Made by a program: the position numbers and the translations under genes. Positions 1 through 54,409 of a stretch of 54,409 bases of DNA are shown piece by piece (positions within the stretch are counted from its first letter, which is position 1; each line of letters starts with the position of its first letter). The stretch comes from a virus. Taxonomy: Duplodnaviria; Caudoviricetes. Where the stretch lies: the IMG/VR virus record IMGVR_UViG_3300033475_000030, positions 1-54,409 of that record; one strand, given 5' to 3'. The notes under the pieces were generated by a model. That model did no database searches. It saw only the letters and a program-made list of their open reading frames with translations, and was not told the DNA's origin.

Positions 1-364
1 TGACGATATTGCCGCCGCTGACGTTAGCTATGGCGCAACTAAAGCCATTGCCGATGCCGCTGTAGGGAGCTGTGATAGTTATGTTCGGGACGGAGGCGAC
101 CAGTAGCTTTCCGCTGTGCGTAGCGGCAACGAGAACAGTGTCTGTCGTGATTTCTACGATCTCGAAATTAGGAGGGACTACCAACGGCGTGACGATCGTC
201 GCAAGCTGGTCTGCCGTCGCCGAGTAGCCGGCAGCCGGCGTCGTTGTCCCGTCTGTGTTCAGGCCGCCCGGTAGGATGGCAACGAACTTGACCGCGCCGC
301 TCGAAAGCTGGCTGTCCGTTGCCAGTGGAAAGTCGGCCGCTTCCTGATTGTTCGTTCCACTCAT
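1..364 (-). CDS. Virion/tail-fibre-associated protein, truncated by the window edge (not in ORF track)
   Basis: ATG at 364 overlaps the upstream stop (ATGA); open frame MSGTNNQEAADFPLATDSQL...ANVSGGNIV, T/G/A/V-rich, runs off the edge. Confidence 0.7.
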   Translation of the reverse strand, partial: MSGTNNQEAADFPLATDSQLSSGAVKFVAILPGGLNTDGTTTPAAGYSATADQLATIVTPLVVPPNFEIVEITTDTVLVAATHSGKLLVASVPNITITAPYSGIGNGFSCAIANVSGGNIV

Positions 365-840
365 GATGATTGTCCTGGCGCGATGGTGAGACCGCCGAAT
401 GTCAGAGCTGCGCCGTTCATGGTCGCCATGTTGGCAGGCGGAGACGTAACCGCGACCACCTTGTCCATCGACAGAACAATGTCGCCGGACCACGATGCGC
501 CCGTCGTTCGCCCGATAAGTCGCACGGTCACTGTGTAATCGACGGCCGACGTGCCGCCCGACAGAAGGAAGCCGGCCTGAAGACCGTCGGCGCTGATGGC
601 AGTGGCGACGCACATAAGGGTGCCGTCGTTCGGGGTGATGGTCTTCGCGGGCGGTGCGAGAAGTGTATCGCCATTGTCCTGACACCACCCCGTCGCATCC
701 ACCCACCACCAGTCGACGTCGAGCGGGTGCTTGGGGGTCCAGCGATACGGGACGGTGGGCGTCTGCCCGCGCGTCGCCAGCATCTGCGCGCCGCTGTAGA
801 TCCGCACGGTGCGGACGGCGGAGGGAACGGGGATTGTCAT
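361..840 (-). CDS. Phage fibre-tail adaptor-like protein
   Basis: KHPLDVDWWWVDATGW N-terminal motif, beta-rich, downstream of the tail fibre. Confidence 0.55.
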   Translation of the reverse strand: MTIPVPSAVRTVRIYSGAQMLATRGQTPTVPYRWTPKHPLDVDWWWVDATGWCQDNGDTLLAPPAKTITPNDGTLMCVATAISADGLQAGFLLSGGTSAVDYTVTVRLIGRTTGASWSGDIVLSMDKVVAVTSPPANMATMNGAALTFGGLTIAPGQSS

Positions 841-891
841 GGTGTCTCCGCGAGGCGGCGATTGTGGGAGGCTCAGCCGCCCTGGCAGCAG

Positions 892-1083
892 TTAGACTGT
901 GGTGGTCTGGCCGATCTGCAGGGTGCCGCTCGGGTCAGCGCGCGCTTCTGTCCCGCCCGGGGGCGACCAGGTGGCAGTGTCCCCGTCCCAGAGGACGATG
1001 TTGACCACCTCGCCGATAGTGGCCGAGGCGCCGTAATACTCTCCAGTCGCGGTCGCGATGATGGCGTAAGGCTGAACTGTCAT
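892..1083 (-). CDS. Small tail-fibre assembly/chaperone-like protein
   Basis: YAII...GEVVNIVLWDG..WSPP; directly after the fibre gene. Confidence 0.5.
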   Translation of the reverse strand: MTVQPYAIIATATGEYYGASATIGEVVNIVLWDGDTATWSPPGGTEARADPSGTLQIGQTTTV

Positions 1084-1089
1084 TGTGAA

Positions 1090-1932
1090 TTACCCCCAAC
1101 CCAGGTCAACGAAGCCGGCGCCACCGACTCCACCATTGCCACCCGCGATGCCGCCGCCACCACCGCCGCCATATCCATTGCCAACGGCCCCAGCGAGATT
1201 GGCACCTGAGATGAAAATGGCGCCGTATCCACCACCTCCTGCGGCGCCTCCGACGCCGCCGGCATAGACAGACGTGCCGGTGGTAAATGGAAGCTGGCCG
1301 CTGAGGCCGGGGCGAACTGAGAAATCCACACCGCTGGCTACCGAGTAAGTCCCAGCCGCTCCCGCAGTTGTTGCCAGTGCTGTGTTGCCACCAACCCCCC
1401 CGCCGCCGGCCGTAATGGTGACCATGGGAGATCCGTTGAGCGAGACGACGGTTGTTCCGCCAACGCCACCATTAGCTGTACCGCCGGCCCCGACCGTCAA
1501 GGCTAGTGTATCGGCGGGTGTTACAGCGAAGCCGAACTTGACCTTGGGGCTGCCCCCGCCGCCTGAACCTACGCCGCCAGAACCAGTGCTGCCGCCGCCA
1601 CCGGAGCCCCCAGAGCACGCTTCACCCCAGACCCAATAGACTCCGGCCGGGACGGTGAGGCTTGTGGAGGACGTGTATTGGGTTAGGGAATGCTGGATGA
1701 GCTTTGGAATGGCGACTGTAAGTTGAGTCTTGTCGGTCTTGCTCAGCGTTGCGCCAGTCGCCTCGATGGGGTTGGCTAGCGTCTCCTGGACGGCATTCAT
1801 CCAGTCCGCATCAACAATCGTCGCCGGGACCACGCCAGGCGACCCGCTCGTAAAGAATCCGTTGGGGTTGGGGCCAACCACCCCCGGCGTCGGCAGCGAG
1901 GTTGCCGCCGTCGAATTATCAATGCGATACAT
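1090..1932 (-). CDS. Short tail fibre/adhesin with glycine-rich C-terminal domain
   Basis: SfV/Mu-type N-terminus MYRID...GFFT.G.P..VPAT..DADWMNAVQE; many GGGGG runs in the C-terminal half. Confidence 0.8.
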   Translation of the reverse strand: MYRIDNSTAATSLPTPGVVGPNPNGFFTSGSPGVVPATIVDADWMNAVQETLANPIEATGATLSKTDKTQLTVAIPKLIQHSLTQYTSSTSLTVPAGVYWVWGEACSGGSGGGGSTGSGGVGSGGGGSPKVKFGFAVTPADTLALTVGAGGTANGGVGGTTVVSLNGSPMVTITAGGGGVGGNTALATTAGAAGTYSVASGVDFSVRPGLSGQLPFTTGTSVYAGGVGGAAGGGGYGAIFISGANLAGAVGNGYGGGGGGGIAGGNGGVGGAGFVDLGWG

Positions 1933-2060
1933 GGGTCAATCCAATCGGGAATAAAGCCCGGCGCCCTGCGGCACGCTGGCAATGATGATTTGTGGGTAGA
2001 GAGCGAATCAGCTACTGCTGCGGCGGGCCATTGCGGCCCGAGAAATACGCCAGTGAAAGA

Positions 2061-3143
2061 ATGTCGATGGAGCATACAAAGCACGGCAAAGGAAGCGGGG
2101 CGCTTTCCTATATTCCGAGGCTAAACACTTTCAGGGCATTCGCTGCATTTTCAGTCGTCTTTATTCACTATTTCTCAAATATTGTTCCAGAATATTTGAA
2201 AATAACCCCAGATGGAGTTCAGTTCTTCTTCACTCTATCCGGATTTCTTATAACCAGCACCCTGCTATCAGATAGTTGTGGCCGCTCCGTATCTTCGTCG
2301 ATATTTCGGTTCTATACGCGCCGTGTTTTTCGCATATTCCCAGCCTATTATGGCACGCTGTTGATTTGCATGATTCTCGGCCTCTATGGCGCTAGGCAAT
2401 GCTGGCCGTGGGCTGCCACATATACCGTGGACATATTCATCAGCTACGGCTTCGGAGATGCGGGGTACCTCGGTCACTTCTGGACGCTGGCGGTCGAGGA
2501 GCAATTCTACATCCTCCTGCCGATTAGCATTCTCCTGCTTCCGCGCCGTTGGTTCGTCACGCTAGCGCTGATGTCCATTGGCGGAGCCCTAATCTATCGA
2601 GGGGTGGAGTTTCCCAGGAATCCGATGTTTGGGTTCAATCCAGCCGCCAATCTTGACAAACTATCTGTCGGCGTTCTTACGGCTATCGCCGTTGAATCTC
2701 GGGGGACGGATTGGGTGGAGCGGCACCTAAGAAGGCTGCTCCCAATAACCATTCCTAGCTTCGTACTTTGCTCCTGCGGCCTACTGCTGGGAGATTATCT
2801 GAGGCGGTTCGCGTTTAGTGTCCCCACTGTTCTCACATCTCTGTTTTTTGCGTGGCTCATTGCAAAGGCAGTTAAGGACGGACCCCAAGGAAGTAGTTGG
2901 GGAGGATCCATTTTGCCCAGAATTGGAGCCATAAGCTACGGAATTTACCTATTTCACCTTCCGGTTGAGGCGGCCATCAATTATCTGGAGCAAGGAACTC
3001 CATCGGTTTTACTTAGAGTGTCTGGAATGGTTGTGACGGTTGCCTTGGCATGGATATCATACACGTTTTATGAGATGCCCCTCATAGAGCTTGGCAAATC
3101 CTTCTTGTCGCTTAGATTCCGAGCCGCTCCCGCAAGTCGTTAG
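2061..3143 (+). CDS. Acyltransferase family 3 (OafA/Oac-like membrane O-acetyltransferase) moron
   Basis: Motifs LNTFRAFAA, FFTLSGFLI, FY.RR.FRI.PAY, HFWTLAVEEQFY, G.ISYGIYLFH, SY.FYE.P; multi-TM; lower GC; opposite strand; likely start ATG 2061 or 2067. Confidence 0.9.
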   Translation: MSMEHTKHGKGSGALSYIPRLNTFRAFAAFSVVFIHYFSNIVPEYLKITPDGVQFFFTLSGFLITSTLLSDSCGRSVSSSIFRFYTRRVFRIFPAYYGTLLICMILGLYGARQCWPWAATYTVDIFISYGFGDAGYLGHFWTLAVEEQFYILLPISILLLPRRWFVTLALMSIGGALIYRGVEFPRNPMFGFNPAANLDKLSVGVLTAIAVESRGTDWVERHLRRLLPITIPSFVLCSCGLLLGDYLRRFAFSVPTVLTSLFFAWLIAKAVKDGPQGSSWGGSILPRIGAISYGIYLFHLPVEAAINYLEQGTPSVLLRVSGMVVTVALAWISYTFYEMPLIELGKSFLSLRFRAAPASR

Positions 3144-3739
3144 CCAAAACTGAACAGCACCTTGGTGTGCGCCGGTCCAAGCCGCTGCAGCTCACATTCT
3201 AGAACAGTATTCCCGATAACGGTAACAAGAGCGTCGCCCACTGTGCTTTCGCCAACAGTGAAGTATTCGACGGCGACCGGCGGCGCGTTGACCTGCCAGG
3301 CGAAGGCCCACGCCTCGCCATAGAGTGGAGTTCCCACCCGGCTCGCGCCGACACGAAATGGCGAGAATTGCTCGATCGTTATGTCGTAGCCGAGTGTCTT
3401 CGCGAAATTCACGAAGTAGGCGATGCTCTGTCCGCCGCCAGCAGTGAAGCGAGCGGTCACCTGCGCCTGGCGCAGCGCGATCGTCGGTGATTCCCCCGCA
3501 CAGGGGTCGGGCAAGCCGAGGGACGCCTCCCATTCCGGCAGAAGTTCGTCTGCGGTCGATGGAAAGGCGTCCGTTAAGAGATAGGCGCCGCGCGCGGTGA
3601 GCCGCTGAAACGTCGGCATAAGAGCACGAAGCGACTGCGCCTGAACCGCGCTTGGATCACGCGGCCACGCCCTGCCGCGCGGAAGAAGCTGCTGCATAGC
3701 CGCAAGCAGGTCATCCGCCGTCCATGCGGGAACCGTCAT
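3140..3739 (-). CDS. Baseplate protein YmfQ/DUF2313 (Mu gp48-like)
   Basis: LLPRGRAW, ELLPEWE..LGLPD.C, GGQSIAYF, LEC.L.R..PAHT. Confidence 0.9.
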   Translation of the reverse strand: MTVPAWTADDLLAAMQQLLPRGRAWPRDPSAVQAQSLRALMPTFQRLTARGAYLLTDAFPSTADELLPEWEASLGLPDPCAGESPTIALRQAQVTARFTAGGGQSIAYFVNFAKTLGYDITIEQFSPFRVGASRVGTPLYGEAWAFAWQVNAPPVAVEYFTVGESTVGDALVTVIGNTVLECELQRLGPAHTKVLFSFG

Positions 3740-3742
3740 GGC

Positions 3743-4933
3743 TTAGGACGAGAAGGTAGGGGGGAGCGAAAGCGTCGGGAGATACCCAGCCCCCGGCGTG
3801 ATCGGTGAGGTAGGCGAAGTGACGGTAAATCGACCGATGCCTGTTACCGAGCTGATCGCAGCATACCAGTCGGAGGGGTCAATGGCAGGCCACGCCTCAC
3901 CTGTCGTTGGATCCGTTGTGCCGCCGACATTGCCGAGGCGCAGGAACATGTCCTGAAGTGCCGCGGTGATCAGCGCCTGATTTGCCGCAGTATTGAATGA
4001 GCCAAGATTGCCGATCGAGAAACTGATCGGATCGTTGAGCGGAGCGACGCTATAGGCAAGCGCGGTGACCGGCTGTTTGACCACGAGGGCGTCAGCGACG
4101 GTTAGAAGATCTCCGCTGGCGACCGTATCGCGCGGCGACCCACCAGGGCCGGCGTCATACTGGGAGACACCGTTCGTGCCCTGCGGGAAGCCGTTATAGG
4201 CCGATTCCGAGTCGTCAAACATCGTGTAGATGACGACGGTGCCGGCGCCGTTTCCATTTGGTGCCACCCATGCGCGCGTCACGCCGGCAACGGCCAGAGC
4301 CCACTGCACATAGTCTGCCCGGTCACCACCCTGCGGAGGGGCGGCATAGGCAAGCAGCATGCGGGTCCGCAGCGCGTCGTCCGTCTCTTGATCAGTTCCG
4401 GAAGTGACCGGCGTCGCCGTTCCCGTGGACGGGATCCCGCTGACCGGGCTTGCGATCGTCAACTGAGTTCCGGCGGTCAGGGTTCCGGCCGAACCCGCGG
4501 TCACTGCTGTGATCGGAGCCGAAAGGGCGCCCCCGGAGACAGTTACGGTCGCCGTGGTCACATAGGCAAAACCGTCACTGCGCGTGATTGTCGTGCCAGA
4601 GGCAAGCGGGCTTCCATTCGTGGCGCCAGAGGCGATGTTGAAGGTCGCGGTGGCTGGAGCTGCATCCTTGCGCAGAATCGCCTTGAGCGCCGCCCATGCC
4701 TCAAGAAACTCATCGGTTGCCGTGTAGGGCACTGATTGGATCGAGATCCAATCGAGGTAGGCATAGAGCAGATAGACGAGCCCAGCTTCCGACGTAGCGA
4801 CATCAAGCAGGTTCGCTTGCGCCAGGAGGCCCTGGAGTATGTTGCCGGTCGTCTGATCAGTGATCTGCCCGGCAATAATGTCCTGCTGCGCCTGGGCGAT
4901 CAGGTCCGTAAGTGTTGGGCGGGAAAATGGCAT
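3743..4933 (-). CDS. Baseplate wedge J-like protein (Mu gp47)
   Basis: PFSRPTL, G.D.ETDD.LR.R, PPQGG..ADY..WAL.V.GVTRAWV. Confidence 0.92.
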   Translation of the reverse strand: MPFSRPTLTDLIAQAQQDIIAGQITDQTTGNILQGLLAQANLLDVATSEAGLVYLLYAYLDWISIQSVPYTATDEFLEAWAALKAILRKDAAPATATFNIASGATNGSPLASGTTITRSDGFAYVTTATVTVSGGALSAPITAVTAGSAGTLTAGTQLTIASPVSGIPSTGTATPVTSGTDQETDDALRTRMLLAYAAPPQGGDRADYVQWALAVAGVTRAWVAPNGNGAGTVVIYTMFDDSESAYNGFPQGTNGVSQYDAGPGGSPRDTVASGDLLTVADALVVKQPVTALAYSVAPLNDPISFSIGNLGSFNTAANQALITAALQDMFLRLGNVGGTTDPTTGEAWPAIDPSDWYAAISSVTGIGRFTVTSPTSPITPGAGYLPTLSLPPTFSS

Positions 4934-4936
4934 CGG

Positions 4937-5389
4937 TTAATTCCCGTTCCACACATAGCTATAGGCAAATTGTTGCGGCGTAGCGCCGCCTGGCTCAGTC
5001 AGAGTGATGACCAGGGCGATGTTCGTCAGATTTGCCCAGGAGGCATTCGCCGTGACTGTCGCGACCACGCCAGAATCGATCAGCCATTGGAGAGCATCCG
5101 TCGCATAGCGCTCGGCCGTGCGAAGAAGCGCAGTGCCGTTCGTTTTCTTTGAACGCTCAAGCGTCCAGAGTAGGGACCCGATCTGGTAGCCGTTGTAGGT
5201 ATCACCCCACCAGCCGCGCGGGTCTCCGCTGCCATCCGATGGGGCGGTGTCGTTCGGCAGGCGGCGATCCGTGAACAGGCTGCGGATAACAGCCGTTTCG
5301 AGCGTCGATCCGGATACGAGGTCGCCATTGCCGACAAGCCAGTCCGCATGTCCCGCGGCCTGATTCCATCTGAGCGTGAAGTCGGCCAT
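4937..5389 (-). CDS. Baseplate protein Mu gp46-like
   Basis: LETAVI.SLFTDRR, RGWWGD, IGS.LW.L.R.K, YA.DALQWLID.GV. Confidence 0.92.
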   Translation of the reverse strand: MADFTLRWNQAAGHADWLVGNGDLVSGSTLETAVIRSLFTDRRLPNDTAPSDGSGDPRGWWGDTYNGYQIGSLLWTLERSKKTNGTALLRTAERYATDALQWLIDSGVVATVTANASWANLTNIALVITLTEPGGATPQQFAYSYVWNGN

Positions 5390-5391
5390 TT

Positions 5392-5889
5392 TTATCCTGC
5401 TGGTGGACCAGTGTCGTCGGGGCCAGAAGTGACCCCGATATGAACGTGCGTGCTGCCGATGTTTTTGCCGTTATGGGTCAGCGCGGGGCTCATGATCGCG
5501 ATCCCGCCTGGGCTGGAAACCATGCTGCAGCCATTCGCGTCCGCGATTGCAAAGCCCGTGCGGGTCAGGTGGAATTTCTGGCCGAGATCGTCATGCAGTG
5601 CGACCTCGCCCTCAGCGAGGGTGATGCGGTAGCGCTGATCATTCGAGGCGATGACGAGGCTCTTCGTCGGGTCGCCACTCAGGGTCATAGCCGTGTAATC
5701 GCAGCCGGCGTGCGGTCGGCTAGCAAAGCCATAGTGCTGCATCACCGGCACGCCATCGCGAATTTCGCCAGTCGTGACAAAGACGATCTGCACGGTCCGG
5801 ATCGGGCCGCCATCGGTGACGGCAGTCGTGCCGCGGCCGAGGCCCATCATGATAATGGCTCGGTCCCATAAGCGCTTTGCGACGCTCAT
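5392..5889 (-). CDS. Baseplate spike (Mu gp45-like)
   Basis: QHYGFAS.P, D.RYR..L.EGEVALHDD.G, C-terminal H-x-H (STHVH) apex motif. Confidence 0.9.
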   Translation of the reverse strand: MSVAKRLWDRAIIMMGLGRGTTAVTDGGPIRTVQIVFVTTGEIRDGVPVMQHYGFASRPHAGCDYTAMTLSGDPTKSLVIASNDQRYRITLAEGEVALHDDLGQKFHLTRTGFAIADANGCSMVSSPGGIAIMSPALTHNGKNIGSTHVHIGVTSGPDDTGPPAG

Positions 5890-6710
5890 TAACTGCTCAG
5901 CGCAACCAGCGAGGTCGGCATCCAGAGAGGGCAGATCGGATCGGCGCGCTGCATCAAGTCATCGCAACGCGTGGCGTCGCCGTAGAGACGATAGGCAAGG
6001 GTTAAAGCAGGGATCGGTATTTTCGTCGTCACCATGACTAGTTTCGGGAGATCGGCGCCGCGGGCGGTCAGGTCCGTGATGACTGCAGTCCGAAGCGAAC
6101 GAAGGGACGCGTAGGCGTCATTGTCGCCGGCATCCGCCGCCACAATCATCTCCGCGTCGATCAGGTCCGCGACCTGCGTCCGCAAGCTCATCGCGTCGTC
6201 ATATGAGGTCGGCGTATAGGCGGAGCATGCGCGGGCAAGAGAAACCAGGGCCGCCCGGCGACAAACCGCCGCCGTTTCGGTCTCCACCGCAGCGATCGTC
6301 TGTCCTATCGTGGCGCTCGAAACCGGAGGCGTCGGGTAATAGTCGGATAGCGCGGTCATTAGCCTAATCTGATCCGCCGGATTTGGTGCCGCGGCACGAA
6401 GGGCTTCAGCGAGATCTACGATGGCTATCACAAGCGCCGTAGCCGTCGTCATGGATAGATCGGAAGCCGCCACCTCAGCCTCCGCGACTGTTGCGGCAAC
6501 CAGCGTCCGCGCCGTCGTTATCCCCGCCAGAATGCTTGCCGTCGTAGCTGTGGGCTGGACGGTTACGCCCGGGATGGTGACATAGCGCCCGTAGTTGCCC
6601 TGCAGGACGCTCATCGCGCCGGAGGAGATAGAGGCATCCTCGGAAAGCTGTGTCGCAAGAGCACCAAAGCCCTGGACAGCGAGGAGCGCGCCTTGCGCTA
6701 TGGCTGCCAT
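5889..6710 (-). CDS. C-terminal part of Mu N-like DNA circularisation/tail-tip protein
   Basis: Y..L..LR.AV..DL, P.LTLAYRLYGDA.R.DDL, P..PL.MP motifs. Confidence 0.75.
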   Translation of the reverse strand: MAAIAQGALLAVQGFGALATQLSEDASISSGAMSVLQGNYGRYVTIPGVTVQPTATTASILAGITTARTLVAATVAEAEVAASDLSMTTATALVIAIVDLAEALRAAAPNPADQIRLMTALSDYYPTPPVSSATIGQTIAAVETETAAVCRRAALVSLARACSAYTPTSYDDAMSLRTQVADLIDAEMIVAADAGDNDAYASLRSLRTAVITDLTARGADLPKLVMVTTKIPIPALTLAYRLYGDATRCDDLMQRADPICPLWMPTSLVALSS

Positions 6711-7201
6711 CAGAGAGCCCCGAGCGGATTGGCAATGACCCTGGAGAAGTCACTGGAGATGCTGGTCAGAGCGCTGTCAGCGGCAGAGCTGACCTGGCTA
6801 ATCGTGTTCTGGATCACACTCGGGAAAAGCTGAAGTGGAGCGCCCTCGGCGAACGTGAAGTCAATCATCACTGCGTTGCCGTGCTGGTAGGACTGGCGAA
6901 AGACCGGCTGCCCGATGAGGCTGACGCTCAGAAGTCCGAGCGTGGGATGCGTGAGCGGGCCTGCGCCCGATATCTCACACGCAATCATCATCAGATCCTG
7001 CTGCAGGTAGCAGGACTCGCCCACCAGGAAGCCCCGGAAGGTATAGTAACTCGTCGCCTTTCCGAGGTCTTCGATCCACGGCGTGTCGCGGAAGGGGTAT
7101 TCGTGCAGCGCCGTGCGCCGTCCGACGCGTGCCTCGTTGTCGAAGACGTGGAACGGTACGCCGCGCCACGACGCCGGGAGGAGATAGTCCATCCAGCTCA
7201 T
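6710..7201 (-). CDS. DNA circularisation protein N-terminal domain (Mu N-like)
   Basis: W...L.PASWRGVPF, GRR..LHEYPFRD.P..EDLG, L.HPTLG. Confidence 0.9.
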   Translation of the reverse strand: MSWMDYLLPASWRGVPFHVFDNEARVGRRTALHEYPFRDTPWIEDLGKATSYYTFRGFLVGESCYLQQDLMMIACEISGAGPLTHPTLGLLSVSLIGQPVFRQSYQHGNAVMIDFTFAEGAPLQLFPSVIQNTISQVSSAADSALTSISSDFSRVIANPLGAL

Positions 7202-7224
7202 AGTGGCGCCTCTATTCTGTCTGC

Positions 7225-7253
7225 TGGATATGCAATGGAAAGGTCGGTATCGT
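7225..7253 (+). promoter_or_regulatory. Putative sigma70 promoter for the antisense moron
   Basis: TGGATA-N17-TATCGT, 30 bp upstream of ATG 7283. Confidence 0.35.
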
Positions 7254-7282
7254 TCCCGCCCGCAATTACAGGGATAGAAACA

Positions 7283-7567
7283 ATGCCTTCTTTGGTCGGC
7301 TGCATAGGCTGGCTTTTCTTAATCGTCGCGCCAGTCACCCTATTTGACCGCGTATTGAGCTTTTCGATTCTGAATTGGATCTACGGCATCCTCGCCGCTA
7401 TCGGCTCAGTAATGGTTGGCTTTGTGCTGCTTGCCGTCTCAAATTCAGGGCCGACCACTCAAGAAGTGACCTATTACGCTTATTGGTGCATCGCAGCAGG
7501 AGTGCTCATCATTGCGGCGCGCCTCTTGTCACTCTTCGGTCCTCGGCGCGCGACGGAGGAGGGCTAG
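7283..7567 (+). CDS. Small ~3-TM membrane protein moron (94 aa)
   Basis: Real part of ORF 6650-7567; three hydrophobic segments; fills the gap between TMP and circularisation genes; lower GC. Confidence 0.7.
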   Translation: MPSLVGCIGWLFLIVAPVTLFDRVLSFSILNWIYGILAAIGSVMVGFVLLAVSNSGPTTQEVTYYAYWCIAAGVLIIAARLLSLFGPRRATEEG

Positions 7568-9648
7568 GGTGCCCCAGCCGGAAGCGGGTGGTGAATCTGC
7601 AGGACGGTCACCGGCTTTTGGTTGTGGGTAGCCTTGGCGCCAGTCAGGTTGCCCTGATGATTGACGGTCAACTCCACATGCACGCGGTTTTCGGCGCCCA
7701 TGCCTGTGCCGGCTTGGGTCTCTCCGATTAGGCGCGTTGGCCCATTGTCCTGCGGGAAGGCACCCGCATTCCCGGCCGCGTCGATCTGCGGAAGGTATTT
7801 GCTGCCGTCCTTCTGGCGGGCGAGGATGGCCGCCGTATTCGCTAGGCGCCACGCCTGCTCATTCTGCCAGGCCGGGGTCCCAGGCGTCGCGGGCCGCTCA
7901 TAGCTAAGCGCCGCATCGGTTGCTTGGTCTGCGGTATTGGCGGCGAGCAGCTTCTTCCCGGCTGCGCCCTCCTTGCCGTTGAACATCTCGTCCAGGGCGA
8001 ACTGCATTTGCTCTTGCAGCGTGCTCTTGCGGATGTCGTGGCCGAACTGCTGGGCGAAATCGGCTTGGCGGGCTTTCCCCCACTGACCGATGCCGTAGTG
8101 GCCGCCGCCTTGGTCATTACTCGCGGTCGGGTCGAGCCCGCTTTCCTGCTGGAAACCGCCGACCAGAGCTGCTGCCTGAACGGCGGACAGCCCCTGGCTG
8201 CGGTAATAGGCCACCATGTCATCGGCTCGCGCGGCCTGCGCGGCCTTGGATGCCTTGTGGGCCTCATAGCCGCCGTAGGCCGCGCCGAGAGCGCCGCCGA
8301 TACCGGCGCCGACCGGACCGAAGATCGCGCCGCCAGCGATAGCGCCAGCGGTGGCATCTCCAAGAACAGTGGCGGTCGTTTGCCCAGCCCCCATCGACTC
8401 AGCGGCCATCTTAACAATTTGGTCGCCAACCACGGCAAACCCAATCGCGCCAAGTGCGCGGCCGAGAGCCCCGAAGGAGGCCGGCCCGCTCGTCAGGCCA
8501 GCGATTGCCGCCGCAAGTTGCACGAATGGCACCGCGATCGAGGCCACCTTAGCCGCCGTCAGGATCGCGATCACGCCAACGATAGCCGTTTTCCAACCAC
8601 CGATGGACTGCACCACCGCATTGATCTTGTCGAAGACATCCTGAATTTTCTTCCAGACGGCAGTCCAATCAACCTTTTGAATAGAAGTGGCAATATCAGA
8701 GACGATCTTGCCAACATTCTGGCCAATCAGCTCGCGGTTTTTGTCGACCCACTTCGAGAAGCTGTCGATCATCGGCTTGAGAACAGGCTCAAGCTTACTT
8801 GAGATCGCCGTTGCGAGCCCTTCAAGGCTCTGCTGCATTCCATTGAGCGACTGCGCCAGGCTATCGCCTGTGCCGATTTGATTGTCAGTCGGACTGCCGT
8901 GAGCCGCGGCCTTTTTTAGGTTCTCTTGCAGTGCAGCCGGCCCGCGAAGAAGCTCGGACATGAAGCCATCGGAGAAGCCGAAGGTGCCCTCGATATTGCC
9001 GATCGCGTTCGCGCGCGCCGGGCCGCGCAACTTCTGGAGATAGGCGCTAATCTTGGTGATGGTGCCGGGAAGATCCTGGCTCTGCTTCTGCCAATCCTTA
9101 CCCAGGATCATCTGGAGCATGCCGGCGGCCTGATTGTTTTGGCCGAAACGAGCATCCGTCGCCGTGCGCTGAAGGCCACGCAGGGAGGAATCTGTTTCTC
9201 CCGCGGAAACACCCACCAACCGTCCGGCGCGCTCCCACTGCGCGAGCTTAGCCGGGTCCATGTTCATCACGCGGCCGGTATTGGTCAGCGTCTGTCCAAG
9301 ATCGGCAAAACGTCGCTCAAGCGCGACGATGCCTGCGATCGTAGCCGCCCCCGTGATGATGCCGAGCGGGTCAACTATGCGGGAGATATTCTGGAAGGCT
9401 CCCCATGAGGAGCGCGTCAGCTCCATGAAGCCTTTGGAGACGCGTTGCACGCCCATGGCGAGCTTATTGCCACCCAGCAGGCGCACCGTGCGCCCGATCT
9501 GTGTTCCCAGGCGCTTCCAGGGCGCCGCAGATGCCGCCAGACGCTTGTTGATAGCATTCTGGGCGCCAGCGATTTTGCCATTGATCTTGTCGATCGTAGC
9601 GGTCGTTTGATCGACCGCCTTGATTGTAATGGAGAAACCGGAGGCCAT
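7564..9648 (-). CDS. Tape measure protein with C-terminal phage-tail lysozyme domain
   Basis: F.ITI.AVD.T N-terminus, Ala/Gly helical body; GLS..QAAA.VG..QQESGL.P...GIGQW..RQ lysozyme-like motif. Confidence 0.88.
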   Translation of the reverse strand: MASGFSITIKAVDQTTATIDKINGKIAGAQNAINKRLAASAAPWKRLGTQIGRTVRLLGGNKLAMGVQRVSKGFMELTRSSWGAFQNISRIVDPLGIITGAATIAGIVALERRFADLGQTLTNTGRVMNMDPAKLAQWERAGRLVGVSAGETDSSLRGLQRTATDARFGQNNQAAGMLQMILGKDWQKQSQDLPGTITKISAYLQKLRGPARANAIGNIEGTFGFSDGFMSELLRGPAALQENLKKAAAHGSPTDNQIGTGDSLAQSLNGMQQSLEGLATAISSKLEPVLKPMIDSFSKWVDKNRELIGQNVGKIVSDIATSIQKVDWTAVWKKIQDVFDKINAVVQSIGGWKTAIVGVIAILTAAKVASIAVPFVQLAAAIAGLTSGPASFGALGRALGAIGFAVVGDQIVKMAAESMGAGQTTATVLGDATAGAIAGGAIFGPVGAGIGGALGAAYGGYEAHKASKAAQAARADDMVAYYRSQGLSAVQAAALVGGFQQESGLDPTASNDQGGGHYGIGQWGKARQADFAQQFGHDIRKSTLQEQMQFALDEMFNGKEGAAGKKLLAANTADQATDAALSYERPATPGTPAWQNEQAWRLANTAAILARQKDGSKYLPQIDAAGNAGAFPQDNGPTRLIGETQAGTGMGAENRVHVELTVNHQGNLTGAKATHNQKPVTVLQIHHPLPAGAP

Positions 9649-9657
9649 GGCGCCCTC

Positions 9658-10794
9658 TTACTGCGTCGGGGTCTGGGCGCCCGTCGTATTCTGACCGGCA
9701 GCGGCAAGTGTTTCGTTATCGAACGTGTACGGAACAGCCGGCTGCGGGATGAAAGCGGCCGGTGGCATTAGCGTCACGTCGGCCCGGGTGCCTTGTCCGT
9801 CTCGGATATAGGTCACGGTCGAGATCAGCCATGTGCCGGATACCTTGCAGCTTGGGATCGTGATGTCCGCAAGAAAATTTGGTGTCCAAAGCTTGCCAGC
9901 ACTATCGCGCCAGCTATCAACGGTGATCGTGACGGCCTGGCTGCGGCCGATACGGCGGGCCATCTCCCACTGCACACGCTGCGGCACCAGATTGTTCTGG
10001 TTCTGCCCCTGCTCCGCGAGGATCAGGAGTGGGCGGTAGCGCGGCTTGCCATCAGCCCGGACGGGGAAACTCTTGTCGACGGCCAGGGACTTGTCATTGA
10101 CATAAGGAAGGGGAGAAACGTCCGTTCCTTGGCTCAGGATAGTCGTGTCGAGCCAGATCGCGGCAATGGAGGTAAACCGCTCGGAGACATTCAGCGTAGA
10201 CTGAACGGCCTGGACGTTGACGCCTTCCTGAAACCCGCTCGCATGCTTTTGCGTGCCGACCTTCGCGATGACCAGATTTCCATCCGTATCATCGTAGAGA
10301 AGGCGTGCATTCCAGCGTGCCACACGCTCTAGCGTTTCATAGCCGGTCTCGGTCAAGAGAACGGAGATGGAAGGGATCGTGGGCGTGTCGCCATCGGGGA
10401 GCGAGACGGTGATTCCGAGCGGCGAGCAGAGTAGATTGCCTAGAGCGCCGAGCGTGCGGCCAACCGACTGCTGTTGCGCCAAGGCTCCGGAGCAATCGAC
10501 CAGATCCTCTAGCTTTGACCGACCAACAACGGTGATTTCGTGGGAGGTTGCGGACAGCTCATAGTCTCGGCCATCGACATAGCCCGTCAGAACGGTGTCG
10601 CTGCCAAGGGCAATCCGGCAGGGCGACCCCGGCAGGATATCCACCTTATTCACGCCGGAGGCGCCGGGGTATTTCTCCGTGCCGATCAGGGAAAAACTGG
10701 ACGGAACCGCTTCGATGCTGCGGGTAATTTGCACACCCTCCCAGCCCTGCCAGGAGATGTCGCCGACGATGATAGAAACGGGGTCATTCGTCAT
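9658..10794 (-). CDS. Baseplate hub protein (Mu gpP/gp44-like)
   Basis: GWEGV.ITRSIE, VLTGYVD, GRSK..DLVDCS, WE..RR.GRS, WRDS.G.LW.PN; ATG 10794 overlaps the upstream TGA. Confidence 0.9.
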   Translation of the reverse strand: MTNDPVSIIVGDISWQGWEGVQITRSIEAVPSSFSLIGTEKYPGASGVNKVDILPGSPCRIALGSDTVLTGYVDGRDYELSATSHEITVVGRSKLEDLVDCSGALAQQQSVGRTLGALGNLLCSPLGITVSLPDGDTPTIPSISVLLTETGYETLERVARWNARLLYDDTDGNLVIAKVGTQKHASGFQEGVNVQAVQSTLNVSERFTSIAAIWLDTTILSQGTDVSPLPYVNDKSLAVDKSFPVRADGKPRYRPLLILAEQGQNQNNLVPQRVQWEMARRIGRSQAVTITVDSWRDSAGKLWTPNFLADITIPSCKVSGTWLISTVTYIRDGQGTRADVTLMPPAAFIPQPAVPYTFDNETLAAAGQNTTGAQTPTQ

Positions 10795-10940
10795 TTGATG
10801 CGCCCGGCTGCCCGCGCGCGGACTTCCCAAATATCGAGATCATCGATTTCCAGAGCATCAAGCTCGCTCGGAGGCCAGCCTAGCGCTATGGCTAGGTCGA
10901 TTCCTCGTCCGATGCAGTCTTCTTGTCGTCGCCCAAAAAA
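10791..10940 (-). other. Programmed -1 frameshift site (TTTTTTG) and P2 gpE'-like extension
   Basis: GGT TTT TTG at 10934-10942; the -1 frame reads FGRRQEDCIGRGIDLAIALGWPPSELDALEIDDLDIWEVRARAAGRIK*, and its stop overlaps the hub ATG. Confidence 0.85.
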
Positions 10941-11200
10941 CCGGACGCGAACTCCAGCGCTTCCATGAAGGAGTCGCCCTCAAGCATCTCGACGGCTTCA
11001 TCATTGAGGCCAGCGCATCGGGCGACGAGCGTAATGCTGAATTTGGTTTGAGCTTCGTCGCTGCGCCCACTCCGGGTGTGCGCTTGAGCCTGTCGAAGAG
11101 CGCCGATGGTCGGCGGATTGACCGTGATCTCGTGAAGCTCGCTACCCTTATAGGTAATAGGGCGGTGAAGCTCGATCGTCTTGCTGCGCTCGCTACTCAC
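10892..11200 (-). CDS. Tail assembly chaperone (P2 gpE/Mu gp41-like)
   Basis: IEL..PI...G..L.EI....PT.G; GTG 11200 overlaps the tube stop; ends FASGFL. Confidence 0.85.
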   Translation of the reverse strand: MSSERSKTIELHRPITYKGSELHEITVNPPTIGALRQAQAHTRSGRSDEAQTKFSITLVARCAGLNDEAVEMLEGDSFMEALEFASGFLGDDKKTASDEEST

Positions 11201-11592
11201 GATACCGGATTCTCCGTCACGGTGCCCATGAACACCACGTTGAACGTGCCCTCGGCCGTGTTGACCTCGGTGCACTCAGTGCAGAACATGGCGTCGCCCG
11301 AAACGGTCTTGCCGTTGATCATGACGAGTTTGACTGAGGAACTGGTCTTCAGCATGATGGCGCTGACCGTGAGATTGCCCGCATCGCGGATCTGCCCACC
11401 GATCTGGCCATATTTCGGCATTTCGCTGAAGCCCTGCGGGCCGCTCTGCCCAATCAAGGGCTCGCGCGTCAGCACCGTCGCACTGTAGGTGCCATCGCCC
11501 GCAAGATCGTAGACCTCGCCGTCGATTTCGAGAGTGGCAAGGCCAGCGCGTGCGCCAGGCGTGCCGAGGAAAGCGCCATAAACGCCGCTCAT
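11197..11592 (-). CDS. Tail tube protein (Mu gpM-like)
   Basis: AG.A.L.IDG, RE.L.G..G..GFSEMP, NGK; follows the sheath gene. Confidence 0.9.
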   Translation of the reverse strand: MSGVYGAFLGTPGARAGLATLEIDGEVYDLAGDGTYSATVLTREPLIGQSGPQGFSEMPKYGQIGGQIRDAGNLTVSAIMLKTSSSVKLVMINGKTVSGDAMFCTECTEVNTAEGTFNVVFMGTVTENPVS

Positions 11593-11616
11593 GCGATTCG
11601 CTCCGAATTATGAGGA

Positions 11617-13089
11617 TCAGGACTTCGTGAAGAGCGCCAAGGCCGCCAAAATTCTCAGCTGGTTCGCGAGATTGAAGGGCAGCGAGAGCTTGACCAATCC
11701 ACCGCCGGCATTCTGGGCAAGCGCCGTTGACGCGAAGGTCGCGTAGTTCTGGGCGAGCCCGTTGGTGCAGTACGTCTGATACCGGGCAATCGCGCTCTGC
11801 AGGATCAGTTTCGACGTGACGGCACTGCTTCCGGCGGCGATGATCGATCCATCAGCCACCAGCTTCTTGCGACCATAGATCGTCTGCAGGAAAGCCCGCA
11901 TGTCCCGCATCAGGTACACGAGGGTGAAGATCGTCTCGACATCCAGATAGCTGATGTCTGGTGCGCCCGCGGCGTTGGTCAGGTAGCCGGTGATGAGGCG
12001 ACCGATCGTGACCTGGCCGGCGTCATTGACGACGAAGGTCGAGATTCCATCGTAGAGCAGGGAATTTTGCTCGCCGATCGTGAACCGACTGCTGATCGGG
12101 GGCGCCGGCATGTTGAGGGCCAGCGTCTGGAGCGGCATAGCCGGATCGGAGCGCAGGCTGACTGCCGAGGCCGCGGCATAGTCGGCGGCGACCCGATACA
12201 TCGGCCACGGCGTATCATAGACACCCATCGTGGTCTGATGCTGGTCATTGTTGGTCGAGCCGAACGTCGTCAGCGTGGAGAGGTTGCCGCGCAGGGCATA
12301 GAACGCATGGCCGTACAGCTGCTCTTCCCAGCTCCAACGGCCGGTCTGATCCTGGAGGACGCTCAGGATCGACGCGCGCGATGTCGCGTCATTGAACGCC
12401 GAGATGATCCAGTCAAAGGTCTTGGTGCCGAGATTGGCGAGCGCGGCAGTGATGTCGGGATTGGTCACACCGCCGCTAAAGGCAGTGATCGTGGGAGTGA
12501 TGCCGGCCGGCGTCGCCTGCCCGGCTACTGTCCCGCCGTAGTTCAGGCGGATGTCGATGTCGGCGCCCGCCACCGTCTTGTCGACGGCGGTGAAGGTCAC
12601 GGTGCTCGTGGTCACGGCTGCGGTCGTGGGGAAGCCCGCCAGCGCATTGACTGCGGCAGCAACGTTGGTCGCCACCGTAGCCGCAGCATCGCCGGCAGTG
12701 ACGGCCACGGAGACCAACTTACCGGCGATATAGAGGGAGAGCGTGCCCGATGCGGTTGCCGTGCCAGCAAGAGCCAGCGTGCCGGTGCCTGCCGAGCCGG
12801 TCGGCTGCGCAATCGGCAGCACCCACAGCTCGCCGAAGCTATCCTGCAACAGGTAGTCGGCAACCATCTGCGCTGCGATCGAGGCCGCGCCATACTTGCC
12901 CTGGGCATCGGAATAGCCAGCCGAAATCGTCGGGACGCCGGCCGTGGCAGTGCCGCCGGACAGCATCGGGGCGATGATGAGCGCGCGCTGGTTCTGCTGA
13001 CCGACTTGCCCCTGCGGTAGGGGCGTAAAGTAGGTGCCGGGAACCCGATTGCTATCTGGATAACCGGGGATCGAAATGGACGCGCTCAT
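11617..13089 (-). CDS. Tail sheath protein (Mu gpL-like)
   Basis: RVPG.Y, GRWSW..QLYGH, DPA.PLQTL, LLY.GISTF, SYLD.ET; likely start MSASI at 13089. Confidence 0.95.
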   Translation of the reverse strand: MSASISIPGYPDSNRVPGTYFTPLPQGQVGQQNQRALIIAPMLSGGTATAGVPTISAGYSDAQGKYGAASIAAQMVADYLLQDSFGELWVLPIAQPTGSAGTGTLALAGTATASGTLSLYIAGKLVSVAVTAGDAAATVATNVAAAVNALAGFPTTAAVTTSTVTFTAVDKTVAGADIDIRLNYGGTVAGQATPAGITPTITAFSGGVTNPDITAALANLGTKTFDWIISAFNDATSRASILSVLQDQTGRWSWEEQLYGHAFYALRGNLSTLTTFGSTNNDQHQTTMGVYDTPWPMYRVAADYAAASAVSLRSDPAMPLQTLALNMPAPPISSRFTIGEQNSLLYDGISTFVVNDAGQVTIGRLITGYLTNAAGAPDISYLDVETIFTLVYLMRDMRAFLQTIYGRKKLVADGSIIAAGSSAVTSKLILQSAIARYQTYCTNGLAQNYATFASTALAQNAGGGLVKLSLPFNLANQLRILAALALFTKS

Positions 13090-13114
13090 GGGGACTGGCT
13101 CCGTCAGGGCGGGC

Positions 13115-13139
13115 AATAAAAAACCCGCCGGAGCGGGTT
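13115..13139 (-). terminator. Intrinsic terminator inside the late operon
   Basis: Minus strand AACCCGC-TCCG-GCGGGTT then TTTTATT; cUNCGg loop. Confidence 0.75.
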
Positions 13140-13151
13140 GAGATGGATGGC

Positions 13152-13334
13152 TTAGGAGGCCGGCTCTTCGACCGGATGCGAGAGCGCGGAGGGCGGATCG
13201 AGCGTCACGTCTCCCTGCGCCAGGCGGCGATGCCAGAAATTATCGGCAACCACCTCCAGCCCTTCGGCGGGGATCTTGCGGCGCGTGCGGGGGTCGCGAA
13301 GACCTTCACCGCCGGGAACGGGGTAAACTTTCAT
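13152..13334 (-). CDS. DUF2635-like small tail protein (Mu gp38-like)
   Basis: V.P..G..RDP....IP.EG.EV....FW.RRL..GDV. Confidence 0.85.
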   Translation of the reverse strand: MKVYPVPGGEGLRDPRTRRKIPAEGLEVVADNFWHRRLAQGDVTLDPPSALSHPVEEPAS

Positions 13335-13861
13335 GGGGTGCTGTCCTGCGGAATGGGGATATCGAAACTGCCGAAGCTTCCCTCCGGCGGATTGACCTGG
13401 ATCTCGGTGAGCGGGATTCCATCCAATGGATATGAAATGAAATCCTGAAACTCAAACCGAACTAAAGCCTGGGCTACTCCGGCCATTTCGCCTTCTGACG
13501 AGACGCCGATATCGCTTTCAATGGACACGATTCGCTGTGCAAAAGGCTTTGTTGACCAGGAATTTATGACGGCGGTTTCGATTTCATCGACCAGCTTGTC
13601 GACGATTGCGATGGCTGTTTCTGGTCCGCCTCGCGCAACCCGAACCATAACGTCAATTGTGGGCCACGTATTAAACAGTGGCAGGCCACTCGGAACTGAC
13701 TCTTTTCTTTCTTTCAGGGCGTAAACGAGGATCACTCCCGTCCCCAAAAGGTCCGTTGTCTCAGGCCAATTTCTGTTGGAAAAAACTTGATTCCCGGCCG
13801 ATGTCTGGTTGAGCAACGCGCTCATAACGGCAGTCCGCATGAGCGTCCGGGAGCTTGTCAT
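13331..13861 (-). CDS. Tail terminator/completion protein
   Basis: R..MR.AV..AL...T.AG..VF.NR.WP; position before the sheath gene. Confidence 0.7.
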   Translation of the reverse strand: MTSSRTLMRTAVMSALLNQTSAGNQVFSNRNWPETTDLLGTGVILVYALKERKESVPSGLPLFNTWPTIDVMVRVARGGPETAIAIVDKLVDEIETAVINSWSTKPFAQRIVSIESDIGVSSEGEMAGVAQALVRFEFQDFISYPLDGIPLTEIQVNPPEGSFGSFDIPIPQDSTP

Positions 13862-14196
13862 GGCTCGTAAGACCCCAGGTTCAAGAGGAGCTTGGCATGG
13901 CCGTGACCATCCGGTCGGACTTCTTTGACCGAATAGATGGAGCCGCGGATGACAAGCTCCATGCCCTGGAACGGCTCAACCGGCATCGTCGACAGTTGCA
14001 CACCAAGAACCGGCTGGCGCGTGGTGATGTTTATGTCTGCGATCATCTCGCCGCCGAGAGGCTTCAACTCCAGATAGGCAGAGTCGAAGACGCCTTGAAA
14101 TGTGCGCGGGCAGGGAGATGCTTCGGCGAGCTCAACCGTCTCGCCGAAGATTCCATTGGTCGGCTGTCCGACGAGGAGGTCCCAGTCGACTGCCAT
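13858..14196 (-). CDS. Head-tail joining protein (lambda FII/Gifsy-2 type)
   Basis: GVFD.AY, P.LGV.LS, Y.V.EVRPDG.G..KL.L. Confidence 0.85.
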   Translation of the reverse strand: MAVDWDLLVGQPTNGIFGETVELAEASPCPRTFQGVFDSAYLELKPLGGEMIADINITTRQPVLGVQLSTMPVEPFQGMELVIRGSIYSVKEVRPDGHGHAKLLLNLGSYEP

Positions 14197-14199
14197 GGG

Positions 14200-14454
14200 T
14201 CAGGTCGGGCGCACGACGCCGTTGACCGGACCACGGAACTGCGGCCCCATACTGGGCTCGATCTGCACGACCCGAGAGTCGTGCAGGAAGCCGGCAGCAA
14301 GGAGGCGAGCATGCTCCTCCACGGAGAGTTGCACCTGAGTGCCGGGGCCGTACGCCTGACCGTCAACCACCAGAGTGCGGCGAGCAGCGATAGATGCCGT
14401 CACCATCTCTGGCTTTGCCTCGGCCGAGCGGGCAGGGGCTTTGGGGTCACTCAT
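14200..14454 (-). CDS. Small head-associated protein (lambda FI position)
   Basis: ATG 14454 coupled to the capsid stop (TGATG); YGPG..V.L..EE..RL...GFL. Confidence 0.65.
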   Translation of the reverse strand: MSDPKAPARSAEAKPEMVTASIAARRTLVVDGQAYGPGTQVQLSVEEHARLLAAGFLHDSRVVQIEPSMGPQFRGPVNGVVRPT

Positions 14455-15527
14455 CAGTTCTGCGTCCCTGCGCAAACGGTAATCGCCATCGCTGCATTGA
14501 CGCGCGATGGGATCACGATCGGGCTCGACTGCATCAGGATGAACCGCTGCGCCGGATCATTCTCCACCCAGGTCTTCGGGGCGAAGGCGAGAGCCTCATA
14601 GTTGAAGGCTGGGTCCATGATCTGGCCGAACGCGCGGGTGCCCATCATTTCCGGGCCACTCAAGATGATCGTCCCATCCGGAATCATCGGCTGCTCGACG
14701 TTGTTGTCGTCGATATACCAGTCATTGTAGAGCCAGAGGTCATACTGACCCCAGCGGCCCTTGTAGACGGCGCCCTTCTGGATCTGAGCGCCCGGATTGA
14801 TCGAGTTCGGGAAGTCGCCCAGCTTCGGGTAGTAGATCGCCCCCTGGACGCCTTCGGCGCCGAGGAACTTCGACCACGGCGTTGTGGTGAAGATGATGTC
14901 GGTGACCTGGGCGCCCGACTCTTTCAGAATGAGATGCTGAGCATTCTCGATCGTCGAAGCAGGGATCGGGTCACGACCATCGGGATTGAAGTTCGCCGAG
15001 ACGCCCCACTGATTGTTGCCGGTGAGAGCAACGGTCAGATTGGAAGCGCGACCGAAGTCAACCAGGGTCGTCGGAAAACCCTCGCCAGTGACGGTCACGG
15101 TCCCGGTCTTGAGCGCAGAGGCGGCCATCCATTCGAGGCGGCGCGTCAGCACGTCAACCTGATCGGTCATCTCGAATTCGAGATTGGCCATCTCGCGCTC
15201 AGCGCCAGTCAGCTCGCCACCAATGCGCTCGCCAATCATGCGGCGGACAGGCTTGCGCAGATCGGGTGCGCGCTTGTCCTTGATGTAGGCGGGCTTGAAG
15301 ATGTTGGTCTGAATGCGGCGCTGCTCGACGAGCTTGCCCTCGACCAGCGGCGAAACGAACGGCGCCATGCGGCGAGAGCCAACGTCCACATCGATCGAGA
15401 CGAACTCGGAATCGCTCAGGACGATGTTCGGGAAGAACTTGTCGAGCAGAAAGCTCTGCGCGCGCTTCAGGTTGGGGACGACCTGAATGAGCGTGTTAGT
15501 GTCATAGACAAACGGATCGCCGGCCAT
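14454..15527 (-). CDS. Major capsid protein (lambda gpE family)
   Basis: FL.D.FFP, RRMAPFVSP, FKPAYIK.K, RR.EWMAA.AL, DP...F..MQSSP..IP.R.NA. Confidence 0.95.
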   Translation of the reverse strand: MAGDPFVYDTNTLIQVVPNLKRAQSFLLDKFFPNIVLSDSEFVSIDVDVGSRRMAPFVSPLVEGKLVEQRRIQTNIFKPAYIKDKRAPDLRKPVRRMIGERIGGELTGAEREMANLEFEMTDQVDVLTRRLEWMAASALKTGTVTVTGEGFPTTLVDFGRASNLTVALTGNNQWGVSANFNPDGRDPIPASTIENAQHLILKESGAQVTDIIFTTTPWSKFLGAEGVQGAIYYPKLGDFPNSINPGAQIQKGAVYKGRWGQYDLWLYNDWYIDDNNVEQPMIPDGTIILSGPEMMGTRAFGQIMDPAFNYEALAFAPKTWVENDPAQRFILMQSSPIVIPSRVNAAMAITVCAGTQN

Positions 15528-15609
15528 GTGGTAAGGCTCCATCTAAGGGCGCGCTGCCAACACGGCAGTGCAAAACGCCCTTGCCTAAGGGGCGGATAAG
15601 GCTCGCCTG

Positions 15610-16335
15610 TTAGGCGAAATTCTGAACGGTGGGCTGGGTGGACAGCGAGCTATCGTTGACCGGATCAACGGCAGTCACCGAGCCCTTCAGGAAGATCGCA
15701 TAGAGCCGCAGAGCGGTCGTCAGAAGCTCCGGGGTCCAGGACGAGTCAAAGTTGATCGCGTTCACATTGAACTCGCCCGCGACATAAGCACCGGTCATGA
15801 CCGGGCCGTTCGTCGCATCGGCGTAGTCCGCAAGAATCGCGCAGGGGGTCTGGCTTCCATCGCTGGCCGTTTTGACGGACACGATGAAGTTGCCGATGGA
15901 GTCCACGACGGTCAGCGTAAAGCTGTCATTGGCGACGAAGGCAGTCCCGCCAGCCGTGATGGTGAAGGCGATACCGCCGTTATTATAGGCGGTTCCCGTG
16001 GTGGCGTTGTTCAGAGCGGCGCCTTCGGGGTCCGTAACCGTCCAGGTGGTCGAACTCGTCGCCACAGCGGTGTAGGTGCCGATTTTCGCGGTGGACGTGG
16101 CGCTGACGGTGCCGATGGTGCCGTTGCCGGTGTTGGTGCCGGCTGCCGTCTGCACGCTGGAGCTGGTCTGCTGCCCCAGCACGGTGCCGCGCGGGAGCGT
16201 CGAGCCCGCCGCAAGCACGATCGGCTGCGACACGAGGTTCTTCGGGCCGGCAATGAGTTGATCGGGAATGTAGGTTTCGGAAGTGATCGACGGGGCCTGC
16301 GGGTTATCACCCACAGTATTTACGATGAGAGTCAT
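15610..16335 (-). CDS. Head decoration protein (lambda D-like) with inserted beta domain
   Basis: YIPDQLIAG, L.RGTVLG, DGSQ.P.AILAD, Y..GEFN; internal T/G-rich insert. Confidence 0.85.
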   Translation of the reverse strand: MTLIVNTVGDNPQAPSITSETYIPDQLIAGPKNLVSQPIVLAAGSTLPRGTVLGQQTSSSVQTAAGTNTGNGTIGTVSATSTAKIGTYTAVATSSTTWTVTDPEGAALNNATTGTAYNNGGIAFTITAGGTAFVANDSFTLTVVDSIGNFIVSVKTASDGSQTPCAILADYADATNGPVMTGAYVAGEFNVNAINFDSSWTPELLTTALRLYAIFLKGSVTAVDPVNDSSLSTQPTVQNFA

Positions 16336-16360
16336 CGAATGTTACTCCTGTGGGGGATGA

Positions 16361-17068
16361 TTAGGCTTCGCCGCGGGCGCGCTTGCCGGCCGCGATGATC
16401 TTCTGCGCAACGCTCTGAGAGCCAGCGTCCGGACGGCTGGCATCGCCCGCGCCGGTCGACGGCACCTTCACGGCCGCCATACGTTCGTCGAGAGAGGGGC
16501 GACGAGGGGCAGATGCCACGGCAAGACCGCCAGCCTTCAGAACATTGATCGCCTGGCTGCGCGGGAGGTCAGTGCCGAAGGCAAGCTGAGCGGCCAGGGC
16601 CGGGTTCTTTCCAGCAGACGCATCGCTGAAGATTGCAGCGCAACGAGCGCGTTCGCGGAGACGGGCAGAGCGGGCGCCCTTGCGGCGCATGTCGGCGCCA
16701 TCGGAGCCGTCGTCGCCCTCCTCGTCATCGTCACCGGATTCGCCGTCGTCACCTTCGCCGTCATCGGCCTTGGCGCGCTTGGCGCCAGCCTTCTTCGACT
16801 TCTTGGCGTCGCCGTCTTCTTCCTCGTCGCGCTCCTTGGTCTCGTCGTTTTCTTCGTCCTGCTCAGGGCTCTCGGCGCGCTTGGACTTCTTGCCGTCCTT
16901 CGGGCCATCGCCCTCATCGTCGCCGTCGCCCTTCTCGTCGTCCAGCTCATCGTCGGCGGCGCGCTTCGCCTTCTTGTCGTCTTCGTCGCCAGCAGCTTTG
17001 GAAGCTTTCGGCGCGCGGCCGAGGAGGTGGGCGAACGAAGATGCGCCCGCCATCAGGGTCTGTCTCAT
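16361..17068 (-). CDS. Scaffold-like protein with acidic low-complexity middle
   Basis: D/E/K-rich tract, then RERARCAAIF; lies between the protease and decoration genes. Confidence 0.7.
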   Translation of the reverse strand: MRQTLMAGASSFAHLLGRAPKASKAAGDEDDKKAKRAADDELDDEKGDGDDEGDGPKDGKKSKRAESPEQDEENDETKERDEEEDGDAKKSKKAGAKRAKADDGEGDDGESGDDDEEGDDGSDGADMRRKGARSARLRERARCAAIFSDASAGKNPALAAQLAFGTDLPRSQAINVLKAGGLAVASAPRRPSLDERMAAVKVPSTGAGDASRPDAGSQSVAQKIIAAGKRARGEA

Positions 17069-17086
17069 CGTGTTACTCCTTGAGGG

Positions 17087-17977
17087 TCAGGCGAGGCTGT
17101 TGAGCAGCTCGCGGAAAGCAGCGTCGGGGGCCTTAACGGCATCAGCGAGGCCCGACGTAACCCCCGCAGCACCAAGAAATGTTCCGGCTTCCATCGCGCG
17201 AATTTTGCTCGCGGCGACGTCTCGGTTGCGGGAAACTGTGTTGATGAACAGTTCCCCAAGCTCGTCCATATCGGCTTGAAAACGCTTCTGCGCTTCCGTG
17301 CTGAGGGGCTTCTCAGCCGCGCCGTCAGTCTTGCGGTCACCGTATTGAATGAAGGTGACTGCGATACCCTCTTTTTCGAGCGCCTTGGACCAATCTACGT
17401 GACAGGCCACGACGCCAATTGAGCCAGTTCCGCCAGTGCGCGGCACGGTAATGTGGTCGCATGCGCTGGCAATGGCATAGGCGGCCGAGTAAGCAACCTC
17501 GTTCAGGATTCCCCAAACCGGCTTCTCACCACGCGCGCTGAAGATTTCGTCCACCAGATCGAAGCAGCCAGCGACCTCGCCCCCCGGGGAGTCGATGTCG
17601 AGCGCAACGGCCCTCACTGCGGGATCACAAAGCGCCGTCAGGAAGTTCTGTCGAATGCCGTCATACCCCGTCATGCCGGAAAAAGGTCGGAGGTAGCCGT
17701 TCTTCTGAACCAGCGTCCCGTAGACTGGGATGACGGCGACGCCCTCGACAACCTCATAGCCCTTGTCACCACGATCATGATCGCGCGTGCTGAAAAGCAC
17801 CTCACCGTCATCATCGAACGCCATGGGCACGACGGCGACCTGTTCGCCGGAACTGCGGAACATGTGCGCAACGCCAAGGCGATCAGCGAGCGCAGCGATG
17901 ATTACCTCGGCCTTGCCAGGAGCAATTGCCAGGGGCGTATTGAAGATGCGCTGCGATAGGTGGGGAAGTCGGTTCAT
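17087..17977 (-). CDS. S49 capsid maturation protease
   Basis: G.LV.K, MTGYDGIR, LDIDSPGGEV.G, AYSAAY.IASA, GSIGV. Confidence 0.95.
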   Translation of the reverse strand: MNRLPHLSQRIFNTPLAIAPGKAEVIIAALADRLGVAHMFRSSGEQVAVVPMAFDDDGEVLFSTRDHDRGDKGYEVVEGVAVIPVYGTLVQKNGYLRPFSGMTGYDGIRQNFLTALCDPAVRAVALDIDSPGGEVAGCFDLVDEIFSARGEKPVWGILNEVAYSAAYAIASACDHITVPRTGGTGSIGVVACHVDWSKALEKEGIAVTFIQYGDRKTDGAAEKPLSTEAQKRFQADMDELGELFINTVSRNRDVAASKIRAMEAGTFLGAAGVTSGLADAVKAPDAAFRELLNSLA

Positions 17978-18180
17978 GCCGAATGACCACTTTGCAGGTC
18001 AGCATCGATCTGCGCCAGGTAGGCTGCGCATTCAGCGCCGTAACTCGGCTCCTGTCCGGCCGCCTGCTCCGTCATAAACTCCCGGATGGTCGTGATCTCG
18101 CGCCCAAATTCTTCGGGATCTTCTACGTATCGACGCATCCACTCGTTCAGAGCGGCGGCCATCTGGTTCTGGTTCATCAT
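17974..18180 (-). CDS. Small hypothetical protein between portal and protease
   Basis: MMNQNQMAAALNEWMRRY...EPSYG.ECAAYL; fills the gap exactly, and its stop overlaps the protease ATG. Confidence 0.7.
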   Translation of the reverse strand: MMNQNQMAAALNEWMRRYVEDPEEFGREITTIREFMTEQAAGQEPSYGAECAAYLAQIDADLQSGHSA

Positions 18181-18181
18181 G

Positions 18182-19852
18182 TTAGCCACCCGATCCAATC
18201 TTCCCGCCGTCCGGCTGAGATGCGATGCCCTGGTAGATTTGCGGAAGCTCCAAGCCATTGGCCTTAAAGCGCGCTATCTCGATACGGCGCTGGTCGATGA
18301 TCTCTTCCCAGTCCTCGCCCTGCTCAGCCGCCTCGTCTTCCAGGGTGGAAAGACCAGACTGCATCGCCAGGGTAGAGGCCCGGATTTCATCAAGCGGGTT
18401 GACCCAACCACGGCCAGGCTTCAGCCAGCGGCACTTCGAATAGGCGGCACGGAAATCCATGAACGGAGGAGCGCCTGAGGGAAGCGGCAGATCCTCGAAC
18501 TCCATGATCTCCTCCAGGAACGCAGCACGAATCGGATTAGCGAACCCGGCTTCGAAGCCTTTGGTCCTCCGGTTGAACGTCTTCAGGATCTCGTTCGTGG
18601 CGCCGCGGAAACTGGAGTAGTTCGTCCGCGAAAAGTCACCACTCAATTGCTCGTACGTGATTCCGATTCCGCCGGCCACATGGCGCAGTATCGCAACCTC
18701 GAACGGCTCGAAATTGGACGTCGGTCGCGAGGCGCTGACGGTGCCGATCTCCTCGCCAGGGAACAGGTGTGTCATCTGCACATCGCCCACGAGCGATTTG
18801 CGATCACGCCACCACTCGCCACGCTCATGCTGGTATTGGCCTAGAGGGGTGTCCTCCGTGCCATCGCCGGCCGTCATAGCCTCCTCGATCATCTGAGGGT
18901 CGTATGGGCTGCGAACGTAGGCCGAGAAAATCGCGTTGATGACCGCTGCATCAAGCTCGGTGCTATCGTAGCGGCTCAGCATCTTCAGGCGCTGCAAGAT
19001 CGGTGTCAGGACGCCGACACCACCATGGTGTTGCGCTGCACGATCATGATCATAGTCGTGGACGACGATGGGACGGCCCCATTCCGTCGCGCGCGGCAGG
19101 TAATCCCAATGGACGCTCTTGGCCGCATTGAACCAATCGCCCTGATGAGCGCGCCGAATCCAGTAGCCCTGCGGCACGCCGAAATCGTCGACCTTCACGC
19201 CGCCGCGGTTGGCATTGTCGTCAAACTTCTGTTGCGGGTTGCTCAGGCGATCGGGGTCGATCAACTGGATGCAGGTCGCATAGCGGGCGCGACCCGGGCC
19301 AAGAATCTCTGGTCGGTAGAGCATAACGGCGAGGGCATCGCCGTCGATCAGCTTGTGCCGCATTGCCACCCAGAAAAGCTGGGGGACGGTCAGGCATTGC
19401 ATCGCATCGGCATGGTGACCGATGTCCTCTGACCATGTGCGCCAGCATGCATCGATCGCGTGGCCGTACTCATCAGCCCAAACGGCATCGAACGCGCTGT
19501 TGCCGGTATGGTAGGCGAGGGCGCGATAGTCTGGTTTCGAGATCGGGCGGAATTCCGCGCCGATAACATTGTCCAGGATGCGGGTGATGCCACCGCGCGC
19601 CCAGCCATCATTACGTTCAACGTCGCGAGCACGAGAGACAATGCGGTCGCGGAAATACTGCGATGTCTCGCCGTCCGGGCTCCATAGATAGGGAGTCCAG
19701 GCAGCCATCTGCGGGCTATAAAGATCAGCCGCATCATATGGAGCATTGCCGCGGCCATGAAGCGCGCGGGCCTTTGGCGGCCCACCAGAGAGTCCGCGCT
19801 TGCGCGAGGGCTGCAGAGGATGGCCATCGGGACCTAAGATTTTAACAGTCAT
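18182..19852 (-). CDS. Portal protein, lambda family
   Basis: R.RD..RND, DGDAL, QLIDPDRLSNP, YEQLS.D.S..NYSS.R, W..PGRGWV.P..E. Confidence 0.95.
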   Translation of the reverse strand: MTVKILGPDGHPLQPSRKRGLSGGPPKARALHGRGNAPYDAADLYSPQMAAWTPYLWSPDGETSQYFRDRIVSRARDVERNDGWARGGITRILDNVIGAEFRPISKPDYRALAYHTGNSAFDAVWADEYGHAIDACWRTWSEDIGHHADAMQCLTVPQLFWVAMRHKLIDGDALAVMLYRPEILGPGRARYATCIQLIDPDRLSNPQQKFDDNANRGGVKVDDFGVPQGYWIRRAHQGDWFNAAKSVHWDYLPRATEWGRPIVVHDYDHDRAAQHHGGVGVLTPILQRLKMLSRYDSTELDAAVINAIFSAYVRSPYDPQMIEEAMTAGDGTEDTPLGQYQHERGEWWRDRKSLVGDVQMTHLFPGEEIGTVSASRPTSNFEPFEVAILRHVAGGIGITYEQLSGDFSRTNYSSFRGATNEILKTFNRRTKGFEAGFANPIRAAFLEEIMEFEDLPLPSGAPPFMDFRAAYSKCRWLKPGRGWVNPLDEIRASTLAMQSGLSTLEDEAAEQGEDWEEIIDQRRIEIARFKANGLELPQIYQGIASQPDGGKIGSGG

Positions 19853-19855
19853 GGC

Positions 19856-20122
19856 TCAGCGATACCAAAACCGCATCGGGCGCCGCGCAGTGCGAATGAT
19901 GCCAAGCTGGGCTTGCAGTTCCTTGATCAGCATGACGAGGTTCTGCAGGGTCGCTGGCGTATAGGTGATCGACTTCGCGCCATCGCCCTGTGTATAGGCC
20001 GCGGCCTGAACTTTCCCGCCGGTCGTCAGATCAAGGTAAGCTTGCTGCGCGCTAGCGAGCGCCGCCTGCAATTGCTGCGTCGACATCCCCGCGAGGATCG
20101 AGGTTCGCGGGTTGAAGCGCAT
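19856..20122 (-). CDS. Head-tail adaptor gpW-like
   Basis: L..AQ.AY.DL.TGGK...Y.QGDG.KS.TY, I..LQ.QLG...RRP. Confidence 0.9.
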   Translation of the reverse strand: MRFNPRTSILAGMSTQQLQAALASAQQAYLDLTTGGKVQAAAYTQGDGAKSITYTPATLQNLVMLIKELQAQLGIIRTARRPMRFWYR

Positions 20123-20171
20123 AGGGAAGTCTCCATCTAAGGGCTATGGCGCCTCTCGACGCTGAACACGG

Positions 20172-22205
20172 TCACGCCCCAGGCAGGCGACCAGCGAGGC
20201 CACTCCTACGCCTCACGGGCTGTGCCGTATGGATCGTTGGACCACGCGGCGTGTGCGCTTGCGCCGCTGCTGGCGTGTAGACAGGCCCCTGAATAACGGG
20301 CGCGGCCATTGGAGCGGGCTCGGCGCGGGCTGCAACGTACGGCTTCGCGACCGCCTCAGCCCTCTGGTTCAACTTCAGGCCCATATGGAGGAGGCCGCAC
20401 AACGCAGCATAGGAATAAACAGCGAGGTCGAGCGCTTCGTTTGCCCTGCCCGCCGCCAGTTCCCACACGCGGAATCTCTGACCGTTAACCGCCTTCGTCA
20501 CCAGCCGCTCGGAAATGAGCTGCGCGAAGAAGTTGATGTCTCGATCAGACGGGTAATGCATGTAGCCCGGCGATGGTTCATCAGCGCCCGGCTGCTCTTG
20601 GGCGAGGCGAGACCGGATGATATCCTTCGCCGCATTTACCCCGATGATTACCGGGCGAAATGCCTGCTTGTTCCGTGCACTTGGCTTTTTGGTGGGCCAC
20701 ACTGGCGACCGAATGCCGCCACGCGCAGACTCACCCTTCACCGCCCAAATGCGACGCCCCAGCCGGGCCTTGCAGAACTCATAGACCTTCTGTGTGTGAT
20801 GGCCGCCCGAATCAATGCAGGCCGCCGCAATCTCAAATTCTCTGCCGTCAGCACGACGCCATTTGCGCTTCAAGTAGGCGTCGACCTGAGCCCATAGGGA
20901 TGGACTGTCGGGGTCTCCTTCGATCACTTCATGGGCAATCGACCAACGCTCTTCGTTGGCGCCCCATCCGGCAATCTCTATCTCGACGCGATCGTCCTGA
21001 ACGTCGCCGCTCGCAGTCAGAACGGCTACCCTGCTAGGGACTTCTCCGGCCCAGACCTCGGTGCGAGCAACCAAGAGACGCTCGCTCAGCGCTTTGTCGC
21101 CGCGGTCCTCGTAAGGCTCGCCGAGCACGAGGTTGATGAAGGTCTGCCGCCTTAGAGGGTCGTCCTTCACCTCAAGCCACTCGGCCGCCAGGTTCGCCCA
21201 GGATGCGTTCACATGCAGGCTGTAGCCGGCCCAGATATGGAACCCGGCATGGCCATTGAACGGCTTAGCAGCGCGCCACTCGCCAGCCGAGATCATCTCG
21301 GGCTTGTCGGCCTCTTCGATGATGCATCCATTGGCGCGGCAGGCGTAGAAGGCAGTCTCTGGCTGGTGGCGCCCCTGTTCATCTTTGCGCCACTTGATGC
21401 CGTGAGGCGTATCCCGTCCGCCCCACTCTAGGTACTGCATTTCCCCGCAGTGCGGGCACGGGACGTAATATCTGCGCTGGTCGCTCTGCTCCCAGCTTTT
21501 TTCAATCCGGCTCAAGCCCTTCACCGTGGGGGTGCTGCCGAGCACGATCTTGCGATTCCAAAAGGTCTCGGTACGCTTGATGCCGAGGGCAATTTGGTCG
21601 CCCTCCGATCCAGCGCCCCCAGACGGGTAGCCATCGACCTCATCGAACAGGGCGACGCGGACGGTAATGCGCCGGAAGCCGCCCGGGCTATTAGCTCCGA
21701 CCAGGGTTAGGCTGGAGCCATTCAGGAGCGTCTTCTTGAGGATGGTCTGACTGCCATCCTTGGCCTTCGGGTCGCCCGCAATCTGCGCCAGGACCGGCAC
21801 GTCGCGCAGCATCGGCGCGATCTCGGTCTTGCTGTAGTCCTCGGCATCCTCCACGCGAGGCTGCACGACCAGAATTGGCGACGGGTCCTGATGAAGGAAA
21901 TACCCGATCGTATGGTCAAGAACCTTCGTGTAGCCGACGCGGGCGCCCTTCATCACCGTGATTGTCGTCACGGCGGGGTCGGTGATGGCATCCATCATGC
22001 CGACCTGATAGGCGTAGGCTCGAAAGCGACCGGTCTGCGCGCTGGTTTCCGGCGATAGGACCGCATAGCGGTCTGCCCACTGGCTTAGGGTCAGCTTAGG
22101 GGGCGGCTTTAGGTTCTGGTGTCGGGCTTCGTTCAGGCTGGCTAGGAGCGCCCTGTAGCCCCGTTCATAGCGCCGCGTCTCAGTCGACGGCGCTGTCTCC
22201 GTCAC
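20172..22205 (-). CDS. Terminase large subunit (lambda gpA family)
   Basis: LSQWAD, KGARVGYT, LFDEVDGYP, STPT, Y.PCPHCG, DVQ.DR.E, IDSGG, NEALD. Confidence 0.97.
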   Translation of the reverse strand: MTETAPSTETRRYERGYRALLASLNEARHQNLKPPPKLTLSQWADRYAVLSPETSAQTGRFRAYAYQVGMMDAITDPAVTTITVMKGARVGYTKVLDHTIGYFLHQDPSPILVVQPRVEDAEDYSKTEIAPMLRDVPVLAQIAGDPKAKDGSQTILKKTLLNGSSLTLVGANSPGGFRRITVRVALFDEVDGYPSGGAGSEGDQIALGIKRTETFWNRKIVLGSTPTVKGLSRIEKSWEQSDQRRYYVPCPHCGEMQYLEWGGRDTPHGIKWRKDEQGRHQPETAFYACRANGCIIEEADKPEMISAGEWRAAKPFNGHAGFHIWAGYSLHVNASWANLAAEWLEVKDDPLRRQTFINLVLGEPYEDRGDKALSERLLVARTEVWAGEVPSRVAVLTASGDVQDDRVEIEIAGWGANEERWSIAHEVIEGDPDSPSLWAQVDAYLKRKWRRADGREFEIAAACIDSGGHHTQKVYEFCKARLGRRIWAVKGESARGGIRSPVWPTKKPSARNKQAFRPVIIGVNAAKDIIRSRLAQEQPGADEPSPGYMHYPSDRDINFFAQLISERLVTKAVNGQRFRVWELAAGRANEALDLAVYSYAALCGLLHMGLKLNQRAEAVAKPYVAARAEPAPMAAPVIQGPVYTPAAAQAHTPRGPTIHTAQPVRRRSGLAGRLPGA

Positions 22206-22755
22206 GGGTCAATTCCTCTAGCGCCTCGACAATGATGGCCTGTAAAGCATCCTGCATCTCCGCAGCCGTCTTCAGGCGATGAAGGCGGGGGGTTTGTTCT
22301 GCTGGGATCGCCAGGAGGCGCGTCCGAACCTTCGCGTATTCTTGGCCAACAGCGCGAGCGACTTCGGTAACAGAGACAACCTGCCCCGACTTTTGGTCGT
22401 ATTCGAGCTGGCGCAGGAGCGCGAGGAAGTTCTCCTTGATTCGCTCGGCCTCAAGCAAATCGTAGGGCGCGCCGCTCTGCGCGATGATGCGCTCAGCCGC
22501 CTGCGACGGACTCTCGTGATCGGCTGCGGGCGGTGCGGACACGTCGCGTTGTGCGGACACTGGGGCGCGGACGCTTGGCGACTTAGCTGCGCGAGGTCGC
22601 ACAGATTTGCGCCAGTCAGTTCCGACCAACGCCGGGTCCAGGGTTCCGTCAGAAAGCTTGGCAAGCCGCCCGCTTTCGATGCCGCGGCGCACTTGCTTGT
22701 CGTCTAGGCCAGACCGCTTGGCGAACTCGCGAATGGATATGCCGGCTGCGGACAA
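22180..22755 (-). CDS. Terminase small subunit (Nu1-like)
   Basis: N-terminal wHTH SIREFA...V.R.I..GRL; A.LR.LEY....G..V; R.RLL.IP. Confidence 0.88.
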   Translation of the reverse strand: MSAAGISIREFAKRSGLDDKQVRRGIESGRLAKLSDGTLDPALVGTDWRKSVRPRAAKSPSVRAPVSAQRDVSAPPAADHESPSQAAERIIAQSGAPYDLLEAERIKENFLALLRQLEYDQKSGQVVSVTEVARAVGQEYAKVRTRLLAIPAEQTPRLHRLKTAAEMQDALQAIIVEALEELTRDGDSAVD

Positions 22756-22784
22756 CTTTTAATGGCCTATGTCTAGGGATACAT

Positions 22785-22829
22785 CGCGGTGCGAATGACC
22801 CGTGATGCAAGACCCTCCAAGGAGGACCC
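22785..22829 (-). other. cos site (cosQ plus cosN); predicted 12-nt end GGTCATTCGCAC
   Basis: GGGTCCT (identical to lambda cosQ), 22 nt ending ACG, a 12-mer, then CGCG, as in lambda ACG-GGGCGGCGACCT-CGCG; just upstream of terS. Confidence 0.75.
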
Positions 22830-22932
22830 AAAATCGCATAGCTCGGCCAATATCCATGCTCCATGTGCATGGATGGGCACCTCAGAGTCAAATCGACCGA
22901 GATGCACCCTCAGAATCGCTCTCGATGAACGC

Positions 22933-23649
22933 TCATCTCGCCGTTGCGAGCGCCTTCACCATTGCGGCTTCGAAGTTCCGGTTGAAGTTCCGGCCGACCG
23001 ATGCCGTCACTACACCGTAGAAATCCCACTTCGGATTGTAGGTAGCCTTTGGATCGAATGCGATCAGGCGACGCAGCTTGTGACCGGGCAGCCGCTGGAA
23101 GAACCCACCAGGACCACCAGCGGGGCCACGCCCGCTCATCTTGAAGACGCCCGTATTGGCGGCAACCAACTTCGGTCTGCGAACGCCCTTGATCTTGGGC
23201 ATTCCCTTGGCGGCATTCACTGCGACGCGCCGGGCGGCCTCGGCCTTAGCTTGGTTTGTCAGCCTTGCAAGGAAGCCGGGTTTGAGTGGATCTTTGCCAG
23301 ATCCAGGCAGGACTAGCGCTCGGGCTTGGATGCGGGTGTTGTCCGCTCCCGTTCTCGTTCCACCAAGGATCTCGAACTGCAGATATTTCTCTTGCTGCGG
23401 CCTGAGCCCGATTGTGACTCTTTGGCTGGCCTTCGTCGCCATCTGCCCAGGCAGCACGAATACAGCATTGCGCGTGAACGCATTGGCGCGGGTGAAGATG
23501 CGCGCCGCGGATTGGTTTGCGTCCTGCACTGCCTGCTTGGCGGTAGCATTCAGCCCCATTGCCGTGGCGAAAGCTACTTGCTTCGGCGCCTCGGTTTTGA
23601 GGTATTTTTGGATCTGCCTGGTATCGACCTTGATTGCGAGTCCGGTCAC
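22933..23649 (-). CDS. Basic virion morphogenesis/tail-completion-like protein
   Basis: KQV.FATA..LN.TA...F.R...FT, YL..EI.GG.R, Y.P.WDF, F..A...A..TAR; a family typically found upstream of terS. Confidence 0.55.
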   Translation of the reverse strand: MTGLAIKVDTRQIQKYLKTEAPKQVAFATAMGLNATAKQAVQDANQSAARIFTRANAFTRNAVFVLPGQMATKASQRVTIGLRPQQEKYLQFEILGGTRTGADNTRIQARALVLPGSGKDPLKPGFLARLTNQAKAEAARRVAVNAAKGMPKIKGVRRPKLVAANTGVFKMSGRGPAGGPGGFFQRLPGHKLRRLIAFDPKATYNPKWDFYGVVTASVGRNFNRNFEAAMVKALATAR

Positions 23650-23653
23650 CAGT

Positions 23654-24583
23654 CTATTCCGGCAGATAGTTGCTAGAGCTGTCGTCGGGACGAACGTGCG
23701 TGTAGCGCGTCGTGGTGGTGAGCGACGCGTGGCCTAGCGACTGCTGCACAACGTGGATGGGCGCGCCATGGTCCAGAGCATGACTCGCGTGCGAGTGCCG
23801 GAGCCAATGGGCGGACGCTTTGTGCGACAGGCCAGCCCGAGCCGCAGCGGCTTTGACGATATTGTGGATCTGCGACTGAAACAGAGGGCCGCCCTGTCGG
23901 GACCGGAAGATCGGATCGTCCGGCCCGGCATCGCCCTTCAGGGCTAGGAGCTGCTTCCACAGCTTGAGCGGCACTAGAACGAAACGGGTCTTGCCACCCT
24001 TTCCAAAGACGGTGATCTGGCCACCCTTGCGAGTGCCCTTAGTGTCGCGCCAGGCGAGGGTGCAGACTTCAGCGCGCCTGAGCCCGCAGCTATAAACCAC
24101 GCGAAGCAGAACGTGATTGCGCGGGTTCGGCTCCAGGCTCAGCATGCGCTGGACCTCAGCCTCTTCGAGAATGCGCTCGGCGAGCGTTTCCTTCAGAGCT
24201 GGGAGTCGAACGGGTCGACCGACGTCGAAGGACAGATAGCCGATACGATGAGCGAACCCGAGAAGACTTTTGACCGCTGCCAGCTTTCGGCGACGGGTGG
24301 CCGGCGCCAACGATGCTAGGGACTCATCCCACTGCTGAACGTCGCCAAGCGACACCTGAGCGAGCGTCTTGCCGGTCGAAAATAGGAACGTCGACACGTC
24401 AGCGCGGTAGGCTTGGACAGTCAATGTCGACCGTCCGTGAAGCCAAAGGCGGATGCAATCTTCGTCGTTATTCTTAACATCTGAAATCAGCGCCGGGGCG
24501 AGGTTATCGCCGACCTGGGCGTTGGCCGTCAGAAGCACGTCAGAACCTATGTGAATTTCTTGAGTTATGCTGGCCATTTCCAC
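23654..24583 (-). CDS. Xer-like tyrosine recombinase (second recombinase)
   Basis: Complete catalytic set YSCGLR, GKGGK, H.LRH, LGH, TTRY; SAM-like N-terminus WLHGRS..T..AYR.DV; no arm-binding domain; true start may be somewhat downstream. Confidence 0.92.
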   Translation of the reverse strand: MEMASITQEIHIGSDVLLTANAQVGDNLAPALISDVKNNDEDCIRLWLHGRSTLTVQAYRADVSTFLFSTGKTLAQVSLGDVQQWDESLASLAPATRRRKLAAVKSLLGFAHRIGYLSFDVGRPVRLPALKETLAERILEEAEVQRMLSLEPNPRNHVLLRVVYSCGLRRAEVCTLAWRDTKGTRKGGQITVFGKGGKTRFVLVPLKLWKQLLALKGDAGPDDPIFRSRQGGPLFQSQIHNIVKAAAARAGLSHKASAHWLRHSHASHALDHGAPIHVVQQSLGHASLTTTTRYTHVRPDDSSSNYLPE

Positions 24584-24612
24584 CCTTTCGAGGGCGGTTT
24601 GACCACCATTTC

Positions 24613-24642
24613 AGTTGGACATAACGGCACTTATGTGCAACT
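24613..24642. other. dif-like recombination site
   Basis: AGTTGGACATAA-CGGCAC-TTATGTGCAACT: 12-bp arms (1 mismatch), 6-bp spacer, CATAA/TTATG inner motif as in E. coli dif. Confidence 0.8.
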
Positions 24643-24674
24643 CGCTAGGCCCTGAATGGGCATTGTGGGCGTGG

Positions 24675-24872
24675 TTATTGTCCAACTCGTGGATGCACGC
24701 GAGTGCCTACGCCGGCACCGAGAAAATCCATCACGCTGATGAAGTCGCGCTCAAGTTGATCCGGGTCATCCCGAAGTCTCACCTCAAGCGATCGTCTCGC
24801 GGCGATTGGGGCAATGCGGGAAGGCGGAACGGCCTGCAGAATCTCATCAATGATGGAAGTGCTTGACATCAC
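24675..24872 (-). CDS. Hypothetical protein
   Basis: Translationally coupled to the upstream ORF. Confidence 0.5.
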   Translation of the reverse strand: MMSSTSIIDEILQAVPPSRIAPIAARRSLEVRLRDDPDQLERDFISVMDFLGAGVGTRVHPRVGQ

Positions 24873-25129
24873 AGCCTCACGCCGCGCTCGTTCCTGCTCT
24901 CAACCTGAGCAACCCTTCGGCGCACCGCGCTTGGGTCGAGATCGGCGAGCAAGCACCAATCATCGAACGATTGCGCCCACTCACCATGCCGGATTGTCAG
25001 GAAGAGCTTTGCCTCTCGGCGTTCCCTTGGATTGGCGCCGCGCTCAAATGCATCCCAGAACGCTCTAGCCAAGACGGCCTGCGCTAGAGTGCGCACGTCG
25101 GAAGCATTCAGGCCGCGATCAGGAAGCAT
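24869..25129 (-). CDS. Phage hypothetical protein
   Basis: AV..RA..DA...EA..FL...F..WC.LA.LDP..VR helical pattern; coupled overlaps. Confidence 0.65.
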   Translation of the reverse strand: MLPDRGLNASDVRTLAQAVLARAFWDAFERGANPRERREAKLFLTIRHGEWAQSFDDWCLLADLDPSAVRRRVAQVESRNERGVRL

Positions 25130-25538
25130 GAATTGCGCCGCGACGTTTGCCCGAACGCATCATCATCTGCGCAGCCTCAGCGAATTCTTGGAGGACTTCG
25201 GCAGATACTTTTTCGAATTGGCTTTCGATACGCACGGTGGTCATCGCCCGTTGATGAGCGCCCCCGATGCGGACCATAAGACCTATCGGGCATTCGCCGG
25301 CCTGTTCGACGAAATCTTCCCAGCGCTCTGGACGGCCGGCCCGCACAACGGGATGCCGAAGTCGGATGCCAGTTCCCGCTCGCTGCTCGATTGTGGAGAT
25401 CGCAACGTCCCCACCGCGCTCGTTCTCGGAATCGGCTACTATTGGAAAGACGATGACAGGACCTTCGTCTTCGACGACCCACACAACAGCCTGAAGCTTG
25501 TTCCGCTCAACAACGGAACCCCGCTTAAGTCGGGCCAT
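25119..25538 (-). CDS. Hypothetical protein, possible degenerate PemK/MazF-like fold
   Basis: First ORF after the late promoter and terminator; KRGSVV, VIVFPIV, G...LM.RI pattern. Confidence 0.45.
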   Translation of the reverse strand: MARLKRGSVVERNKLQAVVWVVEDEGPVIVFPIVADSENERGGDVAISTIEQRAGTGIRLRHPVVRAGRPERWEDFVEQAGECPIGLMVRIGGAHQRAMTTVRIESQFEKVSAEVLQEFAEAAQMMMRSGKRRGAIHAS

Positions 25539-25561
25539 GCACCACCGATTTCTGAGGTATG

Positions 25562-25596
25562 AAAAGCAAAAACCCGCTGCGCATTCCTGCGGCGGG
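25562..25596 (-). terminator. tR'-like intrinsic terminator
   Basis: CCCGCCGC-N8-GCAGCGGG (1 mismatch) followed by TTTTTGCTTTT. Confidence 0.65.
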
Positions 25597-25608
25597 ATCA
25601 TGCCATAG

Positions 25609-25637
25609 TCCATACGCGAAACAGGGGGTATGCGCAA
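25609..25637 (-). promoter_or_regulatory. Putative late promoter (pR'-like)
   Basis: TTGCGC-N17-TATGGA directly after the DUF6362-like gene. Confidence 0.5.
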
Positions 25638-25648
25638 AGGCTAAATGG

Positions 25649-26155
25649 TTAAATTTCCTCCATTTTATCTAGGATCATCAAAATACCTCGTTCATGGGCG
25701 CGTTTTACCTGTTCGGCAGCCGTCCGAGACCTATCCCCGATAGCATGCAGCCCATAGGACATCGCCAGGCGCGTCCAGCCCCATAGGTGCGGGTCCCTGC
25801 TATCGGTTAGGGGGATCGTCTCGGGCGGCCTCACCAGCGCGCGCCGGAGCACGATTTTGCGGATAGTCGGGAACCGATCGGAGATGAGCGACACCCAGGA
25901 GAACGCCGCATCCATCTCGGTGATCTCGTGAGCCTGAGGGGCTGCCGGGCGAAGGGATGCTTCGTTGTAGCCGTATGCCTCGGCGACATCACGCACGTAG
26001 GACGGCCAAGCCGCCTTGAGCGGAGCAGGGAAGATGCGCTCGGACGGAAGGCGCAGAAGTGTCGTGCCCGCGCGCTCTAGCGCGGCGATAACATCTTCGC
26101 TGGTACTGATGCCTTCAACTTCGGCAATTCGTCGCTTGAGTGCGGATCGGGCCAT
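25649..26155 (-). CDS. DUF6362-like putative late regulator (Q position)
   Basis: LE.AG.TLL.LP, WP.Y...EAYGY, P.A.EIT.MD.A..W..LI, R.IV..R; C-terminal HTH-like region. Confidence 0.7.
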   Translation of the reverse strand: MARSALKRRIAEVEGISTSEDVIAALERAGTTLLRLPSERIFPAPLKAAWPSYVRDVAEAYGYNEASLRPAAPQAHEITEMDAAFSWVSLISDRFPTIRKIVLRRALVRPPETIPLTDSRDPHLWGWTRLAMSYGLHAIGDRSRTAAEQVKRAHERGILMILDKMEEI

Positions 26156-26192
26156 GGGGATTGGTCTCCTGGGGATGGGAGTTAATGCGAGC

Positions 26193-26420
26193 TTACTTGT
26201 CAGAGGCTCGTCCGTGACGCCGCGCCGAGAATCCGGGCCTTGTTTCTGGCGTGGGAAGCGTCGACAACCTTTCGGCCAATGAGGCTGGAGCGGGCAACCC
26301 AGCCTCCTTTAGTCCCTTGGCCACATCCGCCGGCGTCCATCCGATGTGGTTGCAAGTCTCATCCAGAGAACGCAAACCTTTCGAGTATCGCTCTAGGGCG
26401 GCGCGATCGTGCGGAGTCAT
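26193..26420 (-). CDS. Small HTH protein (UPF0175-like)
   Basis: LE.Y..G..SL.E....IG....DV...L..AGLP. Confidence 0.5.
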   Translation of the reverse strand: MTPHDRAALERYSKGLRSLDETCNHIGWTPADVAKGLKEAGLPAPASLAERLSTLPTPETRPGFSARRHGRASDK

Positions 26421-26441
26421 ATCAAGCTATCCTATTCTGCC

Positions 26442-27892
26442 TTAATGCGAGCGCCGGGGGTTCGGCGCCTCGTCGTCATCGTCCTTGCGGACCTCGTAAT
26501 AGACATCTGGCACGCGGCTAAGCCGGACGGTCTTGTCGGCCGGAAGTCCGGCACGGGCACGGAGTAGATTGACTAGGATGGTTCGCTCGCCATCGAGCCC
26601 GATGCAGCCCTTGACATGAATGATCACCGCCTCACCCCGGGTCTCTCCGGCAACCACTCCACCGCGGTCGCCGCCTCAACCACGGGCACCACGCGCCTAG
26701 CTCGCTCCACCGCGAGGAGCGCCTTGAGGTCGGCGACCTGCTGTTCCAGGTCGTGGATGCGAGCGGCGGTGGAGGGCCAGCCGAGGTCGGATGCGGGGAT
26801 GGTGGCGGGGCGCATTGCTGCGGGCGGTGGTGGACGGTTCCCGGACGGTGGTGGGTTTAAGCCACCCTTCTTGGGAGAGCCCTCATTGATGGCGACTGGA
26901 CGGCTCATGCTACATCACACCAAAACGGGTTCGGACACTTGCGCCCTTCGATCCATCCATTTGGGCCGCAGTTGCACGCATCAGGAGAGCAGCCGATGTA
27001 TTCGTCGTCCTCGCCCATAGCGATGTCGTAAAGCTCCTCGGCCGTCTTCCCATCCATATACGCCCGGAGTCGCTGGCCCTTGAGCGATAGCCACCCAAAG
27101 CGCGGTGATGTGCCGTATTCGATGATGTCGGCACCACAGAGCGTATTGATCATCAGCCAGCCAGCGAGAGGCCCAAGCTTGGCCTCGATGACCTGATAGT
27201 CATAGCCGGGATATCTGCCGTCCCTTACCTTCAGGCAGGCCATGAAATCCTTCAGCGCCGGAATCCAATGCTCTTCGCCAGAGCCATACCCGAACGAAAA
27301 CACTGACGAGTGCCAGTCGCGGAAGTATTCTTCTGGTGATTTGGCGGGGATGTCTTCTGTCATCACAGCCGCCGCCTTTCCTGCTCGAAATAAGCCAACA
27401 GCACGACCATCGCGGCCACGATCTCACCAGTTGCAGATGGCCCGCATCGAACAACCGACACCTCCAACCTAATACGGTCGTAAAGCTCTCGCTCGGTCAG
27501 CGGCTTGCCCTCATCTCGGATAGCATCAAGCGCATGACGTGCCTGCATAACCTGTGCGTAAATGTCAGTCAGGTCGTCCATCACCCCACACTCCCCACCC
27601 TCGTCCCATCCACCTTACTCACAACAAACTCCCGCCCATCGATCAACCGCACCCGCGCCTCGGCGCCTATCATCCGATCGGCGATGAGCTGTAGATCGTT
27701 GCCATCGTCGCTGCGGATCGGCGTTGGCGATATGGTCACTGTCAGCGCGTAACGGCCGGTCGGAGGCGCAGCGGTGGGTATGCCGTACATGCCAGCAGTG
27801 CCCAGTCCGGTGGACGGCGATGCAGCAACAGCGCCGCCGCTTCCGCCACCACCTGCGACTTTGACCGAGACGCTGACTGGTTTGAGGTTCAT
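26442..27892 (-). CDS. Five coupled small hypothetical ORFs (26442-26627, 26624-26908, 26905-27366, 27363-27584, 27581-27892)
   Basis: Consecutive ATGA/GTGA stop-start overlaps. Confidence 0.65.
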
Positions 27893-27916
27893 GCGTTTAG
27901 CTCCCGGGGAATGGGG

Positions 27917-28222
27917 TCATGCGGCGAGCCAGACAAAAGCGAGAATGCATACGATCACCACGATTGCGCCGACTCCCATAACGAGATCCTTCACGCCATG
28001 GGTATGGCTTTCGATGCGGCCTAATGCTTCACCGGCGCTACGCATCTCGGCGCGAAGCGCGATCATCTCAGTGCGAAGCTCGGCCATAGCCTTGTCGGCC
28101 AGTGTGCCTCGGGGCGTCACGGTATAGCCCTCGGAGCGGAGAGCGAGCGCGTGGGATGGAAGAGGATTGCTCCGGTCCAGGGCGTCCATCTTCTCGTTGA
28201 ACTCTTCCTGGGTGATGGTCAC
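27917..28222 (-). CDS. Coiled-coil protein with C-terminal membrane anchor
   Basis: GTG overlaps the upstream stop; ends LVMGVGAIVVIVCILAFVWLAA. Confidence 0.65.
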   Translation of the reverse strand: MTITQEEFNEKMDALDRSNPLPSHALALRSEGYTVTPRGTLADKAMAELRTEMIALRAEMRSAGEALGRIESHTHGVKDLVMGVGAIVVIVCILAFVWLAA

Positions 28223-28671
28223 GGCGCCTCCGGCCGGGCGCCAGTGCGGTAGGCCCAAAGGAGGAACGTCTCAGCGCCGCAGATTCCGACGCCGTTCGGC
28301 TTTCCAGAGCAGGTAATGATGAACGAAATGGTAGACCAGTCCATGTCCCATTCACGTTCTCCTCCTTCAACCAACGTGATCTTTCGACCGGAAGGTCCAG
28401 AAGGATCAAGCCAATGCTGACCGCATTCTAGACGTGGCATTGCTCCTGGCCCCTCCACCCTCCACCCAGCCTCGCGGGGGAGCGCGGCGGCAGTGGCTAA
28501 TGAGCGGGTGTTCCATACTTCCGGCGAATTGGCAGTCCCACCACACGACGAGCACTGAATCCAGCGCAAACTGCAATTGTTCCAGCCTTCCGGTTCCCAT
28601 CCACGGATCAAATCACCAGCCCCGCAGAACGGACACAGCAACAGGTCGGGAGTAGCGATACGCTCGCTCAT
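28219..28671 (-). CDS. Lar-family (restriction alleviation) zinc-finger protein with extra C-terminal domain
   Basis: L..CPFCG ... I.C..CG ... WN.R. Confidence 0.7.
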   Translation of the reverse strand: MSERIATPDLLLCPFCGAGDLIRGWEPEGWNNCSLRWIQCSSCGGTANSPEVWNTRSLATAAALPREAGWRVEGPGAMPRLECGQHWLDPSGPSGRKITLVEGGEREWDMDWSTISFIITCSGKPNGVGICGAETFLLWAYRTGARPEAP

Positions 28672-31600
28672 GTCAACTTCGGTGTCAGAATGCATGGGCA
28701 CCCCTCGCAAGTGTCGATCCCGTCAGCAACGGCGAGGCGCTGGATGGCATCAAGCGCGCCCCACGTCGTCTCGATCCCATGGACGTGGCACTCCACGACA
28801 TCGGCATCCTTGGGCGCATATCGCTTGCTGCGGCCCTCTAGCTTTACTGTCTCACCCACCCTCGACCTCCCTCCGCGCTGTGATGCCGGCCGGCGTTAGT
28901 CGCCTGCGAATGCAGCGGCCCCCTCGCGCACCGAAGTCGCCATATTCCTCCTCGACAAGCTTGCGAAAGACTAGCCACTGAAGCCCGGCCGTTGTGCTGC
29001 GATCCGGAGAAGATCCGACGCACCATGAGCCATCGGCAGGCAACCAGAGAATGCCTTTGCGAGACGCCGCCGTCAGCGCGGGGTGGGTCATGCAGCGTCC
29101 CTCAGCGCGCGGATTGCGTCAGAGCATCTCAGGCATTCGTCGGCATCGCCATCAAATCGGTCTGAATCATCGGCGTCGCTTGCAAATCCAAGGGCCGCAG
29201 AGCGTGCAAAGTCCGCACGCGCGTCGCACTTATCAGCCGCAGCCTCAAGTGCTGCCGTGTATGCTGCGACCCATATCTTTTCCGGCATGGGAACACAGAA
29301 GCCTTTGCTAACTAAACCAGGGTGCGTTCCGCTTGCCACCAGCCAAGCATTGAATGCGTCTCGCATGGATCCGGTCATCATGATGTCCTTTCGCTCCCGC
29401 ACCTATACCACATCCTGTGTTGCAGTACCAACATCTCCGCGCAGCGCACCCTCCGCTATCTGCGCCGCTTGGATCAGGCTGGTCGCGCGAGACACGGCGG
29501 TGAGGGCGCGGATGAGATGGACGCAGCAGGGGCACGGTTCGGGCTCGCGCGCGCTGACAGCGGTGGTTAGCGCGGCCATGGCGGCAGCGGCGACCTCGGC
29601 TGAGATGGGGATGATGACTGGCTGCATCACACGCCCTCCGTGTCGCAGGGCGGCGGGGATGGTGCGAGAGCGGCTCGGGCGATAGCGCGAACCTTCGCCT
29701 TGGTTCCGTCAGCCTGGGACAGTGTCTCCAGAACGGCCCGCAACCTCACATTCTCCGTCGCCAGCTCGGCGTTGATGGTGATGTAGCTATCGATGTCGTG
29801 CTTGAGGGCGAATAGCTCATCTCGTAGCAGCGTGGCCTCGGTTGCGGACTCGGCTGCCGTGGTTAGAAGCTGCTGGAACGCCTGGCCGATTGTGGCGATT
29901 TCCGCCCGCTGCTGAACATTCTCGGCCAGCATGTTCGCGCACTTCTTTGACCAGCGCAGATTGGCCGCGACAACCTCCGCAATCTCCGCGTCCTTCGCCG
30001 CCGCTTCCTGAGCCGCGTGCCGGTAGTGGTTACGAACGCACTGGTCGACAGCCAGCCATTCGGGCATCGGGATACCAGACCGCCGGATCGCGTCGGCCTC
30101 GATAGTTTCCTCTGGAGTCATCACCGCCCCTCCCACAACACCGCCTCAGCCCCGCACGGCCCGCCATCGGCCCGAACGTCCTCTCGATCCGCACCGCCCG
30201 CCGCGTCGTGCAGGCAAATGCCGAACGGTCGCGGTCGCTCTCGGCGCCAGAACCAGTATCCTATGGGCCAGGTCTCCGCGTGTCGGCAGGTGGCGCAGGG
30301 GGTCATGGTGCGATACCCACGTCCCATGAATACTCGCCGCCATCTTCGTAAGCGGCGACCCACGAGAGATAGGCTTCAGATGGCTCGCCAAGCGAATAGC
30401 GCATTTCGACCGCTCCATTCTCCCATGAAGCCAACTTGGCAATGACCGGCGTTCCGCGAAGAATGCGCGCCACCTGATCCAGCACCCACGCCTTGTGATG
30501 CTCTCCATCGATCTGGCTGTAGCGTTCAAGCCAATGAAGCGCCCAAGTCGTCGGAGGGATGAGAGCCTCGATTTCGATGATCTGTTCGCCGAGATATCCT
30601 TCCATCACCCACACACCACCCTGAGCGTCGCGAACACGGCCATGCCGAGGATGAGGCCGAGGATGAGCATTATGGCGTCGCGGTCCCAATGGCGGGTGCG
30701 AGCGGCCAACGTGACAGTTGTGTCGCCGATCTTGAACACCTGCGTTTCGCCAGAACGGATGGTGTATGTGCCAGGGCTTGAAATACCACCAGGGCCGCCG
30801 CAACCAGCCCGGCCATCGAACGTCTCGCGATCGATGGTCAGGCACCCGGGCTCAACCCCATCCAGCGCCGCGTCGAGTTCCGCGTTCATCGCTGCCACCC
30901 TCGCTCGCTCCTCGCGCTTGCGGGCTTCGCGTTTGACCGCTTGCGCGCTGAGCTTGGCCCGGCGTGACTTCTCGGCGTTGTAGACGGCGAGGATGGCGTC
31001 TCCGGCTAGTTCGTTTGTGATTTTGGTGTCGCTCATGCCCAAAATCCCCCGGCCGTCAGAAGGCCGGCGATGAGAACCACCCTGAGAATCTTCCCGACGG
31101 CGGTGGCGGCAGTGGCGGTTTCTGTCTTTCCAACCCAGAGCGGGGCGAGAAAGATGCTCAGAAGCATCCACCCTCCCATCACCCATTGCGGCCAATGCCA
31201 GTGCATCATCACGTCACTCTCCTTCATTCATGAAATTTTGTTTCAGCCAAGAATTTTAATTCGACGGTGGCTTTTTTGCGGGGATGCCGGTCCGCATTGA
31301 CCATCGAGGCTGGACTTTTGACCCCCATCCCCCTCATGGCTCGTTCTATGGTCATGCGTCACGCGCGCACCTTCGTGGCTGCGGCTGGAGGCGGCTGGAA
31401 GGCGGTGTGGTGGTCGGCCGCACCGAGGGTGTGTAGGGATGGCTCTGAGGCGCCTGTGATGCGCTTCATCCCCAACACCTCCGCTACCTCGTCCTCCCGG
31501 TCGTCCTCGATCAGGTCGATCACGCGCTCCTGGTCCGCGCGGGGAAGCAGCCGCCAGCGGGGGAGGAGCGAGTGGGCGGGGGTGGGGTGGGTCATGGCAG

Positions 31601-31954
31601 GACGTCCGCGTGAGGGCTGTCGAGCGCCGCTTGAGCGATCTCCCGCGCAGCTTCACGCGCTGCATCGTGGCCTTGACCGTAGTCCGGATGGCTTCCGACC
31701 CATGGTTGCATCGCCGCTATCTGCCTGAGAGCTGCGCCCATGGTCTCGATGCGACCGGCGCGAATTGTGCAGTAGGTCCGCGCGTCGTCACGCTCTGCTC
31801 TGAGGTTCGCTGCCTCCCGGATCTGGGCTTTCATCTCCTGGATGAGGTCAAAATATTCAGAGCAAATTGCCCTGAGGTGACCCAACTCAGCGTCCATTTC
31901 GGCGAAGAGTTGGCTTATGGCCGTGTAGCCGGCCGCCCATGCGTGCTGGGTCAT
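28668..31954 (-). CDS. Array of coupled small early ORFs (28668-28859, 28852-29091, 29088-29381, 29403-29630, 29627-30121, 30121-30306, 30303-30605, 30605-31036, 31033-31227, 31359-31595, 31592-31954)
   Basis: Near-continuous stop-start overlaps with G-rich SDs; several Cys-rich, coiled-coil or TM products. Confidence 0.65.
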
Positions 31955-32448
31955 CAGAACGGAATCTCCGAATCATCGATGCTGCCCGTATGCGCGTCCC
32001 ACCCACCACCACCCGTCCCGCGTCCTGCCGGCACAGCACCGCCGCCAGACGTGCCCCGTGCGGGGGCTTGGGAGGGCGTGGAGGCGTCGGAGGTGTCGCG
32101 CGGGGAGAGGAGGACGAGTTCGCTGTTGAACCGCCCCAGGACGATCTCGGTGGAGTAGCGGTCGGCGCCCGACTGGTCCGTCCACTTGCGCGTCTGGAGT
32201 TTGCCTTCGAGGTAGACCTTCGAGCCCTTGACCAGGAAGCGTTCGGCGACATCGGCTAGGCGATCGTTCATGATCACCACGCGGTGCCATTCAGTGACCT
32301 CGCGGCGCTCACCGCTGGCCTTGTCGTTCCAGCTCTCCGATGTGGCGACGGTCAGGTTCACGATCTTGCCGCCAGCCTGCGTGGCGCGGATCTCGGGGTC
32401 TTTGCCGAGGTTGCCAATGAGGGTGACTTTGTTGACTGACCCGGCCAT
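31954..32448 (-). CDS. ssb: Single-stranded DNA-binding protein
   Basis: [35 protein letters not shown], acidic tail DDSEIPF. Confidence 0.97.
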
Positions 32449-33335
32449 TACGCGAGGTCTCCGGCCGCGCGCGCGACGATGGGGGATTGCTTGAAGCCTT
32501 CAGCAATGATTTCTCTTGCGTTGGCCAACTCCGCTTCAATATCTCGCATAAAGACGAGCCGTCGCCCATTGGCCTCGAACATCTTGCGTAGGTCAGGCTC
32601 CGACACAGCGCGGCCCGTATAGGTTCCAACCACCAAGTTGCGGGCACCGAGTCGCTGCATTTCACGCATAACGCTTGGAAAGTCATCGCCGATCGTCGGC
32701 TTTAACTCGAACGTCCCCCTGCGGTCGCTGTCGTCTCGGTATGGGCCGCGTCCATCCATGGACCAGAACACCCATACGTCCGTCCCGCGGTCTTCGAAGA
32801 TGACGCTAGACGTAAGCATGATCGACTCAGACGAAGCGTTGGCGAGCTTCTTTTCCAGATCCGAGACCTTTTCGCCTGCCTGGATAGAGTCGGCTCGTGC
32901 CTTTTCCACGGAATCGGCTGCCCATTTGACTTCTGCGTAGTTGGGCGCTGAGTAGGTCACGATATCGCGCTCATGCCCTTCTAGGCCACGCTTCGCCTCG
33001 TTAAGCTCTCTAGACGCCCACTCAACACGGCGTTGATGAATTTCGGACGCCTCCTTCTCAAGAATCCCCGGACGTGCCGCAAGAATCGCGGCTAGTTGGA
33101 ACTCCTCCGACAGAAACCGAACCTGCATCGCATTGTGCTCGGGAGTGTCATCCGTCACCGCTCCCCGCGTCAGGATCGCGGCATGCAGTTCGGCGAAGCG
33201 TTCTGCCACCCACCCCTGAGCCAAAACCCACTCCGCGTATTGCGGGTCCTTGGTCAGAAGCTCGGCGACGGTTGCCCCCTTGTGCTTCCCAAACGGCACA
33301 ACGACGGCGCTCGGGTCTTTCTCGGTCTTGCTCAT
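32448..33335 (-). CDS. Hypothetical protein: PFGKHKG N-domain, coiled coil, putative PD-(D/E)xK domain
   Basis: PFGKHKG..V.EL...DP.Y..W; FE..G.DV ... FELKP..GDD.P.V.R.M. Confidence 0.55.
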
Positions 33336-34507
33336 GCAGCAACTCCCTTCGGTTGTTCACGAACGGCTCGGTCGAAATATCGCAGGGAGGATGGCCGTTC
33401 GTATCCGTTCCTCAGGGCGATTTTGCGGATGGCGTCTCGGATCGTGACCGGCTCATAGCCGTCAGTCATCCAGGCCGAGACGATCGAAACGTCTTCGCTG
33501 GTAGCGTCGCGCATCGTCCCCGATGCTTCGAGCGCCCAGTCCGTGGTCACATCGAGAAAATCCCCGTTGATCATGGGTTTCCCCGTGCTGGCGTGCCACA
33601 CAACTCCAGGCATGTCGTAAAGTGACTTCCCCTCGAAAAGCCCTGAGGTTTCCTTGGGTTTTGCAGCTATGGCCTTGGTGATCCAGGCGAACGGATCGAC
33701 GATGCTTTGCTGGTCACAATGCTCGATCAGCACCAGCAATTCTTCGTCGTTTTTGGCTGATTTCCGCCACTGTCCTAGCATGCTCCGGCATTTCGACGCC
33801 GGCTTGCCGGATAGGCGGCTGAGCGTGGCTAGACCTTCAGACCAAAGGCCAGGGGGATCAGAGACGCCGGTCGGCGTCAGAGGCGTAGCCTCTGTTCTTA
33901 CTTTCTTACTGTCTCTGTCCTGTCCTGTCTTAGCCGTATCAGGTGCGTCGCTGTCACTGTGACAGGTGCGTCCTAGTTGCGTGACGGTAGCGTCATTAGA
34001 TTGTGACAGAAGCATCTTTAGGTGGTCTGTCGTCGCGTTCCAGGAGACGTCAATGCCGCGTTCACGAAGCGTAGCGAACCTATCGCGCCGAGCTTCGCGG
34101 TGGCGTCTCTGGCGCTCCTTCGTGCTCTCCTTCTCCTCCACTGCATCACGCCGCATTTCCCATGCGACAACCGCCTCGGGAGATAGGAACCGGTGGTATA
34201 GGCGGCCATCGGAGCACTTGATGAAAGCATGCAACGCAACTGACTTGATCTTTGCCCACCCCTTGGGATCGCGGCCATATCCGGCTGCGTGGGCAAGAAC
34301 GCGGTCGTCGTCGGGGAGCGATGCGGCCGGAACCTGCTGCTGCCAGGCAGCCCACCACAAACGTTGCGCCGCACGATATTCGGCATCGCTGGCGATTGCG
34401 TCGAAATCGCTGCCATAGAGCTTATGCCCGTGAAGGGGCATCCACTCCATGCCGCGAAGGTCGCAGTCGGCAGGCGTCAACGGCTCGGGGAGATCGCTCA
34501 TTGTCAT
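33332..34507 (-). CDS. Replication initiator (DUF1376-like, lambda O position)
   Basis: LP.PLTP.DCDLR...WMPL, LW.A.W.Q.PA.SLP.DD..LA, C.DGRLYH; internal iterons. Confidence 0.85.
   Translation of the reverse strand: MTMSDLPEPLTPADCDLRGMEWMPLHGHKLYGSDFDAIASDAEYRAAQRLWWAAWQQQVPAASLPDDDRVLAHAAGYGRDPKGWAKIKSVALHAFIKCSDGRLYHRFLSPEAVVAWEMRRDAVEEKESTKERQRRHREARRDRFATLRERGIDVSWNATTDHLKMLLSQSNDATVTQLGRTCHSDSDAPDTAKTGQDRDSKKVRTEATPLTPTGVSDPPGLWSEGLATLSRLSGKPASKCRSMLGQWRKSAKNDEELLVLIEHCDQQSIVDPFAWITKAIAAKPKETSGLFEGKSLYDMPGVVWHASTGKPMINGDFLDVTTDWALEASGTMRDATSEDVSIVSAWMTDGYEPVTIRDAIRKIALRNGYERPSSLRYFDRAVREQPKGVAA
33901..34010. repeat. Iteron/origin cluster inside the initiator gene
   Basis: TGTCACTGTGACA palindrome, repeated GTGAC/GTCA, CAGGTGCGTC twice, and a strand-biased TGTCC tract. 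Confidence 0.6.
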
Positions 34508-34528
34508 CTCAATATATCCTGATCTCGC

Positions 34529-35971
34529 CTATTCCGCATCCGAAAAAGATGTAGTCGGGCCATGGAAAATTAGGGGGACCGTGCCGGTTGCGCCGCTGCG
34601 CACTTTGGCAAAGATCAACTCGGCTCTGCCGGCGCATTCGGCCTTGCGCTCGCGGTAGCTCTCGACGCGCTTGCGGTGCTTTTCGGGGCTCTCTGCCTCC
34701 TGCATTTCAGGGTCGGATTTTCCTAGATAGTATTCCTGGCGGTACACAAACGAGACAGTATCAGCGTCCTGCTCGATGTCTCCTGACATGCGGAGATCGG
34801 AAAGCCCAGGGCGCTTGTCGTCGCGGCCCTCGACGCCTCGGTTAAGCTGGGCAAGCAGAAGCACCGGGCAATCGAAATCCTTCGCAAGTTTCTTCATCGC
34901 GCCGGAGATGCGACCAACTGCCCAGGTTGCGCTCTGCTTCAGGTCGATCCCGTCAGCTTTCACGATATGAAGGTGGTCAACCACAATGAGGCCGAGGGTG
35001 TGCTGGCGCTGTGCCTTCTTCGCGACCGCGACGATCTGGCCCATGGTAAGGCTACTGCCGTCTTCGATCATCAGAGGAAGGTGCGCCATTTCGTGCCGAC
35101 CACGCATGATACGATCGACTTGATTCGGCGTGAGGTCGCCTTTGGTCAGGACCGGTCCAGGAACACCCGATGCCAGCGCCAGGCTGCGCATAGCCAGCTC
35201 CTCCGCGGTCATCTCAAGGGAGATTTCTAGAACACCCACTCCAGAACGGGCGGCGTTCAGCGCAATCTGGTGTCCAAGGCTTGATTTTCCCATGCCAGGG
35301 CGACCGGCTAGGACATTAAGGCTTCCTGGCCTAAAGCCGTTGATCAGGCCATCAATGCCGCGGAACCCGGTCTTGAGGATGCGCGGTGCAATTCCCTTCT
35401 GCGCGTTCTCAATCTCAAGCATCGCACCCTCTAGCGCATCGTTGAACTGGATGATGGATTTAGCGCGGTGGCGCGTCAGGGAGTCCTCAAGCCTGGTAAC
35501 GATTGCCGGGATCACCTGAGCCGGGTCTGCATCGTTGTCGAAGCCTGCGGAGAGAAAGTCTTCTGCAGCGTCGATCACTTCCCGGCGCTGCCAGGTCCGC
35601 ACGATCTCATGCGCGCAGCTGACGATGTTTTCAGGATGGACTATCGCATCTATGAGCGTGAGCATGTAGGCATGCCCGGCGTCGTGATCGAGACATGTCT
35701 GGTCCGTTTCAAGCCACGACTTCATGGACGTCGGGTCTGCCGAATACCCCAGGCCGATGCGCCTGACCTGCTCTGCATATATCGACCGGTTAACGGGGTC
35801 CGCGAAATGGTGCGGCTGAAGGATGTCCGCGATCTTCTCGTGATGGCGGCCGGACGCGATAAGTGTGCCAATGACGGCCTGTTCAGCCTGCAGGTTCGCC
35901 GGCCGCTCGCGAAAGGCGAGACCCTCGAAAAAGCTACGGCTAGGCTGCGAATAGATCTGCTCGCTGTCCAT
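34529..35971 (-). CDS. dnaB: Replicative DNA helicase
   Basis: AEQAV.G, AGRPGMGKS, SLEM, VVDHL, LAQLNR..E.R.DKRP.LSDLR.SG.IEQDAD. Confidence 0.95.
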   Translation of the reverse strand: MDSEQIYSQPSRSFFEGLAFRERPANLQAEQAVIGTLIASGRHHEKIADILQPHHFADPVNRSIYAEQVRRIGLGYSADPTSMKSWLETDQTCLDHDAGHAYMLTLIDAIVHPENIVSCAHEIVRTWQRREVIDAAEDFLSAGFDNDADPAQVIPAIVTRLEDSLTRHRAKSIIQFNDALEGAMLEIENAQKGIAPRILKTGFRGIDGLINGFRPGSLNVLAGRPGMGKSSLGHQIALNAARSGVGVLEISLEMTAEELAMRSLALASGVPGPVLTKGDLTPNQVDRIMRGRHEMAHLPLMIEDGSSLTMGQIVAVAKKAQRQHTLGLIVVDHLHIVKADGIDLKQSATWAVGRISGAMKKLAKDFDCPVLLLAQLNRGVEGRDDKRPGLSDLRMSGDIEQDADTVSFVYRQEYYLGKSDPEMQEAESPEKHRKRVESYRERKAECAGRAELIFAKVRSGATGTVPLIFHGPTTSFSDAE

Positions 35972-36147
35972 AGGTTAGCATCCCAGGGCAATAAGCTGGC
36001 GCATCGCGGAGGAAGTGTCATCGACAACTTCATTGAGATCATCCGATGACCGACCCTCTCTGACCAACTGGATGAAGGCAGAGAGCATGTCCTGTCGTGC
36101 TCGGTCAAAGTCCTTAAGAGTTGTGACTGAGTTGTGGGAAATATGGT

Positions 36148-36636
36148 TCATGCCGCGATCTTTCCAGAATGACGCAGGCCATACAGAGCAAGGATTGCAG
36201 CCTCGGCACGACCGTCATCCTTCAAGCGCTTGAAGAGGTCACTGCTTTGAGGGAACAATTGCATAGCGCGCTGCCTGCACGCCCCCTTGTCGGATGGAAC
36301 CTGCATCGCACGCTTCCAGCTGACTGGGGTGATGAAGGTGATGGGGATCCCGAGGGCAACAAGGACCCCCTCGATCAGTCCGGCCGCCTGCCCAAAGGAG
36401 AACATGCTGGCGCTTCCCTGGCCCGGCATCGCTCCAACGCGCTCCACATACGCCTGGTCGATCGAATACGTGCGAAGCTGCGCGACAAGATCGGCGGTCG
36501 CGATCCGTGTTCGTTTCGTCTTTCCCACCTTAACTTCGATCGAAGGCATATCAAAAGCAGCGATGAGATGACCTTCATCGGTCATCACAGCGAGAGCGCC
36601 ATGGGCACCTGGGTCAACACCGAGGATCATCGTCAC
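36148..36636 (-). CDS. RuvC-like Holliday junction resolvase
   Basis: ILGVDPG..GALA, YVE.V.AMPGQG..SMF.FG, P..WK, DGRAEA. Confidence 0.9.
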   Translation of the reverse strand: MTMILGVDPGAHGALAVMTDEGHLIAAFDMPSIEVKVGKTKRTRIATADLVAQLRTYSIDQAYVERVGAMPGQGSASMFSFGQAAGLIEGVLVALGIPITFITPVSWKRAMQVPSDKGACRQRAMQLFPQSSDLFKRLKDDGRAEAAILALYGLRHSGKIAA

Positions 36637-36905
36637 ATACCAAGCGCGCGGCGGTACACATCCAACAGCGTTTCACGCTCTTCGACGTCGGCTGGTTCCA
36701 TACGGCGAATGCGGATGAGCTGCCGCAGCACAGCCACGTCGAATCCCGCGGACTTACCTTCCGTATAGATGTCCTTGATATCGCTTCCGAGTGCCTTGCG
36801 TTCCTCCTCAAGCCTCTCGATTCGCTCCACAATGGACCGCAGACGATCTGCTGCGATATTGCCCTGGGCTGCCGCATCACCGGAATTATGTCCAAGCTCG
36901 CTCAT
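36633..36905 (-). CDS. gapR: GapR/DUF2312 nucleoid protein homologue
   Basis: GHNS, LRS.VERIERLEEE.K....DIKD.Y.E.K..GFD...LR..IR.R, L..Y..ALGM. Confidence 0.9.
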   Translation of the reverse strand: MSELGHNSGDAAAQGNIAADRLRSIVERIERLEEERKALGSDIKDIYTEGKSAGFDVAVLRQLIRIRRMEPADVEERETLLDVYRRALGM

Positions 36906-37144
36906 GCTGCGTTCCTTGTTGCGGCCACTATGGGCCGGTAAACTGTGATGGCCATGTAGCCGATCGCGTTGACCACACCCTCGGTCGGCTCAAGCTTTCC
37001 GTTTAGAATTTGGCAAACACTTCCAGCATTCACGCCGCGCTGATCCGCGAACCGGCGAATGCCGCCGGCGGCACGCACCGCCTCACGCAGAGCGGCTAGA
37101 ACCTCCACCTTCCCCACACCCTCTCCGCGCGCGGGGGCCGTCAC
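36902..37144 (-). CDS. Small Cro-like HTH protein
   Basis: GG.R.FA...GV....V.QILNG. Confidence 0.7.
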   Translation of the reverse strand: MTAPARGEGVGKVEVLAALREAVRAAGGIRRFADQRGVNAGSVCQILNGKLEPTEGVVNAIGYMAITVYRPIVAATRNAA

Positions 37145-38247
37145 GCTGAGACCTCGGCAAATAGAGGGCAGTCGCCAGTGATCTTGCGCTGAATGTCTTC
37201 AGCGTATCCGGGGTCCCGCTCAATCAAGACCGCATCGCAACCGAGTTGATCGGCTGCCAGGCCGGTGCTCCCAGATCCGGCGAAGGGATCGAGCACCGTT
37301 CCGCCCTTTGGGGTCACCATTTGCACCAGATAGCGCATCAAGTCAGTTGGCTTGACGGTGGGGTGCTTGGAGCCAGCGCGATCGGCTGCGCTAGCCTTGG
37401 CTGTGTAGAAGAAGCGAGAGGCAGTTCCGGTGTCGCCGCGTGGAAGTGTCAGGGGGCGCTCGCCATAGTCTCCATAGACATTGACGCTATCGCGTTTTCC
37501 ATGCTGGGGGCCGACAGTGAACTGCTGACCGGGGGCCTCTCCGAATGCCGCGAACGCTTCCTCAACCTCATCTGATCCGTCATGGATCACGTTGGCCGGC
37601 CAGCGGCCGAGTGGAGAGCCTCCTATAATGCCACCCTGCATTCCATATCCGTCTTGGCGATCTCGTTTCCCATTCCCTGTAGTGACGAGGACGCCCCCAT
37701 CGGGCAGGCGGCTCGCGTCTATGTTTATGGCTCCAGTTCCGAACTGCGCCACATTCGCCGCGACAGTGCCAATCAGTGGCTTGCGCGCTAGCACGATTGG
37801 CTCAACAGCGGGTTTTAGCGCGGTGCCCCAGCCGTCCCCCGCGTTGTGGGACTTTGGGAAGCCGCTTCCGTAGAGCCACATGATCGTGTCGCGGATCTCG
37901 AAGCCAGCGTCCTCGATGGCGACGGCTTGGCGATGCCAGGTCCGAGTTCCGCCGAATGCCAGAAGATAAGCGCCTGGGCGCAGGCAGTCATAGACAAGGC
38001 GCCACGTCTCGGCGCGAAGGGCAATGTCCCCGCCATCCCAGGTCTTACCCATGAACCCGCGAGCCGTCCTCTGGTGCAGTCCAGATCGGGACCACGTGCT
38101 ATCTGTACGCCCACTCTTGGCGAACCGCTTCACGATGCTGGTCAGGTGATAGGGCGGATCTGTCACGGCGGAATGAGCCTGCAGACCTTCTGAGGCCAGC
38201 TTAGGCAGCGCAGTGAGGCAGTCCTCGTTAAGAAGGCGAACTGTCAT
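37141..38247 (-). CDS. Orphan N4/N6 DNA methyltransferase (beta class)
   Basis: TDPPY, GFEIRD, YGSGFPKS, HPTVKP, VLDPFAGSGST. Confidence 0.95.
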   Translation of the reverse strand: MTVRLLNEDCLTALPKLASEGLQAHSAVTDPPYHLTSIVKRFAKSGRTDSTWSRSGLHQRTARGFMGKTWDGGDIALRAETWRLVYDCLRPGAYLLAFGGTRTWHRQAVAIEDAGFEIRDTIMWLYGSGFPKSHNAGDGWGTALKPAVEPIVLARKPLIGTVAANVAQFGTGAINIDASRLPDGGVLVTTGNGKRDRQDGYGMQGGIIGGSPLGRWPANVIHDGSDEVEEAFAAFGEAPGQQFTVGPQHGKRDSVNVYGDYGERPLTLPRGDTGTASRFFYTAKASAADRAGSKHPTVKPTDLMRYLVQMVTPKGGTVLDPFAGSGSTGLAADQLGCDAVLIERDPGYAEDIQRKITGDCPLFAEVSA

Positions 38248-39589
38248 CGCATCGCCCTCGTCGCATCATCCGAAAAAGCCGCGACCGAGCCCGAAGACCC
38301 GGCCGCGCAGTTTGAGGTGGAAACGGCGCTCAGATCAGTCGCGAGCGCGCCGACATCACCGGACGGGGCCGGGATCTGGGAAACTTGTGGGACAAGATCG
38401 CCCCAGCCGCTTAGGGTGCTCTGGTAATCGGAGCAGTGGAGAGCGGCAGACCATGGCCATGGAATAACGCGCGCTTCGTAAAGCACATCCAGCTCGTCTG
38501 CGAGGGGCTTGAAGCGGAGATTGATATTGGCTGCCAGACCTTCCGCTTGTTCCTTGGACATGCATGCGTGCACGGCATCAGGACCAACGATATTGACGCA
38601 CCAGAGCTCGCTCATACGCCCACCGTGCGCGCGAAGGGGCGCCCGATGCATGAGGCACCGAGCGCCGTAACAACAGACATCTGCCCTCCAGCCGCCGGCT
38701 GTTGCGCGCCGGCCCCGCATCGCCCTGGGGTAGGGGGATTGTGATTCATGCTGATATCTCCGCGGTCACCGACGTGAGGGCAGCGGTCAGCCGCAGAGTA
38801 TGTTTGCGTGGCTTGGTCATCAGGGGCATCCCCTCGATCGCCTTCATGCTCGCCATAATCATGGGGCCACTCGGACTAAGGGGCGCGATCACGCAATTAG
38901 CCATTCGCATTTGCGCCTGAAGACTTCTGATCGGCACGCTGCAGCCGACGCGGGACAGAACAATCTCGGCTTGATGTGCCCACCGCGGGAGATCGAAACT
39001 TCTGATCTTGTTGCCTGGTTCGGTAGCGCCAATCAGGATTGCCCCGATTAGATGCCGCGCTCGATCTGGGGACGTTACCCCAGACATGAGCAGTTCCCTG
39101 ACGACCGATGCCCCGAACTCATGCACCAGCGCGCGCCATTCAGGCGGTAGCGCATCACAGGTCTCACAAGAGTTGTCGTGGCCCTGAAATGCCAATTTGG
39201 CCGGCTGACTCATTGCACCATCTCCCCAAGCCCGGGGGCGGGACTGATGGCGCCAAGATATTCCGCGTAGTCGATATGGTCTTCCGCTTCTTCCTCACTC
39301 CATCCATAGTCCGCCATGATTGCATCGATCAGCTCGACGCAATCACAACTCTTGCCGTCAGAAGACAAAGCCGTTGCCGTGCGAACAATCTTCCACGTCT
39401 CTTCTGGCCAGTGCTTCGGGTGGAAGATGACCACCTGCGGGATATCGATCACAGCCCGCGCCTCCGCAGCTTCTCGTCGCGCTGGAGTGCGGCCTTCACG
39501 CGCGGGATCGCCCAGTCTACCTGGCGCTCACCGTCAGTGTGCATGGCAACGCAGAACTTCAACCACAACCAGTTGATCAGCCAAATCAT
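38244..39589 (-). CDS. Coupled hypothetical ORFs (38244-38615, 38746-39213, 39210-39452, 39449-39589)
   Basis: Stop-start overlaps; no recognised family. Confidence 0.6.
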
Positions 39590-39921
39590 TATAGGTTTCT
39601 CCGGGCGCGCGTCCGCGCCTCTAGCATTTCGGCCTTGTGGCGGAGCTGCTCGATCTGGCGCTCCTGCCACGACGCGTGCCACTCACGAACCGCCCGATGC
39701 TCATCAGCCCACACGCGCGGGATTTCCTCGCGCAGGAGCTTGGCAACGCGGCTCGGTTTCATTCCCAGCTTGCGTGCGATGTCTTCGATCACTCTGGCGC
39801 GCCCCTCATGGAGGCGGTCCCGCACGACCGCATTGAATAGGTCAGTTACTTCCTTGGCTTCTGGCGTAGTGATGCTGCAGGACATTTTATGTTTCTGAAT
39901 TTGGAAACTGTTTTTCGACAT
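39589..39921 (-). CDS. CII-position HTH regulator
   Basis: I..IARKLGM..SRV..LL..E..RV.A.E followed by a coiled coil. Confidence 0.6.
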   Translation of the reverse strand: MSKNSFQIQKHKMSCSITTPEAKEVTDLFNAVVRDRLHEGRARVIEDIARKLGMKPSRVAKLLREEIPRVWADEHRAVREWHASWQERQIEQLRHKAEMLEARTRARRNL

Positions 39922-39977
39922 TTGCGATCCGCTCCGATGTTTGATGGTCAACATCAGAGAGGACGAGGGGCGCACGC

Positions 39978-40139
39978 ATGACGGACGAGGAGGACTTCGA
40001 GAGCGTCGCCCCCGAGCACTGGATTAGCGTAATGAACCGGCTGCTATGCCGGCTATGGGGAATCATACGAGACGAAGACGTGACTGACGAAGACAGACGA
40101 GACGCACGCGGGGGCGTGCGGGACGGAGACGACGAGTAG
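39978..40139 (+). CDS. Acidic 53-aa peptide, antisense to the early operon
   Basis: GAGG-rich SD; MTDEEDFESVAPEHW...DGDDE; occupies a gap in the minus-strand operon. Confidence 0.5.
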   Translation: MTDEEDFESVAPEHWISVMNRLLCRLWGIIRDEDVTDEDRRDARGGVRDGDDE

Positions 40140-40236
40140 GTGATCACCTTGGGACAGGCGATCGACGCGGCCCTGCTCAGAGCCGGATTGCTCGAGCAGG
40201 TGAAGGCCTGGGAAGCGCAGCGGCGAGATGGGGATC

Positions 40237-41415
40237 TCACGCTGCAATCCCGCGCAGACGAATGCAGACATCTTCGAGGGAAACGCGAGCCAGATGAGGA
40301 AACTCAGAATTCAGCTCTTCTGGCATGTAGCACGGCGGCGTCTTTGCCTTCTTCATAGCCCGGAGGTATCCGTCGCGCCCTTCGGACCATTTCTTAGCGG
40401 TGACAGCGATAGGGAGTGCCGGCTTGGGAGCGACTGGATTGGGAGCGCGGACGGCAGCGCCGGAGACCTTGCTCAGAATGCAGGTACACTTCCCGTGCTG
40501 AATATCTGCGGCCACCACGGCCGCCTTAACGGTAGTGCGGTCGCAGCCCATCCGGGTGGCAACGCAAACCTGCCGATGCTTCCGGGCCAGCGCTACGATC
40601 TGCTTGTAGCTGTGCTTCGGCTTAGACCGATGGGATTCGCGCGGAATGCCCAGGCGCTCCACGGTGCGGGCAGCCGCCGATGGAGAGCAGTGAGCCCGCT
40701 TAGCAATATCCTTGAGCAGCAGATTCGTGGTGGACGCAAGATCCGCGATCTTTGCAATCTGTGCTTTGGTCAGCAGCGGCGATCCCATCACATCGTGCTC
40801 CGAATCTGCTCGGGCGTTGCCGGAACTGGCTCGCGGATGTCATCGGCGCCCATGCGGGTCGGCACGGGCTCATCCTCGCCGCGCATCTCGGCCATAAACT
40901 CCTCAAGCGGAGGAAACTTGACGCCGTGCTTCCGTGTGACTTCGCGAAGGGCATCGACGCACTGTCGCAGAGTCATCTGCGGCTCGGCCTCGACGGGCAC
41001 CGGCACCGCCAGCATCGCATCGATTTCGGATCGTGGCAGGGGCCCGGCCCATTGACCTGGAACCTGGAAGCGCGGGTCGAAGATGGAGCGGGCGGTCATG
41101 GCTTCCACTCCATGCGAAGGATGACAATCCACGCCGAAGCAAGGGCCGCATCGATGCACACAGAGGTCATGTCGCGATCGAGAAAGTCTCCGACACCGCA
41201 GGCAATCATGCCGAGGAGGAACGCGACTGCTACGTATTTCACAGCATCACCTCCTGCTTCACGGGCGACGTGTCGACGCCACTAAGACGCAGCGCGTCGA
41301 GGATTTTGATAACGTGGCGCTCGGAGACACGAAGGTTTTCCGCGATCTGCCAAGGCTTCTTGCCCGCGCGCTTCATGGCGAGAACGGCGTCGGCGGTCTG
41401 CTTGCGGTCGGTCAT
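40237..41415 (-). CDS. Early ORFs 40237-40791 (HTH-like), 40788-41099, 41096-41242 (2-TM), 41239-41415 (HTH)
   Basis: Coupled overlaps; IA..L.VSERHV HTH in the last ORF. Confidence 0.6.
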
Positions 41416-42253
41416 CGTGCCACCGACCCGGATACCCCGGGCGCCTTGCGTGGGCACATCGGAGCCTCGCAGTCCTTGTTCGCACCGGGCGGACAGATGC
41501 AACCCCGTGTTGGCGAGACGACCACAGGAGAAGGATATGGCACTGGAGCGTGGTAATCGCCATCTGGCGGGACGACGCCCCACCAGGGTTGTCCTGGCCC
41601 GGATGGGTAGGCAGGTCTGCCAACTACCATCGGTTGCCCGTCACAGGTATATGGGGGAAGTTTGCAGCGGCCGGTGCAATAGCAGGAGCATGACGTGCTC
41701 ATGCCCGCGTGCCTCCGTCCATCGCGTTCATCGCCTCTTGCGCCATGTCGCCGAAGATCAGGCCGAAGAGGATGAGGAATAGGGCGAGTGTCATGCTACC
41801 GGCTCCAATCTCTTTGGTTCCGAGAACCGCAACCGTCCCTTGCCGACAAGTGCCAGCGCAGTGGACGGCGCGAACGGAAGAAACTCACCAGCGCAGAGGA
41901 GGCGCTGCTTTGAGATGACCGCAGAACCACCCTCGGTGATTGCCTTGAGCAAATTGCGCTCAGCGTCCGTCAGGCCGTCCTTCGGCTTGCGTGTGTGCTT
42001 GATCATTTCACACCTCGGAATGCGGGCTCAAGGTGATGGCCGTAGAGATAGAGGGCCATGAACAGGAGCGCCACATACAGCGCCAGCTTGCCCAGAGCGT
42101 TGAACGCGCGGGCGCCCCACTCGGTGCGGTGGCGGAACTCGTGGTTGGAGAGGCCGTCGTCGTCGGGGATCATGCTTTTCCTCCCATGTCGAGAAGCCAT
42201 AGCGCGATGCAGGCGATAAGGATGAAGGCTGCGATCTGGATGAGCGGGGTCAT
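41412..42253 (-). CDS. Early micro-ORFs 41412-41702 (Cys-rich), 41699-41794 (TM), 41791-42006, 42003-42173 (TM), 42170-42253 (TM)
   Basis: Unbroken ATGA-coupled chain starting at the cro stop. Confidence 0.65.
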
Positions 42254-42489
42254 GGGATGCTGGCCCGACCAGAAGAACGGGAATGCTGGCTAGCAATGAC
42301 AGACAACTCGCGAGCTGTAGCGCCGTTAATCTTGCGCTTGTCGGCGGCGTCTTCGACCCGATGCCAGTATTCGGCCGGGACTGACTGCCTATGCTTCCAA
42401 ACGCGGGCTAGATTTACTGACACGCCTACATCAGAGGCGAAGTCAGCTACGGATGGCCAAAGGTCAATGACATCTGAACTGAACAGCAT
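42250..42489 (-). CDS. Cro-like repressor
   Basis: I..WPS..DFA.D.GV....A..WK.R.S.P..YW; divergent from cI. Confidence 0.85.
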   Translation of the reverse strand: MLFSSDVIDLWPSVADFASDVGVSVNLARVWKHRQSVPAEYWHRVEDAADKRKINGATARELSVIASQHSRSSGRASIP

Positions 42490-42498
42490 GCAGCCATA

Positions 42499-42572
42499 TT
42501 GCATATCGAAATTGAAATTGCAATATGAAGTTTCGCGCTGATGGAGGATTGCATTACACGATGCAACATGAA
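42499..42572. promoter_or_regulatory. OR-like operator region
   Basis: 13-bp imperfect palindromes TTGCATATCGAAA, TTGCAATATGAAG and TTACACGATGCAA in an AT-rich spacer. Confidence 0.7.
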
Positions 42573-43014
42573 CGCGAGAGCATCAGCCAAAGAGGAGGTG
42601 CGCCGCCAGGCCGGAGAACGGCTAAGGCAGGCCAGAATCGCGGCCGGCTATGGTGAGCAGATCGATTTTTACGAGGCTTTTGCTATCCCCCAGGGCACCT
42701 ACGCCAATCATGAGGGTGGCCTGCGGGGAATGGACCTGCCGACTGCCCAAGCCTATGCGGACAAGCTTGAAAATGTCTCCGCTGGCTGGATTTTGACCGG
42801 CGAGGGCGATCCCCCGAAGAAGCTGCCCCCGAAGCTATCCCGAGGAAAAAGGGCCCTTATCGGCGATGCCGAGACTAGCGGCGATCCGAAGGAGAGCAGC
42901 GTTGATGAGAAGATGGCATTCATCTGGAGACATTTGCGGCTGGAGATTAAGCTCGCGGTCGTGTCTCTGGTCGAGACGCTTGTTAAGGTCTGGCCTGACC
43001 GGCCCCCGAAATAG
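42568..43014 (+). CDS. CI-like XRE repressor lacking the S24 peptidase domain
   Basis: ERLRQAR.AAG, TY.NHE.G.RG, YA..L..VS..W.LTGEG; short helical C-terminus. Confidence 0.85.
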   Translation: MNARASAKEEVRRQAGERLRQARIAAGYGEQIDFYEAFAIPQGTYANHEGGLRGMDLPTAQAYADKLENVSAGWILTGEGDPPKKLPPKLSRGKRALIGDAETSGDPKESSVDEKMAFIWRHLRLEIKLAVVSLVETLVKVWPDRPPK

Positions 43015-43161
43015 CAACACGTCACCCATTCTAGGATATTCCTGGATTCGAGTTGGGGCGCCATGTCAATCACGCGTCCATGAAAAACATTATCATCCTT
43101 TCGGCTTATTAATAGCGCCAATTTGCCGCTATGTGCGGTCGCCATATCTGCTGATGGCAAC

Positions 43162-43599
43162 TTAAGAGTCTGCGTTTTCCTTCAAAAACTGCGCTTCGAT
43201 TCTGGCCCTAATGTCGGCTAGCGCCCGGGTGAATGTGGTGATCATCCGGTCGCTCGGGACCACACAAAGCGCACGCCCATCCCGCCTAGAGGGCTGCAGC
43301 AGGAGAAGCCCACGAGCCTCCAGGCTGTGGATCTCTCGCCGCACCGCGGTCCGGCTGCTGAGGCGCCCGACGATCCCTTCATAATAGGAGATGGTCTGTA
43401 TGCGACCGTCACCGAATGCGCACACGATCTGGCGCATCAGCTCGTCGCGAGTGGGATTCCTGGGCCGGTTGCGCCCTACCATGGCGACCACCATGCGATC
43501 CCTGCGCTCTAGGCACTCCAAGAGAAACCTCAGGTCTTTAGCGGTCTGAGGGCTTAGCGAGCCCGGAGCGGCGGGACGGGCAGGCGGTCGTCTAGGCAT
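43162..43599 (-). CDS. MarR-like winged-helix protein
   Basis: SRTAV.R.I..LE..GLL....S..DGR...V. Confidence 0.7.
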   Translation of the reverse strand: MPRRPPARPAAPGSLSPQTAKDLRFLLECLERRDRMVVAMVGRNRPRNPTRDELMRQIVCAFGDGRIQTISYYEGIVGRLSSRTAVRREIHSLEARGLLLLQPSRRDGRALCVVPSDRMITTFTRALADIRARIEAQFLKENADS

Positions 43600-43669
43600 G
43601 CCCACCAGTTTAGCATGGATTTCTGACAGCGGGCTGACAGACGCTCCCGGAGCCCGACCGAGCAGGTCA

Positions 43670-43720
43670 AAATTGAAATTTGAAATTTCGTATTGCAATT
43701 CATGTTGCGATACGCAATAC
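43670..43720. promoter_or_regulatory. OL-like operators and pL promoter region
   Basis: TTTCGTATTGCAA and TTGCGATACGCAA match the OR motif; AATTGAAATT is shared with OR. Confidence 0.7.
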
Positions 43721-43880
43721 TCCTCGCACGCCACCCCGGTTGCGACACCGGGAACGCAACAGGGGGAACCCAGCCCAATGCCCTAACCAATCTCCGGCCA
43801 CACCAGCCGGCTAGGCCCAGACATCCGCCAGGGTGCTGGGCTCGGGGCGGTAGAGACACAGCAGCAAACGGAGCGACACC

Positions 43881-44282
43881 ATGAAGGAACAAATTACAGT
43901 CGAGCAGTTTCATGATCGGCTCAAAGCGCAGGGCGTCTCGTCTCGCGAGCATACCGCACTTGTTTGCCCAATCTGCGGAACAGTCCAAAGCCTCGCGTCG
44001 CTGATCAAAGCGGGGGTCGCTGCAGATAAGGCGGAGAATTACATCGGATTTTCTTGCGAGGGTCGGTTCACCGATGCGGGCCCATGGCCCTCGTCAAAAG
44101 ACATGACGGCGAAGGCTAAGAAACGGCGCGCGGTTCGCGGCTGCAACTGGACGCTCGGCGGCCTGTTCAAGGTTCACAATCTAGAAATCATGCAGGATGG
44201 AGTTACGCATCCGATGTTCGAGGTAGCAAGCGCGGATGATGCGCTGGCACTTGAAGCTGAACTCTCGGCTCGGAGCACCTGA
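43881..44282 (+). CDS. VVA0879-family-like Cys protein, first gene of the pL arm
   Basis: CP.CGTVQS, GFSC.GRFT, GC.WTLGGLF. Confidence 0.75.
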   Translation: MKEQITVEQFHDRLKAQGVSSREHTALVCPICGTVQSLASLIKAGVAADKAENYIGFSCEGRFTDAGPWPSSKDMTAKAKKRRAVRGCNWTLGGLFKVHNLEIMQDGVTHPMFEVASADDALALEAELSARST

Positions 44283-44283
44283 C

Positions 44284-47200
44284 ATGACCCACACCCCCGC
44301 CATCCGCGCCGACCTGGAGGCCGCCACCCGCTGGCTGGACATCGCGCGGACCCTGGGCGTCGCGGAAGATGACCCGCTGGTGGCCGAGGCGATGGAGCGG
44401 ATCGAGCGGGATCGGGAGATGTTGGCAAAGGAAGGATGGAACTGATGTCGTATCATGGAAACTTGCCCGACAACTTCTCCCAGGCTGCCTTCGATGCTTA
44501 CTGGGGCAAGCCGACTTCAGGTGCGGTCGAAGATGCGCTGGCGGCCGAACTCGAAATCCAGGACATGCGTGAGCAGTTGGTCACCAAGATCAAGGCCCGC
44601 AAGTCCGGCCTCGGACTCGACATCAACGAAGACATGCTGGGCGCACTCGAAGACGGTGCACGCAGCTCGAAATGGTTGCAGGAGCATCTGATCGAGCAGG
44701 AAGCGGAAGCCGCCGAGGACGCGAAGGCCGACGCGCAGGCGGCGCGGTATGACGCGCGGCGGGATGAGGAAGTGTTCGGGAGGGCGTGGTGATGTCTCTT
44801 TGGTGGCTGGAACCTGGATGGGCCGACGCACGATGCGCATGCGGCGCAAGGATCGCTCCCGAGGGTGATCCTGACTGGGGCGCGTGCTTTCATTGTTTCT
44901 CAGCGCAATTGCAAGCTAGCCAAATGGAAGAAGACCATCGGCGCGCAGTTGAAGATCCCCACTCCGCCCTCCACGACCGGCAGGACGATGCTGGGGGAGG
45001 GGAGTGATGGAAAAGATATCAGCGTGGGTCTACGACCCGACAAAGAGCCTTTTCGGTGACAAGAGCGGGAATGCAGCCCTCTACGAAATCTCGTGCCAGA
45101 ATCCGCAGGGATGCGATCTCTACACGAAGAACAACTCGTGCATCCTGTCCGGATCCCTATCTGGCTGCAAGTTTGGCCGTAAGTGTTGCACGAACGGCCC
45201 GACCAAAAGGGCCCGTGGTTTTCATTCGTGGATGAGCGACCGCCGGAAAGAGAATTCCGAATGGATCGGCAATCTTGACAGCAACACGGCATACAACCGG
45301 ATCTTCAAAATACAAGATCACTACTACCTGCCGTATTCATTTATGGCGGAAGAATATAAAGACTGCGGTAACCCGCTCCCAAGTAAGTGGGTCAATATGA
45401 ACGACATGACCGCCGACCTGCTTGAGCGGATTTGCAACGCTAGGCCTCGCGCTCTTTTTGGCGGCGTCATCTCTGGTTATCAGACCGAGCAAGTTCCAAA
45501 GTTTCTGACCGACCTGCGCATGTTCTATCCGGGTCTGTTCGACCTTTTACCCGAAGATCAAAAGGCGCGCGCTCGGTCCCTAAGCAATGTTGGCCGTCTG
45601 GCTGACATCACGACATGCCTTCCTGGCCCCTATGTTTTTTCAAGAGATAAATGGGATTGGGATGGCCAGAAATTGACTGGCCGATCGATGCTCTTCCAGC
45701 CGGTCAAAGGCGAGATCGAAATCACCATTGTCCCGGAAAAGGGACAGGGCGTGAAAATAACGGATGATGCCCAAGTCGGACCAGAAACCATGTTCTTGGA
45801 CTAAACCACACCCCCAGCCCGCGCCCGGCGCGAGAGGATCGAATGACACAAGATATTCAGGTTCCGAGCACCGTCTCCGGACATTGGCAAACGCCACAGG
45901 GCCACGAGGTTGCGAAGGATTATGTCAAGCTAAGTCGACAGCAGCTTTACTGCGGAGCAGTCCCAGACTTCGAATTGGCCACCATGGTCTATATGGCAGA
46001 CCGAAACAGCTTTGAACTCATCGGCATGCAGACCGCCGCGAGAGAGCGCATTCGTTGGCTCTCCGTGCAACTGGCTCTTAAGAGCGCCGCCCTCGAAGCC
46101 GCGCTCGGAGGGAAGTGATGTGAGCCTAGAAGTGTGGGGTGACGGTGACGACGGTGACGCCTCGTTCACTGATGATCGCGTCGAGGAAATTGGCAAAGGC
46201 GCCTTCGTTCTCGGCGTCCAAGCGTGCAGGGAAATGATGGCCCGGTTTGTTGAGCAGGGCGGCGATGCCGTTACCGCAGCCTCCATCCGCGCCAACTGGA
46301 ATCCGGCATGGGGGGAAGACCCTGGCAAGATCACCGACGTTGAATACGACGACATTATGGGAGGCTTCGATGTCTGGACGCTCTGACACTGCAACACTTC
46401 CGGCGCTAGCCAAGGCTATGAGCGCCAGCGATCTGCGCGCCTGGGAAGTCCATCTTGAAAAGATGGTCGGGACATCGAAAGCGCAAGTGAATATCAGCTT
46501 CGGTGGCCGCTATCGCGAAGCCGCATACTGCTATGTGACCATCGAGCCTACAGGCGAATACAAGCATGCCTCGAATGGCAAGGTTGACGGAGCCGATTTG
46601 GAAGCCGCCATCCTCGCCGCCCAGACCTGGATCGCGAACCGCCCCAAGGTCGAGCGCAACGCCGTCATTCGCAAGTTGGCTTTGGCAGTGATCGAATGCA
46701 CCGATGAACACGGCAAATGCACGGTCGCGATGCTGCGGGCCAAGGGCTTCGACGCAGACGAGATCGCGCTGCATGCCGAGTCGTGCGTGCGGGCCGGAGA
46801 GATGGCGAATTGCGCTCCGTTCACGGTCGAAGGTGCGCCATGACCCCCGTCACCAAAGCCGCGCTCGCAGCTGCCGCACTCATCGCCGGGTATGCCGCCG
46901 CCGTGCAGTTCGACGGCGCCTTACTGAACTCAGCCGCGCAGCAGATCGCGGGGGATTATCGGCCGATGACGCCGCCAGCGAGCTGGGTGGAGGGAATGAA
47001 GCAGTGAGCGTCATAGAAATTACGATCTCGGAAGAGATGATCGCGACTGTCTTCGATGAATGGCAGAAGGCAAATCCCCTCCGCTCTCTCGATGACATGA
47101 CCGACGATGAGTTCTCTAGCCGCATGATGGAAAAGATCAAACAGACCGCAAGGTTTGTTGAACCCCCGGAGGTGACGACATGACCTCGACATTCCGCGAC

Positions 47201-48268
47201 ATGCTGCGTCTGTCCAGCGAAAGCTACTCCCGCGCTGCGTATGCAATCCAGCTGGAGGAGGAGGCTTTCAAGCTCGAAGAGACTGGCCGCAAACCGCATG
47301 CCGATGGCCGGCACTTCAAGGCGCGCGGCTATTGGGACCTCGTGCTTGGAACCGATGGCGATGAGTTCGATCGGAGGGTGAAGTCGTGAGTGAGCGCACA
47401 ATAGTCCACGATTTCAGCGGCCAGGGAACCGTCACGCTCCTCGACGTTCATCGCCTTCTCCGTGCGTCGGCGCCGCCGCGCCGGTCGTGGTGGGCGCGGG
47501 TGAGGGGATGGTGGGCGGATCGGCGGTTGGATCGCGCGATGAAGCAGGCAGAGCAGGATAGGGAGTGCGGAATATGAGCCTTGCACGCATTGAAATCGAA
47601 TATGGAAGCAAAGCTAAGATTAAGGAACTCTCGGAGGAGGACTACGCCGAAGCTTGCAGGGTTTGCGATGAGCTGGCCGGACGCAACGAGGGTCATTATT
47701 GGCCCGGCGAAGCGATCATTGACCTAAATGAGGCCGGGCCGGTGTTTTCTCGGCTAGGCATTGAGTTCAAGATCAAAAAATTCAAGGGCACCATGCCTGT
47801 GGGCTCAGCAATGCCTGAGTTATCTGGTCAGCCAGTGCATGTCCACGTTCCCAACATCGGACTGCTGCACATGAATCATGTATTGCTTCTTGGGGATTGC
47901 TGCACTGATGAATTGCAGCGCCATCTGGATGATGGGTGGCGGATTTTGTGCGTGTGCCCTCCAAACTCGCAGAGGCGCCCGGATTACATCATGGGGAGAT
48001 CGCGGGAATGAGCGCCCACACGCACGCTACCCCGCCCGCATACGCCTGGCGCCAGCCGGCGGCGGATTCGGTGTTTGACGAGATCGAGGCGCTATACAGC
48101 CGCCGCACGCAGGTCGAGCAGTCGCTGAACAAGACGGCGTCACGCCGGCAGAAGCGCAGGTATCGCCGAGATCTGCACGACATCGACCGCCAGTTGGACG
48201 AGCGCGAGCTGGAGTGCGAGGCGCTGAAGCGCACGATGGATGAGGAATGGGAGGGGTTAGCGCTGTGA
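44284..48268 (+). CDS. Array of early hypothetical ORFs (44284-44445, 44445-44792, 44792-45007, 45007-45804, 45843-46118, 46120-46386, 46370-46843, 46840-47007, 47004-47183, 47180-47389, 47386-47577, 47574-48011, 48008-48268)
   Basis: Stop-start coupling and SD sequences; no function recognised. Confidence 0.65.
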
Positions 48269-48744
48269 GCACCAACACAACCGAAGCCGCGACCGATCTC
48301 CTGCGCGATGCGATGCTTATGACGCTCCATCCGGTCGGCCCCGCCGTAGTTGCCGTGAAGACGGCTCAGACGAAGCTGCGCGACGCTGAGCACATCACCG
48401 AGGCATTCCTTGCGGCCGGCGCGCTGATCCTTGCCATTGAGGCGCTGGAGGATGTCGCAAACAACGCTGCCGGGGTATCGCGCGCCATCCTGCGAGAGCA
48501 AATGGCCGACGCTGGCTGCTATTCGCTCGGTGGGGAAGCGTTCAGCCTCACGCTGGCGGACGCGCCGCGCTCGGTCCAGATAACGGACCCATCAGCGTTG
48601 CCGCCAGAGATGATGACCACTCCAGAACCGCAGCCGGACCGCAAGGCCATCGCGGCGGCACTGAAGAATGGCCCGGTGCCGGGCGCCGCACTCTCCAATG
48701 GCGGAGCGCCCACGCTTCGCATTTCCCCGAAGAGGACAAAGTAA
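48265..48744 (+). CDS. Siphovirus Gp157-family protein
   Basis: SV.ITD...LP.E......PDRKAI..ALK.G.VPGA.L; adjacent to RecT. Confidence 0.85.
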   Translation: MSTNTTEAATDLLRDAMLMTLHPVGPAVVAVKTAQTKLRDAEHITEAFLAAGALILAIEALEDVANNAAGVSRAILREQMADAGCYSLGGEAFSLTLADAPRSVQITDPSALPPEMMTTPEPQPDRKAIAAALKNGPVPGAALSNGGAPTLRISPKRTK

Positions 48745-49635
48745 ATGAACGCGATTGTTCCGCAGTCACAGACATCACTCAGTACCGGCCTTATGCCGAC
48801 GAGCATGGATGGAGCCATGCAGCTCGCAAAGCTCATGGCAACGGCCGATCTTGTTCCGATACATCTCCAGGGCAAGCCGGGCAACTGCCTGCTTATCGTT
48901 GAACAGGCGATGCGCTGGAAGATGAGCCCCTTCGCCGTCGCCCAAGCTACCGGTATTGTCAAAGGTAAGTTGTCGTACGAGGGCAAGCTCGTCGCGGCGG
49001 CGATACAGACGAGCGGCGTCCTCGATGGCCGTCTGGACTACGAGTTTACCGGAGAGGGCAAAGACCTCGCCGTCGTGGTTTCCGGCAGGATCCGAGGCGA
49101 GACCAAGACGAGAACCGTCACTGTCACTCTGGCATCTGCTAAGACTGACAATGGTTGGTGGGCCAAGACGCCCGAGCAAATGCTGACCTACCACGGGGCT
49201 CGCGTCTGGGCGCGCCGTCACACGCCAGAGGTGATGCTTGGCGTGTATTCGCCAGAAGAGTTCGATGAGCATCAGACCCGTGAGCCGACGCCCTATACCG
49301 CAGGCCCAACGATCGAGGCGAAGGCAGAGCCAGCGCGCACGCAAGCGACTAAGCAGACGCTGGGGCAGTCAATCGATGATGAGATTCCTGACTTCGATGC
49401 ACCACAGGAGAAGAAAGCAGTTTCCGCACCCGACTTCGACAAGATGTTGGAGGCGTTCGCATATGACGTTGCCGTTCTCCAGAGCAAGGAAGCCTTCGAC
49501 GACATTTCGAAACGTGCCAGGGGGTTCTTCAAGCTTCTGGAAGAAGCGGGCAAAGATGACCTGAAGGAGCAAGCCGTGCAGCATATCTCTGACGCCCGCA
49601 CTCGCTTCTACGACACCACCCCGGCGGCAGCGTGA
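48745..49635 (+). CDS. recT: RecT/Redbeta-superfamily ssDNA annealing protein
   Basis: A..MA....VP.HL.GKP.NC, A.RW.M.PFAVA, W...P.QML.Y...R.WAR...PEV.LGVY..EE. Confidence 0.85.
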   Translation: MNAIVPQSQTSLSTGLMPTSMDGAMQLAKLMATADLVPIHLQGKPGNCLLIVEQAMRWKMSPFAVAQATGIVKGKLSYEGKLVAAAIQTSGVLDGRLDYEFTGEGKDLAVVVSGRIRGETKTRTVTVTLASAKTDNGWWAKTPEQMLTYHGARVWARRHTPEVMLGVYSPEEFDEHQTREPTPYTAGPTIEAKAEPARTQATKQTLGQSIDDEIPDFDAPQEKKAVSAPDFDKMLEAFAYDVAVLQSKEAFDDISKRARGFFKLLEEAGKDDLKEQAVQHISDARTRFYDTTPAAA

Positions 49636-50423
49636 TGGGCACCGAACCGAGCGAGGTGGAGCAGGTGGCGCGTGAAGCTTGGCAGGAACTTGTGGAGCGA
49701 GACGACCGCACATCGCCAGCCGAATATCCCGAAATGGCTCTGATAACTCAGGATGAACTTGCGGAATTCATTGCAGAGGCTGTTGCCCTGGAAGCACGCG
49801 AGCGCGTCATTGCCGTGACGATGATGCGGGAGGCGGCGGCCCATGCATGTGAGGAGCAGGCGCGTACGTTCCTGTCGCCGGAATATGCAACCGGCCAACC
49901 ACTCAGTAGCTTCAACGAGAGGTTCGCCTGCAAGGAATGTGCGGATGCTATCCGCGCGCTCCCCCTCACCACGGAGCCCGCCGCAATGACCGAGCAATGC
50001 ACGCCCGAGGGCGCGGAGGATGTCTATTCCGTCATCAAACCGCGCGTCCTTCAGTATACACTCAATGACCATTGGATCGCGCCGGGCGGCGAGGGGCCAC
50101 TAGCGTATCAGTGGAGCGACAAGCCGCACCGCTTGGTCTACGATCTGATCGCGTCTCGGATGAATGCTGACGCTGAACTCGCCCGCCTCCGCACCACCAT
50201 CGAGGGGCAGGCCCTCACGCTCCAGGACTCGTCGGCGGCGCTGGCGATGGTGACCAAGGAGCGGGATGCGCAGACCAAGCTTGTTGAGGCTTGCCGCAAG
50301 TTTGTAGAACACCGCGCTGAAGATACGCGTAACGTTACGTTTCACACAGGAGTTGCTGCTTATTGGTTCGGCGAGATGCGAGCCGCCCTCAACGCCAGCG
50401 CGGGGGGAGGTTTCTGCCCTTGA
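49632..50423 (+). CDS. Mosaic hypothetical protein (Ead/Ea22-like modules)
   Basis: Short modules joined by EQVAR, ADAIRAL and coiled-coil linkers. Confidence 0.65.
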   Translation: MMGTEPSEVEQVAREAWQELVERDDRTSPAEYPEMALITQDELAEFIAEAVALEARERVIAVTMMREAAAHACEEQARTFLSPEYATGQPLSSFNERFACKECADAIRALPLTTEPAAMTEQCTPEGAEDVYSVIKPRVLQYTLNDHWIAPGGEGPLAYQWSDKPHRLVYDLIASRMNADAELARLRTTIEGQALTLQDSSAALAMVTKERDAQTKLVEACRKFVEHRAEDTRNVTFHTGVAAYWFGEMRAALNASAGGGFCP

Positions 50424-50495
50424 GTCTTGCAATGACAAAGACGGTGGTGCGCGTCGACATCCTGACATGCCTTGGTTGACCGAGGATGACGTGCC

Positions 50496-50807
50496 ATGAC
50501 AGACCGCGCGGCGCAGAGCGAAAACCAAACATGCAACGGGTGCGAGGATCAGTCCTATTGCCTGACTATCGCTAAGACATGCATTAGGTCAGATGGCTCA
50601 GTTTCCTTCCTGCCCACAGACCGCGCGGCGCTGCTGGAGCAGGTGGCGAGAGCCGCATTCGAACTCGGTTACGATTATGGAGTTCAGCGCATGCAAATGG
50701 GCAAGACAATGCCCGACAAAGCCGAGGCTTGGAGGCAAGGGAAGCAGTTCATCACGCTCCCGCCCATCGGGGACGCGGGCACGGGGAGGATCAACAATGG
50801 CGTCTGA
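50496..50807 (+). CDS. Hypothetical protein with a repeat-flanked 4-Cys module
   Basis: TDRAA occurs twice around CNGC-x5-C-x6-C. Confidence 0.6.
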   Translation: MTDRAAQSENQTCNGCEDQSYCLTIAKTCIRSDGSVSFLPTDRAALLEQVARAAFELGYDYGVQRMQMGKTMPDKAEAWRQGKQFITLPPIGDAGTGRINNGV

Positions 50808-51471
50808 GTGGAGAAAAGTGGCTGACCTTAGTGGATACGAGATTTCCTCTGAAGGAGCACTCCGAAACGCCAAAACTGGAAGAGAGCTTAGGGGCCAGAA
50901 AACTTCTGGAGGATACATCCGGTTTTGCGTTTCCTCTGGAGGAAAGCCGAAGGGGATAATGGCGCACAGAATAGTATGTGCAGAGTTTTTGGGGCCGGTT
51001 CCCGACCAAATGCAGGTTAACCACAAGGATCATGACCCATCGAACAATAGGGTGGACAACCTTGAGTTTGTTTACGCTCGTGAGAATAACAACCACAGAA
51101 ACCAAATAAGAGAACGATCTCTACCCAAGGGGGTATTCATATCAAAACAGAGAAAGGTGAAGATATTCAGAGCGACATATGAACATCTTGGTAATCGCTA
51201 CCACCTAGGATATTTTGATACCCCAGAAGAGGCGCACCTAGCATATTTGGCATCCATTCCAGATCATGAATCCAAATACGCTTCCTCAATCGCTAAGGTC
51301 CTAGAAGAGATACCACATATTGTGCCTTCTTATTCCCTTAGAGATAAACGGGATTATGTGGGTAACGGAACGCACAAATGCCGGCGCTGCGGAAGATTTG
51401 TGAAGAGTTTCATTCAGAAATGCTCCTCATGCGCTCTGACCCCACCCACACAGGAGACCGGCCATGACTGA
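50797..51471 (+). CDS. NUMOD4-HNH homing-type endonuclease with AP2-like domain
   Basis: EWRK....GYEIS..G, HRIV...F, VNHKD....NNR.DNLE, LPKGV, LGYFDT.EEA..AY; AT-rich. Confidence 0.9.
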   Translation: MASEWRKVADLSGYEISSEGALRNAKTGRELRGQKTSGGYIRFCVSSGGKPKGIMAHRIVCAEFLGPVPDQMQVNHKDHDPSNNRVDNLEFVYARENNNHRNQIRERSLPKGVFISKQRKVKIFRATYEHLGNRYHLGYFDTPEEAHLAYLASIPDHESKYASSIAKVLEEIPHIVPSYSLRDKRDYVGNGTHKCRRCGRFVKSFIQKCSSCALTPPTQETGHD

Positions 51472-53075
51472 CGACACCAAAACCGATGCGATTACGAAAG
51501 ACGAATTCTGCGACCGCTTTGTCAAGCGACAGGTCGGCGCCGCGCAACGGTTTCTCCAGCGCGAGGATGGCGAGGACATCGAAGCGGTGCGCCAGCATGC
51601 AGAAGAAACTGCCCGATCCTATTGGGACGATGAGGAACAGCGTGAAGACGGCCCGGAAGAGTGCGCCGATACCGACATGTCCTATTGGGAGGATGACTCC
51701 AATGAGTGACGACACCGCGCAAGGCACATTTGCTTGCCCGATATGCGGCAAGGAAACGCCGCACGGACATGATCCTATGGTCGTGCGTGCGTATGAAGAA
51801 ACTCGAAGGAAGCCCCAGAGCCATCCTGCTGACGACACCGCGCGAGCACGTCAGGCGTATTCGATATGGGCCAAGGAAAATATCGGAACGTGTTTGACTG
51901 TCGGCGAAAGAGCATTCGGTTTTAACGCATGGCTCGCCGCCTGGACCTCCCGCGCCCCGGCCCAGGATGAGCGGGCGGATGCGATTGCAGAGGGTCGCCG
52001 TCAGGGATTGGAAGAGGCGGCGAAGTGGCATGATGAATGCCAAACCGCCTCTGTTATGGATGGCATCCATGGTGCTTGTGCCGTAGCCATCCGCGCCCTG
52101 ATCGACGCAGAGACTGCGCAATACCGCGCCGCCGTGGACGGTCTGAATAGCATCACTGATCGCGAGATCGCCGACCGCGAGGGGGCGCGGTGATGGTGCA
52201 GTTCGCTTATGGGTTTCTGGCTGGCATCCTATTCATCACGGTTACCAGAGAAGTAGCGCGGCAAATCGCACAGCGCCGCGCAGGGACGGAGGGGCGGTGA
52301 TGGCTGATCGCGACAATCTCTATCCTGCATGCGCTGGCGCTTCTCTGCGATGGCACGAAAAATGCCCGAGGTGCGGCGCCGGCAGGCAGGACAACTGCGG
52401 CGACAATGCGGCTTATGAAGCGCAATTGCGTCGTCGTGGCGTGACGCCTCCATGCAACCCGTGCTGCGCCACCAAAGACACCGAGATCGCCGCTATCCGC
52501 GCTGAGCGGGACAGGCTGGCTGAGGACGCTGATCGCTTCCGGTGGCTGCTCAAGCATTGGAACAATGATGCCATTGAGGTGTTCATCACACCGATGCTCA
52601 CGGATGACGGCGATGAAATTCGCGCGGACATAGATACCATGCGGAGGGCTGTGGCCGGTGAGTGACACCACCTACATCTGGCGTTGGCGCGCCCGGCTAC
52701 CCGAGCGCTACGGGCAGCGGTGCCGCATGCTAGTGCGCGGCGCTCGGAACAGCTGCCTTCTCGAATTCGAGGACGGCTATCGCGTGGTGACCAGCCGGAA
52801 CGGAATCAGGAGAGCAGATGCGAGCCGGTAGATTCACACCAGATGAGGACCGCAGAATGGATTCCCTGCGCACATCGGGGAAAAGCATCCGAGCGGTGGC
52901 GCGGGAAATGGAGAGGTGTCCGTCATCCATCCAGATGAGACTTCGGCGCCTGGCCGAGATAGCGGAGTGCGACTTGGACGATATGACGGAGGTTCTGGCA
53001 GCCATATCCGCAGCCACAACGCTGGCGGTCGCCAAGCGTCTAGCCGCTGCAGCGCTAAGGAGGGTTGATGGCTGA
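51464..53075 (+). CDS. Small ORFs 51464-51709, 51702-52193, 52193-52300 (TM peptide), 52300-52665, 52658-52831, 52818-53075 (Myb/HTH-like)
   Basis: Coupled overlaps; FTP.ED..M..LR..G.S....AR.M.R..SSI..RL in the last ORF. Confidence 0.65.
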
Positions 53076-53343
53076 GGACCGTTGGCTCACCCGAGATGAG
53101 GTGGCCGCCTATATCAAAAAGCGCGTGGACTACCTGCCCCGTCTCCAGAAGGCAGGGAAGCTGCCGAAGCCGTCCTACCTTTTCGGGCCGAAGTCACCGC
53201 TCTGGGATCGCCATTTGATCGATCTGGCACTCAGTGGCAACGTCTCCACCGAGGTGGATGGGATCGTGGAGGGGATTGCAGATGAAATCCGGGCAGGAAG
53301 CCTTAAAGGTCGTCACAAGAACACTCGCGGACGGCACCCGTAA
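53068..53343 (+). CDS. xis: Excisionase-like HTH protein
   Basis: RWLTR.E.AAYI ... G.LP.P ... WDR..ID; overlaps the int start. Confidence 0.8.
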   Translation: MAEDRWLTRDEVAAYIKKRVDYLPRLQKAGKLPKPSYLFGPKSPLWDRHLIDLALSGNVSTEVDGIVEGIADEIRAGSLKGRHKNTRGRHP

Positions 53344-54253
53344 AACCTATTCCTACGAGAAGAAGGAGAAGCGCCCCCGGATCGGGCGCTATCCTCCCGG
53401 CAGCATCGGGGCACTGACCGTAGCATACCGAGGAAGCCCTGAGTTCCTGCGTCTCCAGCCGGCGACCAAGAAGAATTACCTCCTGTATCTCAGCTTCCTC
53501 GAACGCATGCAGATGACGGCAGCAGCCGATATCCGGCGCCGGAACATCATCACCCTTAGAAATTCCATAGCCGTGGCGAGAGGACCGGCGGCCGGAAACT
53601 GCTTCACCATGGTGACCAGCGTCCTATTCTCCTGGGCGCGGGAGAACGGCTACATGGACACGTCGCCTGTCGAGCGCATCCGCAAGCTGGAGGGCGGCCA
53701 TTACCCGGCCTGGACCAATGCCCAGGCGCAGGAGGCGATTGCCGGGCTGCCCGAGGCCCTGCGCCGGGTGGTGGTACTGGGGATGCTCACCGGCCAGCGT
53801 CGCGGCGACCTGATCCGTATGACCTGGAACAATTACGATGGCGCGACCCTGCGCCTGACACAGGCCAAGACCGGCATGAAGGTGGTGATCCCGGTTGACG
53901 CAGAGCTAAAGGCCGAGCTCGACGCATGGGTTCTGGCGAAGGTCTCCCCGCTGATCCTCACGACGCCGGGCGGCCGGCCATGGGATGGCTGCTACCTCTC
54001 AAAGGAACTCAGCCTGGCCCTCCAATCTCTCGGGCTGCCGAAGGGCCTCAACGTCCACGGGCTCAGGAAGCTGCGCGCCGCGAACCTCGCCGAGGCCGGA
54101 TGCAGCACGCACGAGATCGCAGCGCATACGGGCCACAAGACGCTCTCGATGGTGCAATTATACACTCAGTCCGTATCCCGCGAGAGGCTTGCCGAGACCG
54201 CCGTTTTGAAGATGGAAAAGGCCTCTAGGAAAACGCGAGAAAACGCTCCGTAA
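53282..54253 (+). CDS. int: Phage integrase (tyrosine recombinase)
   Basis: N-terminal arm-binding beta domain LADG.R.TY.Y; TGQR.GD, Q.KT, HGLRK, GH.T..M...Y. Confidence 0.95.
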   Translation: MKSGQEALKVVTRTLADGTRKTYSYEKKEKRPRIGRYPPGSIGALTVAYRGSPEFLRLQPATKKNYLLYLSFLERMQMTAAADIRRRNIITLRNSIAVARGPAAGNCFTMVTSVLFSWARENGYMDTSPVERIRKLEGGHYPAWTNAQAQEAIAGLPEALRRVVVLGMLTGQRRGDLIRMTWNNYDGATLRLTQAKTGMKVVIPVDAELKAELDAWVLAKVSPLILTTPGGRPWDGCYLSKELSLALQSLGLPKGLNVHGLRKLRAANLAEAGCSTHEIAAHTGHKTLSMVQLYTQSVSRERLAETAVLKMEKASRKTRENAP

Positions 54254-54295
54254 GCCTCTGGAGTCAAAAGCACAGCACACATTTCATGGCGCTGT
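54229..54295. other. Putative attR: arm-type repeats and core inverted repeat
   Basis: GAAAACGC twice with a 10-bp period (54229, 54239); ACAGCAC-N10-GCGCTGT around the MCP breakpoint. Confidence 0.6.
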
Positions 54296-54409
54296 TGACC
54301 TCGGCCAGACCCGTCGACTGCTCCTGGGCGGAGGAGGCGATATCTCCGATGAGGCCGTTGAGGCGCGAGACCTGATCGGCGATGCGGTCCAGCGCCTTTC
54401 CGGTCTCGC
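54264..54409 (-). pseudogene. Host methyl-accepting chemotaxis protein gene, truncated at the prophage junction
   Basis: ETGKALDRIADQVSRLNGLIGDIASSAQEQSTGLAEVNSAM then KCVLCF* where NQMDQ.TQQNAA is expected. Confidence 0.85.

Follow-up and report, generated by a model that had tools for sequence, protein, structure and literature searches.

A Xer-like recombinase gene and an adjoining inverted repeat

The window analyzed here, a 54,409-nucleotide stretch of temperate phage DNA corresponding to positions 1 to 54,409 of the virus record IMGVR_UViG_3300033475_000030, carries on its minus strand a gene for a Xer-like tyrosine recombinase, upstream of which lie an inverted repeat with the layout of a recombination site and an additional copy of a repeat arm, while a separate integrase is encoded on the plus strand:

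23654..24583, minus strand: Xer-like tyrosine recombinase gene (open reading frame and Pfam; 309 aa from a GTG at 24583)
24613..24642, strand not applicable: putative core recombination site, AGTTGGACATAA-CGGCAC-TTATGTGCAACT (sequence; 12-6-12 inverted repeat)
24675..24689, strand not applicable: accessory arm copy, TTATTGTCCAACTCG (arm plus a 1-nt insertion)
53234-54253, plus strand: separate integrase (PF00589, E 2.5e-13)

Because M3 of the recombinase is nearly invariant in an alignment with 24 homologues, translation probably begins at the ATG at 24577, yielding a protein of 307 rather than 309 residues. A Pfam scan assigns residues 50-113 to Phage_int_SAM_1 and residues 139-298 to Phage_integrase (E 5.8e-29), with a PF00589 score of 101.5 bits (cut-off 27.1) that places the protein in the tyrosine recombinase superfamily. 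No Pfam domain is detected beyond these two and, consisting of just SAM-like and catalytic domains, the enzyme lacks an arm-binding domain. R169, K195, H259, R262, H285 and Y294 are invariant in all 25 aligned sequences, and they line up with the GLRVSE, GKGNKER, HVLRH, LGH and YTHV motifs in chain 1a0p of E. coli XerD. The catalytic set is complete, and the first-pass annotation was correct in describing such a tyrosine recombinase as devoid of an arm-binding module. Such invariance would favor an active enzyme over a mere DNA binder.

Read in the orientation of the gene, the core site is AGTTGCACATAA-GTGCCG-TTATGTCCAACT, in which inverted arms, complementary at 11 of 12 positions, flank a non-palindromic 6-bp spacer about 35 bp upstream of the recombinase start codon. 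The repeat is present letter for letter as originally annotated and is the sole 12-6-12 repeat of at least 11/12 complementarity in the window; since at least one such repeat also arises in 26 of 200 mononucleotide shuffles of the window, it is not significant by itself. The degenerate third arm reported at 24675-24689 is likewise found: in gene orientation it reads GAGTTGGACAATAA, it stands in direct orientation relative to the gene-distal core arm, and its 1-nt insertion separates the outer part of the arm from the inner TAA. The upstream open reading frame (24675-24872) has a stop codon that overlaps this accessory copy. A search for a second full site elsewhere in the window returned only partial matches at 36875-36897 and 45920-45931, both within coding sequence, and inversion or deletion via a second window site was rejected on these grounds.

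Equivalent sites accompany homologous recombinase genes

We scored homologous loci for a strict site, defined as TAA-N6-TTA with at least 7 of 11 complementary arm positions and located no more than 300 bp upstream of the recombinase gene. Such a site accompanies 79 of the 162 homologous loci and none of the 586 control windows, and under relaxed criteria the counts become 101/162 and 4/586, respectively. Because homologous loci show equivalent sites and controls do not, we take the repeat in the window to be real. The strict definition detects no site in 83 of the 162 loci, some of which carry variant inner motifs such as ATTA-N6-TAAT, with none visible in others. The sites found comprise 58 distinct arm pairs, and the arms vary between lineages yet match within each locus. 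The co-variation proposed as a check in the first-pass annotation is thus borne out, in that homologous genes are preceded by 11-6-11 sites of the same kind with arms matched locus by locus, and the notion of a self-contained recombinase/site pair gains support from both the conservation of the site and the matching of its arms. The putative core site and accessory arm are conserved and co-varying.

In Acetobacteraceae phages, all arms of a given locus share one specificity class (GTCAGATAA, GCAAGATAA or GGGAGATAA). These loci hold three further arms, including a second inverted pair, and the left arm of the distal site is the core arm lengthened by one nucleotide; within this phage group, 1-nt insertions in arms are also seen in three other specificity classes. 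At a match threshold of 8 of 9, extra arm copies are detected upstream of the core in 18 of 58 site types, downstream in 5 of 58, and in 11 of 210 far controls. None of the 70 distinct sites has a palindromic spacer, and every site is therefore polar. Among phages, identical arms may enclose different spacers, up to five per arm pair, as would be expected if each element recombines just with its own copies, and the partner of a site must be another copy of the same element.

Genomic context and family distribution

Several features that had been read from the surroundings of the module fared unevenly. The integrase at 53234-54253 substantiates the int half of a proposed separate int/xis pair; the xis half finds no confirmation, as the small open reading frames before int give no Pfam match above cut-off. 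Nor does the late promoter said to precede the module, no sigma-70-like promoter being predicted within 22700-25700, which leaves the suggested autorepression a weak proposal as well, and the distance of about 1.8 kb to cos survives only as the measurable 1.86 kb between the site and the terS start at 22755, the position of cos not being confirmed. Promoter scans of homologous loci predict none beside the site in L039 and a single weak match, upstream of the core, in L024. By eye, TTGAGG-N16/17-TAATAT-like hexamers lie directly past the core in Acetobacter-type loci; the promoter scan does not score them, and we make no claim for them. No partition genes are found among the scanned window open reading frames and, as the phage also has an integrase, there is no sign of a long-lived episome. 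In two soil metatranscriptome runs, short contigs match portions of 22700-26000 at a level of at least 99%, including 23465-23955 inside the gene; given that DNA carry-over is possible and that transcript ends are not shown, we do not regard them as expression evidence.

An IMG/VR scan with the single protein found nothing, and an alignment-based scan recovered relatives. A relative is encoded at 222 of 266 pattern hits in IMG/VR and at 560 of 601 in species-representative genomes, and the family spans phages and plasmids of several phyla. Of 83 viral loci, 59 have terL downstream on the strand of the recombinase gene, at a median of 2.3 kb, whereas none has it upstream and two have it on the opposite strand, and the downstream terminases are of six types (PHROG 9, 2, 979, 3717 and 38, and the GpA type), which agrees with the expectation that the module is kept just ahead of the packaging genes. 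The early/late gene boundary also houses methylases, HNH and ParB-like nucleases, and a few loci (L094, L103, L165) lie among metabolic genes.

Plasmid relatives of the recombinase share 45-56% identity. In pCMU02, the site ACGCAAGACAA-GAATCG-TTATCTTGCGT, nearly identical to that of the viral locus L060, lies about 15 bp before the gene and downstream of parA, and in an Armatimonadota contig the recombinase gene is followed by parA-parB. In a terminal-repeat phage record (L084), a plasmid-type replication initiator adjoins the gene and no other integrase-family gene is present. The first-pass annotation had named a sporadic, plasmid-derived insertion as a case that would undo its proposal; this applies in part, as plasmid occurrence is real but the phage copies form a large separate lineage in the tree. 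Its description of a "second" recombinase applies to the window phage and to phiAP1 but is no rule, since in 6 of the 10 viral records searched it is the sole integrase-family gene, with just one of the six rated complete. Second phage "integrases" are commonly annotated and then passed over: the recombinase gene, PhiAP1_290 in phiAP1, goes unmentioned in the main text of the phiAP1 paper (PMC8566455), and a literature search, with subscription journals outside its coverage, returned neither a description of the module nor an experiment on any member. As judged from sequence comparison, the recombinase belongs to a large, uncharacterized family in which a simple recombinase and a dif-like site of its own occur together.

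Proposed multimer resolution and competing explanations

We propose, with somewhat better than even confidence, that the locus is a single-recombinase, self-contained module with a dif-like site upstream of the gene, whose chief function is multimer resolution of circular replicating phage DNA. Circular phage genomes are most likely maintained as single units by the module, and for family members carried on plasmids beside parA multimer resolution is the most plausible job. Based on the chemistry of the family, each 11-12 bp core arm would be bound by one protomer, and two cores, residing on two phage genome copies or on one multimer, would pair as a tetramer, in which Tyr294 would cut flanking the 6-bp spacer and the strands would swap via a Holliday junction. 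The asymmetric spacer would render the site polar, so that copies on a circular multimer would form direct repeats and recombination between them would release monomers. The extra arm probably holds a further, non-cutting protomer, which would bias the reaction toward resolution in analogy to the DR1-DR2 motifs for TnpI at the Tn4430 site. What we infer in this proposal comprises binding, the cleavage positions, which way the reaction runs, any autoregulation and how the phage benefits. That accessory arms are detected in just 18 of 58 site types at the 8-of-9 threshold counts against it, as do the 83 of 162 loci in which the strict search detects no site.

Resolution right before packaging is not obviously useful, because cos-type packaging generally needs multimers, and the place before the terminase genes in 59 of 83 viral loci is unexplained by plasmid-style resolution. 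It is possible, though on the whole unlikely, that the phage copies represent a phage-adapted single-Xer lineage coupled to packaging, whose recombinase, encoded by the final gene ahead of the packaging block, would convert replication products into the topological form required by the terminase, whether circular multimers or unit circles. If so, the lytic cycle of many temperate phages would regularly include site-specific recombination, matched plasmid sites would let phages acquire plasmids as cointegrates, and the family would supply dozens of natural, mutually orthogonal Cre/lox-like pairs. The enzyme might also act as a maker of packaging substrate, fusing monomer circles to bring two cos in cis or shuttling circles and concatemers with packaging. 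In lambda, recombination-made circular dimers are packageable when rolling-circle replication fails, which offers a parallel, and the position of terL, downstream on the same strand across six terminase types, as well as the phages' own lineage in the tree, would fit such a role. We nevertheless consider it decidedly unlikely: the place may be merely a permissive early/late boundary, orientation along the operon is expected of any phage gene, plasmid modules occur without a packaging context, and direct-repeat accessory arms are the mark of systems biased toward resolution (PMC2847244).

Exchange between elements is a further candidate, with the site serving as a docking point for module swapping between related phages or for cointegration with site-matched plasmids. 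A block of 1.85-2.0 kb comprising the sites, the recombinase and a DUF3164 gene is 92-98% identical between otherwise different phages, being common, for instance, to L020, which matches phiKM1 (L002) with its HK97-type terminase, and to L021, which has a GpA-type terminase. In four lineages, the homology of relatives repeatedly starts where the site cluster has its left edge, 90-126 bp ahead of the core centre, and plasmid and viral sites may be nearly identical, as in pCMU02 and L060. The interval from -64 to +100 around the core centre, however, contains no homology end point, and hence there is none at the core itself; moreover, the left junction coincides with the upstream gene's stop codon, as ordinary phage mosaicism would give, and spacer differences would block recombination between relatives. 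We thus view this role as very unlikely. Slightly less credible still is a mainly transcriptional element, with the repeat as operator, roadblock or RNA hairpin/terminator at the early/late gene boundary and the protein chiefly a regulator. The site cluster does span the gap from the upstream stop codon to the recombinase start, and in an Acetobacter/Gluconobacter subgroup a T run follows the core and the two together score as terminator-like. Across the family, a T run follows the site in just 5 of 58 types, compared with 2 of 58 for the opposite strand, and none follows the core in the window, so that a terminator hairpin was rejected as a general explanation. A hairpin would also leave the conserved TAA-N6-TTA, the 6-bp spacing and the single direct arms unexplained, and both the invariant catalytic residues (25/25) and the lack of a predicted promoter within 22700-25700 speak against a regulatory function.

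A second integration system, in which the site would be an attP for host dif or another chromosomal target, appears similarly improbable. Its inner motif and 11-6-11 layout are dif-like, a further integrase-family gene is absent from 6 of the 10 viral records searched (one of the six being rated complete), and dif-integrating elements are known (PMC5357621). On the other hand, the window and every prophage locus examined have the site whole, internal and beside the gene, unsplit at prophage ends, and a shared chromosomal target would forbid the differing spacers found at identical arms. Each of the three host genomes searched contains the exact site a single time, with no second copy. Matches with two mismatches number 3 against 3 for a reversed control pattern in G001, the host genome with most such matches and the sole one in which the control is equally frequent, and 2 against none in G002. 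A candidate Acetobacter dif (...GCATAA-GATATA-TTATGCCAACA...) differs from the site in both arms and spacer, and phiAP1 integrates at tRNA-Ser via its other integrase (PMC8566455). The alternative integration at host dif raised in the first-pass annotation is therefore not upheld.

If the enzyme works as read under multimer resolution, the question becomes why integrating, cos-packaging phages manage multimers just before packaging, a question open to test in phiAP1, whose host A. pasteurianus NBRC 109446 exists as a cured strain, C-27 (PMC8566455). The at least 58 natural arm specificities of the family would then be candidate orthogonal recombination tools.

Comparison with known recombination systems

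The closest parallels in organization are the single-recombinase systems XerS/difSL and XerH/difH, in which a nearly symmetric site adjoins the gene of its own recombinase and one arm carries an extra nucleotide, as in the accessory arms here (PMC5357621). The module shares the defining traits of a single-recombinase Xer module, with one enzyme and a gene-adjacent site about 35 bp before the start, and large plasmids are likewise described there as carrying their own recombinase with an adjoining site (PMC5357621). XerS and XerH, however, are proteins of about 355 aa that serve FtsK-dependent chromosomal dimer resolution, whereas the 307-309 aa protein described here is carried by phages and plasmids and hence falls outside host-chromosome dimer resolution; the centre of difSL is 11 bp compared with 6 bp here, the XerS model (NF003462) gives 38.8 bits against a cut-off of 267, and the XerH structure is matched just at E 2.1e-12. 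The archaeal XerA is similarly a single Xer acting, independently of FtsK, on a 28-bp dif (PMC5357621) but is chromosomal, and its model (NF040815) is the second-best NCBIfam match at 147 bits, below the cut-off of 220 (structure 5hxy, E 9e-19). The best NCBIfam match is XerC (TIGR02224; 157.9 bits, cut-off 335.15), and XerD (TIGR02225) reaches 142.5 bits against 329.6, with structure 1a0p matched at E 1.6e-24, so that neither assignment is made. XerC/XerD and dif share the 11-6-11 layout and the inner ATAA/TTAT, but employ two enzymes on two different arms of an asymmetric chromosomal site, in contrast to the single enzyme and near-identical arms of the present module, which is carried by a mobile element.

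Cre/loxP of P1 is likewise a phage-borne single recombinase that acts between genome copies on a simple inverted-repeat site near its gene. Its roles are plasmid dimer resolution and cyclization, and loxP has a 13-8-13 layout. P1 is a plasmid prophage, whereas the window phage has an integrase and accessory arm copies, and none of the 9 PDB sequences with matches at E 1e-5 or below is a Cre chain. Other tyrosine recombinase classes were considered and rejected. The integron integrase model (TIGR02249) gives 91.7 against 265 bits, with its best stretch in the last 65 residues, and the window shows no repeated upstream sites of the attI kind. A lambda-type integrase does not agree with SAM-like and catalytic domains only in 309 aa, nor with accessory sites that copy the core arm. 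Protelomerases of the TelN/TelK type are much larger than 309 aa, and a palindromic spacer is found in 0 of 70 distinct sites.

In site layout, the module may resemble TnpI/IRS, the cointegrate resolution system of Tn4430 from Bacillus, in which an inverted-motif core and tandem accessory motifs share the same recognition sequence and are bound by the same tyrosine recombinase, the cuts are staggered by 6 bp, and the accessory motifs impose resolution selectivity (PMC2847244). The accessory arms described here differ in carrying a 1-nt insertion and, in Acetobacteraceae phages, in the presence of a second inverted pair. As proposed here, the phage/plasmid module is of the same general kind as XerS/difSL, Cre/loxP and TnpI/IRS.

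Organization of the module and of the phage that carries it

The window, 54,409 bases long, is a complete virus record in which the gene order is that of a temperate phage, with the following features:

53234-54253, plus strand: canonical integrase
48-50 kb: RecT-type early-left genes
42.5 kb: repressor-like gene
32-38 kb, minus strand: replication genes (SSB, initiator, DnaB-like helicase, RuvC-like resolvase, methyltransferase)
between the replication genes and the recombinase gene: small genes of no assigned function
23654-24583, minus strand: recombinase gene
after the recombinase gene and, in order, before terS: gene for a 238-aa protein (PHROG 1924)
22180-22755, after the recombinase gene: terS
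20172-22205, after the recombinase gene: GpA-type terL
remainder, down to position 1: head genes and Mu-like tail and baseplate genes

The canonical integrase bears out the first-pass annotation, which had credited the phage with a separate int; no cos, late promoter or excisionase was located. Elsewhere in the genome, an Acyl_transf_3 gene (1992-3143, plus strand) lies among the tail genes but on the other strand and is a candidate lysogenic-conversion moron for surface polysaccharide acylation, and a small ORF between the RuvC-like and methyltransferase genes (about 36640-36905, minus strand) encodes, by eye, what we take to be a putative GapR/DUF2312-type DNA-binding protein.

The recombinase ORF, the 12-6-12 inverted repeat (24613-24642) and a third arm copy (24675-24689) lie exactly where the first-pass annotation had placed them. 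The likely start codon is the ATG at 24577, so that 35 bp separate the site from the gene. The protein comprises a SAM-like N-terminal domain and a catalytic domain with nothing further, in agreement with the proposed lack of an arm-binding domain, and its presumed catalytic completeness is upheld by six catalytic residues that align with those of XerD and are invariant across 25 family members. No other such repeat occurs in the window, and no second full site was found there; as 26 of 200 shuffled sequences hold such a repeat, it is not significant by itself.

Conservation and architecture of the site

Relatives provide the comparison: we assembled loci from IMG/VR (the best 80 of 222 relatives among 266 pattern matches), species-representative genomes (the best 80 of 560 relatives among 601 pattern matches) and plasmids (n = 4), and restricted the site count to the 162 loci whose upstream sequence reached 150 bp or more. 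A strict site (TAA-N6-TTA with arms complementary at 7 or more of 11 positions, at most 300 bp upstream of the match) is present in 79 of these 162 loci and was not found in the other 83, vs 0 of 586 same-size control windows from the same loci, which supports an equivalent site beside homologues; looser criteria yield 101/162 vs 4/586. Because many loci are near-identical prophages and thus not independent, counts are given per distinct site type where relevant. The family's consensus arm is about AYGCAAGATAA, with 58 distinct arm pairs, and none of the 70 distinct sites has a palindromic spacer.

Of cultured phages, Acetobacter phage phiAP1 and Komagataeibacter phage phiKM1 are the closest, at 51-54% identity; in each, the homologous gene sits upstream of the packaging genes and is preceded by an 11-6-11 repeat with one more arm copy upstream, the arm sequence varying between them (CCGCAAGATAA and GGGACATAA, respectively). 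Acetobacteraceae phages carry five arms between the upstream gene's stop codon and the recombinase start, ordered as a distal inverted pair, a single direct arm and the core; the left arm of the distal pair is the core arm plus one nucleotide (GTCA-T-GATAA, GCAA-T-GATAA or GGGA-T-GATAA, depending on specificity class). In the window, the core is accompanied by one direct arm that likewise contains a one-nucleotide insertion (GGACA-A-TAA vs GGACATAA), and other lineages place two or three direct copies of the ACAATAAGT type ahead of the core. If a copy must match at 8 of 9 positions, lack the insertion and lie within 160 bp, extra arms occur upstream of the core in 18 of 58 site types, downstream in 5 of 58 and in 11 of 210 far controls.

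In Acetobacter and Gluconobacter phages (loci L024, 4970-5007, and L039, 4902-4937), the core is followed by TTTTT and scores as an intrinsic-terminator-like hairpin; there, the core site may additionally serve to separate early from late transcription as a barrier.

Genomic context

The suggestion that the module stays by the packaging genes holds in viral records beyond the window: of 83 viral loci (80 of them with 3 kb or more of sequence downstream), 59 have terL downstream on the strand of the recombinase, at a median distance of 2.3 kb, none has it upstream and two have it on the opposite strand. Six terminase types accompany the module, namely PHROG 9, 2, 979, 3717 and 38, from 12 of 21 representative loci, and the GpA type of the window. 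HNH, ParB-like nuclease or methyltransferase genes often follow the recombinase, as does a DUF3164 gene (PHROG 846), which is immediately 3' of it in many phages and missing from the window:

L001, 8815-9447: DUF3164 gene
L002, 9076-9681: DUF3164 gene
L005, 5983-6621: DUF3164 gene
L024, 5953-6585: DUF3164 gene

A second integrase-family gene was found in 4 of 10 viral records searched; the other six have this recombinase alone, one of them being rated complete and one (L084) having terminal repeats. In the latter, a plasmid-type replication initiator (PHROG 16167; 6063-7100) directly follows the recombinase; with its direct terminal repeats, and with no other integrase-family gene found in it, this record looks like a phage-plasmid.

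Methylobacteriaceae and cyanobacteria supply most of the best 25 plasmid matches, which are 45-56% identical. In pCMU02, parA and two small genes precede the gene, and the site ACGCAAGACAA-GAATCG-TTATCTTGCGT lies immediately ahead of it. The inverted repeats of two cyanobacterial plasmids have centres of 5 or 7 nt, and no inverted repeat was found before the gene in one plasmid of Methylobacterium that has IS elements upstream. Pfam scanning of 12 genome loci identified one prophage with DUF6362 upstream, same as the window, one locus with parA-parB downstream, and three (L094, L103 and L165, from a Bacteroidota, an Ardenticatenaceae and a Chloroflexia genome) with the recombinase among metabolic genes. 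These three might represent a chromosomal single-Xer system or a small island, and L094 and L165 have a perfect ATGCAACATAA-N6-TTATGTTGCAT site. All five planctomycete loci scanned (L095, L099, L108, L111, L134) encode a RuvB-like AAA ATPase about 0.7 kb upstream, two of them with an ArdC-like gene and one with DUF932, an arrangement that has the look of a conserved backbone of a mobile element.

The tree, built from 144 distinct sequences and weakly supported in its deep branches, falls into two halves: one includes the window (59 rows, 43 with terL downstream), and the other holds plasmid, cyanobacterial and planctomycete groups plus four scattered phage rows.

Partner site and proposed role

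Three results say that the partner of the phage site would be another copy of the same element, and they speak against integration at host dif, which the first-pass annotation had entertained and which we consider highly improbable. Identical arms flank different spacers across phages (five for CCGTCAGATAA/TTATCTGACGG), and, as strand exchange requires spacers to match, those phages cannot share a chromosomal target. The exact site occurs once per genome in three host genomes carrying such prophages; with two mismatches allowed, host genome G001, which has the most such matches, shows them at 3 places vs 3 for a reversed control pattern, and G002 at 2 vs none. Finally, a single-copy sequence common to two Acetobacter genomes, ...GCATAA-GATATA-TTATGCCAACA... 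(L169 and L171, each about 1481-1536), located with a dif motif, is plausibly the chromosomal dif of Acetobacter, and neither its arms nor its spacer agree with those of the phage sites. phiAP1 itself integrates at tRNA-Ser via its other integrase, according to a report whose main text makes no mention of the phage's second integrase-family gene (PMC8566455).

One IMG/VR record of 79,715 bases (L031 and L068) contains two module copies, with CCGTCAGATAA and CCGCAAGATAA arms; such divergence would stop co-resident prophages from recombining with one another.

Every functional statement on the module derives from sequence, by which the enzyme is catalytically complete and its site, which has accessory arms, is conserved, polar, co-varying and able to pair only with a copy of itself. 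One protomer would bind each arm, Tyr294 would cleave at the spacer edges, strands would be exchanged through a Holliday junction, and the accessory arm would set a bias towards multimer resolution. We lean towards the module controlling whether circular phage DNA exists as monomers or multimers, as for plasmid copies, a reading we hold to be somewhat probable. The conserved place before the packaging genes is the one feature that it leaves unexplained, and this keeps alive the earlier idea that the enzyme prepares packaging substrates, unlikely as we judge it. An exchange or docking role ranks as less likely: all-against-all comparison of loci places the recurrent start of homology 90-126 bp before the core centre in four lineages, at the left edge of the site cluster directly past the upstream gene's stop codon, with no end points between -64 and +100 and no sign among them of the core as crossover point for module exchange. 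A 1.85-2.0 kb block (sites, recombinase, DUF3164) is 92-98% identical in otherwise different phages, even across terminase types, and the module thus moves as a unit. A mainly regulatory role is, like dif integration, a shade less probable still.

Comparison with known systems

The module would work like XerS/difSL, XerH/difH, XerA/dif, Cre/loxP and TnpI/IRS, but its recombinase belongs to none of these systems by sequence, since its scores against NCBIfam Xer models all fall below half to two-thirds of the cut-offs and its PDB sequence matches include no Cre chain. In its arrangement of core and accessory arms the site resembles the internal resolution site of Tn4430, where tandem accessory motifs, bound by the tyrosine recombinase that also acts on the core, impose resolution selectivity (PMC2847244), and the one-nucleotide insertion in the accessory arms recalls the extra nucleotide described in one arm of difSL and difH (PMC5357621). 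Given this likeness in working, the lack of membership by sequence and the absence of a published description from a literature search outside subscription journals, we count this as an uncharacterised variant, a widespread single-Xer family whose site has multiple arms and one lineage of which is phage-adapted and linked to the packaging region.
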